Below the pieces are notes generated by a model. That model worked only from the letters and a program-made list of their open reading frames with translations. It made no database searches and was not told where the DNA came from. Made by a program: the position numbers and the translations under genes. A stretch of DNA of 64,000 bases from Eremomyces bilateralis CBS 781.70 (lineage: Eukaryota): NCBI GenBank assembly GCA_010015585.1, contig ML975177.1, one strand, 5' to 3'. Shown here piece after piece: positions 1 to 64,000 of this stretch. Every line of letters begins with the position of its first letter. Positions within the stretch are counted from its first letter, which is position 1.

Positions 1-2158
1 GATCTAGTTCTTCGAAACTGTCGCAGTCAAGAACCAGATCAAAGGGAGACTCTTTCAAAAGGGACAATTGGGCAAATGTACACGATGACTGCAGTAGCAT
101 GCCGGAGTCGTAAGCGGGACACATCAAATGTATACGCTAAGCAGTTGGGGTTATATATGATCTCTAGTGGGACAAAGCGGCGGGTTGTGGATACAGCTGC
201 TGGTCTCGGGCTCACTGATACATACCAAAGTATCAATGAGAATGTTTCGGATATGGCCCTCAAGGCGAAGGCAGGTTGATTTATAACTTAAGTTAGATCT
301 TTTCTTCTAACTTTTCTATTAGAACCGCCTCCCACAGCTGGCCAAAAAGCCAAAGACAGTTCTTGTTTATGATAACTTCAACTTCAAAGATACTGTGCGC
401 GAACAGACAATTGGTTCAACTCATATCATGCGGAATCTGACAACATGCCTGTTGGTTGAGAACCCATATTTGCCTGATGAAGGTTTATCCCAATCAAGTT
501 TCGATCCCACCCAACTTCTCTCCTTCAAAGATATCTGTAAAGCCGATGGTTTAAAGCATGATAAAAAACAGCAGAGTATGGACATTCACTTAGTCTACGA
601 GGCCCTGCAACACGTTCATTCTACAAGCATTGACCTGGTTTTCCAATCACAGCCGTCTACTGTCCCTGCTTACCCAGAGATCAACCGTCTATATGCAGGT
701 GGGAATGCAACAAACATTCATCATCTTCGAGCTGCCCCTTTTGATGAAGGAACAATCCAAGGAACTTACGGAGTTCATGAAGATATTTGGATCCGACAGT
801 TGGGTTTCCAATCCCAGCCACCAAGCGAAGACTTCACAAACCGTCTCTGGTTGGTATTTGGAGATCAGAAAACAGCCCAACATATCCGTACTCTGAAGGA
901 GGCACAGAAGAATGCAATTCTACCTTTTGACAGACGGAGATGGATGTTAGGTCCATCTGGACTATTCCATGTCCTTATGAATCTAATACTAACGATCGTC
1001 CGTATCCATTTTGATACGGAGCCTACACTACCGTCGGATACAAAGCCTTCACTACCAACGGATGCGAAGCCTTCGGTGCCATCAGATGCAACGCTTCTAT
1101 CGGATATCATCTACTGGGATCGAAAAGGATATACTCGAGAATCCCCAAAGTTCTACATGTTTGACCCTCTGCTCAGGCAATCATTTTATGCTCGTGTCTT
1201 AATGCTATGGTACCATGTTCTTACGAGACGAGGACATATCCAAAAGGCATTCCTTGAAGATACCAGTCCAAGTTCAAAACTGGATCTAATTATCCAGAAC
1301 CTAGAGCTAGAAGAACTTATCTCTACAATGAAAGAGGTCTGTACACTGGCATTCTCTCCAGAGGCATGGGACACGACACAATACGGACTTGAATTTCGAA
1401 GTCTCTGCCGGCTTGTCCAGTTGATCAGCATCTTCCTTTCTTTGCGTAAAGCAGTCAAGAATAGCGACATCGGCTGGATTGACCGTTTAATCGATCCACT
1501 TGCAGTTATCTTCCACGCAACTGGACAGCACAAGTATGGTGATGAAATGCTCCATCTTCGTTGGATATTATCTGAATGCGTTTCAGAGAAGATTCTCCGC
1601 GACGCAATACTATCATCTAGTCTTGTGAATTTGCATGGCAAACCAGGCCAGTTTAAGGCTATTGATCTAGCCCTTGAACACGTTAATTGCGCATACAAGA
1701 TTGATATGAAGTTATTAAAGAATTCAACACATAATGCAGACAAAACCTTTGGTAGAGTCGCATTATTAAGTAATGTCTTCTCTAAGATTCGTGGGGCATG
1801 GGAGAACTCATTTGGTTTTACCCAAAGCGATCGACATACAACCAAAGCTGATCAACGGGATATCTTTAGTCGCGCCCTTCAACTATATCTACGCAGTCCT
1901 TTGCTCACTATCCAACCTCGCGAAGCTGTTGGTTGGGACGCACCTGATATCTTCCGGATTGGTGCTGAGGTCTTGGAACAAAAGGTCAATTCCTTCAACA
2001 ATCGGATACCAGTCCGCTCTAGTGTCATCCCCCAGACTGATCCTGAGGACCTTAATGAAGAGACGGATTTGAATCCTCATAACTCTGAGATCTCACCAGT
2101 AATTACCTACTCTGAGGCTTGTGAGGATGGGCTTGTTAAAGATCATGACATTCTTTGA
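1..2158 (+). CDS. Academ-type DDE transposase (DUF6589-like), 5'-truncated by the window edge; GC-AG intron 271-322
   Basis: Frame 1 is open from base 1 to 270. After the intron it reads NRLPQLAKKPKTVLVYDNFNF into ORF 395-2158. Motifs YDN, FGDQKT, GLFHVLMN and IDLALEHVN are typical of this fungal family and give a candidate D-D-E triad. Confidence 0.75.
1013..1090 (+). repeat. 24-bp degenerate tandem repeat (3 copies plus a partial) inside the transposase
   Basis: Encodes DTEPTLPS-DTKPSLPT-DAKPSVPS-DA. Confidence 0.85.
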
Positions 2159-2608
2159 CTGCGTTATCGCTCACTTCATCTATACCCCTCGAAGCCCTCC
2201 ATATCGAAATTGCAGTTTAATGGAAGTTATGAAGCATGAATCATCCTCAAATAAATCGTGATATCTGTCGCCTGTGACCTACGTAACTGTCCCCTCCATA
2301 TACATAACTATTCTAATCCCTCTGTCTCTTAGTAAGGCATATCTTAATCTGTAGGCCTTCCTTTTCTAGAAACGGTCCGGGGGTTGAGGTGTGTCTTAGT
2401 ATAGTATCTCTACCAATCCTTAGTGTTTTTCAAAGATGATAACATTGCTGGAATTCCCTTATTAAGGGCTACAAGATGATGTATATATTATCATAATTCA
2501 ATGGGTTCCTACCCACCCTATTTTCTTTGAAGTTGGTACAAATTTGGAAATAAAAGGATACTATTAGTCTGAAAAGGGCTATCCGAAGTTCTCCCAACCA
2601 AAACACTT

Positions 2609-5428
2609 CTAAATCTTCTTGTTCTCTTTACCACGCTTCTCCCATAGATCCCTCCCTTTGGGCGTCAACTGTACATGAGAACGAAGACCAGCTCGTTTAG
2701 GTGTATTAGGCCTATCTTGTCTGGTGACCTGTCCTTTCTCCTGGTTTCCAGATACTCCCCTAAGCGGCGTCCGACTTCTCTTGTGTATACCTGAAGAATT
2801 GTGAGTAGTTCGTTTGGTCGTTTGGCTGCGCGACCAGATGTTAACAGGTATAGGGGCTCTGATATCGGAGGAGATCGTAGTCTTATTATCTGTACCAGAA
2901 TCTAACTTAACGCTAGATTGTGATACGAACGATGACTCCCCTCTTACGATAAACGAGCTTCCTAATTCCTGCGACCCTTCCGATATCTCCGGCTGTGACG
3001 AAAACGAGGGCCAATGGCGGGGTTTGAACGTTTCCCGATACTCATTAAGCTTCTGAGCAAGTAGCTCGTTATGCATGATAACCCGGAGCCCATCCCTATC
3101 GTCTGCTAATTGACGACTGCGGACATATTGAGCAACCTTTTCCTCTTTAGGTAAACTGGGATTAGGTATAATACTCGAGTCTTGAGGATTACTCTCTAAG
3201 TTTTGAGCAGTACCCTCTGTAGCCTTTCTGGCCAGGGCCTTGATGTTCCTCTTGCACTTTCGTTCCTCTAGTATCGCGTTATGCTTCGAGCATACCTCTA
3301 GAACTATCCGGACAAGGAATGCCAGCAAAGGATCGAGGAGGGTGTTCTGATATTCCCAGTTTTCGATGTCAAAGAGGGCTGACAATGCCTCCTGATCCGG
3401 TATAGGTACCGTTGTTGAGTTCTTCACACAGGTATACATAGAAGCAATAGCCCACTGCGCTTCTTGAGGAATGACCACCCCAGCTGGAACTGGAATCATT
3501 TGCTGCGCTCGTGGGAAGATCGATTCTACCTGTTCAAGGCACCATACAACCAATAGATTCAGCGCAATACCTGCCTTAGTCTCCCTGCCAGGTTTGGTAG
3601 ACTTGAGGGGGATATCAGGCATTGGTAGCAACTGGAACAATGCTATATTACACTCCTTCCCATTGTAACAGACCTTCTTGTCTGCTCGAATGGGGATAGT
3701 ATCTGGCTCGCATTGGTCCTCGTTAAACTCCGCAAGGAATACCTGCCGTCTGCATGGCGCGTTTGCAAGAGAACGGATCGTTATTGGGAGGGTTGCCCTA
3801 TGCTTGAGTTCATCAACAGTCCATGTAGGTAGACTATCTGACTTCCCCCTCTTCTTAGACTTTGGGATAGTTGATTGCGAGTTCTCTTGACTAGCGGCTT
3901 CGGTATTATCAGACTGTTGAGAGCAGTCAGACTCAGCTCCATCGCCTTGCGATAATGGCGATTGTGAATAGGTGGTATTAAGTAACCGGAGTGTATTCCG
4001 CCTGCCCTTTTTCTTCTGAGACAGTGGCTGATTATTACGCGAACTAGGCATTTGAACAGGATCCTGTCCCATTAAGTCGAACGCATAGTATGGCAGGAAT
4101 ATAAAAGCCATCCCATTGATTGCCTGCTTCACCCGAACAGCCCGACCAACCCGTTGCCAAATATCACCAAGATCGTGGCCGATTGGAAGTCCCCATTGAG
4201 CAACCACCATAATATCAGGAATGTCCATACCCATTCCAAGAGCAGTAGTTGCAACAACTACTCTAAGGGAAGAGCATGGGGATCTGATCTTATCGTATAG
4301 CAAGTCCTGGTCGTATCGTGAGGTATTCGATGTATATGCACCAACTGCATCCCGAACCATGGCTGGTTCAAACCCTTGAACAAAGAGATACCGCTCTAAG
4401 GATGCAGAGATATTGGCTACCGATTGAAGTCCATCTACAAAGATGATCGTTTTCGGGATTCGCTGGAGGTCGTCTTCCGTCCTACTAGTTGGATGCTCTA
4501 ATGCATGATCAACTAGAAACCATAGCCGTTGGTAAGCCTTGCTCTTTCCTCTCTCAATGGGCAAAATGTTAAGTGAGATATCAGGTCGATCAATTGAGAC
4601 TCGGATGATCTTAAGTGGCAGTTCATGGTGTGTCTCTTCATAGAAACCACCATAATAGATAACAGCCTGTTCTGTGGCCTTGTTCAAAGTGGCAGAACAA
4701 CCAAACCAGATGGTATCAGCACGTAAGTACCGACGTAATTCCCTGATCTTGAGATATTCCAACCGGAATTCCTTCCATTGCTCCATAACATGGAGCTCGT
4801 CAATTGCAACCACACCAATCTTGTTCTTTACGTCAGGGTTTAACAGCAAATCACGAAACTCATCGCTAGCTGCTTGCTCAGGACCCATTAAGATATGGGT
4901 ATATAACCCAGCTGCAATCTCCTGTAACAGTTTCGGATTCGTATGCTTGGTCTCCGCTGTAATAAGGCAAGGCCTGGCCTCTGGTAACTGTTCAATCGAT
5001 CTCTTCTGCTCCTCCCCAAGCTTGCTTAAAGGAATCAACTGGATGACAATTCTGCCAATAAAGATTGGGATAGCATGGAAGATGATGCTCTTCCCAAAAC
5101 CAGTCTTAGCAGAGACAATAGTATCTCCATAGCGAAAAACAATTCGTCGAAGAGCCCGAACCTGGTTGATACGTGGGAGCCGACCACCCAGGAGTCGCTG
5201 CAAACCATGGAAGATAATATCATGCTGGTATTTGATGTTCTTTCGTATTAGACAGGCCTTTACTAACTCTTGCAGTACCGAGCATAACTCTTTCTCTGGT
5301 GTCGTTGCAATTATGGATATCCGTTCTTCGATCGTTTTCTCGATAGGAGGTGGTTGTACAGAGGCTAAATTTTGGTATAGGGAGGTTTCACGCTGATGGG
5401 CGCGGCCTCGCCGGCGCTTCACTCGCAT
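2609..5428 (-). CDS. RecQ-like superfamily II DNA helicase (transposon-borne)
   Basis: 939-aa intronless ORF with Walker A AKTGFGKS, DELH, SAT, ATTALGMGMD, QRVGRAVR and an RQC-like Cys region (CRRQVF...CYNGKEC). Confidence 0.9.
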   Translation of the reverse strand: MRVKRRRGRAHQRETSLYQNLASVQPPPIEKTIEERISIIATTPEKELCSVLQELVKACLIRKNIKYQHDIIFHGLQRLLGGRLPRINQVRALRRIVFRYGDTIVSAKTGFGKSIIFHAIPIFIGRIVIQLIPLSKLGEEQKRSIEQLPEARPCLITAETKHTNPKLLQEIAAGLYTHILMGPEQAASDEFRDLLLNPDVKNKIGVVAIDELHVMEQWKEFRLEYLKIRELRRYLRADTIWFGCSATLNKATEQAVIYYGGFYEETHHELPLKIIRVSIDRPDISLNILPIERGKSKAYQRLWFLVDHALEHPTSRTEDDLQRIPKTIIFVDGLQSVANISASLERYLFVQGFEPAMVRDAVGAYTSNTSRYDQDLLYDKIRSPCSSLRVVVATTALGMGMDIPDIMVVAQWGLPIGHDLGDIWQRVGRAVRVKQAINGMAFIFLPYYAFDLMGQDPVQMPSSRNNQPLSQKKKGRRNTLRLLNTTYSQSPLSQGDGAESDCSQQSDNTEAASQENSQSTIPKSKKRGKSDSLPTWTVDELKHRATLPITIRSLANAPCRRQVFLAEFNEDQCEPDTIPIRADKKVCYNGKECNIALFQLLPMPDIPLKSTKPGRETKAGIALNLLVVWCLEQVESIFPRAQQMIPVPAGVVIPQEAQWAIASMYTCVKNSTTVPIPDQEALSALFDIENWEYQNTLLDPLLAFLVRIVLEVCSKHNAILEERKCKRNIKALARKATEGTAQNLESNPQDSSIIPNPSLPKEEKVAQYVRSRQLADDRDGLRVIMHNELLAQKLNEYRETFKPRHWPSFSSQPEISEGSQELGSSFIVRGESSFVSQSSVKLDSGTDNKTTISSDIRAPIPVNIWSRSQTTKRTTHNSSGIHKRSRTPLRGVSGNQEKGQVTRQDRPNTPKRAGLRSHVQLTPKGRDLWEKRGKENKKI

Positions 5429-5672
5429 GGAGGCAGATCTGGAGGTTGATCCTCTATACTTGATGACGCGATATGCAGCTTTAAAACTCTAGTTACAGAA
5501 TGAACAGTTAGCAATTTGATATTTAAAAGCCATAGGACTCTTTAACTAACTCTTATCTATATTTCATCAACTTCTGGTGCCCACCCAACTTCTCCGTATG
5601 ATGTTATTCGCCATCTCGACATTTTACCCAAATCTCATCATCTACGCATCCATACACATTTTGCAAGCGTTT

Positions 5673-5790
5673 CTCAGACGGTACCCAAGACAGTTGCACC
5701 CACGTGACTAGTTTGTACGCTAAACATGGGTTTAATCTGGTTACGGTTTAGCTTAACCAGGGTCATGGCTTGGATACCGTCTGAGCCCTA
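5673..5790. repeat. Subterminal inverted repeats and putative transposon terminus
   Basis: ctcagacggtacccaag (5673-5689) matches the reverse complement of cttggataccgtctgag (5769-5785) at 16/17. Shorter inverted pairs lie between the arms: gctaaac/gtttagc and ctggtta/taaccag. Confidence 0.8.
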
Positions 5791-5920
5791 GCTGAGATAA
5801 GTGTTGATGCCACCTTCGCCCACTTCATTCAACACTCAACTGTTTCGACTATTCGAGTGTATTACACCACAGCCAAGTCTTCGCCATTGCAAACTCTCCA
5901 TGTCAGATATTAGAACTCCG

Positions 5921-6318
5921 ATGTCTGTAGAGGGTCTCATTGGTCTTTGGGAAGGTGCTTCCACCCACCCCTTTTCCCCTGCCGTTGGGAAGAACAGTCA
6001 ATTCGCGGTCGGATTTATCCTCCTACTTTCAGGTATGGGAGCTAAATGGAGCTGGCTGATCAAAGGAATTGAGGAAGCTAACTGTTGGATAGCATTCATC
6101 GTCTCTGGCATATTCGCTTTCAGTGTGTAGCTTCCTTGTCCAGTCTCAACTTTTCTAACAGAACGGCAGACCGATCATTAGCTACCGTCCCCGCCCTAGG
6201 AATTCCCGCGTCTTTGGCGTTTGGGTATGTCTCTTCCTACCTGTCTATAAAGGCCTGGCTGACCATCCATAGGTTCGGAGCCGTGTATATGATTTGTGCT
6301 GTGGGAGTTTACGTTTAG
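5921..6318 (+). CDS. OST5: Oligosaccharyltransferase small subunit Ost5/TMEM258-like (4 exons; alternative ATG at 5900)
   Basis: Introns 6033-6092, 6123-6169 and 6225-6272 give MSVEGLIGLWEGASTHPFSPAVGKNSQFAVGFILLLSAFIVSGIFAFNRSLATVPALGIPASLAFGFGAVYMICAVGVYV, a two-TM protein with the conserved GVYV end. Confidence 0.85.
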
Positions 6319-6415
6319 CCTGATACCCCAGAAGAGTTCGCTTCTTTGTACCATAGCAACTACAATTGCAATCGATTCCTCAACCGTTGTCCCAAACCAT
6401 ACAGCATTTGGCATC

Positions 6416-7491
6416 ATGCAACAAGAGGCCGATGACGACGGTGACATTCTCTTCAGCGCCATCTCAAACAATGTTCGGGCGCTATGGCAGCTGCTCCGCT
6501 GCATAAACTTTACCAAAAAGGCGCGTGTTTACATTTCCAATGATGGCATCAGTTTTAGCGTGGAGGAGACAAGTGTCATGGATGGTATGTGCGCCCAGGA
6601 TGGTATCAAACGCCGCAAGCTCTAAGAATCCGTATAGCCTCCGTCCTACTTACGAAGGAGCTCTTCTCAACCTACCGATTCAATCCTCCACCACAAGAAG
6701 AACCTGAAGGCGGTCACGATGAAGCAAACGGATCCAGATCCATGACGGACACCCTCCCTTTCGAAATATCCCTTCCAGCACTTCTCGAAACGCTTCAGCT
6801 GTTCGGCATCACCGAGCTGTCAAGTACACGATCTGGCCGAGACTTCGGCAGCGCTCCCCCTGCTGGTCCCTCTGCCTTTGATCCACGCGCCATCGGAATG
6901 CCATGCATCTGCCGACTCAGCTACACTCACGTCGGCGCACCCTTACAGATCATCCTGACCGAAGGATCCGTCACGACGACATGCGAGCTTACAACCTACG
7001 AGCCGACATCGGAGTCCAGCATACCATTCGACTCGGCGGATGTGGCGCTCAAAGTTCTGGTGCGATCCAGCGTTCTCTATGACGCCGTGAATGAGCTGGC
7101 GGGAACCAGTTCGGAAAAGCTTCTCATCACTGCATCGCCAAGGGCTCCGCGCCTGTCACTTACTGCGCCGGGCGCACTCGGGAGTGCACTGGTCGAATTC
7201 ACCGGGGAAGGAGAAAGCGCCGAAAATCTGCTCGAAACGTTCAATCTGCCGTACGGTGTTCGGATCACGAACGAGTACAAGTTCGACTTGATCCGGAAAG
7301 CGCTCAGAGCCATGGCGATGGCCAATAAAGTAAGTGTCCGGTTTGACGGGCAGGGTGTTTTAAGTCTTCAGTTCCTAGTCGAGGTGGACAATGCCGCAGG
7401 AGGCAAGGTGACCTTCGTGCAATTTCGGTTCGTGCCGTATCTTCGTGAGAATGACAGCGAAGAGGAACGACCAGATTACGGCGAGGATTAG
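6416..7491 (+). CDS. RAD1: 9-1-1 checkpoint clamp subunit Rad1/Rec1/Rad17
   Basis: N-terminal LFSAISNNVRALWQLLRCI...GISFSVE, one intron (~6585-6638), then TTTCELTTYEP and KVSVRFDGQGVLSLQF, typical of the Rad1 PCNA-like family. Confidence 0.9.
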
Positions 7492-7573
7492 ACAGTAGGC
7501 GAATGATAATAATGTAGAGCAGACAGATCGGTGTAGTTGAACATGATCATACAACTATGAAATGTACCCCGAT

Positions 7574-9066
7574 TCATCGCCGTTCCTGTCGGCGCCTATC
7601 TCTGTCGTCGGGATATCTCTCCCTACTACGATGTCTCCTTCTTTTGTCTCTGTGTTGGTCACGACTCCTACTTCGTCTCCTTTCCCCGGGTCGAGGTCCT
7701 CCATCATCATATTTTGATCTTCGATAGTCCGGCTCACGGTTCCTACGTGGACTTATGCTCCGCGACCTGCGTCTCCCACCGTGATGTTCTTCTGGCGCTT
7801 CCGAAGGACGACCATTCCCACCCTTGCCCCGTGCCTTGTCAAACACCATACCGTACTTGTCAACCCTTGTGCTTCCCTCGCGGTCTTCCGTGCGATATTG
7901 CCTCTTCTTCTCCAGGCCTTGAATGCCGCCAAAGCCTGCCGCAGACTGCCGCTTCGTGTTGGTCGCTGTCCGCCACGTGTCGGATAACCGACTGACACTT
8001 TGGGAGAAGTCCACGTGGATGCGATGATCGTCGATCAGGACGTCCTGCATCTTGAAATACGCTTGTTCGCAATCCTTCGCATTCTCGAACTCGATGAATG
8101 CGTACTGGAGGGAGTCGCCAGTCCGTTTATCCCGAATGACTTCGCAGCTCAGGATCTTCCCGAACCGGCTGAAGAGGAGCTCCAGGTCTTCGTCGCGTGT
8201 AACGGGATTTAACTTGCAGACGAAGAGGATGTTCTCCGGGGGTTTGACTTCTGCGAACGGAAGGTCTCCCATCATCTCCAACGTCAACGCTTGTGCCCGC
8301 GCTTCTCTTTCTCGCCGGAGATTCTCAAGGGCTTCTTGGTCCATCTCCACGTCCAGGTCCTCGTCGTCTGCTATTCTGACCGTCGCCATCTGCGCAGGCG
8401 TTGGTAGCGGGCTCTTTTGGGGTAGGAAATCCACAAGGCCAGGAGGATCATTGATCGGATCGTCCAGTATGATGGTATGCCGGATGCGAATATCCTTGAG
8501 CGGTCTTCCCGCGTCGTCAATGAAGGCGCTGTTGATTTTCTCCAGCACATCGAACCCTTCCACGACCGTTCCGAATACGGCTCCCTTCCCATCGAGATAT
8601 TCTAGGTCTTCCCCCAGTGTCACGATGAATTGACTCCCCGCCACCCGGTCCGTATCGTCCTCTTTGCCGATGGGCGCGGTGGCCATACTAACCGTGCCGC
8701 GCTCATGATGTTTCAATGAGGGTTTGAACTCGGGGGCGAAACTCTTGTTCGATGGCCCTTGTAGCAAGCCCCATATCGATGATCCACCATCGGAGTCGGC
8801 ACTAAAAGGGCCCAAAGGATCGCCGGTTTGGAAGGAGAAATTGCGCTGGATGGAGTGAATCGGGGAGTAATTGTAGTATTTGATCTTGCAGAGCTTGAGG
8901 AAGCTGTTCACGCGACACGCGCACACATGGTTAGGAACTATTATATTCAGCCGAACAACACTCAAAGGTGGTAGGATATCACGTACTTTTCGCAGCACCT
9001 GGGCGCTTGATCGACCAAGAGGTCGATTACGATATCACCCAGCGACGTCTCCAAGAGAACCGACAT
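7574..9066 (-). CDS. Cyclophilin-RRM peptidyl-prolyl isomerase (PPIL4/Rct1/Cyp6)
   Basis: [19 protein letters not shown] start, one intron, a cyclophilin domain (FQTGDP, GSQF), an RRM ([16 protein letters not shown]) and an RS/RD-rich tail. Confidence 0.95.
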
Positions 9067-12000
9067 CGTGGTACACTTAAGTGATTTGTGTGGGGAGAAG
9101 GGAGACTTGCAGAAGTCGTTAGTGTGCTGGTATACTCTATACCAGAACTTGAAGGGTCATATCAGCATTCATACAGGACGGAATATTCCCGTAGAGAGCG
9201 CTGACGTTGAGCTGGGGACGGTTCCGATTTAGCGCCTTGATGCCTCAGGCATACTTTCTGTAACGTCAACACCCAATCAGATGACCAGCTTTCTGTTGTT
9301 TTATGTTTACCAACAATGGTCACGTGATAGCAACATCCTTGCTATGTCGCACGTGCCAGTGGTGGCAGTCATCAGTCATCACTGTCTGGACTCTGGACTC
9401 GCCCCCACTCTAGACTAACCACCATCCAAAGCCAAATAGAACTCTCCTATCAGGTTCTCCAACAAACCGGAACTGAACAGAAGCGTCCCGTCCGATTCAG
9501 ACCGGTCACTTGCTGTCGTCAAGGTGCCACAACCTCCACTCCTCTCTCTTTGCGATTCTGCATGTCCAAACGAAGGTCTTACAATAGTTACACTGCATCG
9601 CGCCGCTCCCCCCTGCATCCTCAAATGAGTGCGTCTGCCTGCTGTTCTAAATAAGCCCGATCATACAGAAGTCCTGTCTGTGTCTGCAGCAGTTCGGTTA
9701 AGGATTGACCGAAGTCGCATTGTGCTCCATGTCTAGTCCGACTTGATCAATCGCGTCGAGCCGTCCACCCACCTGTTGTTCTACCCTGAGGCGGTGTCGG
9801 GCCACAGAAAACGTGGTTTATGCTGCGCATCGTGATGTTGCCGATAAGGTTTACGGAAGGCTACTGCTTCGACGGGTTCAACGGTCGCCTTGCAGTATCT
9901 CATCGCTGATCCTCCATAATGTTGCTAAGCGATTGACCAGGCGTCTCCGATTTCCCTCGGGATGATTCGTGTCATCCAAGACCCGGAACGAATCACGCAT
10001 CGATTTGCGCCCTCCACATCTAGGAATTGATCCCGGATGCCGAACGGGATGCAGCATTTCTCCTTCTATCGATACAACCCCTGCTATGCAAGTAGCCAGG
10101 TGGCTAAGATGCCTTGCACCGCCGACCTGTTGCTTTTGGCTGTTATTTCTATCATTTCTATGCAGTCAGGTTCTAGCTAAGATGATTCGGCGAGTGCCTG
10201 TGGGCTTCCGCTGCACCGATTTCCCTTTTTCCCGCTTCGGTTGATACGTTCTTTAATGTCGAACAGTATTCCATGCAGATTGCAGAAAAAGATACATCAC
10301 CACTACGACACATGTTGGTGGCTTGGAAATGCGGACCGCTCCGCAACCAACCGCTGTCATTTAGTTAGCCGAGTTCGCGTTTCGCTCCATGCTGCTGTGC
10401 TCGATTCTTTTCTGATCTTTTCTGTGTTTCCTTGATTTCAACCTTTGAATTTGTCCTCCTTGGATGTGAAGAGCATGAATGGATGGATGGATTTACTGGT
10501 TCTAGAATCCATAATGCAGTTCGCTGGTCGTTAGCGTGACTTGCTCTTTGCATCAAGGTGTCACTTTTGGATCCTGGCGGCCCTGGTTGCTCCCTCTCTA
10601 GCCGACAATTCGACCAAGACTCATCTGAGATCATCTCATGCGCCATTGGCTTGGGGTAGCTGCATCGCTCCCTCGTGCGAATCATTCATCAGGTGTGACG
10701 GCAAGATTTCCTGTCCACGCAGTGGTCTAGGAGGTCGAAAAGATCAGTTTCCAATTTGCCGGGCCAATTTGTTTGCTAGACCCCTGTCCCTGTAAGTCAC
10801 CAGGGTGCCTTGCTCGACCGCTCACTGTGCCCACGGAGTAGTGAGTACGTCCAACCCCTGGGAGAGCACAGCCGTTGAAACAGCGGATGGCTGCTTGCGT
10901 TGCCCACGGCAAATCATTAACGCAACGCAAACGTCTTCATTCGTAGCAGGTCAAACTTAGTCCAGGGGAAATGACATGGCAACACTGGAGACACCCTCAC
11001 CTGGCAAGCTAGGAAACCTGCTATCCCAGGTGCACTCAGTACAGTATTCAACACAAAAGATTGAGTCTGGGAACAATACTTGCATTTCGCCACACCCCAC
11101 TTTCCCTTGTGCCAGCGTCATCGCACGAACGTCACAGGACTCTGCTTCGCTCAATAGGGAGGTTCAGTCCTTGACAGGCTGACGTGGTACTAGGGTTCTG
11201 CGATCTGCGCGAGCGCACATTGGGAGTGGGTGCCGTAGCCACGATCCGCCCTGTCGAACTCCGAACCTGTGATCACAAACTTCGACGGATATTGGCTTAC
11301 GATCTGTACTCCTTTACTATAGGATGGATGTATCAAGCGTCCGGTTGACGTCTGGCCCTGGAGTCACGTCTCGTCCTTACTATCCATGGACGCACCAATA
11401 ACGCTTGTATCCTCTTGAGGTGTATAAAGCAGTGTTTGCTCTGATTAAACAGTGTCTACGTCCAGTGAGGCTACTTCTGTGGCTTCACGATTGGCCATCG
11501 AGGTCCCTGATTGGGCAATGTCTAAGCGTTTGCCCTCAACGAAACCAATACAGCGACTGCGTCCCTGCATACTACTCATGATTTCCAACAAACGGTACGA
11601 CGACAATTTTGATCCCCCACAATCAACATCACTAGGTCACACACGAACCGAGAGCTCCAATGTGTCTAATTCTCCTGCACTGTCCCAGATCCTCAGATGC
11701 TTGTGGGGACCTCGTTACCTATCCGCATTGCATGTGTCTCATTTGTTTGTCCTTCACTTGCCTTTGCAGTGTCCCACATTCGACGAGCATTGGAGGGCGA
11801 TGTGTCGAGACCACTAGAGTGAGAGCAAGAAAGTGGGCGAACATTTGACCATTCCTGGACTATTTGCAATACGTTGACTGGCTTTTTATTCCACGATGAG
11901 TAAACGGTGAGAGCATGGTCAAGCTGTGTTTCACGAGCTAGAAATTTCCTTTGCAATCAACGGCTGTTGTGTCCCTCTAGAGGCATATCAATGAACCGTA

Positions 12001-12525
12001 CGAAAGCCTCAAAATATGGGTGGGCCTCCTTAACCCTGATTATGCAGCTCCCGGTGATTGGACCAGGCGACAGGCGCAGATCAAACCGAATACTGCTCCC
12101 CTCGGTTCAAGTTGCACAAATTGCTAGCAATGATTCTGTTCTTCAAGCAACCTAAAGCAGAATACGACACCCCGTAGAATATCTGCTGCATTCACTCTTC
12201 TGGATGTTGGCAAGGTTGGTCAACCTCCTCGAACTTGCCGCCTGGTATAACTTCATCCAACCCCCAGCCAGCCGGTGTACTGTTTGTTTCACTTCCTCCA
12301 CATATCTGACATCTCCTTTAGTTTTCCCTGATGCACGCTGCGATACTTCATATTACGAGGATGGTCTCCCCTTGCTGTTGACCAGTGTGACCATACTCGT
12401 TCTCTGCGTCGTCTCTACCTTAAATGTGTCATTTCTTCAACGCATGTTGCAGAGGGGCTCTTCTACCCCTGGCTCTCGAAAATTGCTTCAGTCGCTGATG
12501 AAGAGCTGCCTGCCCGCTCTCTGCA

Positions 12526-14447
12526 ATGACACCTGCACTACACCTCCAAGAGCATTTTGACCATGTCGGGGGTCGTTATTCTAATATGAACGTTCAGCAT
12601 TATTATGCGGATCGACACGGTCCTTTACCCATAGCAAATGGTCACTACCACCGTCCTGACCCCCGATCTTATCCAGCGTCACAGCATCATCGGCCAGTCC
12701 GGATGCATCGTGACATGGAGGAAGTCAATCAGGCACCGCCGAGGAAAAGAATTGCCCTTGCTGTAAGTTTCCTTCAGTTCAGCCCCTCCGTCTGCAGCCC
12801 AAGTATGAGAGCTGCCGCATCTATGTTGAGAAGGAAAGGTATGAGTGAGTGGGCTAACAGTGATTACAGTGCGCACGATGCAGAAAACGAAAAATTAAAT
12901 GCAGTGGCGACCCTGGTAATGGCTCGGGGTGTCATAATTGCAGGCAAGCTGGCGTTGAATCTCATGTTTGCCAGTTCAACAGAGTCAGTGCACTTCCCTT
13001 CCCATCGAGTTCTTTGTGCTGACAGCCCTAGGTTGGGACAATGGTTGGGACAATGGATTACTCGACCTTGATTGATACGCAACACTGCCCAAGTCCCGTA
13101 AATGGATACTCGACTAGTCCGACATCTGCGGACGGGTCTGAGACTGCGATGTCTTCCCGATCACTGCCAGGCTCCTCTTATTCCGTCCCGAGACCTGGAT
13201 CAAATTACCCTCCTTGGATAGCGGCGACCTACCCCGATACCTCAAGCGCAGAGACTTACAGTTTGATGCCGCCCTACTCATCTTACGGCTCGACCAACGA
13301 AGCGGTCCAGTGGACTGGCGGCCAGTACCCTGTTCGTTCATACAGCGCCCGAAGCCTCGTTGACCCCGATCCATCTGCTACCTACCCGGGCCTTCCTCTT
13401 ACCACAGTAGTAAATGTCAACGCTGCAGCTCGGATTTCCAACATGGACAACACAGCTCTTGACTCGGCTTCTGAAATTTCAGGACAAGAGTCAACGAATT
13501 TTGTTATGAATTCCCTTCAGTCGACCTTGCCGATCTCGTCTACTCGCCAACTTCCGATTCCTACTGGCCCTTCCCCAAATGCGTCTACCGTAGGCATCGG
13601 GCCCATACGCAACAGCAATATTATTGGAGCGCACTCTGTAGGAGAAACAATGGACAGTACGGCTCATTACACGCGACAAGCAATGTGCTGGCAATCTCAA
13701 AATGCAACGGATACCAGTCTCCATGGGACGAATACTGAACCATCTATGTCTGGCTCCGAGTATCGAAATGGATCCATCAACAACGTCTGCACGACCGCAG
13801 CCAGCGCGCCAGGCATTGAAAATCTCACGTCCTCTGGTTTCGCTGCAGAGAGGCATGTTTTCGGAAAGCCCTCCTCACCAGACGAACTCCGCGGTCATAA
13901 ATCTCACAGCACAATCGGCCCGCTGGGCTACATCACTAGCTCCTTTGCCAACCAATCCAACTCGACTGATGCCGGCACAACCCTAGCAAAACTCGAATCA
14001 GGGACCCCTCGCCAGTCTGTTAGCAGTGCGTACATTCCAGGAGATACCTCTGCAACGCTTCCAAATGCGGCGAACACCCTCCCACGGCCAGTCCGTCCAA
14101 CACCAACTGAGTCTGAATCATCGTCGGCCATCCTTCGTCGAGCTGACTCGTCTTGCAATCTTTACTCGTTTTCGACCGACGCTACCAAACGGCCCTCCAC
14201 ATCTTCATCAATGTCTCAGCTGGAGATGAGTGGTGGAGGCGGCCTTACAAGTTCCGCCGAGAACAGTCTCTCCGGATCGTCAACTCTCGTCAGCGGTCAT
14301 ACTTATGCTCCAGTGTACCAAGCACATACACCGCACAATGTACAAGCTTCGCATTCGGAATCACTGGGAGCTGATAGCTCCGTCGGCGGATATGAACGTG
14401 GTGTGGCAGTAGGTGGTGATCGAGGTGAATCCAGCAGAGGCTTTTAA
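12526..14447 (+). CDS. Zn(II)2Cys6 transcription factor with a long Ser/Thr/Pro-rich C-terminus
   Basis: Introns 12763-12869 and 12984-13031 join RKRIALA-CARCRKRKIKCSGDPGNGSGCHNCRQAGVESHVC-QFNR in frame to ORF 13041-14447. Confidence 0.9.
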
Positions 14448-15088
14448 TTCCATAGCATCGAAATTCTTCTCCAGCCATTGCTGCTCACAACTACACCAGT
14501 CGTTTCCTACTCCCTTCGAAAATTTGCTGAATGTATTCTCTTGGTGTAATATGATAAACCTAGTATGAAAGGGTTCAACATTACCGAGGCACTAATAATC
14601 GGTGTTTGGAGTTATCGATGTATTAAAATCGAGTGTCGCTGGTGTCCTTTTGTCCGCTTACTAGAGCAGAACAGGGCCTCTCACAGAGCCATTGTTTGCA
14701 TGCTGGTCGATGGGTACCTAGAGATGCTTCAATTCCACGGCACCTCCAGGAGGTGGACATGGTTAGAAAAAGGATGGGTTGATAAAAGTCAATTGAAGCT
14801 TTCGGTTAGTTGCATTGGAATGAATTGCCTGCTCGTGCTTGTCTTTGAATGTTACTGTATTCGCTGAAACTAGAAGCCTAGAGCGACGTCTTTGACGTCT
14901 TTTTTGTGAGCATTCCGGACTATGGACAGCAGTACCTTAATAACCAACACATTCCATCTGCCCTCACGCCAAAGTTCTTCGCATGCGCTTCGTTCACTCA
15001 GCAACATTAACTTTGCCAACTTCTAGCTGATTTATATCGATTCAAGAGGACGCCTGAGTGCAAACAATATATTCAGTTCGTCAAAAAG

Positions 15089-16464
15089 ATGGCCACAACC
15101 ACGCGTATAACGCGGAAAATGGCCCGAAGGCATCCCAATGTCGAGTTTGCCGAAATAAACACGAACATAAGGACTCGACCCGTACCAAAATTACCAGCTA
15201 AATTCACTATTGATGGGAAAACCCGGCCACGAAAGTTCAACGAAGTCGATTGGCAAACTTTAACACCCTACGAAACCTCACTTCCCGTAGCACTTGTACT
15301 CTTCGAAACCACCTACAAAGGCCGAAAAGAGGAGGCAGAAAGCAGAAGAGGAAAGAAGGTTTCTTGAAGCGAGAATGGCTACATTGCGTCATATTCAAAG
15401 GATGGCGGGTGAATATTTCGCGGATCTCACTGAGGAGTTCAAGCTGGGCAGAGAAGAATGGGTAAAAAGGAAGATGCCCACAGCAAGTTGCAGAATGAGG
15501 CTGAGACGTCGGAAACATTCATGACTCCTCGACAGCTAGCCCATCTCTAGAGAGCCTGGGAAACGTTTTATGACGCTAGGTGCTATTAGCACTCCGCAAG
15601 GGTTGACAAGGCTTCCAGAACTATCATCATGGTTGACCGGGCGTTTGAATCGTCACTTAGACGAGATTTCTTTAGATTCAACGAAAATTCGCACTATCGC
15701 TACTTTAATACCGCTCGCTTCCACTTGCAATGTTCGAAAACTACGATCCGGTCACTGAACAGCCTGTTGAGAGAGCCTCAATGGAGGATTGGGTGAACTT
15801 TTACCTGAGAAACAACTGTGCCACATTCTTACGAGCTGATCAAGTCCAAATCCTCCCTGGGCACATCATGGTTACGTACAAGAAGGCCTTGGAGGACATC
15901 TATGAGACGGGAGGTCGCATCCACGTACCAAAGGTCACCTACTACACTCTGGGCGACATAGAGGAGAGGACACCATAAACGAGGCACAATTGGAGACTCC
16001 GAAGGACATTGTGATGGAAAAACTTTCGCCATTCCATATCGGCATCTGGGGCATAGGGGCTGTAATGTACCATACCACATTGATGGTGAAAGTTTGAGTA
16101 GGGGAAAGTATATAAAGTCAACAAGAGACGTCAAAGGTACAGCCGCACTGATCAATCTACTAGGCTTTTCCGATCGAAGGATTTCGAGAATGTTGTGGAG
16201 ACCAACGCAAAACTTGAACTATTAAAGTCAATCAGAAACGCACTTCACGATAATCCTATGGCAAGGCAGCTATGCATTAACTGGGATCGAATGTCATACG
16301 AATCAGGACTAGAAGTCCAAGGGTTTGTCAAAGACAACGAAAGGACAGGATGTCGCAGACACCGAGGAATCACCTGGCGTGATGGGAAACTCCATGTTGG
16401 AGTGCCAACCGGCCCATCTGATCTTGGTGAGGAATGTCCTGTCGATTACCACCTTGAGTCGTGA
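15089..16464 (+). pseudogene. Fragmented unknown coding sequence (frameshifted ORF pieces)
   Basis: Successive protein-like pieces in shifting frames (15089-15367, 15294-15524, 15730-15978, 16195-16464). No family recognised. Confidence 0.35.
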
Positions 16465-17309
16465 CCATTCAATCCCTATAGGCCGGACTGGGAGGAATTC
16501 GAATTGTATTCGGAGCGACTGACGACACAGGGGAACCCATATACTATGGTGCTGAAGCAGAATCTTCGTGAACTGAACACACTACCGCGCGGTCTTGAAC
16601 CACATGTTGGAGAGCATTTATAACTATAAATGCACAGTACATACTTTTGTGTTATTCCGCGGCCATCCCATTTATGTTCAAAAGCCGGAGAGTGAGATTC
16701 CACTGGATGACAAATGTCCTTGCCCTGGTGAGCATCAAGGGTTTGTGTAAGTGCAACGTCATGTTCAATCCAGCCCATTTTACGTTTGCTAGTGAACCTG
16801 GAAAGCAGCAAGGTATGCTCGGCAGACGACTGCGATGATTTCCAACAGCAGGAGGCAATGGATGCTCCAGAAATGGGCTCAATATCAAAAAAAGTAGGTG
16901 CAAAAATAATCCGAAGTACTGTCCGTTCAGTGTCCGCTAACCTTCGGTACTCTAGTTACCTGGAAGAACGGGAGGATCGCAGACAAATGAGGATCAACCT
17001 CCACCGTGACGAGCTCGAAGCGTCAAGAGCCTTTACCACTAGAACGCAGGACCGATATCCCGGAGACGGGCGCAATAAGAGAAAAGGGTGCGGCGGAATA
17101 AGGAACTATATTATGCCGGGACGTATATCTCGACCTGGGTGGTAACAGGTATTTAAAAAGCCCAGTGCCTCTCGATTTGTGCAATTCTGGGTACCAATAT
17201 TCATGAGAGTCGTCGTGGATAACAAGTCCTTGCTCTTCACACTGTAAGATTCCAATTGCCATTTACAGTACGAAGCATTCGGTTTAGAACAGAATTTTAA
17301 CAATATGTT

Positions 17310-18653
17310 TCATATAAACTCCAAGAAACACGCAAACTTTCGGCTGTTCAGCTGCGGAGGATCATGCAATAACTCAATTGCCTTGACCTTAACAGGAGTC
17401 GAATTTCGCCCCCATGTGATTAGGCTTGTAAAAGTCCCGCCATTCCTCAGATCGATAGTAAGCTGCTCATGCTGCCTCCTCGACGACCCCATGAAATTGA
17501 CCACCACATCCTCCCCTTTCAAATTTTCGGAGGCCGATTCGATGGTATAGGATATGCCTCCCCAGCTCTTCGGTTCGCGCTTGGTTCGTAGCACTAAGCA
17601 CTGGCTCCAGGCCGGGATCATGTCTTGTACTGCAATGACAAATTCCTCCCAAACGGTTTTTAGGTTGCCGTGCCAGAGCCGGTTGGGGGTTGATACCGCT
17701 TCCGTGTTTTGGCAGTTGCTTTTCTTTGCTTCGTCGGCCCAGTCGACCTGATAGTCCATCAGTCGTCGTGTAAGCCACTGCCTCTGGCCAGCTTCCAGGG
17801 TTGCCCAAGCATTGGAGACGCATTCTCGTATAATGTCCGTGGAATCGATCTGTGCAATGACTTCCGTAGCTCCCCTTGATTTCAATCGTCGACGTGCTGG
17901 AGCATTCCTTGGCACCCCCTTTATAGACTGTTCCATGACCAAGGAGATGACGTTGATAAATATCCTGCTGCTGCACCCTATCCCAGAGAAGGAAACAGCC
18001 AGTGAAGTGGCCGGCGAGTCAATAGCTCCGTCGTGCTGAACACTCTGGTCGTCAAGCATCGTGGAAGGGGCCGAGGTCATGTTTAAGTACGTGGCAAGGC
18101 CGATAAGTAATGACTGTGCTCCCGGTTCAAATTTCAACGATGCGGAAGTCAGTACCAGTCCGTACGCGGAGTCATCGGCGGTCGCAGCAGCTGTTTCTGT
18201 TGGCGCTGGAGTGGTTTGCTTCGGGAATCGTCTGATAGACGAGAAGATAGTTTGATTGATGGACTGAGGAGATTTGTCTTTAGAGTTCGCCGCATGAAAG
18301 AGCCGATCCCTGGCATATCGTCCGAACTCAGCGACAAGCACCTGGTGTAAGGATCGACTGAGCGGGATACCTTCGACTCTATTGGCTTTTGGTAGAACGT
18401 TACACTTTCTAGTCTGGAGCTTGGGGGGCAATGTTGGGGGATCGTTTGTGCCTGGTTCTGTGGAGTTTGCCTTGGTCACGATTACATCGCCCAAAGTCCC
18501 ACTCTCTTCCCCAAGGTAGCTATACTCCCTTAGACGGCTGAGCCCAATTTTTCGCCGGACTCGATTCCGATTACAAGGCATGTTTAGAGAATAAAGCGAG
18601 GGCAATGTGCCCAAGCCCGAACCAAGGCTATAGAAAGATGGTAATGTTTGCAA
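17310..18653 (-). CDS. Hypothetical protein (orphan, ~420-447 aa)
   Basis: Long open frame with a globular-looking C-terminal half and no recognised domain. The start is uncertain. Confidence 0.45.
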   Translation of the reverse strand: MQTLPSFYSLGSGLGTLPSLYSLNMPCNRNRVRRKIGLSRLREYSYLGEESGTLGDVIVTKANSTEPGTNDPPTLPPKLQTRKCNVLPKANRVEGIPLSRSLHQVLVAEFGRYARDRLFHAANSKDKSPQSINQTIFSSIRRFPKQTTPAPTETAAATADDSAYGLVLTSASLKFEPGAQSLLIGLATYLNMTSAPSTMLDDQSVQHDGAIDSPATSLAVSFSGIGCSSRIFINVISLVMEQSIKGVPRNAPARRRLKSRGATEVIAQIDSTDIIRECVSNAWATLEAGQRQWLTRRLMDYQVDWADEAKKSNCQNTEAVSTPNRLWHGNLKTVWEEFVIAVQDMIPAWSQCLVLRTKREPKSWGGISYTIESASENLKGEDVVVNFMGSSRRQHEQLTIDLRNGGTFTSLITWGRNSTPVKVKAIELLHDPPQLNSRKFACFLEFI

Positions 18654-19020
18654 CGAGATTGAAGTTTAACGACTTTTAAAAGACACCTGGAGAAGAAAGA
18701 AAACATGTCGGCATATATGCAGATTTGCTAGGCATCACAGCATAGCACGAGAGTCCGCGATGGTATTGTCTGTTAGAGAACTTGCATATTTCTTTATGCA
18801 TTGTGCGCTGCGGCTCCTTGAGACAAGGCGATCGGTCCAGCCTGTAATAGCATTGTCAGACATGTTTCTTTGTACCCTATGTGCTATGATCATTTTGAAA
18901 TAAGACAGTTGGTCCTCAACACATTGAAGAGGTGAGACATGGGTCTAGAACAGAGTCGAATGCATGAAATGAATTCTAGTCTAAATTCACCCAATTGCGT
19001 CAGCATCAAAGGATCCGGCT

Positions 19021-20615
19021 TTAGAGTTTGATTGAGATATCGTAGAAATCAAGTATCAAAGCCGAGGTTCCGAGTACCGCCATGTATGCCAGGAGGACAC
19101 CGATACTTTGCAGTTCGGTCATGTGCAGTGTCGGAAGGGTCATGTTGATTAAGCCGGTCAAGAGGTTTGCAAACAAAAAGACCGCTAGGCCGTTCCGGTT
19201 GATGGCATTGAGCACTTGGCTGGTCGATCGTTGAATCCTCTTCTTCTCTTTGGCCTTGTCCTCGTCCGAGGAACCATAGATCCAAGGAAAGGAGAGCTTC
19301 TCAGCAAGATAGCAAAATGCAAGCTGAGTGCAATTGTAACTTGCAACCCAAAGTACATAAGGAAGATTGGCAAGGCGACGGGACACTGAGAGATTGAGTG
19401 AATAGTACTCTGTAGTGATCAAATAAAGTACGCTCCAAATGATTGACCATGACACGAGAGTACCCAGTGCCGTCTGGCGGTACCTCATCGCTTTGGAAAT
19501 GAACGATCCAGGTTTGTCATCCGGAAAGTCTCGCACCGACCGTTCTCGTGGCAAGATATGCGTGCCAGCGGACCGGCCAGTCAAGAATATCGCGAGATAT
19601 CCGAAGAATGAAAAAATCCCCTCGCGATTCATGCTTAGGAGGTCATTTCTTGGCGCACTCAACAAAAACTTCTTTAAGTTGGTAGAGTCAAGCGCAATCT
19701 GATAGACTGCTGCAAGTACGAATGCCAGCACAGCATAGGATGGGACAAACCTCGCTGCAGAGTCGAACATCGCTACGAAGGGAGGCAAGAATGCCAAAGT
19801 GAAGAAGAAGTTCCAATGAACCCCATACTCCGAGACGTGCTCCGCGTAATCTAGCTCTTTGACACTCCACAATCTTGCCAGTCCCAGTACCAGTAAAGGC
19901 AGCGAATGTCGAACGCTGACGTAAAGCCGTTTCAATAGTGGCACCCGTTTCCCGAGCTGCCGTTCTTTTAGGATAGCTCTCGCCGAAACCGTTCCCGCCG
20001 TGAAGACGAAGCTTCCAACCCCCATATCCATAATGCTCGTGCCCCAGGTTTCGGCCTTGGCGAAACGACGAGGAAATATTCGGAAGTCGACGGCAAGAAT
20101 CGCAGCACATGTGATGGACATCATCGCGCCACGGTACATGGTAACGAACGGCTTGATGGGTAAGTCAATTACCCCCGTCCCAGAATCGGTGCTAGTGACT
20201 GGATACTTAGGTTCAACTCTACGGCTTCGAGCAACGGTTTTCGACGTCGTGGGTCTGCGAGGGTTCGGATGAGTCGCGTAAATCGCGATTGCTGGTGCCA
20301 AAAGCAGTGCATGCAGAAGTAGAGGGTGGGATGAGTAGAGGGTAAGTGCAAGCAGCACAACCCCACAATGTAGTATCAGGTCGGTAATGCACGCAGCGGG
20401 CGTGTATGGCGTGAAGTACGACATCCGTGACTGAAGAATAGACCAGAGAAGAACCGATGACTGAAAAACGCGACAAGAGTTAGCAATATGAAGAAGTAGC
20501 GTAACAAGTTGAGACCCACAGTCATCACCCCAGTGACAACATACACCTCCCATACTGATCCACCAGATAGGTTCGAGACAAAAGCCTCCTTTAAGGCCTT
20601 ATAGTTGGTTGTCAT
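19021..20615 (-). CDS. GWT1: GPI inositol acyltransferase Gwt1/PIG-W
   Basis: MTTNYKALKEAFVSNLSGGS start, one intron, AILAVDFRIFPRRFAKAETWGTSIMDMGVGSFVF, EHVSEYGVHWNFFFTL and SRRLANLPYVLW. Confidence 0.97.
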
Positions 20616-22750
20616 GTTGGCCGGTGTTCGGTGAAAGGCCGCCACACTATGGGCATAGTAGCAATGGGTTCAATTTATGATTTGGAAAGTTGAAGGAGGA
20701 TTCGGATTGATGTATCGTACTAGTCATCATCGCCCAGAGCACGGCATGTTGACATCTGAAAAAACAATGCTACGGCGACGTACTTATTCATCTGATGGTG
20801 TTTGAACACGAAGCTCTGGTCGTCTATCCACTCCTCCATCAGCTGCGAACCAGAGCGTACTTTGGGCTTGGCATTGGTGCCTCAGGCCACAAAGCAGCCA
20901 ACCCGGATCTAACCCGGATTTCTCAACTCAACCTCGTTCATTTTCATGGCCACAGGCTTTCCACGAATATTAATATTATTGCCCTCTTCTGGTCTATCTA
21001 ATACGGATTCCAGTCTCATTCACGGCTGGCCTGGGATAATCCAGCAGGATCGGCTCGATCATGCACTAAAAATCGTTCTCCTTCACCTACCACCACCATT
21101 TGGGGCAGGGTGTTATTATTCCTGGGCACGGTGGGCAGTGACTCAGTCTGACGGGACTCATGGGAACATGGTTTTGAGCGACTGTCCCCTCTCGCTAGCT
21201 GTGTCTCGCGCCGATTCTTCCCAAGTTATGCCGCCAACGTGGGTGACGAAACACGGTCTACACGGATATCTAGACGCTGCCCTAGGAACCAACATCTCGA
21301 GAACTGTACTCTGGACCCAGGCCGGGTCGAACCGTCGATAGAACAAAACAGGCTCTTGGGACTAGGAGAATGCAGGGACCGCGAGGGCAGGCATTCTCGA
21401 GTCAAATATCTACATCAGATGACTAGAAAGCAGTAAGTGTATCCCAGGGCAGTGGATTGGGTCCAACTGCAGCGATTGCGAATACAGACATCAACGCTTA
21501 ATCGGTGCTTGGATGGCTCCCAAATTAGAGGTCGCCTACCCGCTTCAACAGCAGCTAAGATGCACCCGATATGCTTATTGGACCTGTCAAAGGCGCACAC
21601 CAGATTCCCACCTCGTTAGCCAGCAATTGCAACATTTGCGGTCGCATTACTGATTATTCCTTCGAAGCTTCTTATGAGCATATCGACCAATGTTTCGTCG
21701 CCAGTATTCAGAACCATAGCAACTATAGATGACTCGACATCCCAAGTTAGTCTCAAGCACGCTCTGTTTCTTTCCTCGAGTTACCCCCTGCCCCTTGCCC
21801 CTAGATATGCAGACCTAAATATTGCACCTTTCACATCGGTCATACCGATTTCGCAATAATTCTACGCTGCGATACCGTTCCTCTTGTTGCACTGACCTAA
21901 ACACTTTCAATTCGTGTTCCTGTGGCTATCAGGTGGATATTTCCAAATCTTCGTCATGCTCAGGTCAAAACCAAGCCATGCAGAGCTATTACCACCCCTA
22001 GAAACGGAGCTCTGCGGGGCCGCTAGGAGATGTGCGGATTCTAACTCGACGACCGAATTTTCTAGAACAAGAGAATCATGCCCTGTCATCCATTTGTCAG
22101 ACAGGGCTGAGCATGTCGTTAAAGGTGAAACCTCTGGCTCGATTGGTAACTTCGACTATGGATGGTTGGATGATGATCATATTGGGCCTCTCTGGGGCTT
22201 GAATGTAAAATGCCCAACATCGTTCCACAGGCAATCACCGCGAGTTACTCTAGATCTGCCCCTCCGCGGAGAGACCAAAAGAATACCGCCTTAGCCACGC
22301 GCGGTGCAAGCGTTGCTTAGGCATGCTAGGATTTGGTGATCCATACACCGCTTGCTGCAACTCGTAACCGCGAGTAGCAACATGGAACTCGATATGGTGT
22401 GAAGGCCACCCTTTACGATTTCCTTTTTCAGGGTAACAGGAAACGCGGTCTGGGGACCACCAAACACCACCTTGGCCGCCATCATTACACAACAGAGCAG
22501 CCATTCTTACCCGACCCCATACCGCCTACACGATCATGGACAGGAATAACCGAAAGCGGTGTTTCCTAAGATTAACACAATCCGGACGCAGCCGTCTCAC
22601 CCAGTCCAACCTATCTATTGACACCTGTATGCACAGCTTGATCCTTCTTCTCGCCTGGCAAACGATGACCTCACTATCCATCACTCCCTTCTGAACTCTA
22701 CGTTTCTGCCAGGCCTATCTATCTGCTTCGGCTTGGTTCCACCTAAAAGG

Positions 22751-22758
22751 TATAAATA
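22751..22758 (+). promoter_or_regulatory. TATA box upstream of the small Cys/His-rich ORF
   Basis: TATAAATA followed by a CT-rich leader, ~240 nt before the ATG at 22992. Confidence 0.5.
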
Positions 22759-22991
22759 GACAAGGCGACCTCTACATCAATTCCAGTTTGCGCAGTCACG
22801 ATCATATCTATATTAACTTTCACTTCCGGGCCCTTGCTCCTCCTTACACCTTTCCTCTCAACTCACTCTGTTGCGCTTGGCGACGTTTGTCTCATTAGCT
22901 TTGCCCCTTCGGTCTTTTGTTCCGGATTGGATCCAATCCACCACGTGGAAACCCCTCCAGCGTCTTCGGTGCTCAAGTAGTCCCTTTCAAT

Positions 22992-23204
22992 ATGTGCTAC
23001 CAAGTGGTCGAACGCTTCGCCGCCTGTTACTGCCTGTATCACAAGCACAGTATCGATCCGTGTTCCGCCTACGGGCAAAGAGGACACTTGGTTCAAGAAA
23101 AGACCGTCCTCGTCGGTCATGCTTGCCCGGCTCACTCGTCCTATGCTAGAACGAAACTTGTATCAGGTCTCGGAGTCCTTCCAGACCCTGACTATCAAGG
23201 CTGA
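22992..23204 (+). CDS. Small (70 aa) Cys/His-rich protein of an uncharacterised ascomycete 'MCYQ...' type
   Basis: MCYQVVERFAACYCLYHKHSIDPCSAYGQRGHLVQEKTVLVGHACPAHS..., with an upstream TATA box and CT-rich leader. Confidence 0.7.
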   Translation: MCYQVVERFAACYCLYHKHSIDPCSAYGQRGHLVQEKTVLVGHACPAHSSYARTKLVSGLGVLPDPDYQG

Positions 23205-24169
23205 AGGTGATTGGCCCCAGGGTTTTAATTCCTTACTATATACGTGTGTTTAACTTTACAACAGTTCGTTGCAATAATGTCAGTGCCAGCTAAAAGCACA
23301 GCAAGGGAAAGACACCCCTGGCTGCGAGATCGGCCTAATTCAACTACACGGCGAGCCCCGCATCCTCTTTGATTAGACTGTCGAGCCTTCAAGTTATCGT
23401 TGAAAGGCAGCAAATCGATCACGGCACCGAGTGTCCTATCACTCCATTTTGCCATTTCAATTGGCTATCATCTCGATACCCCCGCATCGATTGCGTCGAC
23501 CAGTCCCCTGTTGGATTTGCTCGACCAGTCTCTCCAGATTCCAGAGCCCACTTCTCCATCATCACACCTTCAAACCCCGGCCAGAGGTTACGCCGCGCTT
23601 ACTCAGTCCTTGAGAAGCTCCACATCGCGGATTCCGAGTACGAGCCGTCTTTTGCGGCATGCATCCAGCGTAATCCCTTTTTTAAAGTGGAACACGGCCT
23701 GGTGCAGCAAATCACATCCTCTCTTGTCTAGATGGCATTCAAATAATGCATCCCATGTCGATGCACTCCGATACTTTCTTCCCTTCCTCTTGGGACGACC
23801 TGAATCCATGGTTCTGGGGCGACCCCGGACTATAACTCTCCTACATGGGGTTTAGCGTGGAGGTGGCGACTTTCAGAACCCGCATGAAGTCCAAGTCACA
23901 TGAATTTGCGCATCCGATATTCAGCAAGGGAATACCACATCGACAGGTGCATTGCTATACCTGATCAAGGTCAACTGGTCAAGATATCTTCCTCGATCGT
24001 TGGGGTCAAGAAAGGCATGCTGCATTTGTTCGAGCACAGGTACTCTCAGTTGCCTTAGACCCTCCACAGGTGTGCTGCGAGACGCGAAATCATACGGCTA
24101 CGTGCACCTGCCAATCAATTCGGCACGCGTTTTGATCCCATCGATGGCACCGTCAAAATCGTCGAGAAT

Positions 24170-26215
24170 TTAGCTATACAGTCGATCCGAATCTTTCGGT
24201 GTGCCCCAGTACACACCATAATCTTCCGCAAGTGGAAACAAAATTCCACGCAACTCTCGGCAAAGTTCTTTGACGAGGTCGAGACAATCGACACCGTGGG
24301 GAAACTCGTCCAGAATATATTTTTCGAAGTACCGGAGGGAAATCTGCTGCTCTTTCCGACAGGAAATTAGGCATACGTACCGGTATACCAGTAGGCTAAC
24401 GGACTGCCTATTCGGAGCCCTTTCTTCCGATTCCAACAGACGCATTGCCAAACAAGAACATAAAGAAACGACTCCAAATCATAACGATAAGAATGACGGA
24501 CGTGTTCCTTACTAGTTCTCAACACCCCGACCACCATGAACTTCAAGGTATCGGTGCGACTGCGAGCGCCGGTGGATTCGCAATCGCCTTCTATGGCAAG
24601 ATCCAGATCGATCAGCATCCCCTTGGATTTGGACATCCCCGAGTCGGGTTCGATGATGCTGTTCTCCGAAATATCTCAATGAATAATATTTTCGCTGTGA
24701 TACAGGGAATGGTCTGCTTCGATAGGGTCGCGAAGCGCTTCTACCAACTCCAAAGGAGTGCTCCGGTCGTATTTATAGATCGGCTTGCCAGCATGCGAGA
24801 TGACGGATCAGCGGAAAACGCGGTTATGGAATAATTCGGTGCTGGGACTAGGAAAACTTAATGGCTGGGCGTCGGACGCGTTAGACGCGACTTGGTCTCG
24901 TAGACAGCTCAGTTCCATAGTGTAAATTATTGTTAGACCTAAATCGCTTTGAATTCGAACGGGTAGCAACCGAAGCCACCCGTTTCCTCAACAATCCTTG
25001 TCGAGAAGTCGATGGGGTTCTGATCACGAACTTGAAATACGTACGGTTTCCCAAACGCCAGTCCTTGGTACATGTCCTCCGTGCTCGTGATGAGCCGAGA
25101 GCCGATCAACAGGGCGACACCCTCAACTCCTCTATTCTGAGCCCTTTTGAGAAGCTGGGCTTCGGAGTAGATTTGTTCGAGCGTCCAGAAAAACCCCGCA
25201 ACCCTGTTCCACACAGGGCTGGTCAGTCGCGGGCTGAGTAGGACATTCGTGAGCAGGTCATCCGCGGGCAGGTCATTCGTGGGCAGGTCTTTTCAGAGGT
25301 GGTCGTTCGCGGGATGGACTTTCGGGGGGACTCTCGCACGGTAGCAAGAGGTTCCGCGACACAACTTCCGATCGGTAGGTAAGCGGTGTGAGTTCCAGTT
25401 CCAGCCTCCTCCTCTTGATGGACTCTTCATCCCGACCTTCCGGGTCGATTTCTATAATTAGACGGCCTTAATCTCGCTCGGCAAACGTGTCCAGACCCAG
25501 CTCCTCCTCAAATTATCCATCATGGTGTAGCCGGGAATCGCCCGCACATATTTCTCCAGATAGTCATAGATATCGCTCGGGTTCGCTGTAGTATAGCATT
25601 GGCGATCCTCCCCTGAAAAGCACCTCGTCTGAAACCGAAATAACCAACCTTTAAGTTCTCCCTCGGTCGGGTTGTCGTGAATACGGAATACCGGTCCATC
25701 TGATGCCCTTACCCCATTCGTCCTCGACCAAGTTAAAGCACCGCGTAGCACGGGGTGTCCAAATTTTGCCCTCGAATTACTTCTCAACGAACACTGGTAC
25801 CGGCTTATGTGTACAGTCTCTAAGCTCGTCGATGGTCTGTCTGCTCACTACCTTGTTATGAATTGGAGGACTTGACCGGTCTGTCGCCGAATTCAAGGGC
25901 ACTGGTTTCAGGAGTGGCTCCTCAGCGGGAAGCAATGAGATCGAAGACCGCGTTCCAAATCTCTTAGTCGGGCGATTCCAAAACGATGTGGTTCGCGAGT
26001 GTGAGGGCCTTCTTGTAGTCGATCATGAAGCCAGAGTCATAGACTTGCAAAATAAGCAGCTTTATTTCTTCCGTAATGTTGCAACCGCTGGACTTCGAAT
26101 GGAGATTAAGAGCGACGAGTTTTCTTGACAGGGTACCTAAACAAAGTAAAACTCCTGCTTTCAATCGGCATTTTGTTACGGCAGCGTCCAGAATCGATCG
26201 AAGCTCCTGTAGCAT
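24170..26215 (-). pseudogene. Fungal-type protein kinase (FunK1/Sgk2) pseudogene
   Basis: Motifs H*DIS (stop replaces the Arg of HRDIS at 24676-24678), GMLIDLDLA, RTDTLKFM, HSYRYDLESFLYVLVWQC and SEAQLLKRAQNRGVEGVA are spread over several frames. Boundaries are approximate. Confidence 0.85.
25241..25330. repeat. 15-bp degenerate tandem repeat (~6 copies, ggtcattcgtgggca-like) inside the FunK1 remnant
   Basis: ggacattcgtgagca/ggtcatccgcgggca/ggtcattcgtgggca/ggtcttttcagaggt/ggtcgttcgcgggat/ggactttcgggggga. Confidence 0.75.
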
Positions 26216-26790
26216 ATCAGCCCTAATAGCAGGGCTTCGATGTGTTTCCGGTTATCTGAAGAGAGAGAAGAAACCAAGCGCAGGCGTTGAACCAAAAAAC
26301 AGGATAAGGCTATCGGAGTTCATACAGGATAGGGTGAAGGGTGGTAACGGCCGCCTTGGGCAGGTTGCCCGGACAACAGTACCAAATCAGGTCAGGTAAC
26401 ATAGCTTGTCACTAACTAATTAGAGATAAATGGTATTAGACCTCATTCCCCACTATTATCCGGGCAAATCGAGCGAAGAGTTAATGCCCAGGAAAACAAA
26501 CCATCAGGTTATCTCCGAATGACGTATTCAAACTTATTTGTTCCAATGGATCTGGTGTAGAAACGGCATAGGGTAGAGCGAGCGAATAACTTGCCGAGGC
26601 AATGACGGGCCTGAACCGTGAAATGGGCGAGAACACATGTCAGACTGCTCTTGCAAACATTATTTTGCAAACCCTCTATTTAACAGTGCGGGCCATCTGG
26701 GGCGCAGATGAATTGCAAAAGCCATCCAGTAATGAATGCAAGGACTACAGGCCTTTTAACCCCCAAGATTCACCATAGATTGGAAGCATA

Positions 26791-28760
26791 ATGGCACAAG
26801 ACGCCGCGGGTAGAATTTCAAAACAAAGTCCTCATCCGTGAATACGCCCCAGCAAGCTCAATTGGGGCGCGAAGACTAAAAGGGAACCAGGTATCTGGCG
26901 GGAAACTTTGCTCCCGTATACACCACACATCCATTGACACCATGTACTTACACGGGAGAGATACCAGCATCTCTTGCTGGCGGACAATACATCCGGAATG
27001 GATCGAATCCCCTGCTCAATGATGAGCAGGATCGTATGTACCATTGGTTCGATGGCGATGGGATGCTCGCGGGAGTCTTATTCCGCAAAGTCGAAGGCGG
27101 AATACAACCGCAGTTCGTCAACAGCTGGGTTGAGACTGACATCTTGAAAGCGAACCGGAAACTTGGCGCTTCTGGTTCCAAAATGTTGGGGTGGCCTTGG
27201 AGAATTACGAGGCCGATACCTCCAAGTATTTCCACACTTGTTGATCCCACTGCAGGGCCGTCAGCTGTTGGCAAGGAGATTCTGAGAACGGTATTGATTC
27301 GGTTCGTCTCCCATCTCCCCTGGTCAAAGGCCAAGATACGAAGGATCAGCGTCGCCAATACCGCCATGCTATATCACGATGGACGAGCTTTGGCGACTTG
27401 CGAAGCTGGACCGCCAATAAGGGTTGGTCTTCCCGGACTTGAGACAATCGGGTGGTTCAATGGTGCCTTCGCGGAAGGAGAAGAGAGTAGGAAACATGAC
27501 AATGGTTTGCCACAATTCGCTGGCAGCTTGCAGATAACGACGGCGCATCCGAAAGTGGATGAAGAAACCGGGGAGATGATCCTCTTCCACAACATTTCCA
27601 ACGCCCCATACGTTCGGTACTCTGTCTTGCCGTCATTAGAGACACTGACAGCAAATCCTCGACGCATCACCGAAGCTCCCGTTCTCGGGATGTCCACCTC
27701 CAGATTGATGCACGACTTCGGTGTGTCCAAGAGGCATACTGTGATTCTCAACATCCCTTTGTCGGTAACGCCTTCAAACCTTGCGCGAGGCAAACCGATG
27801 GTTCAGTACAACCCGAGAGAACCCTCTCGTTTCGGTGTGCTTCCGAGGCACGATCCAGACAAAATCGTTTGGTTTGAAGATGACCCTTGCATCATAACAC
27901 ATACAGCCAGCACATGGGACGAATATGATGCGGATGGGAACTCGACTGCAGTCTGCATGCTATTATGTCGATTGATCGCCCCAGACATTATCTACCAAGC
28001 AGGGAATCTTGAGCCACCTCCAATCCTGTCGACCCATGAACATTGGCGGCCTCCGGGCACTGGACACGGCGACGGAAGTGAGACATCCGACGGGTCATCT
28101 TCAAGAACGGAAGAGAGTCATATTTGTCGCCTTCATTACTATAGATTCCCGCTGAACTCAGGCAACTCACCACGCCGGCCATCGCATTCATTCCCCCTCT
28201 CGGCGGTTGATATGGAATTTCCCACTGTTGCCCCAGGTAAAAGCATGCAGAATGCTCGCTTCGTCTATGGCTGCAGTTCCAGGTCGACGCAGGTGAACTC
28301 GGCGGATGGATCACTCGTGAAGATCGACATCATTACGAAGATGCACGCTGGGGAGCTTGTTCGACGAGGTCGAGAATCATCACCAAGAACTCGTCGCCCT
28401 GTGGACACTCGTTTAGTAGGCGACGTCTCTTTGACTGACGGCAATGACAATTCCCATGTACAGCTTTTCGCCCTTCCGCCGGGGATTTACGCAGGAGAAC
28501 CCCGCTTTGTACCCGATGGCGGCGCCAATGAGGACAGGGGCCACCTGCTATTCTTCACATTTGATGAGGAACAGCTACTTCCAACAGGAGATGCTCCGAG
28601 AGGTGCAGCCAGTGAGTTGTGGATCCTCGACGCAACAGAAATGAAGGACGTTGTCGCAAAGATTCAGCTAGTACAGCGAGTTCCGTATGGTTTGCATGGT
28701 GAATGGTTCACTGAGGAGCAAATCCGTGGGCAGCGGAGCCGGGCATCAAAGCACATCTAG
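26791..28760 (+). CDS. Carotenoid cleavage oxygenase (RPE65 family, CarX-like)
   Basis: Intron 26838-26890 gives HPYLAGNFAPV. Further motifs are YIRNGSNP, HWFDGDGML and GEPRFVP. All four Fe-binding His are present (TAHPK, MHDFG, ITHTA, GLHGEW). Confidence 0.93.
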
Positions 28761-29927
28761 GGTGGACGAAACTGATAACACTGCGCTCTCAACGCCCTCC
28801 TGGCTTCTCTAGCCTATGAAAAGGGAGGGGGTATAGAGACTTCCCTTGCAAAATAGGACATTAAACTGCACGGGTTGATTTCTAGGACTAGTATAGTCGG
28901 GTCAAATACGGTAACAATTGACATAAGTCAACCCCCTGGGTTTTCAGTGCACCAATCGTTATAAAAATCGGCACAGTTGAGTGCCCCTATTGCCGTGGTA
29001 TAGGACTATTCGAGTCTGCCTTGACATCATCAACTCTAGCCTAGTAGCTTGATCAAAGGTATACAACTCGGGGTCTTGTTGCGGGGCGGTCTTGCTTTGT
29101 ATAGGCTCATCGGATTATGTAGATTCGGAAATGTGCGCAGATTGAAGCATTCGAGCAATTACCATCGCTGATGCACCCTCCAAAACGGGGAAACACAATT
29201 TTTGGCAGAAACACTTTGTTTTTATGTTAGAGCACACAACTCAGGTCAAGACCATAAACAAATGGTTGGGAAAAAAAAATCGAGAAAAAAAAACAAAAGG
29301 TTAGGGAGTCGATCCCAAGAGTTCCAAAGATTGCGAAGCGGAGCATTGTGCGCTCAACCTACGGCTATCCCTGGTAAAAGGCAAGGAATAGGTTCTTTAG
29401 GGAGTCGCGCTCCAACTTGAAAATCGACCGGAATTAAATATGTAGTGTCAAAATTAGAGAATGCAAGGATGTGCTGAATAGTCATGTGATGGAGACCAAG
29501 GAAACCCTGGAATGTAATAATGTTGTCTTTCACTGTAATTACTATTGGTAGTAATACCGTAACAATTAGTGGAGGCCAGCTGAGATGCAGTGAGTTCGCC
29601 TTCTAGATTATAATAAGTTGATTGGCCTATTCTCTACAAATCGGCTTTAGCACTACGCTATCGAATTTAGTACATGGTAGTTAAACGAATGAACGTACAT
29701 AGTACACTTATTATTAATAACACGTGAACAACCAGCCAAGCCGTAGCAGCATTGGGGCCTTGGCTCTTGGCTCTGGGGTCTGGGCAAGCTTGATATTCGG
29801 TCATCCCTGACTTCAATTCAGTTCACTTCCCTTTTCTTGTAAGTTGTAATTAACAAATCCTTGTCTGCAACCTTCGCTGTTCCTGTTGTGTTTCAATGAG
29901 CAGTGCAGACATGAGGGCATCTGGACC

Positions 29928-31062
29928 ATGTCGCGACAAATCACGAAGGTCGTGATCACGCTCATTTCAACCGTTTCGTTGCTCTTCCTTGTCACCACTC
30001 TTTACCTCTTCAACTCCAAGCCGTTGAGCGCTTTCGGTTTCCCTTTCTCAAGGGGCAAACCCTCCCATCCAAAGTCAAATATCCGCATCTACGAGCCGAG
30101 TACGGCACATGTCCTTGGACAGAGCGTGGCATATGCTACCTTCCTCTCGACACGCGTTTCCAATGACAGCGAACCAGACGCATATTTTACTGCCACCCGC
30201 GTCCTCGCGTACCAACTCCTCCACCAGCCGCAGACCAAATCGACCCGCAACATCCCTCTTCTCGTCCTCGTTCCTCCACACGTATCGGACCATAAGCGGT
30301 CAGTTCTAGCATCTGAAGGCGCCACGATCGTCCCGATCTCAAATCTGAAGCCGGAGAAGGACTGGGTTGGCCCAACCGAACCGAGATGGGTCGACCAGTT
30401 TTCCAAGCTGCAACTTTGGGAGCTGGACAAGTATGATCGCATTCTTTACCTCGACAACGATATGCTCTTGACCCAGTCCCTCGATCCAATCTTCACGCTC
30501 CCTGTTGCTAGTACAGTTTTGAATACACTCAAGAAAGCGGAGGTCAAGGCAGATGAAGCACTGTTACCTTCCAAATACCTTATGGTTGGGGTGTCTGATA
30601 CCGGCGGTGCAGAACATCCCTTCCCACCAGAGGACCGCCCAGGCTCTTCGATCAATGGCGGATTTTTCCTTCTGCGACCCGACAGGAAGTTGTTCAACTA
30701 CTACCTATCTGTGATGGAAATTGAGGGCAGATTCGATAGCGGATTCATGGAGCAAGGTCTCCTGAACTACGCCCATCGACATGATGGCAACATGCCAGCG
30801 AAGAAGTTCCCACCAGGGGAATGGAATGTGAATTGGCCCAGTCTCCGGGACTTGGAAGGGGGCGCAGCATCTTTGCACGACAAGTTCTGGTATGTAGATC
30901 TAACTCCATGGCACGATTCCCACGACCTAACAAGCTTTTAGGGAGGAAGGAAATAAAAAATGGATTGACAGGACGTTAGTGGAGATGTGGTGGCGTGTCC
31001 AAGGCCAGATGGAAGGTTTTTGGCAGAAAGAAAGGGCTCCTCGAAGAGGCCGAGCTGAATAG
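29928..31062 (+). CDS. Glycosyltransferase family 8, type II membrane protein
   Basis: N-terminal TM anchor, AYATFL, FSKLQLW, YLDND (DxD), NGGFFLLRP, EQGLLN and HDKFW. Intron 30890-30941; the last exon ends at TAG 31062. Confidence 0.9.
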
Positions 31063-32306
31063 ATACAAAGTTGTATCTCCCTTTTTTAGCGTGTATAGAT
31101 GTTCTGGCGTTGGGGTCCTTCAACCATGTCTCTACGATGTCGAGCATAATGGGATTTGTTATGGGGGGTCGTTGGGTCGGGTGTGGTCGTACATGTTAAC
31201 TTTACGGCGATCTGGACGTAGGGGCGAATATTTGACGCCCTATCCCCCTGCTGGCTATCCGTAATTCCGCATACCATAGAGTAAATGCTCGACTAGGAGT
31301 TATCTGCTGGGAGGCAGACGCCTCCGATTAAACTTGGCCTCCGTACCAAACATACACACCGATATAACAATGAAGTCGAGAAGATAAGACTTATTCCCAT
31401 ATCAAGCAAGATCATTGGTCATTGTAGGCACTACGAACTCGGTTCCGCAGGAATTCCCTAGTCCAACAAAGGAGAAAGGCCAGGAAATGTTTCTTTGACT
31501 GTGGAGTCCCTAAAGGCTTCAATTTCATTCGGTGTCGTGCTCTGTCTATCGGACTCCGAAGGGCAGTGTGCAAATATCAAAATTCCAAAATTCGGCCCAA
31601 TATACCCAATCGGTCGTCGGTCGGCTCATGAACTCGGGTGAAAGGGAGACAAAGGCACACAGAACCCAAATTTCGCAAATGAATAGCAGAAATCCCGATT
31701 TTTCAGCTCATATCGTTCACCTAAAGAGAGGTGCAAACTGCAAGGTCCATCTAACAAGCCCAGAACGTGGTGTGAAGGCGTCTGAATGTTTCCACCGGAC
31801 CTTGAGGCGAGCGAGCGTGCACTGCTGTTTTGCTTGATTGGCTGTGTAGTATGTATGTACGTGGCGCTCTCTGCGGGTCTGCCTGATGCCTGACAACGGG
31901 GCTATTTGTTGTTGGGACGACGGCTGGACTGCTGCGCCACGGATACATTGGGACGTGGAACTGATCGCTAGTCACCAGACGCAATTGGGGACGTTATTCG
32001 GCGTTGTCGTCGACGTCTTCCATCGATATGGAGTTCTAGAAGGACGATTTCGGCGAAATTAGGCATGGTTAATATTAATGCAACTTGGTTGACGGTAGAC
32101 GTCTGTCGTGAAGCATATTAAGCCATGTCGGGGAATGGAATGGTCAATCGATCGATTGGCCTTGGAGTTTAGAATACAAAAGGTTTAGAAAGAGTCAATG
32201 AGAGAATAAAATTTGATGCGGTTACGAGAATCAAACTTTTGGCTAACCTGTCATGACTGCTGCGAGTGCTGTCATTGAAAACTACACTATACATACAAGT
32301 TGATTC

Positions 32307-34107
32307 CTAAGATCTTACAGCCTTCTTTACCTCCATGATCGGTCCGCTCTTCCAGCTCGCGAACCCGTCCACAAGCATGTACTCACCTGGAGCCTCCGGT
32401 TTTCGTCCTTCCAGCCATCCGCCAGGAGCCTTCTGCGTAGCGGATAGCTTGAAATCGAACTCAAAGATGAGTCGACCCATAATAAGCATCATCTCGACAT
32501 ACGCCAAACCTTTTCCAATACAGCCGCGGGGACCATGGCTAAAGGGGCTAAATGCGGATTGAGCGAGCTGGACCGATTCAGTGGTGGCCTGGAACCCCTC
32601 TGCGCCTTCAATCCAGCGCTCGGGAATGTATTCAAACGGGCGGGGGAAATACGCGCTGTTATGGTGAATTGCGTAATGTGGAACGTAAACATCGATGCCA
32701 GCAGGGACATGATAAGAATCGATCTCAATACCTCCTTGCAGGACTTCTCGAGGCATGAAACCCGGGACAGGAGGTGACAGGCGCATCGCCTCATCGATGC
32801 AAGCACGGAGGTAGGTGCATCCAGTGAGATTCGGACCGGACACGATCTCCTCGACATTCAAGAATGCCCGGCGAACTTCGAGGCATACCTTCTCCATAAC
32901 CCGGGGGTTATGGAGAAGGTAATGGATGGTGGCCGACATCGCGGTGCTCGTGGTATCGGACCCAGCAACGATCAGGAGATTCGCTTCGCCCCAGAGTTCG
33001 TTCTGGCTAAAACCTTGCCCCGTCTCAGGATCTCGGGCCTGGAGCAGGTAGTGAAAGAAATCCTTCCGGTCGATATCCTGTCCGAGAGCAGTCCGTTCGA
33101 GAACCTGTGCTTTGGAATAAGCTATGAATTCCGCTCGACCTTTCGCGATTTTGGGAAAGAGGACACTGTCAAGCTTGGCATGATGGAGTGGCAGAAATGA
33201 CCCACACTAACAGTTATTGATCAGTATTAACTCTGAAACCATAAGCAATATACAAGAGACTTACGATCGTGTGTCTGCGGGCAGTCTTGCTGACCAAGTC
33301 CACAGCAAAACGGTTCTGTGGGCTCTCCAACATGCCAAAGGCCTTTCCAAATGCCAGGTCGCCCATGATGTCAAAAGTTAACCAGTTGCAGAAGTCCGCA
33401 ACGTTGAGTCCATATCCCCAGCCTTTCGACTCCATAGATACCTTCTCCCCACCGTCTGAGCGGGTCGAAGTGGTATCTGTGAGGAGTTGAGAAGCAGTTC
33501 TTATATTTGCAAGGACGAACCGCTCCATAGCTTTAATCGCCTGATCCGAGAACGCGTAGGAAAGGACGCGCCGTTTCCGGGCATGCATCTGCTTATCGAT
33601 GCTGCTGTGGACGCTGATAGCATGCTTGTTTGCGGGAAAAGCACGGTAGAAGTCGGACTTTTGTACGTTCGCTCGGTAGCCATAGATGGATTTCAGGGCC
33701 GTGTTCGAGTTGAAGGAGAGTGCATTGGGGCCTGCACGAACCACAGGGCCTAGATCGGAAAGTCAACATAGGACACACCTGGTTGGGTAGGCAATGCTAC
33801 TCACCATATTTCTGGTGCAGCTTATATATGTGAACATGTCGGTCTCCCCTCCAGGCATAATATGTCATATAGATATTTGTACATGATGCCAAAAAGGGAC
33901 CGGGATACTTGCGTAAAGCATGGAAATATCGAACGTAAACGCAATACACTACGAGCTAAAACGACCTGACGTTAGAATCATGCGATATCGAATGTAATTT
34001 CACACTTCTAGGCTTACGATGCTTGTAATGATGCCAACGAGTAAACGAAGGACTGGACCGATGCAATCGCTGAGGGTGCCAATACTGAAGGTAGAAACGA
34101 TACCCAT
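32307..34107 (-). CDS. Cytochrome P450 monooxygenase (multi-exon)
   Basis: N-terminal TM, YPGP, VRAGPNALSF, I-helix AGSDTTS, EAMR, PERW and heme motif FSHGPRGCIG. Confidence 0.95.
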
Positions 34108-35906
34108 ACTGGGGATTTTGGGAACTAATAACGGTTGACGTGCTTTCAAGGAGATAAAATGTCCGATGGAATAAATCTTCCAGATAAAGACCGAATGGAA
34201 AGACTAGACCGACAAAGAAAGCGAAAGGAGTATCAGAACGAGCAGCAAAAAGAGAGTCCCGCCCTTTATCTACCACAGCCTACCATACCTACCTACTCTG
34301 GGGTAACCCCTCTTTCGAACCGGGGAACTACAGATAATCGGATGTAACATGATAATTCCGGAAGACTTGACTGCAAATCGCTCCGGATCTTCAGTTGGTA
34401 TTAAATGACAAATAGCATAAGTTAGTTATAGGGCGAGTATCGAGGGTTAGTATCGATGGTTGGGAGTTTTTTGGCTGGTCGGTTAGATGCGGCGTTTTAT
34501 GACTAGGGATGTCGACAGCTTGTTAGGCCGGTATTGTACTACTTCGACATAATTGGTGTCCTATATATATATATCTCATTGGCCCCGCTCAGGGTTTCCA
34601 TACGATAATGAACAGCAGGAATTGAATCCTCCAGTGAAATATCCATTTATTCCATGTCACTGCAGATCTTTGGGTTTTTGGAACCCTCCTAGAGCTATGG
34701 CGCAGCAATACGATCGTCCGGTCTCACCTCAGCTGAAACATGAATGACGTAATTACAGGATGCAGGACTTGCTGATACTGGGCGGGGATATTTGATATTC
34801 CTACATACAAGTAGTTAGAGAGTGTTCGCTGGTTTTATATAAGTTCCAGCGTGAAGGCGGTGAGTTTAAACCATTGCAACCAAAGGTCCAGTTGGTAGTG
34901 AAGTCATGCAGCATGTCATAGACGCATTTGTGGGTTAGCACAAGTCCGACCATCAAGGTCCCCGTCTACGGCCAATCGCGCATGGCAAGAGACGATCGAG
35001 CGGATAACGGACACCGGAATCACCAATGAGGATCAACGACATGATGGAATTCAAGACGGGTTTCCAGGGATATCTTCAAACTCAGGAACCTTTTTTTGGA
35101 GAAGATGCCACTGTAAAATGTTATCTCGCATCGCCAGGTCCCTGGACTATCCAAGCACCCTCCTCTTCAAACTACCCATCTCACAAAGCACTCACGCACT
35201 CTACGACTTGATCTTCCCCACTCGAAGCCATCAGGTCTCGACCCTTAAGGAGAACGAACTTCGGCCGTTCCGCTCACTCCCACCCGGCCCGGACCCAGCG
35301 ACCGTTTCTTATACTAATGCAAGACTTGGATATTGCATCAGGTATCATGTGGCATTCGTCGAGCTACACAATCCACTGCCTGGATACTTCGACCAGAAGT
35401 ACTATACAAACTGACAATTTCAATTATCGTCCGCGGAAGTGCGTTAAATTCGCTAGGAGGAATGATCATGGACTCTGGGGCGTGTGCGAGCGCATTGGTT
35501 GGGATGGATGATGTTGCTGTGGTGGCTAGGAGTCTCTTGGTCCCAAATGCCGAACTCCCAGCAGTGTGGAATGGCGACTAGGTCTATAGAATCGCGTGCG
35601 GTGCTGAATGTGTAAGGATGATAAGTGTGATCGTCATACTGCATGGAGTAGAATATTCATCGGAGCTGGCATTGGTATATGGATATTTCGCGTGTATATG
35701 GCGGGAGTCGACCAGGTTCTATGATCCAGTGGCATGGTCCTTATGATTGGACTTAGCGATATTTGGCCCCTCTACAGCAATATGGTATGGTGGAAATGCC
35801 TTATCATCAGCCACCTCCTCCCTCCCCAGGCACTGGTCTAAACGTATTGAGACTTGAGGGTACTTAGACAATGAGTTCGATGTCAGCGCCTATGTTACTT
35901 ATTTGT

Positions 35907-37178
35907 CTAGTTCTCCCCTTTGGCCTTGCCCGAGAACACATCATTCATAACTTCCTTCAGCTTACCCTCCGCCTCATCCGTGACCTGATAGTGTATAACG
36001 AGCCGTTCTCCCATGACCCGGAGTCCTTTCGACTCCGCGAGCTTGATGAACTCATCCGTGTCCACGCCTGTACCTTTCAGGCTCAGCCAGACCATATTGG
36101 TCTCGACTGGGAACTCATGCTTTCCCCCTAGGCTCTCCCAATAGTCCCCAAGCTTCTTCGCCCGTACATGCGCAGCCTGGAGCCCCCCCCCCAAGAACGT
36201 CTCCTCGACGGCCACTCGAGCGGGCGCAGCAATTATTCCTGTCTGCCTCATGCCGCCGCCGATGCTCTTCCGGACCCATCTTGCCCTCTTGACAAAGGCT
36301 TCCTGTCCAACGAGGATACTGCCGATCGGCGCACCTAAACCTTTACTGAAGCAGAGACTCACGGTGTCGAAGCACTCGCAGTACCCCTTGAGCTCGCCCG
36401 CACCAGCCACCACCGCTTCCCATAGCCTTGCACCGTCAAGATGCATGATTATGCCATGGCCTCTCACCCATTCACTGATCCGCCGACACTCTTCGAGTGG
36501 TAGGATAGTTCCGTTGAGGGTATTTTCGAGGCACACCATCTTAGTTGGGCATGCATGTACATCGTCACTGAGCACAACATGCTCTTTGACGTCTTCCAGC
36601 GTCAAATGTCTTCCATTACTCGGCTTCACCGTCGTAACCATTGCTCCACTCAAGCTCGCCGCGCCGCCGGCTTCATACCGGATGATGTGCGAGCGATCAT
36701 CGACGATGATGGAATGCGGCGGAGCCTGTAAATGGGTCCGTATCGCAACCTGATTCCCCATGGTACCTGAAAGCACTAGGACTGCGGCCGGCTTACCCGC
36801 AAGGGACGCGACAAAGGATTCTAGGGAAGAAGTAGTTGGGTCTTCTTGGAAGACATCGTCGAAGAGGGAGCAGTTGCCGATAGCTGTGAGCATGGATGGT
36901 GTGGGCGTGGTGACAACGTCGGAACGCAGGTCTATAGCACTCGGACCGGGTGATGACCAGGCATTGTGGGATGCGGAGGTAGAGGGATTCTCCACGGGTG
37001 TTTCTGGAGCGGTCGATACGTTTGATTTGCTGTAAATGGACATCGTGCGGGTGTGATTGGATGCCCTTCGGGCGCTCGTGGGGCAATATGGTTGATTGAA
37101 CCGAGTGATTTTGCTGGAAACTTGGACAGACTGGGTCTCACGAAATGTTCTTTGGAACACAAGTCGAGGAGAAAACAT
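35907..37178 (-). CDS. GLY1: Low-specificity L-threonine aldolase (second in-frame ATG at 37043)
   Basis: DLRSDVVTTPT, SGTMGNQ, LENT, HLDGARLW, CFSKGLGAPIGS (PLP lysine) and GGGMRQ. Confidence 0.95.
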   Translation of the reverse strand: MFSPRLVFQRTFRETQSVQVSSKITRFNQPYCPTSARRASNHTRTMSIYSKSNVSTAPETPVENPSTSASHNAWSSPGPSAIDLRSDVVTTPTPSMLTAIGNCSLFDDVFQEDPTTSSLESFVASLAGKPAAVLVLSGTMGNQVAIRTHLQAPPHSIIVDDRSHIIRYEAGGAASLSGAMVTTVKPSNGRHLTLEDVKEHVVLSDDVHACPTKMVCLENTLNGTILPLEECRRISEWVRGHGIIMHLDGARLWEAVVAGAGELKGYCECFDTVSLCFSKGLGAPIGSILVGQEAFVKRARWVRKSIGGGMRQTGIIAAPARVAVEETFLGGGLQAAHVRAKKLGDYWESLGGKHEFPVETNMVWLSLKGTGVDTDEFIKLAESKGLRVMGERLVIHYQVTDEAEGKLKEVMNDVFSGKAKGEN

Positions 37179-37872
37179 TGATGTTGGTTTCAATGGCAGA
37201 TTTAATCTGACACGACTTGCACGAGACTCCGTTGGAGAAGTTTTATATGTACGTGTGCAGTCTTGGGAAGCTGGTTGGGACAGAACAGGAGTCCAAATTC
37301 ACGGGAACTGTAGACAATAATCAAGCTTTCCCTGATAAGTGCCCCGCATCGGAAGATTGTCTATTCGCCTATTCCCTTTTACGATTAGCGGCCGATGTGT
37401 TCCAAAAGACCAAAACTGTGGATGGCGGAAAGCTTGACTTCGGGCCTCCGCGCTGTTACTGTGTTGGTTAGTTACAAGTTACAACGCGACGCGACAGCAG
37501 CGAGCACCCAGGAGACGACTCTAAGGCTTAAAGTCCCAAACGATTGAGCAACGTCCGAATGGGTGACGAATCTAATAAATATTTACCCCTGGAGACGCAT
37601 CTGTCTATTGTCGTATCGAAATCTTGCGCAACCAGTTACGTGAACCTGGGCTTGTGGAGATAGCGCTAGAATCTCAGGGCCGAGTTTCCCGTCCCGTCCG
37701 CTAATATTAAATCGAACCAACGATTCCTTCTAACTCCCCCCTCGTGGAGTCTCGTTTTTTCGGATTGGATATCGTTACGCCTTCTTTCTCTTTATTGCCC
37801 ACGAATTAACGATTATCATGGCGCAAACGCCAGAGGCCCTTACATTCCGCTGATATCAACCGAAGCAAGCCC

Positions 37873-40188
37873 ATGACACCGAACCAGGCGTCGGCCAGGC
37901 TCGAGGCCGACAGATCGAATGGATTGGCGAACGCGACTACGACCAATCCTCAGGATGCTGTGTCAATAGCGGTACCACCCGAAGAAGATGCATCCTGCAC
38001 ATCGCAGAAAGCGATGTCTGCAGGAAAAGTGAGCACATCAACGGCCTCTGCGGCGCGACCGGTAGAAACAGATGGGCAGCGGGAACCTGCTGCAGAGGCA
38101 GAAAAGACGGAGGAGGGGAAACCGGAGAAGACAAGGAGCAAAGCGCGCATTGTCGTCATCCTAATCGCGTTATCGGTATGTGAATTTGTGATGAGTCCTG
38201 GGAAATGGGTTCGCTACGACGATCTTCAAGATAGTTCTAACTCGTGGTGCAGATGGCTGTTTTCCTTGCAGCGCTCGATATAGTAAGTCCAACCCTCCGT
38301 CCCCTCACTCCGCCTTCAGTGGTGGTCGAAACCGTTGGCCTATGATGGCCCATTCTGTCGACATTCATCTCTTGCCTGCGACACAAGAAAAAATACGAAG
38401 CAAGGAGTAAACACCTTGGGACGTTTCAAGGCCCAGAGATCAAACTCAAGGCCATCGATGTCGACCACCACGGAGGCCCCTCTTGATATTCATTGGGTAT
38501 TGACATCTTCGGCAGACCATAATCACGACCGCCCTCCCGACAATATCATCGCATTTCGGATCCGCAGCCGGTTATACATGGATAGGTTCGGCGTATATGC
38601 TGGCCGCTGCCGCTTCGGTCCCAGTATGGGGCAAGTTCTCCGATATCTGGGGTCGTAAAATCATATTGCTACTCGCAAACCTTCTCTTCTTTATCGGATC
38701 ACTCATTGCGGCGCTTTCCGTGAGTATTGGTATGCTGATCACTGCCCGTGGCATTCAAGGGGTGGGCGGAGGAGGCCTTCTCGTTTTGGTCAATATCGTC
38801 ATCTCGGACCTATTCTCCCTTAGGTACGTCGGTGGCTGCCCAAAGCTAAACTTTTACCTACAATTGGCCAGAGGTCGGGATATGGAACTGACATTTATGA
38901 TCTGTGCAGGTCTCGCGGCGCTTATTATGGCATCATTGGCGGCGTTTGGGCAATTGCATCAACGCTAGGCCCCATCTTGGGTGGTGTTTTCACGGAGAAA
39001 GTGAGCTGGCGGTGGTGCTTCTACATTAATTTACCACTTGATGGCGCTGCATTCCTGCTGCTGCTCATTTTCCTGGACGTCCACAACCCGCGAACCCCGC
39101 TCTGGGCGGGTTTAAAGGCCATCGATTGGATTGGCTGCGCTGGGGTCGTAGGCGGCGCCCTCATGCTCCTCCTTGGACTCGAGTTCGGCGGAGTTATATT
39201 CCCATGGAACAGTGCCAAGGTCATCTGCCTGATCGTCTTTGGCGTCTTCACACTAGCACTCTTCCTAGTGAACGAGTGGAAGTTCGCAACCTGGCCGATT
39301 GTCCCACTGAAGCTTTTCCGTCATCGGTCGAATTGCGCCGCAATGATGGTCTGCTTCATCCACGGATTCGTCTTCGTCTCATCCTCGTACTTCCTCCCCC
39401 TTTACCTGCAGGCGGCTCGGGGATCCTCCCCCATCATGTCAGGCGTCTATCTTCTACCCATGGTCCTCACAATATCCATTGGTAGTATGTTCTCCGGCGT
39501 CTTTATCAGGAAGACGGGCCTCTACCAGCCTCCTATTTGGATCGGTCTCGCATTTATGACGCTCGGCTTTGGACTGTTTACCGACATCGACGCCCACTCG
39601 AGCTGGGCTAAGATCATAGTTTATCAGTTAGTTGCTGGATTTGGCGTTGGACCGAACTTCCAGGCACCTCTCATTGCAATCCAATCCCTCGTCGAGCCGC
39701 GAAATATCGCTTCAGCCACTGCGACGTTCCAATTTGTTCGGAATCTGGCTACATCGATGTCTATTGTTGTTGGAGGCGTTCTTTATCAGAATGTCATGAA
39801 CCAGTACGAAGGCAAACTTGTCTCCGCTGTCGGGCCGGAGAACGCAGTACGACTTGGTGGCGCAAACGCGGGAGCCAATATCGGAGTTGTATACTCTCTT
39901 CATCCCAACCAGCGCGTTGCCGCGCAGGAAATCATCGCCGACAGCATCTCGAAGCTTTGGATCATGTATGCGACTTTTTCTGGAGTCGGCTTGTTAGTTA
40001 GCTTATTGATCACTAAGCAAACTCTGGGAAAGGACCATCAAGAGATCAAGACAGGGCTGCAGAAGGATCAAGCTTCTGTTCATGAGCAGCCTGCTCAGGC
40101 CATCGATCCACAAAGCGCCCAGGGCGTGGCGAGATCGGGTGGAGAGACGGAGACGAGGCCTGAAGCAGACAAGGAGGTCAAAGTGTAA
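37873..40188 (+). CDS. MFS drug:H+ antiporter (DHA2/14-TMS type)
   Basis: Spliced FLAALDI-TIITTALP, WIGSAY, GKFSDIWGRK, RGIQGVGGGG, WRWCFYINLP, IDWIG and FFLPLYLQ-like motifs; 3 introns. Confidence 0.93.
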
Positions 40189-40667
40189 TTGTATAACTTA
40201 GATCCATTGCTGTAGTATAGCGCAGTTATAAATATTCCCTATTCCAACTCCAGTGGAATGATAGTGCTAAAAATTCTTAAGTAGACAAAGCCTACAGTAC
40301 GGGGGCCCTGAAACGCTGTGACTGGGGCACCAGTTTCTGCTCTCCATGGCATCAGATGAAAAGCCGCACTGGTGCCTTGCTGCATGGATCTACGATTCAG
40401 AGTTTGTCCACTCTCAAGTCATCCTGACCGCCGATTAAGGTAATTATTGCGTTTTAATGTCTGAGTCTACTTTTGCACGTCACAATACGCTTTTGATCTA
40501 TTGTGGTGGCTTGATGTCGGCTTAGCGACAGAGGGCTTATGTGTTTCATACTTTCATTTGTGCTCCAGACAATAAACAGCTGTCGTGCATCATACTCATC
40601 ACACATGAACATCGTCTCATGCAATGAATCGTTCTTCAAGGAAACCATCAACTTACGCCTAGATTTC

Positions 40668-41510
40668 TTAACGTGTAGCTCGGACCTTCCCAGCGAGGAA
40701 GGAAACTCCACGGGTCACACTGCCGTCAGTAGTGTACAAGAGATGGCCAGCTGTAACCACCAGACCTATGCCGCAGACACCATCGTCAAGCCGGCAGATG
40801 ATGAGGACATCATTCCTCGGATAGTTCTGACAAAGGGTTAGCAAGAGCACGGAATCAGTCCCACGAAAAGGTGGTAGTACTCACATCGATCGCTCCGCCC
40901 TCTTCAAAATTGCGGGTGTCGCCATACAGAACTCCGCCAACTGTCTTCGCCTTGATGGCGCTGGAGAGACGGGACACCGCACCGTGCATGACAGCGGCAC
41001 CTTGACTGTTGAACATGTCAACGTCAGCTATTCGTACTTACAGACGAGCCTGTCGGCGAATATGGTTTAGACATACCTGTAGCCTCCAAAGACAAGGGTT
41101 GCGTCAGGGCATCGTCTGCTTGCAGTTTCGAACAAGCTCACGGCGTTGTTGATCGCGGCCGACGAGGTGCCCGCCGGTAGAAGGTTGTCCCCGACACTCG
41201 CCCTGTACTGGGGGCCAACGCCTTGACACCCAACGCTCCCCAGACCAAGGGTGATTTTCAGGCCCGAGCATGTGACAGGGCCAACTGTGAGGCCCATATT
41301 CCCGGGCTCGGTGGACCCTCGAGCGAAGATGAAGAAGACGTCTCGACAGGCGCCACTGACTACGTCGTTGGAAGACGAACCTTGACGCTTCTCCTTCATG
41401 GTTGGCATATGCTCCGCGAAGCTCGCTTCCAAGGCGACGAGCTCTGGCGATTGAACCGGAGTTGCGGAAGACAATGCAGCGACCGCTGCAACAATGGTAA
41501 GGAGCCTCAT
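40668..41510 (-). CDS. Secreted cutinase (CE5)
   Basis: Signal peptide, FARGSTEPGNMG, GYSQG split by an intron, LYGD, C...DDGVC and GHLLY. The Ser-Asp-His triad is present. Confidence 0.95.
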
Positions 41511-43182
41511 GTTGATCTCTTGTCTTAGGGAGTTCTTGTAAAGGATTGATTCACTAGCCAGTAGAGACTCGAGTTCTTATAACCAAAGTCCTTTCAGCAC
41601 GATGGAACTCCCACTCTTTATACTGAGCTTAGAACTCTTGGTCGGTCAGTCCTAGCTATTGGCCGTCGAGTTGACCTCGATTCCATAGACAACATCGTCC
41701 CCAAGCCCCCAAGTCACGGAGCCACACAAGATCTGCTAAGCGCGGAACCATTGATATTTACAGGCATCCTGTCCAGGGTACAAGAAGTTCGGCCGCCGGT
41801 CATTTCGGAACGCTCGATTTTATATTAAATTTATATTACACGGCGACGAACTGGCCATGCTTCGGGGGTGCCTTTAAAATATATGCAGAACTGGGTGTAG
41901 GACCAACATGAACTGCTACCTGCCTTTCGCGCTCTTCCCCCGCATTAGAACTTTTCCATTGTGTTGGGATTGGTTTTGCTAACCGGATACAGATTGGAAT
42001 ATCTTGGCCATTGTCAAGTCCCTCGGACTTCGGTGTCGACTGGGAGCGCTTGAGGACGGATATGTTTCCTTGCTGGTGATGAAGCTGGGGCCTGCAAGCA
42101 ACACGTACATGCGTCATCCACACCTCGTCCACACTTCGTTCCCGTCGTACAAAAGACGGTAGCGCCACCCGATCGAGAAACTCCGGACCACTGATCCGAT
42201 ACCTGTATGATGTGCATATCACTAAGGCAAGGATACCTGCTTCGGTCTCATGATACATCGCATAAATGGCGTTCGGCGCTCTGGGCGGTGATACTCAGGA
42301 CGACTGGTAAATAGGACTTTCGTAGGCTAGGGCGTTATAGTTCCCTTTCGATAATAGACTCTTGCCTTATAGGTTACTAGCTGCCCTTCATAGAACCAGA
42401 CCGGAGAGATGTACCCTGGAGAGATTTTGTAGGCGGGGTATACCGTATAAACCTCTGCCCGTCATGCTGCCCGACTCTCCCTACATTAAAAGTCTCCTAA
42501 TATTCTTTAGGTGGAATCCAACTAGTGGGGTTTTCCATCCGAGTTACCTCCACGTGGTTCAGAACACCCAGAAGTCGGATAACGGTGAGATACTAGTGAA
42601 GCCAACCCACCCTTTGGGCCAACAGCTGTGCCTCTGATATAATTGAGTGTGGGAAAGGATTGTCTGACGTCGAATACACAAATTGGACTGATGCTACTGC
42701 AGTTGATGAACATTTCGGCCCCCCAGATGACCGAGAAGCCTTGTCTGAATCTTTGTAGAATGAGGGGCATAGCAGAAGCGTGGCGTCAAATCGAAGGATC
42801 ACAATGTCTCGCGACACGTTCTTGAATGACCGGTAGATTATCAACCTCTGCGTCACCGGGCAGCGGCATGGCCTCGACGGCCGCTTGATTCTACTGTGCA
42901 AAGATCGATGCTTTTTTGTTGGAATGACTTAACATCTATAAAATCTATACCTGGGACATCTGAAATTTCGCTATCTACCATTACAAGTGTTCTTTCTATG
43001 TACGAGCCATCGCAGGACCATCCAAATATACATCTCCGCCGTATTACAAACGATCACGAGATTACGCCAAGTGTGGCAGTGTGGATTTCTGGGTTTCGAT
43101 AATCCACTGCTGTTCAGTGTGCTTGGGATCAGGGTAAAGGCTGTCCAAAATCGGTAACGCCCTCGGAACGATGAACCGAAGT

Positions 43183-45598
43183 TCAAAGCTTTGCCAAGCC
43201 ATTCTGTATCTTCATCCATGCTGCTCCATCTAATACTCGATACGTATCTCCGTCCAGCCAGTATCGCGAACTGGCTTGGCTCGGCTCGGCTGGGTCCCAC
43301 TGTTCCTTTTTCCATATCTGCTTGTCATGCTTGAAGGACGCCCCAACATCAAGTCTAACAACCACCATGATTAGTCTCGCCATAGTTCAGTCAGATATAG
43401 TCAACGTACCGATCAACCATAGCTAGAAGCCGAGGCACTGCATACTGAGGGACTCCACGATGCTTGAAAACACCTGGGAGCTTGCCGACAAATGCGACTT
43501 CTGCGTCTTTCGACAACTGCGTCAACGCCACTGCAGCCGTGCCCATCTGCCCGTCATAGCCATCCATCTTCCTACCCACGACAATCGCCTCCAAGACTTC
43601 GGGCATATCCGATATGTACCCCGCAATCTCCCCAGCGCTGACGTTCTCCCCCTTCCACCGGAAGGTGTCCCCAACACGGTCGTAAAACCGTATCCATCCC
43701 CATCGATCTTGGATGACAAGGTCTCCGGATCTTTGAAACATATCTCCGTCGGCAAAAACATTCCGTAATATCTTCGCATCGGTTGCGTCCTGGTTGTGTA
43801 GATAGTCGGTATATGTCGCTAGGCTCCTGATCCGTCCAATCGCTTCTCCAGGTTCATTTGGAGACGCCGGAACGCAAAATCCGGTCCGCCGATCCCTGTA
43901 AGGCTGCTGAGAAGCTTCATCGAATTTGATAATGAAGCAATCGTCCTCCAGCCACCTCCGCACCAAGCCTTTGTAGCCTACATATCCTGCGCCGAATTTA
44001 TTATGTAAATGCCGATTGTCGTACTTCGCCAGGCCCTCGGTTGATCGGTAGAATTCACGGATTTCCGGGATCCCAAACCGCTTCTTGAAATTCATCCAGA
44101 CGTCCTTCTGCAGCCCATTTCCCATCGCCACAATGCAGCCATGTCCCCGATCATGCGGGGAGGGGGGCTGGGCTAACAGGTAACGGCACAACTCTCCAAC
44201 ATACAGCATCCTTGTTGCTCGGCTCCGCCGGATCTCCTCAAAGTGTCGTGTTGCTGAGAATTTCCGTCCAAGACACAGAGCCCCCGAGGTCCCCACGCTA
44301 TAACAGAGACCTGTAAATAACGATGTGCCGTGAAAGAGGGGCATGGAGGTATATGTCCGAACGGGAAAGTAATATTTCGGCTTGTCGGTATCAGGAGTCG
44401 TCGGAGTCGAGACAATACACATATGCATGTTCTTGACACTGCAGGCTTTGGGCATTCCAGTTGTCCCTGAGGTATATACCAGTGCTGCTATATCGATGGG
44501 CCGCCTCTTAGCCTTAGCTACTTCGCGGCCATGGTGCGGGTCTGATGGGGTGATCGATATGACTTGCCCATCTGGCTTTTCAGATCGAGGAAAACTGCCA
44601 AAATCGACGACCACGAGCCCTTGACCGGGGCATTCAGAAGCTGCGGTTGCTGGAAGAGTAAGAGCGGACTGCACTGTATCGGGGCTGCAGATGATGTACT
44701 TTGAGCCAGCGAGGTTTGTACAATATTGGAGGGGGTCCCCTATCACGCCAAATTGTCAGCTCCTCATCTTCCTTCATGCTGACTGCTGCTTCACAATGAC
44801 GGCGTGTGCATTCATCGCAAAGGCGCCGTAACTGCTCAAGCATGATTTAGGGCAAATGTCTCGAAGCTTCAAGGAAGAACGCTTTCACAGCCGAGGGCCT
44901 TCGAATGACAATCAACACCCTGTGTTCCCATGACAGTTGAGTACATCCTTCATGAAGCCTAAGTTCCTCGAAACAGCTAAAGATATAGATCACTAGAAAA
45001 CACCTGGATGTTGGAGAAGTACTCCAAGACTGCGAATCATGGCAGATATCTTCACCGTTGCATAATGGAACTCGGATACAGGATAGGGTTCCTAACACCT
45101 TTAAACATTATCAAAAGAAAGGGAACACATACCTTTCAAGTTCGAGTTGATCAATGCGGGAGCCGCCCCCAACTTTGCCAATGCATAAATGACGAACACC
45201 ATCTCAGGCGAATTGGTCATGTACACGGCCACCAGATTCCCATCATCGACGCCCAAATCGCTCAACGACGCCGCAATCCGATCGACATCTGCTCTGCGTC
45301 AGCCCATTGTATATTATGCCCATCCAATAGTGTCCGACCGACCATCCTTCATCGCCCGATAACTCCAGCTCTTCCCTTCGAACCATAATGCATCCGCATC
45401 CTCGTCCGCCAATCCCAGCATGCCATAGAGCGTGACATAGTCCCCCAACTGCTCCACCCGAGATTGTAGTCGTTGGCCGAAGAGGCGCTCGTCGCGATAT
45501 TGAAGGAGGTCGTAGTGGATCCCCAGCGTGGAATCCACGAGGGCCGCGCCTGTCGCTGCGGCGGCTGCGGAAAGAAGGTGACGGTTAGCGTTGCGCAT
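43183..45598 (-). CDS. FATP/very-long-chain acyl-CoA synthetase-like (Fat1/CefD1-like) with a C-terminal PTS1 (AKL); start uncertain
   Basis: YTSGTTGMPK, YVGELCRYL, EFYRSTEG, RSGDL and DRVGDTFRWKGENVS; the last exon ends ...NGLAKL*. Confidence 0.9.
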
Positions 45599-46357
45599 CT
45601 TGGCTTCGCGGGATGAGGTCCGAGGATGCTCACTGCGGTTCAAAAATCATCGGCGCGGGAATGGGCTTTATGGATGGATGGCCGAACGCAAAGCCACCCG
45701 AAGGTTAAAATGCCGTTCTGTACAGCCGTCGCTAATTGCCGATTTGCAGCCTCGCGGGGCAGGGCCCGCCATGGGGTGTGGAATACGGCATGGATTGTTG
45801 TCGCGTAAATGGGAGTTGATTGCACTTTCGCGCTTGGGTCCGCGCATGATACATATTGCGGGTTTGATGGAGCCTGGGTTAAAGTAGTGTACTCCATACT
45901 GGAAAAAGTGGAAATGAATGGATCTGGGGAAGACCTTGCCGATGAACGAAGTTCCCCGGACGTGAGAAACGGCATCTTTGAACTCGCGCTAATTTACTGA
46001 CCCTCATCAATGATCAGGGCCTCCTTTTATCCTTTATCTCACTTCAGCCTGGCGAGAGGCGGGCCGATGAGTGGTGACGGCTATGAATTATCAAACCATT
46101 GATATTGATCGGTCCGACCTTCGTTCGTCAAGTGTGAAATCTGAGTGCCCGTAGTTAGAGCTTCCGCACCACAGGCGACTTGGGAGGTTGGATGCGCTGG
46201 ATCGCCTGGATGGGCTGGGTGCGCTGGAAAATGGGCGGATCTATCACGAACACGACGGCAGGAGTGCACAAGCCGGATTTTTAATACCTCGTGGATTGAT
46301 GATGCTACCTATGAGCTGAGGATTTTGTTGGCGCTGGGGGAAATTGGGGGTCGTCGT

Positions 46358-46479
46358 TCTCTGTCGTCTGCCATGAATGGCCGAGTCAGCAAATGCCGCT
46401 CGCCATGGTAGTCCTTCTCTCTGTCGTCTGCCATAAATGGCCGAGATAGCAACTGCTGATCGCCATGGTTGCCCTTCTC
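46358..46479. repeat. 60-bp direct tandem duplication (2 copies) downstream of Argonaute
   Basis: tctctgtcgtctgccatgaatggccgagtcagcaaatgccgctcgccatggt versus tctctgtcgtctgccataaatggccgagatagcaactgctgatcgccatggt. Confidence 0.85.
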
Positions 46480-46757
46480 GATCCTCCACCACCATCGACC
46501 TCTCCGAGTGTGGCTTTTTTTGGTGTTTTGATTTCTCTGAGGGCCCGTTCCCTGAACCCAAGCACTGATGAACTATGCCATTTTTGAATTGCGGCACGGG
46601 TGAGACGTGTCGGACACATCCTAGAAACCCTGATCGCGGAAAGGAAAGAAAAGAAACGGAAACGGAAACGAGAAGTAGGGAATTCGAACTATGCATCGTT
46701 GGATGGACCTGGCGGCTCGATGCACACCTGTCGTCCATGAAGTCTTGAGATCAAGAC

Positions 46758-49700
46758 TTACATGTACCAAGAGGTGAAAGGGTACCAACTGTGGTACTTG
46801 TGTTGGATCTTCATCAAGTCAGATGCCTCGTCACCTTTGACCAAGCCAGTCGGATTGTTGGGATCCTGCTTCTCGAAGTCGGAAGGGGACTTCGACGGCT
46901 CGTCTATATATCCCTTCTTGCTCTCGGGAGACTTGCTCTTGGACCGCTTTGATGCGGACTCGGACACCTTATCCTTTGGCGGACCCCCAGGAGGTCCCTT
47001 ATGTGCATTTTTCTTGCCCGATGACACGAAGGGCTTGTTCATATGGGCCTCTCCACGCTTCGCAGCCAAGTGTGCATAGTACACAGCAGGGAACAAAGAG
47101 ACGGGAGTTGTTGCTCGAGCGTACTGGAAGCTGTGCTCAAAGATGAGCTGCTGCAGTTCGGGGCCGGTGAAATTGTTCTCATTGTAAATACAATGATAGT
47201 GGATCGGACGGCAGGTTCCTTTGATCGCAGAGTGGGGGTTCATGTACCAGTCGAACTCGAAGGGATGAGTGACTCCGGTCTCTACAAGAACGCCGGGAAC
47301 GGGATTGCCATTTTTATCGCGGGCAGCTTGGCTCTTCGGATTGAAACGCACATGGTGGCGTTTGCTGGCAATTAGGACCGTGATCGGGATTTTATATTTA
47401 GGGTTCAATTCCCTAAAGAGCCGCTTGATTTCATTGACCTCGATGTCAAGAACCTGGTTGTATTGTTGTTCGGAAACACCGTCGCGGACGTAAAGAAGCC
47501 GTCGTGGCGTCTGGCCTTTGTTCAGGTCGATCCAATGGGCGACGGGCTCCTTGAACATCTTAACCCAATTGGATGGCCGGATAATCTCCTCCCGATGGCC
47601 GTTGGAGTTCACCCACCCCATATAGTTGCAGCACTGGGGGTCTTTGGACACAGTGATGGAGGCCATAGAATGTTCCTCAGAACCAGGAGGCCCGTGGCTC
47701 ACATCTGCGCCAATGATCATGAGTGAATCTTGGGAGTGGCGCGGACGATACATGTTGAGCTGGGATTTCTTGGTCAGGAACCCATTCTCCTTGAGCGCGC
47801 GGGAATTGATTCCCCCAAGCTTCGAATTGACCTTCAGGAGAACGTTGCTGATGTATTGATCCTGGCATTTCATCACGCCTGCGCTCTGCAGGACCTGGGA
47901 GGCAAGCCCGAAGCGGCAATCGCAATTGCGTTTTATGATCTTGTAAAGATCGGCGGTCCGGTCCTGGACAATGAAAAAGATAAGCTTCGGGAGAACTCCC
48001 AGCTTCTTCCCGCTCTCATTCCAGGCATGTAGGATGTTGTTTCCACCGGCACCCGGAGCTCCGCGGATAAGAGCTGGGATTGTGGCTGGCAAATTCAAGC
48101 CGTGGGCTTTGGCAATAGCCGACATTCTCGAAAAAAAGGCTTGGTAGGGGGCTGGATGTGGGTTCTTCGGGTCACTATCTGGACCAAAGACCATGACACC
48201 GTACGGGATCTGTCCTGGGTATGGCTTCAGGAACTTCTTCCCATCGATCCTCCACCGGCCTTGCCCAGCAGAGCTACCAAGTATCTTGCCATTTCCGAAG
48301 TGGACGTCAGGCGCCTCGAGAAGTCGACCCTTAGTGACTGTGGGCTGGTCCGAAATATGAAGCCCGTATTGGCGGAGATGCGAGTCATTTTGCCAATCTA
48401 GGGACTTGATGCCTTCGCGGATGGAACCGAACCGCTGGTTCGGTAGAGTAGCTGCGAACCTCATCATTGAACCTACCTGCGCCTCATCAAGCTTGTACAG
48501 GTAACGCTGATTTGGTTCAACTTTGGCAAACTCCAAGGCGATGAACTGGCCCCGGGTTGTCTCGATCAAAGGCAATTCGCGGACATGAGCGTTGTAAGCC
48601 TTTCGGTAATACTGTTTTACAGTCATCGAAGTGCCGTCCTTCAATTCGAAGGTTTTCAAATCCGGCGTTGACGCGATAAATCGCTTGACGATATAACGGC
48701 GCGTACAGTTCGAGCGCATGTCGGTGGTGATCGTCAGCTTGTTCAGCCGTTTGGTCGCCTTGTAGAAGCGGCTCTCGGGCCACTTCTCACGGTTTCGAAC
48801 GAAATCATCGATGAGCCAGTCGACATTCTTAGCTCCGAGCATCGATCCAAGCAAAGGAATGACCTCCGACGCTTCGAAAAAGCAGGTATTCGCCACGTCG
48901 ACATTGACAGCAAGATGTGCGCGGAGGTCTGCAGTCAATACTGGCCGGATCGATGCATAGACGCCCTTCACAGCCTCGACTCCCTTTCCCAATGAGATCC
49001 GACCGGTGAGCGGCACCTTAGACTCCGAAGCAGGACGCCAGTAAGGAGGGAAAAAGTTCCGCTTGGCCGAAATCATGCGACGGGACGGACCCTCACGCAT
49101 CAGATGGTCAAGGAACGTCAGAGACTCGAGCACCTTGATGTCCCAGTCTGCCTGCTTGCCGAGCCAGGCATGAAGATTGGTGAAGTCAACTTTCTTGGCC
49201 AAGGCAATGCGAACATGCTTGACTTCACGTCCAGCCCGATCCGGCTGGTTCTTCGCTATCGCAGGATCTACAGCGATCGTCGCCACTCCTGAGAGCTTCT
49301 TGGTGGACCTGAAGGTGGTTAGCGAAAAATATTACTAAAAAAAGATATTCCAGAATATCAAAGTTGCAGAATCTTACCAGGCAAGCTTGTTCCCATCCCA
49401 GATCCAGTCGTCGAAACCACCTTGCGAGCGCACTTGCTTGACCTCACTGGAATCCCACAATGTCTTCATGAAGCCCCGTTTCTCAGCTCCGTCGCCGATC
49501 TCAATGTCGTATTGATAGACATCCTTGGTGGGGATTTTGTCGAGAGCATAGGAGTTCAGCTCGATGTCAACTGGCTTCCCGTTCATATTGAAGCCATGAG
49601 GACGTTTGGGGATTTCACCCAGAGAGGACTGTGACCCAGCGTAAGTACTAAGTATAAGATGTCCAGCCTTCCACGCATTTGGCTCAAGAATATTGAGCCC

Positions 49701-50539
49701 CCGAAGACGCATGTCGCAACCAAACTTGTCCAGCTCCATGCTGGAGTAGACATCTGGGGGGTCTGCTGCGCGAGGGTATAGGGGGAGGGATGCCATTTTG
49801 GGAGTTGGGCTCTTGGACTTTGGGGGGGAACGAGACTGCCCTCCATTCTTGGAGTTCCCCGAGCCCGCCATGGCCGTCTGAGTGGAGTTGTGCAATAGCA
49901 ATGGGTAATGAATGATTGAGGAAATAGATAAGAGAAGAGAAAAGGAGCGAAAGAAGAGAAGTCCTGAAGAAAGAATTGAGGGCTCTGCAGAAAAGAAGGA
50001 AGAAGAAAGTTGGAAGCACGAGGGACAGAGAGCAGGTTTTAAAGGAACAGGTAGTATGGATCTTTATTGATGACAGAGATCAATGATGGCGAGCAAACGG
50101 GAGAACGCCGACATTCGTTTGTCGAACTCCACCTGGATATGCAACATAGGCCGCTAGCCGCAACTCTACATACATAGGGGTAATGCCAATTGGCGGCACG
50201 CGAAACACCGGGAAAGGAGGTGATGGAAATGTGATCATAACTTACAACTTCAGGGCGGAAAATTTGGTAGGCGCGTGCACCCAACTCAACATTCCGAAGA
50301 TGATTCGGCATAATGAACGTGGGTTCTGGTGCAATAATACGCTCGGGGGACAATCGCGAGCGAGGCTGGGAACGGTCCCGGTTACCATCCAAGCCGGGAA
50401 TTGAGCGACCGTACGACGAGGACGGCACGCTTATGCTTTCATATGAGTCCTTTGCAATGGTGCTGGTCGGCTTCACGGTAGCTGACGATCCTGAAGGGCG
50501 ACCCTTCCTGTTGTCTCCATTGCCGCGTGGCCCACCCAT
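46758..50539 (-). CDS. Argonaute (fungal RNAi; N-PAZ-MID-PIWI) with two possible first coding exons (ATG 50539 or ATG ~49871)
   Basis: ArgoN (VYQYDI, WIWDGNKLAW), KGVYASIRP, NVDVANTCF, PAZ, NVLLKVNSKLGGIN and PIWI motifs GADVSH, REEII, RDGVSE, KRHHVRF, GTCRPIHY and YYAHLAAKRG, giving a DEDH tetrad. Confidence 0.96.
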
Positions 50540-51708
50540 GATGGGCAATGAGCTCTTGAAAATGTGACTAAGTTAGGGTCAGTAATGGTACAAGGCAGAG
50601 ATAACAATTGGGGAGGTTCAGTGCAATGTGAAAACACGGCTCATTGGAGAAATCTACGCATAACGGACAGCCAGTAGTGCCGTAGCCTTGACAAGTCGAG
50701 CAGTAGACTAAAATCAGTGACAAACCAAAGCGATGAGTGGCTTCGCTTCAATGACGAGCAAGCACACTCTTTGCTAAAGTTAAGGAAACAAACAATGCCC
50801 TAACTCCAAGAGGATGCTGCTGATGACAGGTCAAGACAAGGAAACATTTCAGTGTTGGGATATAGATGTGACAGGAAGGTGAGATCAGATACCCCCCAAA
50901 ATGAAGGCGAAGGTGGTGGTGACAAGTGAGGAGATGCTTGGACGACTAGATCACTTGAGACTAGACTGTATGAGTTGGTTTGGGAGATGGAGAAAGCGAT
51001 GGCAGCAGCTAAATGAGAAAATGAAAAAAGGGAAGGAATGAAGACTGAGTCTGATAGACTTGAAGCCGATAAGAGGTAACTGATGGTTAGGGAATGGGAG
51101 AGACGGTGACGTTGATAGAGATGTAAAAGATGTTGACTCACCAGGAAGCTGATCAGGGTGAAGTCAAAGCCAATGCTGTGGCGAATATTAGTGGTTTCCT
51201 AGGGCGGTGAGTAGAAAGGATAGGTTTACCGACTGGTATCTTGGAGTAGTCGATGATAGGAAGGAGTGGGAGGGTCGATGATGGGAGAATGAGAGACGAA
51301 AAAGGGAGATGTGGAAGATGAGGGATGGAGGAAGAGGGAAAGGAAGGTGGGAAATATGTGGAGGGAGGAAGACCAAAATAAACAGTGCTGTGGTTGTGTG
51401 AGGTAGAGATAGCCGAGTGGGCAACAAAGGACACGTGAGGTTGGGTCCCAGTGGTAGGTGAAGGTCAGGTTGATAACGGATGGCTTGAAGGAAGGAGTGA
51501 GGGAATGTTTACATACCAGTACTGTACCACGGCGGATCAGATCTGAGTCTGGGGCAGCTGAGATTGAAACAAGGCGTCACTATCTGGTATGGGTTGGTAG
51601 ACGTGAGACCTGGGTGGAGTGATCAGTGAGTCGATGAAGTTCAAAGCGAGATCCGTCGAGAAGAGAGGGAGGGTAGTTGGGTTGGTAGGGGAAAGAAGGT
51701 TGAGATGA

Positions 51709-51767
51709 GAGGGATGAAGGTTAGAGGGATGAAGGTTAGAGGGATGAAGGTTAGAGGGTTAAGGTGA
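51709..51767. repeat. 15-bp tandem repeat GAGGGATGAAGGTTA x3 plus a partial copy
   Basis: Three perfect copies at 51709, 51724 and 51739, inside a strongly purine-biased tract. Confidence 0.9.
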
Positions 51768-53816
51768 GAAGTATGGAAGTGAGAAGAATGAGAGTTGATA
51801 GGGTTGAGGATAGAAGAAGAAGTTGGTGGTGGATGGAGGGGAGAAGATACAGCAGAAGAACTGTGTCAGCAGATATACGTTTGGCCGTATGACCGGGGAC
51901 ACAAATGTAGGCAACGATGATGGAAAAGGAAAGAGAACCGAGTGGAGAGAGAACCACTCGTAGCTAGTAATCTAGATGACTTACGACTCCAGGCTGCGAT
52001 GATACTGTGCTTATTCCTAATCAGATCGTATGGTGCACGTGTCGCCACAGGATGGATGGTGTACGGGGCCTTCACTCCATGTTCGTTGCGATGAAGTGTA
52101 TGGACGGTATGTGTCGTGGTAGGGAGAACAGAAGTAGGTGATGGTAACCTCTATAGTGGGGGGACTGATATCCTGGAAGGGCAGGCAGGTCCTGTAGTGG
52201 TTGTCAAGGGCGCCGAGCGCCGAGACTCCATGTCGATATCTTCCTGAAGATTCTAAGGTGGAAGGGGCGACCACGGGGCGAGTCTCTCTATTAGACATGG
52301 ACTGGTAGAGCACATCTTCATCCCCGCCGTTCTATGCGGCTGCTCTAGTGCCATGTGACTTCTAGTTCAACTCATGTCCATGTCTCGACCGCTGAATGGC
52401 ACCACACGCAGACGCAGCAGAAATCCCGTTCTCCCTCATCCTATCATGCTCTTGCTAGGTGACATAGGGTATCCACTTATGTTGGTCAAGGCAGCGATGA
52501 GGTATGTGGGCCCCTACTGGTAGTTGAAGCTGGTCTGAGTCTGCTAACTGATCCGGAGAAAAGAGCTAGGAAACGCACACAACTTCTCGAGACTTGGATG
52601 ACTAGAAAATCAGACGAAATTGATACTGCACAACATGAGAACCAAACTTGATGAGACGGAAACAATACAACATAATGACCAAACGATTGGATTCAGATAT
52701 ATTGAGGACACTGGTAGAAAAGAGACAAAGGATGATGCACACGCATACCGGCCCGTCGATGGGTTCCGTTCTAGAATGTGCGAGGCCACAGAAGGCACAA
52801 GGGACATTACATACGGAAGCAAGGATGAAGAGCCATTGAGGAAAACAAAGAAGGAGCAGCTGGAAAGGTGGAAGGAATGAGTTGACTGGAGATGCTCGGA
52901 TTGGAAGGGTTTAGCCGAAGACGGGCCGGCCCGTTTCTCCGCACTCCTGGTATTTGGAACAAGGGTCGGACAGACCACGAAGATGAAGCGCAATAATAGC
53001 CGGGAGGCTACGAGCATCGAGAAGAACGACGGTCCCGGGGGAAATACACGGAACAATTTCGATATGGGCGGCACAAAAGTCAGGGAAAGTTGGGATGCGT
53101 CGTTGAGGAATCGGTGAACTTCATTGGGCGGAAATGAGCCGACGACGTTGAAAGCTAACGGGGATCACTCTCGCGTATCAGCCACTCCTATTCCGTACAT
53201 ATCATATGCTGGATACCAAGCGGGACCTTTACGGCGGAACAATTTGTACACATTCAGAAACCTAGACATATGCAGAGACAGCAAGGGGTACCGATGCAGC
53301 ATGGAATCCAGACGGTATTAGTTCAAGGAAACAACAACGATCACCAACTCCTAGCAGGCACACTTGGCGAGGACGAGAGTTCTTCGAGGAGTAGGGCCCT
53401 ACGAGGACCAGAGCACCACGAGGATTGTATCATTGTAAATGTTCTTGCATTTTTGGTGTCTATTTACGGAAAGCCTAAAGGACTCCAGCCATATGAAGTG
53501 CGCTCCTGTTAAAAGTCTTTCCATTTTTGCGATGAAGTAGCACAGCTCCCAACATCTGTGAAAGCGCGGAGATGGATTCCAGCGACGGCGAGATCGCAGC
53601 TCCGTTGCTGCTGCGTGATACCGACAGCGAGGGGTCGGGAAAGGATACCTTATGGACTTCGCAGTGACCTGTCCAGACCCATTCCGGCATAACCCCGAAC
53701 GGCCAACCCCAATGCAATGGATCAAGATTCCAACCTTTCGGGCACCATGTATCCGAACTGCAACGACCCGAGAGAAACCCCCTTCCGTGAAAGCATCGTC
53801 CACATACCCCGCCTCC

Positions 53817-56800
53817 CTACCATCGCTTCCCTCCCGACGTATTCGCTCGACCCAAGTCCACACCCCGCAACAAGTCCACCACCCGCTCCGCATTGAACCG
53901 CGCCGACCCCTGGTACTTCTCCGCGTTCGGCAGGATCCCCAACAGGAACATCACCATGTTCGGCAGCGGCTCCACCCCGCCGCGCTGGATCCCGATCCCT
54001 GGCGTGCCTGCCCCGCCGCCACCACCACCGCCGAGCCGTCGTTGCGCGTCGAGCCGTCGCCCTGCCGCGCCTTTCAGCGGGGACTCGCTGCGGTCCGTAC
54101 GCGCCAGTTTGCGGGACCCGATGCCGAGGGAGTCGTTGTCGGATTCGTCGGCGGGGAGGGGCCGCTTGGGGGAGTTGGTAGAGCTGTTGGAAGCGACGAA
54201 CGCGGCGGCGAGAGCGGAGGGGGATTGGCCTGGTTGAGCTAGTTGCATCGGAAGCGGGCGAGGAGAGCTGATTTGGGGGGTTGGGGCGCGATAGCCGCCG
54301 GTCTGGGCGGGCTCGTGGATTTGCGGGGGGAGGGCCATTTTGGGTCGCATCTGGGCGGCCGGGGAGGTGACGAGGCGGACGGCGGTGGGGTCGAAGGATT
54401 GGAAGATGTATCGCTGGGTGAATCGGGTGAGGCGAGGGTCTTCGGGGAAGAGATCCGCCATCCGCTGCTCGAGCTTGACGATCTGGCTGAGTTCGCCGTA
54501 CTGGCATTCATATTCGTGCAAGAACTGGAACAAGACTTTGGCCCTGGGGACGTTCTCGGGTTTCTTCGAAAGTTTGGAGACCGCCGTTTCGAACACCGCT
54601 CGAGCATTGGTGACGTCGTTCGTGTTGATGAGGTGCTTCATGTATGCGAGGGCGAATTGTTCGTCTTCGGGGAAAAGCTTGAATCCGGCGTCGAAGATTC
54701 GTTTGGAAGCCGGATCTTTGTAGCAGTGGTACTCCATAAGAGCACTGGCAACGAAGACGTCGCTCGTCATGCGACCTCTACCACGTGCCTCTCGCAAATA
54801 ACCCCGGAGGCCACCGACCCATTCCTTCTTGACTAGGCTGCCTTTGTGTGTGACGTCAACCATCTTGCCTTTGCCTTGCACTCTCCTCATGGCTCGCATT
54901 AAAGCAATCCATGAGAACGAAATGGTCCTGGATATCATCTTGATTTGCGCAGCATGGCCCTTCTTGATGGCACCGAGTTGTGCGTCAAGGGCGGCCTTTC
55001 GAAGCGCCTCCTCTCTCGCTCCTGCATCCTCTTCATCGTCGCTCTCTGGAGCTTCCCTCTTCTGCTGCTCTTCGAAGTTTTCTTTGGCGATGCCTGCCGC
55101 ACGCGCTTCCCGGGCCTTGACTTTGTCAACGAGACCATAGAGTGTGTCCAAGAGCTTGTCGTAAGGCTGCTTGATTGCATCGGCCCTCTTCTGGATATCA
55201 TCGTCACCGTCGGCGTGTGGTGTAGTCATCTCAAGGTGGTCAGCCTTCCTGAATGCCAAGAGACAGCTTTCCGGATTCGCATCGGTGCCATCATCTAGAA
55301 GCTTCTCCCCGTCTTCCTTCATGCCGTTCCGGAAGCAGAACTCGATGGCATCGTACCACATTGGAGGCCAGAACCACAAAGCCATGAGGGCCTGTCGATA
55401 GGCGTACAAGATCCTCCGATTGTATGCAGCGAGATCTTCATCTTTGAGAACCAGTGGATCTTCTTTCTCCCACTCCACCCATTTCTGCCAAAGGTGGACC
55501 TGTTCCATGTATTCCACATCCCCGTCAAAGCCCAGCGCAGGGGGAAGGCGCGGCAAAGTTGTCCTTCGCAATCCGTTCGTGACATTTTGTAGTGCGATGT
55601 TTGCACTTCTTGCCGTGATGTAGGTCGGGGAGCGTTCCTGGAGGAGTTTACGACCCTGACGATGTAAGCGTAATTCCACAAGTCTTGGTTATGAATTGAC
55701 CTACGGTTGTCCTGTTCAAGCCAGTCTCGAAAGCGTCATATTCCTTCCACAGCGGAATGACGGCGTCAGTGGGTACCGACGTGGCTCTCTGATACGCCTT
55801 TCGCAAGAGATCCATTTTCTGCTGATCTTGCCATCCGCCGCCACCGAGATTGCCGGGTCCTGATCGAAGGAATTGAATATATTCCCGCCAAATCTCACCC
55901 GAATCCTTGTCCGTCCCGACCTCTTGCAAGACGCGCTCGAAAGCTTCAGAAACCGTTCGTCGAGCAGTTCCACTGAGATCGGTTGTGAGATTGTTGAATC
56001 GTCGCACGAAGTCCAGGTAGACTTTCCACAACTGAACATTCCTGACCTTTGCCAAGGAAGTCCCAAGAATCTGCGTGACTCGCGGGATTTCGTTGTTTTC
56101 CAGTTCCATATTGGCGTAAGCGACCCATTGCTCCGCCTGGGGACAGTTAGCTGGTGCGCTTCAAGGAAAAGGAGCGACTCACAGCTTGAGGGAAGATGGT
56201 GAAGAATCGGTCGTAGACTTTGCGCGCTTCATCGAGCTTGTTGCGCTTCTGATGCAATTGAATGAGACTCAACCAGGCATCCAGATCGCCGCGAGGATCC
56301 TCCGCGATCCGGTCCTCGAGCATTCCTACATGATCACTTGGAAGCCGGGCGTTGGAAGCATTGAGGGTAGCAGCAGGGTCCGCGGGAGATTGCAACGCGT
56401 TGACTGTAGCATTAGGAGCTTGGTTTGCAGGCTGCGGAGAACGGCTTTGGTCAGGGACAGCGGAGCCAAGAGGCTTGTCAACGGGATGCGGAGTAGCAGA
56501 CTGAGAAGGAACAGCAGGAGTAGCAGCCGCAGAACGAGCTTGGTCTTGAGGAGCAGCTTGTTGTAGTGATACATAGTTTGCTGAGAACGCGTTGCTTGGC
56601 GATTGAGTGATGGTGGAAGACATTGCAGGAGCCTGAGCGGCATTCAACATCCCATTTCCATTTGCATTCCCATGCGCCAAATGTACCCCTTGTTCCTCCT
56701 CCTCCTCATCGTCCTCGTCCTCGTCATCATCAACAACGAACCCAGCTCTTGTCTTCGGCTGCTTTGGCGGGCTGGGCTCGTCGGGTGTCTCGTTGAGGTC

Positions 56801-56989
56801 ATCGCGGAGGGTGGGGTTGGTGTAGGTTGAGGGATCGTATTCCGGATCGGGTTTCGGGTCATCGGTGGCAGGAAATTCATCTTCAGGTTCGTAGTCTTCT
56901 TCGTCCTCTTCGCTAGCGGCAGGTTGATATGCTGGATCGTATTCTTCGTCGGCGCCAAGCGCAGCGAGAAAGGCTTCCTCTCCGCTCAT
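53817..56989 (-). CDS. RNA14: mRNA 3'-end processing factor Rna14/CstF-77 (HAT repeats)
   Basis: LEDRIAEDPRGDLDAWL, LWKVYLDFVRR, QKMDLLRKAYQRA, LWKEYDAFE, WVEWEKEDPL and ARAVFE; two introns. Confidence 0.95.
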
Positions 56990-57827
56990 CGTGACCGGCA
57001 GTCGCGATCAATCGATAGCCGTAGAGGGTGAGGGTCGAACCCGATTTCCAAATGCGATTAGGAGGGTTCAAATGTATGCTCGAGCAACGGTTTGAAGGGA
57101 AGCTATGGATGAGTGGAGAAAGCGTTCTTTCTGTTGCTTGTGTGAGAAAGTGAGAAGAACGCAATTCGCTAGCTGTTAGAGTGATGGAATTCGAACTAGG
57201 AGAAGAGTCGGCACGCGTGGAAGGGAGCGATGAATGAAAATTCCACGACTAATCCCAATCTCTTGCAAGTCGCACTGTTGAGAAGTGAATACGAATACAA
57301 TTTAACCAAAGAAAGTGTGACAATGGGTATGACGGGTCCTAGATCGTGATGAATGGACGATAGACGGGACAGGCGGGCACAGTTGACAATAATACGCCAG
57401 GAATACGATGATGATGATGTTCTTTCATTGATGTCAATGAAACTGGTCCGTGCCTAGAGTGGTGAGAGTGAATGAGTAATTAACTAACTAGTTAGGATTA
57501 ATTAAGTGAGTGACTGGTGACGCTTCGCTTTATGCTGTTATGGACTACCGTAGCAGTTCATTACGTCCACTGATCCGTCACTTTTCAATAATTAGTTCTC
57601 TTGAATAGCCAATATCAACGCGTATGGTACTCAAAAGCTCAATGAGTAATTGAATGACTTGAAAAGTCCACCCACCTTCCTCTAGTCCAGTGTTGCCTTC
57701 CGCGCCTTCATCCACCGCAACTGCCATTCGCCGCTCCTCCAACCCCAGCGAACATCCGGACAACAACACCCCGTTGGAGTGATACGGAGAGATCCCCAGC
57801 TCTCCCGCTGTCCATCAGTCTATACCG

Positions 57828-58864
57828 ATGAATCCGCACATCTCCCTTCCTCGACAGCATGGTGGCCCTGCCAACTTCGGCGGCACCCCGCCGACTCGCG
57901 GCGAGACCATCCGTATGCCACGCTTCTTCAAGCGGCTCTTCAAGTTCCCCCAGATGGACTTCGAAATGGCGATCTGGGAGATGACTAGCCTCATAATCGC
58001 CCCCAAGAAGGTCTTCCGGTCAATATACTATCATGTATGCCCGTCCGCGTCCCCGGTGTCAGAGCTTCCGCTAACCTTGGCCAGAAACGTACGTTGTATC
58101 CTCGATATTCCCACTACGCCAGCTCTGACGGATTGCAAAGAGACGAAGAATACGTGGCATAGACCGGACCCGTCATTTACCTACCTTCTATCCGCCTTCT
58201 TATTACTGACTTCCCTTGCCTGGGGATTGGCATATGCGGACGGCTTTGGAGGAACCGTGAAGATCACCTTGGTGTTCATCTTCATCCACTTCATTGGCCT
58301 CTCCCTCCTGGCGTCAACAATAGCATACTTCCTTGTGGGACGTTTATTAGGGCCCGGAGTACCCGGTTTACCGGGCAGAAGGCGACAAGGTCTCTTTGCG
58401 CAACCTGGGGAATCGGATCCTCTGGAGTTCGGATACTGCTTCGACGTACGTCATGGTTTCTCTCCATGGGCACCACAGATACTGACATACCGTAAGGTCT
58501 CAATCCGCGCGTTCTTCCCGGTTTGGGTCTTTCTCTACGTCATCCAGTTCCTCTTGATGCCGGTCATCGCGCGAGACTACTGGGTGTCCCTGTTCTTCGG
58601 CAACACGCTGTACCTGCTTGCATTTGGCTACTACACAATCGTCATGTTCCTTGGCTACAACGGTATATTGTATCCTTCTGGAGCCTATGTTACAGGTTGC
58701 TAATCGCAAGTACAGCGCTTCCCTTCCTCCACCACACGGAATTGCTCCTTTCGCCGATCGTCGTCTTGGCGATACTCTGGTTTGCCAGCCTATTTGGATT
58801 CAGCTTGCCCAGACACCTTGCCCCAATATTGTGGGCAGGTGCAAAACTGCGGAAACATGTGTAA
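57828..58864 (+). CDS. GMH1: UNC-50/Gmh1 Golgi membrane protein (includes a 4-nt microexon)
   Basis: QMDFEMAIWEM, PKKVFRSIYYH-KQ-TKNTWHRPDP, LEFGYCFDV, FFP and FLGYNALPFL after splicing. Confidence 0.93.
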
Positions 58865-59058
58865 AGTACAGTGGCAAGAAGTGGAGATATACAGGCTTCA
58901 TCAAGCCTTCTATTCATGCGGTCTCTTTCTCCCATGCGCCTCTGATGCCGTGAACCTCGAAGTAGCAGACCCAACGCGGTAACGCCGTGGTTGGTACGGA
59001 AACAACCTCTTCGCGAACGAGCTCGCGAGTAGAACTCAGGTAAGAATCCTCATCCAAC

Positions 59059-62000
59059 TTACAAATACCTCTTCTCAAGGGACTCGTCATAGCATTGAAT
59101 TTGGTCGCCAACTTTGAAGTCCTCCCAGTTGTCAAATCCAATACCGCACTCGGTACCCTTGCGCATTTCCGTGGTGTCCTTCTTGACGTTTTTTAATGAA
59201 GAAAGCGAGCCTGTGAGAAGGTTAGCCAGGAACTTGAGCGACGGGGATAATTACGGGAAGGCAATGGGCTGTTGTTCCGAAGCTGTGTCGACATACCTTG
59301 GTAGATGACGTCCTTATTCCGCAGAACTTTGACTTTGCTGTTTCGGGTCATGACGCCGTTCTTGACCTTGCATCCCGCAATGAAGAGCTGCTTGTTGCGC
59401 TTCATGTTGATGGGGAAGATCTGCGCGATTTCCGCCTCGCCCGTGACCTTCTGTACCACAAGCGGAGGAAGGAACTCGCTCAGCTTCGCCCGGATATCTT
59501 CGGTTACCCTGTAGATAATATTCTGGTCGAAAATATCGACACCGAGCCTCTTCGCTTCCACCATGAATTTCGGGTCGACCCGCGTATTGAACGAGATGAT
59601 GTGACCGTGGGCGACGGCCGCGAAGTCCAGGTCCGTCTCGGTGACGGGGCCGACAGCCGACCGAACGATGATAGGGCGGACTTCTGCGTTTCCAATGCCA
59701 GATATGACGTTCACGACCGCTTCGACCGATCCCGAAACATCGGCTTTGACGATGAAAGGAATCGTCTTCGGCCCTGTAAGCGCGGTGTTCTCCCCCATTT
59801 TTTCCGCATCCTCGCTTGCTCTATCTTGATCTTTTGCTTTTCCATCTGCCGTCTCCTTCTCCCGCTTCCGTCGCTCCTGTACAAGCTTGCGCGCCTCATT
59901 GATCGCTTCCATGTCCTTCGCCATCCGTTGTCGATCGGCTTTCGCCTGACGGAAGTCGACCACCCGGGCGGCGTGCTGCTCGTCTTCGGCCTGCAAAACT
60001 TCATCGCCGGCCTCGGGTTGCGCTCTCCATCCGTCGATTTCGGCCGGCATGCCGGGACCGACCGACTTCATGGGTTTTCCAGCTTCGTTCATCAGGCGCC
60101 GGACGCGTGCCCATGTTTTGCCCGCGACGATGATATCGCCAGGTCTTAAGGTGCCTCGTCGAACGAGAACCGTCGCCATCAATCCGTCCCGCTTCTTGCT
60201 TGATTCGAGGACCCACCCTTCAGCTTTTCCATCCGGGTCGGCTCGGTTGTCCAACATTTCTGAGAGTGTCACGGTGGCTTCTTCGAGCTCGTCCATTCCT
60301 TGACCGGTCTTTCCGCTCACAAGGATGGCTTGAGTGTCACCTCCGAAATCTTCGATCTCGATTCCATTGACTGCTAGGTCCTGTTTGACCCGCCGAGGGT
60401 TTGCATCTTCCTTGTCAACTTTGTTGATGGCGACAATGATTGGGACTTTTGCGGCGTGGGCATGCTTGATTGCCTCGAGAGTCTGGGGCATAATGCTGTC
60501 ATCTGCAGCAACAACCAGAATAACGATATCGGTAACATTCGCACCACGCTCACGCATGGTCAAAAAGGCCGCATGGCCCGGAGTATCCAGGAAAGTGATG
60601 GTCTTTCCTGAGGAGGAGAGCGGCACGCTGAAAGCACCAATGTGCTGGGTGATCCCGCCATGTTCGTTTGCGGCAATCGATGATTTGCGCAAGTAATCTA
60701 AGAGAGTAGTCTTTCCATGATCGACATGTCCCATGATGGTTACGACAGGGGGTCGTTGAGGCCAACTGCTTTTGTCTTCTGGATTAGGAGCAGGGAACAA
60801 GTCTTTCTCATCCTCATCCTTAGTTTGCTGAGGGTTAAAGCCATACTCTTGAGCAACCAAACCCGCATCTTCTCCTGTGAGTACTTGATCGTGATTGACA
60901 TCTTCAAACCCAAGCTCGAGCATCTTGTTGACAAACTTGTCTAGTGGAACCCCAAGAGCCTGGGCGAGGTTGGAAACCGAAATGAATTCGGGGAGAATGA
61001 TTTCCGCCCTTTTTTTCTTGGCTGCCTCAGCCCTTCTAAGGTCTTTCATCGTCCGGCGAAGGGCTCGGTCGACGTGGGCTTCAGAATAGGAGACATCCCC
61101 ATGCCCTCGACCCTTGGCGACCACCGGTCGGCGTCGTGGTTTCTCTTCCATTCCGGAGTGACGCTGTCGCTCCGAAGACCAACGCGAAGGGCTCGGTTGT
61201 GGATTGTAGAAGTCATCAGTAGACGCTACACGTGGTGCAGGTTTTGGGACGACAGGGTTTGGGAACCCTGCCTTTAAGTTTGTGTCTGGCTGTGAGCGCA
61301 GCGGAAGATGCGAGTCAAATGTGGGCGAATAAGATGCAGTGGCAGGCTGTCTTCTTGTTTCAGTATCTGGTCCACTGGGCCCTTCGTGTCGGGCCATTGG
61401 TGTTTTGCGGAGGCAATTCATAGACCAGTGCTCCTTGCTCCCACATATTCTGCATCCTTGCTGGCCCAGCTGAACGTAATTGCCGCCCCGTGTCTCCTGC
61501 CGGCGTTTCTCCCGACCCTGAAGATATGCCTCCATCTTCGGGTCCCGCTCTTGCACGGCTGGGGCCACTATCTTGTGGCTTGCTCCTAACGGTTCTCCTC
61601 GGGATCCTCCCAGTAAATTCCATGACGCTGCGTCTGGGGGTGGTTGTGGGGGTGTCGTGGCCTGTGGCGTGTCGTGCGGATGAAGTCGGAATTGCAGCGG
61701 CCTCGATTCGAGTTGGGCTTCTCTCGTGCGGGGCGTAAGGTTATGCTGCCAGTTAAGCGGTCGTTTATTTTGGGTTGGAGTACGAAACCCAGGGGTAGAA
61801 CCACTGCCGCTATCTTCTCTCACGCCCGGTGAACGGGGAGCCTGAGAGACACTCGGAGCGGGAGTCCTTCTTACAACAGGCTCGCGCCGAACAGGACGTA
61901 AACCTGCCGCATGGATTCGGGGCCCAGACTGTTCCTTTCGCTCGAATAAAGCCTGTCTTTCCCGCAACTCTCCCTGTGACAAGTCCGAGTTTACTCTAGG

Positions 62001-62288
62001 TCTTGTGATCTGGTTCGACGGTATACTAAACTGTCCGAAGCCCTGCCACTGACTCCTGTCTCCATCTTGGTTGGCTTGCGACTCTTCCCGTGGAGCGACT
62101 TGCCATTGAGGGCGTGATTGAGAAGGTTGAGAGTAGGGTCGTCGAGCAGTCCATGTCAGAGCATGTGGTCTAAAGAAGCCGGCGCATATCGAGCAGATCT
62201 CATGTGGATGAGAAAGTTTCTGAAGGACGATCAGATTGACAGACACGAAAGGAGAGGGAAAGTTATTCCCATACCTTGATAGACGCAT
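59059..62288 (-). CDS. IFM1: Mitochondrial translation initiation factor IF-2
   Basis: [54 protein letters not shown] and last exon SSLKNVKKD...GTECGI. The start (MRLSR + intron) is inferred. Confidence 0.95.
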
Positions 62289-64000
62289 TTCGAGGCATAG
62301 TATAGAGTGAAACAGCCCCAATACAAAGAACTTCCACAACTAAAAAGAGGTATCAAGTGGTTCCATCGGCGATTCAATTCCGCAGTGAGCTCCAGCCGCG
62401 AGATGCCAACAGGAGATACCGATTGCCATCAAAAAAGTTCCGGTCGAGATCCCGATAATAAGTGGGGCCACTTTATATATAGCACGTGACTGCCTGAGAT
62501 ACTGGCAGGGACATCGACGATCCAGAAATGACATGAACTGTTTCAACTCCAAAAACCTCTCCCATTCACAGTTCACCTAATTATATTCGATATTCGATAA
62601 TGTCTTCTGAGTGCCTTAGCATTGATTGGTTCGCAGGCCTAAAAAATATTTTAGAACTCAGTTTCCCTTCTTCATTTAATATATCCGATCAGGCCGTGAA
62701 TCGACTGACGGCATCAAGAGTTCAGGACTACATCCTCAAATGATCCCCCTTCTTTCATTGCGCACCTGATCCGTGTACAACATACGGTACGCCATTCAAT
62801 CGAGGTGCTGGAGTGGCTACTCTGCTATCTCGGCAGCTTTGGGCGGCATTGGGCTTCCCGATTACGTACTTGCTTAAAAATGCTATGCCTGACACGTTTG
62901 GGATTCCGTATCGCGATCGCTATCGCGTTACATCAACCCTAGTGCCCTCCGTCACCAAGAATGTTGCTCTCGTATGTTCCATCGTCTTTCTCCTCTGCAT
63001 GAGGTATTTGCTTCCGCAATTTACAAGAAATCTCAAGTCAAAATTGTTAACTAGGGCTGTGGTACCTATTAATACCTACGCGACCTCCCGCAGGACCCAG
63101 GGGCCAGGACAGGGACAATGCACAATAATCAATAATGGAGCTTTGTTGGCAATCCAACCACTTAGCCAATGGGAGAATTGGCAATGAATGATCACCAATT
63201 TGGGTCAGACATGCTGCATGAGTGATGAGGCAATCGTCCAAACGAGTCAGGAATGTATTTCAAGAGTTCATCCGCGTAGCAACTAACTGGGGGTAGCCCA
63301 CTCTCACTAAGAGCTCTAGAAACATGAATAGCAGCGACAGGCCAAAAACCCCAAACCATCGAGGCGGAGCACCACGTGTGAAGTCCAGAAATACTTCCTA
63401 GCTATGCCTTATCAGGTTATCCTAGATTTCCATGTACGTACTTGGCGACAATCCCCACTCTTGCCTCTCAAAGACCAGGGTAACTTGAGGGTCGGCTTGG
63501 AGTCCACTGCAGGTTGCTATATATTGACAATGGATTGTTTTTGCCATCATGGAGACAGCCGAGATCGCGACGCCCGTGAACTAAGGAACTCTCCGCCGCT
63601 GCTACAACTCCCCTGCGACACACCGGCGATTCTACCATCCGGGAGATAGTCTGTTTGGCATGAACGAGATACTCATCCAGGGGCCTGGCCTTCGAATGGC
63701 ATCGGCTTAAATGGCTACCGTATTATCTATCATGATGGTAATTATATTTACCGTGAGACAGTCGTGGTGGGTGCTAGCCTACGACAGACCGCCGGTTTAA
63801 CCGGACCGTAAGCGCATGCCAACATTAATAATACAATGATGACCATGTACGGCATGTACATAATAGTATCAGAGACTCGGAGTCAAACAAGCCAAAAGAT
63901 GACTGGCGCGGATCGGATGGCTTCCGCGTCGTGGTGGAGGCGCGGAGCAATTTAATCTTTCTAAGTTCTTACATAGTTACTACTTACAGAACGGCGCATG

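Follow-up and report, generated by a model that had tools for sequence, protein, structure and literature searches.

The AcademH lineage of the Academ superfamily was reportedly set out by Kojima in 2020 in Mob DNA 11:15. Helitrons are eukaryotic transposons with a helicase of their own, a Pif1-type SF1 enzyme fused to an HUH nuclease, and they possess neither TIRs nor a target-site duplication (TSD). P element insertion duplicates 8 bp of target. The accessible text of PMC10045372 gives AcademH a TSD of 9 or 10 bp, and that of PMC10799480 places AcademH in fungi, Ascomycota included, at low copy number and likewise mentions Helitron as a helicase-bearing transposon. KolobokH, a RecQ-encoding lineage of Kolobok, is described as restricted to fungi in the available part of PMC9587614, which assigns Kolobok elements a TTAA-specific 4-bp TSD and RR..YY termini and places the helicase of KolobokH downstream from the transposase domain. 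TSDs of 8 bp are given for both hAT and Zisupton elements in the accessible portion of PMC12730594.

The initial 5.8 kb of the window (the 64,000-nt stretch of Eremomyces bilateralis CBS 781.70 DNA analyzed here) holds the greater part of a single copy from a young, multi-copy family. Positions 1-5800 quite likely represent the right-hand ~87% of a single ~6.7-kb TIR DNA transposon copy that is AcademH-like and has two convergent genes, the left ~0.9 kb (~180 transposase codons plus the left end) lying beyond the left edge of the window. Gene 1, DUF6589 in Pfam, would encode a DDE transposase belonging to the Academ superfamily, and gene 2 encodes a RecQ-family helicase, the presence of which would make the element AcademH-like. 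We use this term because the element pairs a DDE transposase, probably Academ-type, with a RecQ-family helicase; AcademH, in the accessible descriptions, likewise has two genes, one for an SF2 helicase and one for a DDE transposase of Academ type. We consider the element to be AcademH-like, young and probably active.

The occurrence of AcademH in Ascomycota has been published before, and the present result is a refinement that adds no new class. A difference from print lies in the TSD, which is 8 bp in complete relatives of the E. bilateralis element rather than the 9-10 bp given for AcademH in the published text accessible to us; the exact ends may differ as well. Like KolobokH as depicted in the available source, the E. 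bilateralis element is a fungal DNA transposon with a RecQ helicase, but in KolobokH the helicase sits downstream, sharing one strand with the transposase, whereas the helicase gene here is on the opposite strand. The hAT and P elements, unlike this element, have no helicase, although their 8-bp TSD is also that of three of its complete relatives. In contrast to Helitron, the E. bilateralis element has TIRs and a DDE enzyme, its RecQ-type SF2 helicase is a separate protein and, judging from its relatives, it has a TSD.

Two convergent genes upstream of Rad1

An initial annotation of this DNA had proposed a long transposase ORF with YDN/GDQ/LEH catalytic residues that lies tail-to-tail with a helicase gene and is bordered by a housekeeping gene. 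The tail-to-tail gene pair is present (Table 1), and the neighbor is indeed a housekeeping gene, Rad1 (PF02144, E 5.2e-55), with the element copy ~100 bp upstream of it. Elsewhere in the window, across the other 58 kb, there is neither a second copy nor a second terminus. The transposase gene has a long + strand frame with a strong DUF6589 match, but this frame is not whole in the window and is split by an intron. It enters the window mid-frame at base 1, which corresponds to residue 181 of the 872-aa full-length paralog P0134. The internal exon part is identical to P0134 residues 181-270 at 86 of 90 positions, and the window transposase as a whole is 95% identical to this paralog. A contig from the RNA run skips the 52 nt of the intron (joint 268->321, with a shift of +2 possible), and the database gene model P0001 splices ...MALKAK onto NRLPQL across it. 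The last exon is identical to P0001 throughout (611/611). The three candidate catalytic residues are fully conserved in the DUF6589 family alignment: the D of YDN is found in all 25 sequences spanning its column (the remaining 6 of the 31 are gapped there), and the D of GDQ and the E of LEH are each kept in 31/31.

Table 1 Features of the element copy and its right border (positions in the window)
Feature	Position	Strand	Remarks
Transposase internal exon part	1..270	+	Open frame from base 1; runs off left window edge
Transposase intron	271..322	+	52 nt; GC..AG in window copy
Transposase last exon with stop codon	323..2158	+	DUF6589 domain, PF20231, E 2.5e-62
Candidate catalytic residues of transposase	D 371-373, D 863-865, E 1676-1678	+	From conservation and predicted fold
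Spacer between 3' ends of the convergent genes	2159..2608		Other copies replace ~226 nt
RecQ-family SF2 helicase, 939 aa	2609..5428	-	Uninterrupted ORF, no intron needed; DEAD and Helicase_C domains
Helicase Cys-rich RecQ-type zinc motif	3650-3760	-	
Helicase motif VI	4133-4156	-	
Helicase DELH box	4790-4807	-	
Helicase Walker A	5087-5110	-	
Segment missing from internally deleted non-autonomous derivative	3527..4775		1249 bp; joint 3526->4776
Right subterminal region, upstream of helicase gene	5429..5800		Holds foldback pair
Foldback inner box CTCAGACGGTA	5673-5683		Pairs with inverted copy
Foldback inverted copy TACCGTCTGAG	5775-5785		Within right subterminal region
Right terminus	5779..5800	-	Inward reading TTATCTCAGCTAGGGCTCAGAC; sole match in window
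Predicted right copy of 8-bp TSD, GTGTTGAT	5801..5808		Inferred from L034, L063 and L046

The helicase has an SF2 core, a DExH box and a C-terminal zinc-binding motif, as expected of the RecQ family, and all 37 of its 37 PDB sequence matches are RecQ-family proteins (WRN at 1.8e-14, RecQ4 and E. coli RecQ among them). The third PDB-aligned stretch, residues 554-591, spans the CRRQ... zinc motif. Residues K113, D210, E211, H213, C559, C587 and C593 are invariant across 22 relatives. A Pfam search of the helicase found neither an RQC nor an HRDC domain. A helicase encoded next to the transposase is a feature of AcademH. In the spacer between the two genes, the DNA runs contain joints of 2178->2405/2406 with 8-9 different letters.

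The same convergent gene pair, enclosed by conserved ends, occurs in metagenome relatives. Sixteen metagenome loci extend 3 kb or more past the transposase on its downstream side; the helicase is tail-to-tail with the transposase in 11 of them and absent from 5, and four shorter loci likewise show a convergent helicase. Twelve long relatives checked for fused XPG or other domains contained DUF6589 only, and 13 ORFs located between the two genes or next to them matched zero Pfam families, although one LINE insertion was seen. A search of the Atlas gave no named look-alike other than DUF6589. Neither an XPG fusion nor a neighborhood linking the family to AcademX was found in the relatives, the adjacent ORFs or the Atlas.

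Element ends and target-site duplications

The initial annotation had placed the element end at 5790 and proposed a TIR start and a TSD of 9-10 bp, gctgagata(a), to match. Contigs of other copies instead align with the window up to 5799-5801 and diverge beyond; three of them continue from 5801 with unlike sequence, and the unique contig starts at 5741/5744. The element end is 5800, with last bases ...CTGAGATAA (5792-5800), the reverse complement of the terminal motif TTATCTCA. The proposed TIR start and TSD are therefore 10 bp off. The letters gctgagata(a) are element sequence and part of the conserved terminal motif; they are not a TSD, because the element end at 5800 carries that motif.

In related loci with unrelated flanks, TTATCTCA stands at 23 termini (18 left and 5 right) and, in degenerate form, at one more. 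The conserved end motif is TTATCTCA(N4-9)TCAGAC, and complete relatives have the termini TTATCTCA...TGAGATAA. Full E. bilateralis copies are predicted to have a left end that starts TTATCTCAG.... One related family is found with three different left flanks (L024, L025 and L034). The right end of another locus, L012, is expected about 150 nt past the sequence of that locus.

The TSD length proposed initially did not hold in the relatives. Three of the four complete relatives have an 8-bp TSD, two exact and one with two transitions: L034 (CATAAGGT, exact over 8 bp), L063 (CTTCCAAG, exact over 8 bp) and L046 (CTACGGGG/CTATAGGG, or CTAYRGGG, 6/8, both differences being transitions). These three are distant from the E. 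bilateralis element (26-35% transposase identity), whereas L002, the closest complete relative (42% transposase identity), has no TSD at its ends. Note that the departure from the 9-10 bp printed for AcademH in the accessible text was seen in relatives and not in the window copy, and that the window TSD is predicted, the left end being outside the window. Exact ends, a TSD length and a subterminal foldback are thereby supplied for one clade of helicase-carrying DNA transposons.

Superfamily placement of the DUF6589 transposase

Searches of 31 DUF6589 members against Pfam matched DUF6589 and no other family. The representative library contains 4113 DUF6589 clusters at E <= 0.001. DUF6589 look-alikes occur in Basidiomycota (where they are commonest), Mucoromycota, Cnidaria and Mollusca. 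The literature searched mentions DUF6589 without a functional statement, and the supplements of PMC10799480 have no 'PF20231', 'DUF6589' or 'Academ' entry. A profile search with alignment A1 (word index) yielded P0141 as the sole new member, and the viral contigs scanned held zero relatives of the family.

The family was compared by eye with RNase_H_Academ.hmm (from the supplement of Muszewska 2017) at the level of consensus letters, using 5 of the ~19 HMM parts. YDNFNFK falls against Academ nodes 2-8 ('f D N w D i k'), WLVFGDQ against nodes 186-192 ('v v l t g d q') and DLALE against nodes 450-454 ('D e a l E'). The second D and the E are separated by 263 nodes in the profile and by 263 residues in P0134. 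In the control profiles the first block is 'v v i a D g t' for KDZ and 'v v s l D g s w' for Kolobok, as against VYDNFNFK in the family. These three blocks and their spacing, judged by eye, support a better fit of the transposase to the Academ profile than to those of Kolobok or KDZ, in keeping with the Academ grouping first suggested. A link between DUF6589 and Academ would tie a large domain family of unknown function to a transposase superfamily and would correct many fungal 'hypothetical protein' and 'RecQ helicase' annotations.

A structure model of the transposase (pLDDT 78.5) has an RNase H-like fold and places one D on strand 1, one D after strand 4 and the E on a helix. The top 25 rows given by VIA-align are all DDE transposases or integrases, the best matches being Hermes of the hAT group (Z 10.5, 295 residues aligned), P element transposase (Z 9.5, 358 residues aligned), Tn5 (Z 8.9) and integrase cores (~Z 8). 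The modeled fold is that of a DDE enzyme of the RNase H-like type, with hAT and P transposases as its nearest solved neighbors. A Foldseek search against the PDB gave no match at E <= 0.001 (Hermes rows had probabilities of 0.28-0.85), and a PDB sequence search with the transposase profile returned chance rows only (E >= 0.19).

The alternative with most in its favor is that the transposase belongs to a separate, unnamed DDE superfamily like hAT and P (or to a deep sister of Academ) that acquired its RecQ helicase independently. Acquisition of the helicase outside Academ would make 'AcademH' the wrong label. The best structural matches, Hermes and P, both make the 8-bp TSD seen in the relatives in place of 9-10 bp, and the sole Pfam match to DUF6589 fits such a superfamily. 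Yet the invariant DN, GDQ and DxALE blocks and the D-to-E distance match the Academ profile, and the taxa of the look-alikes suit the range, 'animals and fungi', that is given for AcademH in the text accessible to us. Moreover, the transposase sequence matches none of the hAT or P families of Pfam, and the hAT C-terminal dimerisation domain was not found by that search. We judge this alternative unlikely, but the least unlikely of those considered.

A Zisupton or KDZ-type transposon with an added helicase is much less probable. KDZ elements are common in fungi and abundant in Basidiomycota, the phylum in which DUF6589 look-alikes are commonest. The 8-bp TSD given for Zisupton in the accessible part of PMC12730594 also agrees with the relatives. 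However, the first KDZ block, compared by eye and being one of ~13 parts of that profile, is without the DN, and Pfam KDZ was unmatched in the 31 members at E values up to 5. A KolobokH element is slightly more doubtful still. Although a RecQ helicase is encoded and the host is a fungus, as in the KolobokH lineage of the available PMC9587614 text, the 8-bp TSDs of the relatives (CATAAGGT, CTTCCAAG and CTAYRGGG) are without TTAA, the termini are TTATCTCA...TGAGATAA rather than RR..YY, the helicase is on the other strand and the Kolobok first block differs from that of the family as given above.

Copies, transcripts and a proposed role for the helicase

Copies with at least 90% protein identity are found at no fewer than 6 loci on five scaffolds of the E. 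bilateralis genome. By clustering of both proteins at 90% identity, the copy-bearing scaffolds are those of 248,240 bp (which contains the window), 1,301,577 bp, 309,810 bp, 1,515,116 bp (with two loci) and 396,544 bp. Between the window helicase and that of the 1.30-Mb scaffold 914 of 916 positions agree, and the other copies are 90-93% identical to the window helicase. The E. bilateralis family is thus young, and the element has no RIP-like composition; the youth of the copy had been put forward in the initial annotation, together with a search for further copies and non-autonomous derivatives, both of which the genome provides.

Contig depth falls about 6-48-fold at the element border: summed depths (which are not a copy count) are 1296-10719 in bins of 1-5700 versus 222 in the flank in run X1 and 580-3868 versus 164 in run X2. 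A further run, X4, gave no contig matching the stretch. A derivative lacking 1249 bp internally is also multi-copy. Its deletion joint has depths of 1350 and 1057 in the DNA runs versus single-copy flanks of 222 and 164, or ~6 times single-copy depth, and the same junction recurs in P0138 and P0140, gene models that lie on separate scaffolds. The joint is also present in the RNA run. This run, X3 (listed as 'RNA?'), was judged to be RNA because it contains GT..AG joints in the neighboring Rad1 gene, and its element contigs include one with the transposase intron spliced. Transcripts of the element therefore exist. With its many copies, depth step and deletion derivative, the DDE transposase and RecQ-family helicase pair is a mobile multi-copy DNA transposon and not a host gene pair. 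A duplicated but immobile pair of host genes, one a domesticated transposase and the other a RecQ paralog of cellular origin, for which the intact and transcribed state of both ORFs and the host-TE fusions often reported for such helicase domains in fungi (accessible text of PMC10799480) might speak, is scarcely tenable given the five-scaffold distribution of copies 90% to 99.8% identical, the sharp depth step, the unlike flanks past 5800, the amplified deletion derivative and the conserved termini and TSDs of relatives at different sites. The E. bilateralis family, being young and transcribed and having an amplified deletion derivative and an ascomycete host whose genome is sequenced, is a practical system in which to ask why a cut-and-paste element needs a helicase.

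We infer that the helicase takes part in transposition. The transposase would bind the terminal TCAGAC box and excise the element, insertion would occur across an 8-bp staggered target cut by analogy with hAT and P, and the helicase would act as an accessory factor. We regard opening of the element ends as the likeliest task of the helicase, at about even odds; at each end the terminal box and its inverted copy make up a conserved foldback. The broader proposal, that DUF6589 transposons with TTATCTCA...TCAGAC ends are a distinct helicase-carrying Academ clade with an 8-bp TSD and a RecQ helicase that opens required end foldbacks, is a tentative one that we think rather unlikely to hold in full. 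If it is true, the helicase of AcademH-type elements would for the first time have a concrete role open to testing, with the E. bilateralis family as a live, expressed example. Alternatively, the helicase may help to repair or copy the gap left at the donor site; a gain of copies would then be accounted for. The inverted boxes, which covary, could also serve as a pair of sites bound by a single protein and form no fold. In the single-strand fold of the right end CTCAGACGGTA pairs with TACCGTCTGAG (z -3.0). The inverted match was above 95% of 200 shuffles in 12 of 23 ends, in 9 of which no shuffle reached it, and the inverted inner copy of the terminal box lies 70-210 nt inside the element.

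The transposase and helicase genes and their transcription

The earlier interpretation holds in its core: the element is a young, transcribed, multi-copy transposon whose two proteins are a DDE transposase, probably of Academ type, and a helicase of the RecQ family. The two genes are convergent with a 450-nt spacer, as the initial annotation had it, but the transposase gene is not contained whole in the window: it is entered in mid-frame at base 1, from which the + strand frame is open onward, and it is interrupted by an intron. When compared with P0134, a full-length 872-aa paralog, the window transposase begins at residue 181 (86/90 and 572/602 residues identical), so the window lacks about 180 codons together with the 5' region and the element's left end. 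The earlier description of an apparently intact copy is not upheld. A tandem peptide repeat (TLPSD/SLPTD/SVPSD) at about 1031-1090 is 24 bases (8 residues) longer than in another copy, a contig of which skips 24 bases at 1055; the alignment with P0134 has nine gap columns. P0141, a 315-aa gene model on a 701,702-bp E. bilateralis scaffold, matches the family profile (E 1.2e-57) and aligns with the window transposase over a short stretch only (74% identical). It belongs to a second family that has diverged further, or is an old fragment, within this genome.

The helicase was confirmed as an intronless RecQ-like protein. All 37 of its PDB sequence matches are to RecQ-family proteins (WRN at 1.8e-14, E. 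coli RecQ at 4.7e-12, also RecQ4, RecQ5, RecQ1, and BLM), with a third aligned stretch covering the RecQ zinc-binding motif. Walker A, the DExH box, motif VI, and three zinc-motif cysteines are invariant in an alignment of 22 helicase relatives. In P0075, the otherwise nearly identical copy from the 1.30-Mb scaffold, the last 17 residues differ (C-terminus, window about 2690). The divergent tail resembles a translation of this DNA in a shifted frame, suggesting a 1-nt indel or a gene-model artefact near the stop.

The unit does adjoin a housekeeping gene, Rad1 (checkpoint clamp), and a cyclophilin-RRM gene also lies beyond 5800. The element is located about 100 bp upstream of Rad1, and thus the helicase and Rad1 promoters are back to back. 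Contigs of run X3 contain four GT..AG joints in Rad1, so X3 is an RNA run. Its element contigs cover both genes, including the spliced transposase intron, and give neither strand nor level. Three further joints in RNA-run contigs (2845-2918, 4530-4584, and 5211-5275) have + strand GT..AG-type ends inside the - strand helicase gene, and in the third a TACTAAC box occupies 5261-5267. Such joints suggest that antisense RNA, or transcripts reading through from the transposase side, are spliced.

Features of the element, its neighbour, related metagenome loci (L0xx) and the compared transposase blocks
Feature	Location	Strand	Evidence or remarks
DUF6589 transposase gene	1-2158	+	Pfam PF20231, E 2.5e-62
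Transposase intron, 52 nt	271-322	+	joint in X3 contig; identical join in P0001, the database model of this gene
Helicase ORF, 939 aa, uninterrupted	2609-5428	-	DEAD and Helicase_C domains
Foldback pair	5775-5785; 5673-5683		TACCGTCTGAG; CTCAGACGGTA
Right terminus	5800 back to 5779		read inward TTATCTCAGCTAGGGCTCAGAC; sole such site in window
Right TSD copy (predicted)	5801-5808		GTGTTGAT
Rad1 gene, spliced	beyond 5800 (within 5801-7491)		PF02144, E 5.2e-55
Rad1 introns	about 6031-6091, 6123-6170, 6224-6272, 6584-6637		X3 joints
L034, 8610 bp			TSD CATAAGGT at both sides
L063, 19,348 bp			TSD CTTCCAAG at both sides
L046, 8268 bp			flanks CTACGGGG / CTATAGGG, both differences transitions; right end with four transitions
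Subterminal repeat arrays	L007:170-330, 7860-8180; L012:238-258, 12800-13040; L034:9457-9532, 17260-17930		
First D block	nodes 2-8 (D, N near-invariant)		Academ f D N w D i k; DUF6589 family Y D N F N F K
Second D block	nodes 186-192		Academ v v l t g d q; DUF6589 family W L V F G D Q
E block	nodes 444-454 (D450, E454 near-invariant)		Academ w a y v h l D e a l E; DUF6589 family F K A I D L A L E

Copies of the element and a deletion derivative

Gene models in the 90%-identity clusters of both proteins are found on scaffolds of 248,240 (the one with the window), 1,301,577, 309,810, 1,515,116 (two loci), and 396,544 bp. The helicase on the 1.30-Mb scaffold is identical to the window copy at 914/916 residues, and the remaining copies are 90-93% identical. 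Logan contigs from two DNA runs of one sample (X1 and X2) were matched to the window at 85% likeness or more. Depth summed over bins of 1-5700 was 1296-10719 (X1) and 580-3868 (X2) versus 222 and 164 in the flank from 6001, which shows a repeat, summed depth not being a copy count. Of 831 matched X1 contigs, 399 were at least 99% alike, 207 fell at 95-99%, 177 at 90-95%, and 48 below 90%. Differences between copies were mostly transitions, in both directions (383 versus 138 transversions in X1). The remaining 58 kb of the window contained no further copy.

A joint 3526->4776, which skips 1249 bp and has two other letters in between, reached depths of 1350 and 1057 in the two DNA runs (about sixfold the flank) and was also present in X3. 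As the exact junction recurs in two gene models on different scaffolds (P0138 and P0140), the non-autonomous derivative has itself multiplied.

The G+C content of the element is 45% versus 51% elsewhere in the window. With TpA/ApT of 0.79 and (CpA+TpG)/(ApC+GpT) of 1.24, and a flank that is alike, the window copy has no RIP signature by the usual thresholds. The near-identical helicase copies bear out the earlier view of a young element.

Element ends and target-site duplication

Metagenome contigs scanned with A1, an alignment of 31 DUF6589 proteins, gave 67 loci. Of the 16 loci having at least 3 kb downstream of the transposase, 11 contain the helicase there on the opposite strand and five show none; four shorter loci contain it as well. 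Gene order differs in one locus of the family, L032, where the helicase precedes the transposase and both are on the + strand (126-1124 and 3163-4926). In L044 a 1139-aa LINE-type ORF (1580-4996, -; endonuclease plus reverse transcriptase, RVT_1 4.3e-32) right after the DUF6589 gene occupies the expected helicase position and looks like a nested insertion.

In 18 loci the terminal motif TTATCTCA(N4-9)TCAGAC precedes the transposase; it recurs inverted beyond the helicase in five, plus a degenerate one in L046. Bases outside the motif are unrelated between loci, and L024, L025, and L034, which are one family, have three different left flanks. The window has this motif at 5800-5779, and therefore the element ends at 5800, in agreement with the read evidence: a single-copy contig begins at 5741/5744, and three contigs of other copies continue from 5801 with mutually unlike sequence (agreement 0.54). 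The initial annotation had placed the end at 5790. Its proposed terminal inverted repeat, TAGGGCTCAGACGG, starts ten bases inside the real end, and gctgagata(a), taken as the target duplication, was ruled out because it belongs to the conserved terminal motif and is the element terminus itself.

Both ends are present in four loci. Two have exact duplications (L034 and L063) and L046 has one with two transitions; in L002 (7662 bp) a duplication was looked for and none was found. These flanks thus give a TSD of 8 bp in the clade, rather than the 9-10 bp expected earlier, and the window TSD is predicted by this rule. Both the end and the TSD of L046 bear transition-type decay, and no ORF of at least 120 aa lies between transposase and helicase in L034, L046, or L063. 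These three are old copies, probably degraded by RIP.

A segment about 13-28 nt from the terminus, TCAGAC plus family-specific bases, has an inverted copy 70-210 nt deeper. Bases flanking the core vary between families and match within each end. Among 23 ends, the longest exact inverted match exceeded 95% of 200 shuffles in 12 and was reached by no shuffle in nine; the median match length was 8 for inverted versus 6 for direct matches. In single-strand DNA folds, positions 10-30 pair with a segment deeper in the element in most of these ends (z -5.9 to +0.2). The pairing partner is only 31-53 nt in at the left ends of L039 and L063, and the right end of L046 lacks a clean distal range. Both an obligatory structure and a pair of inverted sites bound by a single protein would account for the boxes. 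Several families also have short subterminal repeat arrays (e.g. GAACTTCCGCGAACT or AACTCCTGTAAACTCCTG), inverted at the two ends, which may be further transposase-binding sites.

Relationship of the transposase to Academ

The DUF6589 family was compared with the Academ RNase H profile built by Muszewska et al. 2017 (PMC5751038), using profile text from the supplement; consensus letters were read by eye over 5 of roughly 19 profile parts, which gives a match at the level of motifs. D710 and E714 of P0134, which match D450/E454 of the profile, are invariant in A1. The second D and the E are separated by 263 nodes in Academ versus 263 residues in P0134, and the first and second D by 188 nodes versus 164 residues. 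The first blocks of the control profiles read v v i a D g t (KDZ) and v v s l D g s w (Kolobok). On these motifs the DUF6589 transposase likely, but not certainly, belongs to Academ.

The AlphaFold model of P0134 (pLDDT 78.5, pTM 0.76) has the first D on strand 1 and the second right after strand 4; a helical insertion comes next, some 230 residues long, and the E is on a helix. Foldseek alone gave no match to the model at E <= 0.001. Among 48,161 chains aligned with VIA-align, Hermes (hAT) was top (Z 10.5, 295 aligned), followed by P element transposase (Z 9.5, 358 aligned), Tn5 (Z 8.9), and retroviral integrase cores (about Z 8); RAG1 aligned over 364-374 residues at Z about 6.

Of the AcademH-like assignment made earlier, both genes and the likely Academ affiliation by catalytic blocks stand, and the duplication length does not. 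The author of the AcademH paper gives 9 or 10 bp TSDs for AcademH and 3 or 4 bp for AcademX (PMC10045372), in contrast to 8 bp in three of our four complete relatives. AcademH in Ascomycota has been reported (PMC10799480), so the class is known. Possibly new, judged against passages that cite the AcademH work, are the 8-bp TSD of the clade, the conserved termini with foldback, and the DUF6589-Academ link. The A1 profile matches 4113 clusters at E <= 0.001; a cutoff of 1e-10 leaves 2267 of them and one of 1e-30 leaves 562. Among DUF6589 look-alikes in Atlas, Basidiomycota are the commonest source, and structural look-alikes occur in Mucoromycota, Cnidaria, and Mollusca.

Follow-up and report, generated by a model that had tools for sequence, protein, structure and literature searches.

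A single QDE-2-type Argonaute gene of the fungus Eremomyces bilateralis appears to carry two alternative first coding exons, one nested in the intron of the other. We lean towards this reading on the evidence of the DNA sequence, and a second, intron-nested start giving the protein a different N-terminal tail is probable in this species. The gene lies on the minus strand of the 64-kb window (the whole stretch of genomic DNA that was analysed), where the features described in a first-pass annotation were all found again on re-reading. The outer first exon (exon A), its intron and the shared exons are arranged as follows.

50246..50539, minus strand: coding part of exon A, 98 codons from ATG 50539-50537, encoding an N-terminal tail with DGNRD and RNVELGARAY motifs
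49629..50245, minus strand: phase-0 intron of 617 nt behind exon A (intron 1), GTAAGT to CAG, matched by homologous phase-0 introns
49641..49647, minus strand: branch-like TACTTAC, 12 nt upstream of the acceptor AG, with CTAAC or CTGAC there in relatives
49378..49628, minus strand: exon 2, common to both forms, containing the start of the N domain (ArgoN; IPKRP... QYDIEIG...)
49309..49377, minus strand: intron 2, 69 nt, GTAAGA ... GCTAAC ... CAG; the public protein reads ...KLAWSTKKLSG... across it
46758..49308, minus strand: exon 3, encoding L1, PAZ, L2, Piwi and the C-terminus ...SWYM, with the stop codon (Pfam, public protein)

The identity of the gene is clear from its protein. Pfam places ArgoN at residues 55-191, L1 at 202-266, PAZ at 296-401, L2 at 412-458 and Piwi at 563-877 of the public protein (P0001), with no separate Pfam match for MID on that protein, and this domain order fits a eukaryotic Argonaute of the AGO clade, QDE-2 type. 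The AlphaFold model is compact (pLDDT 86.4, pTM 0.87). In a 120-sequence alignment the columns of D656 and D730 are invariant, and those of E695 and H867 nearly so; these four we take to be the Asp-Glu-Asp-His slicer set in Piwi. The closest database relatives of the full protein share 45-46% identity with it, and several matches are labelled QDE-2-like by their sources. A metagenome scan with the full protein returned no close relatives, and a repeat search found no second copy of the region within the window. The public model has 970 amino acids, matches the window at 100% identity and lacks exon A. It begins in the frame of the nested exon (exon B), at the third in-frame Met. The single sequencing run that contains the gene yielded one 7708-nt contig, colinear with 46400-50447 and retaining both introns. 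Because this contig is unspliced and colinear with the genome, the run is DNA and is silent on expression.

We are nearly certain, from comparison with other fungi, that exon A is a genuine, conserved Argonaute first exon and that its splice is real. The first-pass annotation had read exon A from ATG 50539 to a perfect GTAAGT donor and spliced it in phase 0, across a 617-nt intron ending in TACTTAC...CAG, to an acceptor at 49629. Each of these elements is present: the donor occupies 50245-50240 and the acceptor AG 49630-49629, and exon 2 begins at 49628 (SSLGEIPKRP...). The branch-like TACTTAC is one mismatch away from the fungal CTRAC norm. A profile built on 22 first exons of other fungi gave exon A 36.6 bits (E 2e-9), a value reached by 0 of 2000 shuffles. 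Joining exon A to exon 2 in an anchored profile raised the score by 11.9 bits (2 of 1000 shuffles were as high). An earlier, unanchored profile of disordered upstream regions was weak, giving 7.6 bits for exon A (11 of 1000 shuffles) and -0.2 bits for exon B. The pattern that closes the A tail, [KR]-N-[VIL]-[DE]-L-P-x-x-A-Y, is fungus-wide, with 53 distinct instances. AlphaFold confidence is low for both A-type and B-type tails.

The intron that follows exon A is conserved as well. In metagenomes, 21 distinct fungal Argonaute loci have a homologous phase-0 intron with GTAAGT-type donors, and it is 240-1209 nt long in 13 of them. Conservation of both first exons in relatives had been proposed as a check on the two-exon reading, and for exon A the check bears the claim out. 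These data also weigh on the possibility that the B-type protein alone is made, as in the public model or extended to ATG 49871, with exon A a dead remnant or part of an upstream non-coding transcript. The public annotation does begin in exon B, and many public Leotiomycete and Aspergillus Argonautes carry short B-type starts in their annotation. However, exon A is intact: its ATG opens 98 codons free of stops, and its perfect donor joins the acceptor in phase. It retains both family motifs along with its profile score, and the intron position is conserved. Moreover, intron-free A-type proteins occur on contigs that barely exceed the coding length (P0002, 3258 nt; P0200, 3580 nt; P0265, 3661 nt), which may point to spliced A-type mRNAs in relatives. 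We consider a gene that makes form B alone very improbable.

Inside intron 1 lies a second candidate unit, made up of the following elements.

50061..50068, minus strand: TATA-like box AATAAAGA, a weak variant
50043-50036, minus strand: second TATA-like box TTTAAAAC, also a weak variant
49909..50032, minus strand: pyrimidine-rich (CT) tract, putative initiator region of the nested promoter, with 30-nt windows of at least 83% C+T
49629..49871, minus strand: the 81 codons specific to exon B, from ATG 49871-49869, reading through the branch site and 3′ splice site

As first described, a CT-rich leader precedes a second ATG at 49871 whose frame runs without a stop into the same exon 2, and this much is seen directly in the sequence. 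Both in-frame starts, ATG 50539 when spliced and ATG 49871 by read-through, are in phase with exon 2. ATG 49871 has a good context (GGCC before, G after), and downstream of 50114 no other ATG precedes it in any frame, leaving a 240-nt ATG-free leader (reached by 93 of 2000 shuffles). Further in-frame Mets of exon B lie at 49796, 49739 and 49712. The frame is open for 145 codons in total, back to 50063.

If both starts are used, the gene would work as follows. Form A would begin at ATG 50539, and its 98-codon exon, which would be the ancestral N-terminal extension (a basic start, DGNRD, RNVELGARAY), would be spliced to exon 2. The inner promoter-like unit, consisting of the TATA-like box, the CT-rich tract and the ATG-free leader, would start a second transcript within intron 1. 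The first AUG of that transcript, at 49871, would open a frame that runs on into exon 2 across the branch point and 3′ splice site, both left unused, producing form B with a different, probably disordered tail of 81 residues. Forms A (about 1031 amino acids) and B (about 1014 amino acids) would be identical in the N domain and everything after it, and the choice of promoter would decide between them. That the inner promoter is active and form B is translated in E. bilateralis is what we infer from this layout, as is any functional difference between the two forms. The first-pass suggestion that the forms might serve different silencing pathways, vegetative quelling as against sexual-stage silencing, or different compartments is wholly speculative.

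The strongest competitor to this arrangement is that form A alone is made. In that case 49871-49629 would be nothing more than intron, its open frame due to composition or left over from a former start now decaying, and the public model would be mistaken, the unusual length of the intron having caused exon A to be missed. We judge this a serious but lesser possibility. Exon A is strongly conserved, and no conservation was found for exon B. The interval 49684-50038 is open in all three minus-strand frames, so the openness of exon B comes partly from base composition. The window's TATA-like boxes are weak, and TATA-like hexamers are expected by chance about once per 700 nt. The last 36 residues of the B tail fall below pLDDT 50, and B is predicted to be disordered; this low-confidence structure is neutral on coding, neither supporting nor refuting it. 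The homologous intron is short in 8 of the 21 distinct loci and absent from L001, L007, L010, L013 and L055, so a B unit would be dispensable. Codon usage, the ATG-free leader up to an ATG in good context, and a matching architecture that is visibly constrained in other fungi all argue the other way. When the 243 nt of exon B were shuffled with dinucleotides preserved, 315 of 5000 shuffles were stop-free in frame, and 6 of 5000 were both open and as coding-like, making such usage rare even among open shuffles (6 of 315). Exon B has a codon score of 0.129 per codon. Among its three frames the proposed one ranks first for codon usage, which lies within the coding range and exceeds all 180 off-frame control windows.

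A search of 5.8 billion proteins with the B-specific peptide returned the window's own public model only. Against the profile of B-type starts from other lineages, the window's exon B scored 25.4 bits, with a shuffle mean of 25.6 and 891 of 2000 shuffles reaching its value, and the Met conserved in those starts is Leu in the window, a further point for a gene that makes form A alone. The window's I-L-E-P-N-A-W-K fits M-E-P-x-N-[FY]-R, the start seen in other lineages, by eye and in spacing, but scored no better than shuffles, and we do not claim the match. The idea that exon B is a duplicate of exon A was rejected: BLASTP gave an E value of 1.0, and the A profile gave exon B 4.6 bits (100 of 2000 shuffles). 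An earlier, weak anchored-profile gain for exon B (113.5 versus 107.5 bits, 18 of 1000 shuffles) was not reproduced by the better exon-A profile. The proposal that two promoters give two isoforms stands in part: exon A, its conserved splice and a coding-like B frame speak for it, and the lack of relatives or a profile match for exon B in these searches speaks against it. The proposed conservation of both exons holds for exon A; the window's exon B is coding-like in composition and has no relatives in these searches.

Other fungi have a similar layout in the same intron. Most long introns of relatives combine a TATA-like box with an ATG-free, pyrimidine-rich leader and an in-frame ATG in a good position, and in 10 of 13 long introns an in-frame Met lies ahead of any stop. 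The start peptide M-E-P-x-N-[FY]-R is conserved in 12 distinct loci, and the peptide after the intronic ATG is conserved within each clade. A TATA-like box within an ATG-free leader of 162-549 nt was found in nine loci and the window, and in all ten the B-ATG is the first ATG after that box. In 8 of 11 Leotiomycete-type loci the box lies 271-351 nt upstream of the B-ATG. A TATA block is kept in the introns of L020, L028 and L057, which otherwise do not align. The B unit is preceded upstream by exon A and its donor in 8 of the 9 loci with enough upstream sequence. For four pairs, pN/pS in the B-specific codons was 0.42-0.58, similar to neighbouring exon 2, values that rest on 23-30 codons aligned through the protein and are biased downward by that alignment. 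The layout is not uniform: the long introns of the clade L011, L014 and L017 have neither a TATA box nor an ATG-free leader, and L014 has GTG in place of the Met of L011 and L017. Leotiomycete public proteins have either an A-type or a B-type start. Two public orthologues with 86% identity over 911 amino acids part exactly at the shared acceptor, each having one first exon. In Leotiomycetes the A motif resembles the B start by eye. An intron-nested promoter-like unit with a conserved Met-initiated peptide recurs, by sequence, in many fungal Argonaute loci.

A long intron could also serve some other role, as an enhancer, an intron-dependent expression element, or the source of a transcript from the inner promoter, non-coding or regulatory, by which the outer promoter is disturbed, with the in-frame ATG incidental. 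A palindrome-like element of about 30 nt is conserved in the leaders of L053, L063 and L074, and conserved blocks occur in the group 1 introns, where a TATA box is lacking. In zao-1, another Neurospora antiviral gene, switching of the transcription start site yields truncated regulators (PMC12754623). Against such a role, the start Met and the peptide after it are conserved with changes of the synonymous type, and the region 49300-51300 had zero matches to Rfam families. We find this explanation improbable.

The recurrence of the nested layout raises a broader view, in which a nested first-intron promoter would be an old and widespread device of Pezizomycotina QDE-2-type genes, and Eremomyces a diverged instance of it. 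The outer promoter would supply the conserved long N-terminal extension and the inner promoter a short or different tail, allowing proteoform switching without a second gene, for example in response to virus or dsRNA. Since the B codons would double as branch point and 3′ splice site, promoter choice and splicing would be mechanically coupled. We hold this view to be somewhat less likely than not.

In plants and animals, what an Argonaute loads, where it resides and how it turns over are governed by its N-terminal extension. If fungal QDE-2-type genes regularly encode two tails from nested promoters, many public fungal Argonaute models would be half-annotated, with one tail chosen haphazardly, as suggested by the 86%-identical orthologues with different tails and by the Eremomyces model without exon A. 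Knock-outs, tags and antibodies directed against "the" N-terminus may then overlook one form, and induction of Argonaute by dsRNA or virus could use a separate promoter and so produce a different proteoform.

The protein resembles Neurospora QDE-2 and the QDE-2-type proteins of Pezizomycotina in its domain set and its C-terminal ...WY[IM]. In the literature searched, alternative first exons or a first-intron promoter are undescribed for any fungal Argonaute. C. elegans CSR-1 is one Argonaute gene with two proteins, CSR-1A and CSR-1B, that differ only in an N-terminal extension; the long form has an additional N-terminal exon, and the timing of expression decides between them (PMC12908457). The Eremomyces case differs in being fungal and in being predicted from sequence. 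CSR-1B is reportedly contained within CSR-1A, which amounts to an added exon, whereas the Eremomyces tails would be mutually exclusive, with the B codons overlapping the A intron at its branch point and 3′ splice site. The N-terminal extension of eukaryotic Argonautes such as Arabidopsis AGO1 is a variable and largely disordered region that precedes the N domain and bears regulatory motifs (PMC12908457). Both tails of the fungal Argonautes resemble it in their low AlphaFold confidence. They differ in that two alternative tails are encoded here, rather than one per gene, and in that the A tail closes with the fungus-wide motif, whose region is moderately ordered in the model of one A-type relative (pLDDT 72-74). 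Finally, the arrangement resembles mutually exclusive exons that arise by tandem duplication, with two alternative 5′ exons and one shared acceptor region. Unlike such exons, A and B in the window are without significant similarity, and the promoter, not splicing, would choose between them.

The Argonaute gene of the window lies on the minus strand among ordinary housekeeping genes. Its coding parts, the signals of its first intron and its neighbours are as follows.

50539, minus strand: ATG of exon A, the outer first coding exon, opening a 98-codon frame
50245-50240, minus strand: GTAAGT, the exon A donor, closing the 98-codon frame
50032-49909, minus strand: pyrimidine-rich tract within the 617-nt intron, 5′ of the second ATG
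49871, minus strand: second ATG, in good context, followed by 81 stop-free codons into exon 2 (the start of exon B)
49630-49629, minus strand: AG of the CAG acceptor of the 617-nt intron 1; the downstream exon starts SSLGEIPKRP
49377-49309, minus strand: intron 2, 69 nt, from the sequence and the public protein
49308-46758, minus strand: large last exon, from the sequence and the public protein
43394-44755, minus strand: AMP-binding enzyme, downstream neighbour
53820-55688, minus strand: Suf/Rna14-like mRNA 3′-end processing factor, upstream neighbour on the same strand
59196-62339, minus strand: IF-2-type translation GTPase, further upstream neighbour

The first-pass annotation had proposed two N-termini from nested first exons, and its coordinates for both ATGs, the donor and the acceptor proved correct to within one base when re-read on the minus strand. 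Exon A joins exon 2 in phase 0, and the B frame stays free of stops over the 145 codons that lead up to the acceptor.

At 100% identity, the large exon matches a public protein of 970 aa from Eremomyces bilateralis CBS 781.70, labelled "Piwi-domain-containing protein" (P0001). This protein carries ArgoN, L1, PAZ, L2 and Piwi domains and has a compact Argonaute fold in the predicted structure (pLDDT 86.4, pTM 0.87). Across two very large sets of proteins, its closest relatives reach only 45-46% identity. The public model lacks exon A and starts (MELDKFGCDM) at 49739, where the exon B frame has its third in-frame Met. Toward its C-terminus, ahead of the conserved ...WYM end, about 50 residues (46758-46960, residues 884-935) form a Lys/Ser/Pro-rich insert that is predicted to be disordered, with pLDDT below 50.

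Exon A is well supported by its relatives. Upstream of the N domain these carry D-G-N-R-D-P (or G-Y-D-P-A) and the block [KR]-N-[VIL]-[DE]-L-P-x-x-A-[YF], the latter in 53 distinct instances. Both recur in exon A, with order and spacing unchanged. On a first anchored profile, made from the exon-2 equivalent of 38 relatives and the 80 residues ahead of it, exon 2 scores 107.5 bits by itself and 119.4 bits together with exon A, a value attained with 2 of 1000 shuffled versions of exon A. A cleaner profile of 22 first exons, the window's own excluded, gives exon A 36.6 bits (E 2e-9), with none of 2000 shuffles as high. We regard exon A and its splice as near certain. Of the two first exons whose conservation the first pass proposed to check, exon A is conserved; the 81 residues of the window's exon B match nothing beyond the window's own public protein.

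Further 5′ on the minus strand the sequence is CT-rich over a long span (about 51450-50900), and two short ORFs (ATGs 50661 and 50644) precede exon A. A GTGAGT close to 51141, combined with a textbook branch plus acceptor (ACTGAC..CTAAC..TTAG) ending near 50572, suggests a 5′-UTR intron in the A transcript (50572-51141, minus strand), which would take out the upstream ATGs.

The position of the first intron is shared with other fungi. Scanning metagenome contigs with an alignment of N-terminal Argonaute parts yielded 80 fungal loci, 24 of which (21 distinct sequences) have an intron between the upstream-exon and N-domain-exon profile matches. It is in phase 0 at the same site as the window's, with GTAAGT-type donors and a CTAAC or CTGAC branch before the AG. 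At least five loci (L001, L007, L010, L013, L055) read through without it. Its length is 49-121 nt in eight distinct loci and 240-1209 nt in 13 (L009, L011, L014, L017, L020, L028, L046, L053, L057, L063, L071, L074, L075), the splice being uncertain for L009 and for L063 as first registered. Fungal introns are mostly 50-100 nt, so a long intron recurring at one site calls for explanation.

Ten of the 13 long introns contain an in-frame Met with no stop up to the acceptor; L063 joins this set when read in frame with its N-domain ORF, and L014 has GTG at the place of the Met. The peptides that follow are conserved within clades. One clade, made up of 12 distinct loci together with a dozen Leotiomycete proteins from public databases, starts M-E-P-x-N-[FY]-R, and Aspergillus Argonautes have a related, slightly longer start. 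A Dothideomycete-like trio (L020, L028, L057) has a 30-codon Met-peptide in common, in which eight codons show six changes at third positions, none of them altering a residue. In four pairs, pN/pS of the B-specific codons is 0.42-0.58, similar to the 0.26-0.70 of the adjoining exon 2, from small numbers and a protein-guided alignment. The A intron's branch point and 3′ splice site coincide with B-specific codons.

Of 12 introns examined in relatives, 9 have a TATA-like box upstream of the intronic ATG, and in the trio it is a conserved block amid otherwise unalignable sequence. Pyrimidine-rich sequence and a leader poor in G follow it. In all nine loci and in the window, no ATG in any frame comes between the box and the B-ATG (leaders 162-549 nt). 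Equally long ATG-free runs arose in 0, 1, 23, 28, 36, 78, 151, 178 and 444 of 2000 shuffles for the relatives. Among Leotiomycete-type loci the box stands 271-351 nt before the ATG in 8 of the 11 that extend 200 nt or more upstream, and the ATG has a C-A-x-x-A-T-G-G-like context throughout. Of the 9 such loci with enough upstream sequence, 8 carry exon A and its donor 392-1153 nt before the B-ATG (two of these eight had gone into building the profile). Neither TATA nor an ATG-free leader was found in one long-intron clade (L011, L014, L017).

The putative B leaders of three Leotiomycete-type loci, L063 (about 555-585), L053 and L074 (matching place, 150-190 nt upstream of the acceptors), share a partly palindromic conserved element of about 30 nt (core GTTGA...TCAAC-like), outside which they align poorly. 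Such an element may bind a factor or fold as an RNA hairpin.

In the window itself, codon usage in exon B is best in the proposed frame (0.129 per codon; -0.035 and -0.267 in the other two). True coding windows of like size average 0.173 (sd 0.10), and the highest of 180 off-frame windows reaches 0.041. Dinucleotide shuffling left exon B stop-free in 315 of 5000 cases, 6 of them with as high a codon score. The 240 nt upstream of ATG 49871 are free of ATGs and contain both TATA-like boxes; these are weak variants, and 93 of 2000 shuffles had an equally long ATG-free run. On the main rival reading, the window's B frame would be plain intron or a relic. Between 49684 and 50038 no frame of the minus strand is closed by a stop, and the B-type profile built from other lineages brings exon B no gain in score. 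Its last 36 residues have low confidence in the predicted structure, in contrast to the A motif of a relative (pLDDT 72-74). We consider this rival possible, if the less likely reading. A second, intron-nested start giving a different N-terminal tail is probable by a modest measure, because the window's own signals are joined by the same architecture recurring under visible constraint in other fungi. The functional roles suggested at the first pass for the two forms are speculative.

The sole sequencing run containing the stretch (X1, judged DNA) gives one unspliced contig. It stops at 50447, within exon A, and has a short joint that goes back at 46400-46459; both are most likely assembly-graph breaks without biological meaning.

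Judged from the deposited sequences, public annotation mirrors the same ambiguity, some Leotiomycete Argonautes being given a short B-type start and others a long A-type start. The Phialocephala subalpina (B-type) and Acephala macrosclerotiorum (A-type) proteins are 86% identical over 911 residues and diverge precisely at the beginning of the shared exon. In two predicted proteins, P0171 (Claussenomyces sp.) and P0179 (Pleopsidium flavum), the exon-A motif is contiguous with an M-E-x-Q-N-F-R B-type motif; either these lineages are without the intron or the models retain it. The arrangement bears on the origin of the two units. The A motif of four Sclerotiniaceae proteins (P0199, P0202, P0208, P0211), R-V-E-L-P-C-Y-R-D-N-Y-D, resembles a cross between the A block and the B-type start seen in other Leotiomycetes, which hints at an old duplication. 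This idea found no support in the window, where exon B cannot be recognised as a copy of exon A.

The N-terminal extension of an Argonaute is known to serve as a regulatory tail. Full-text searches of a collection with few subscription journals turned up no fungal Argonaute described with alternative first exons or an intronic promoter; PMC12754623 concerns a different gene. C. elegans CSR-1 has two isoforms differing in the N-terminal tail (PMC12908457).
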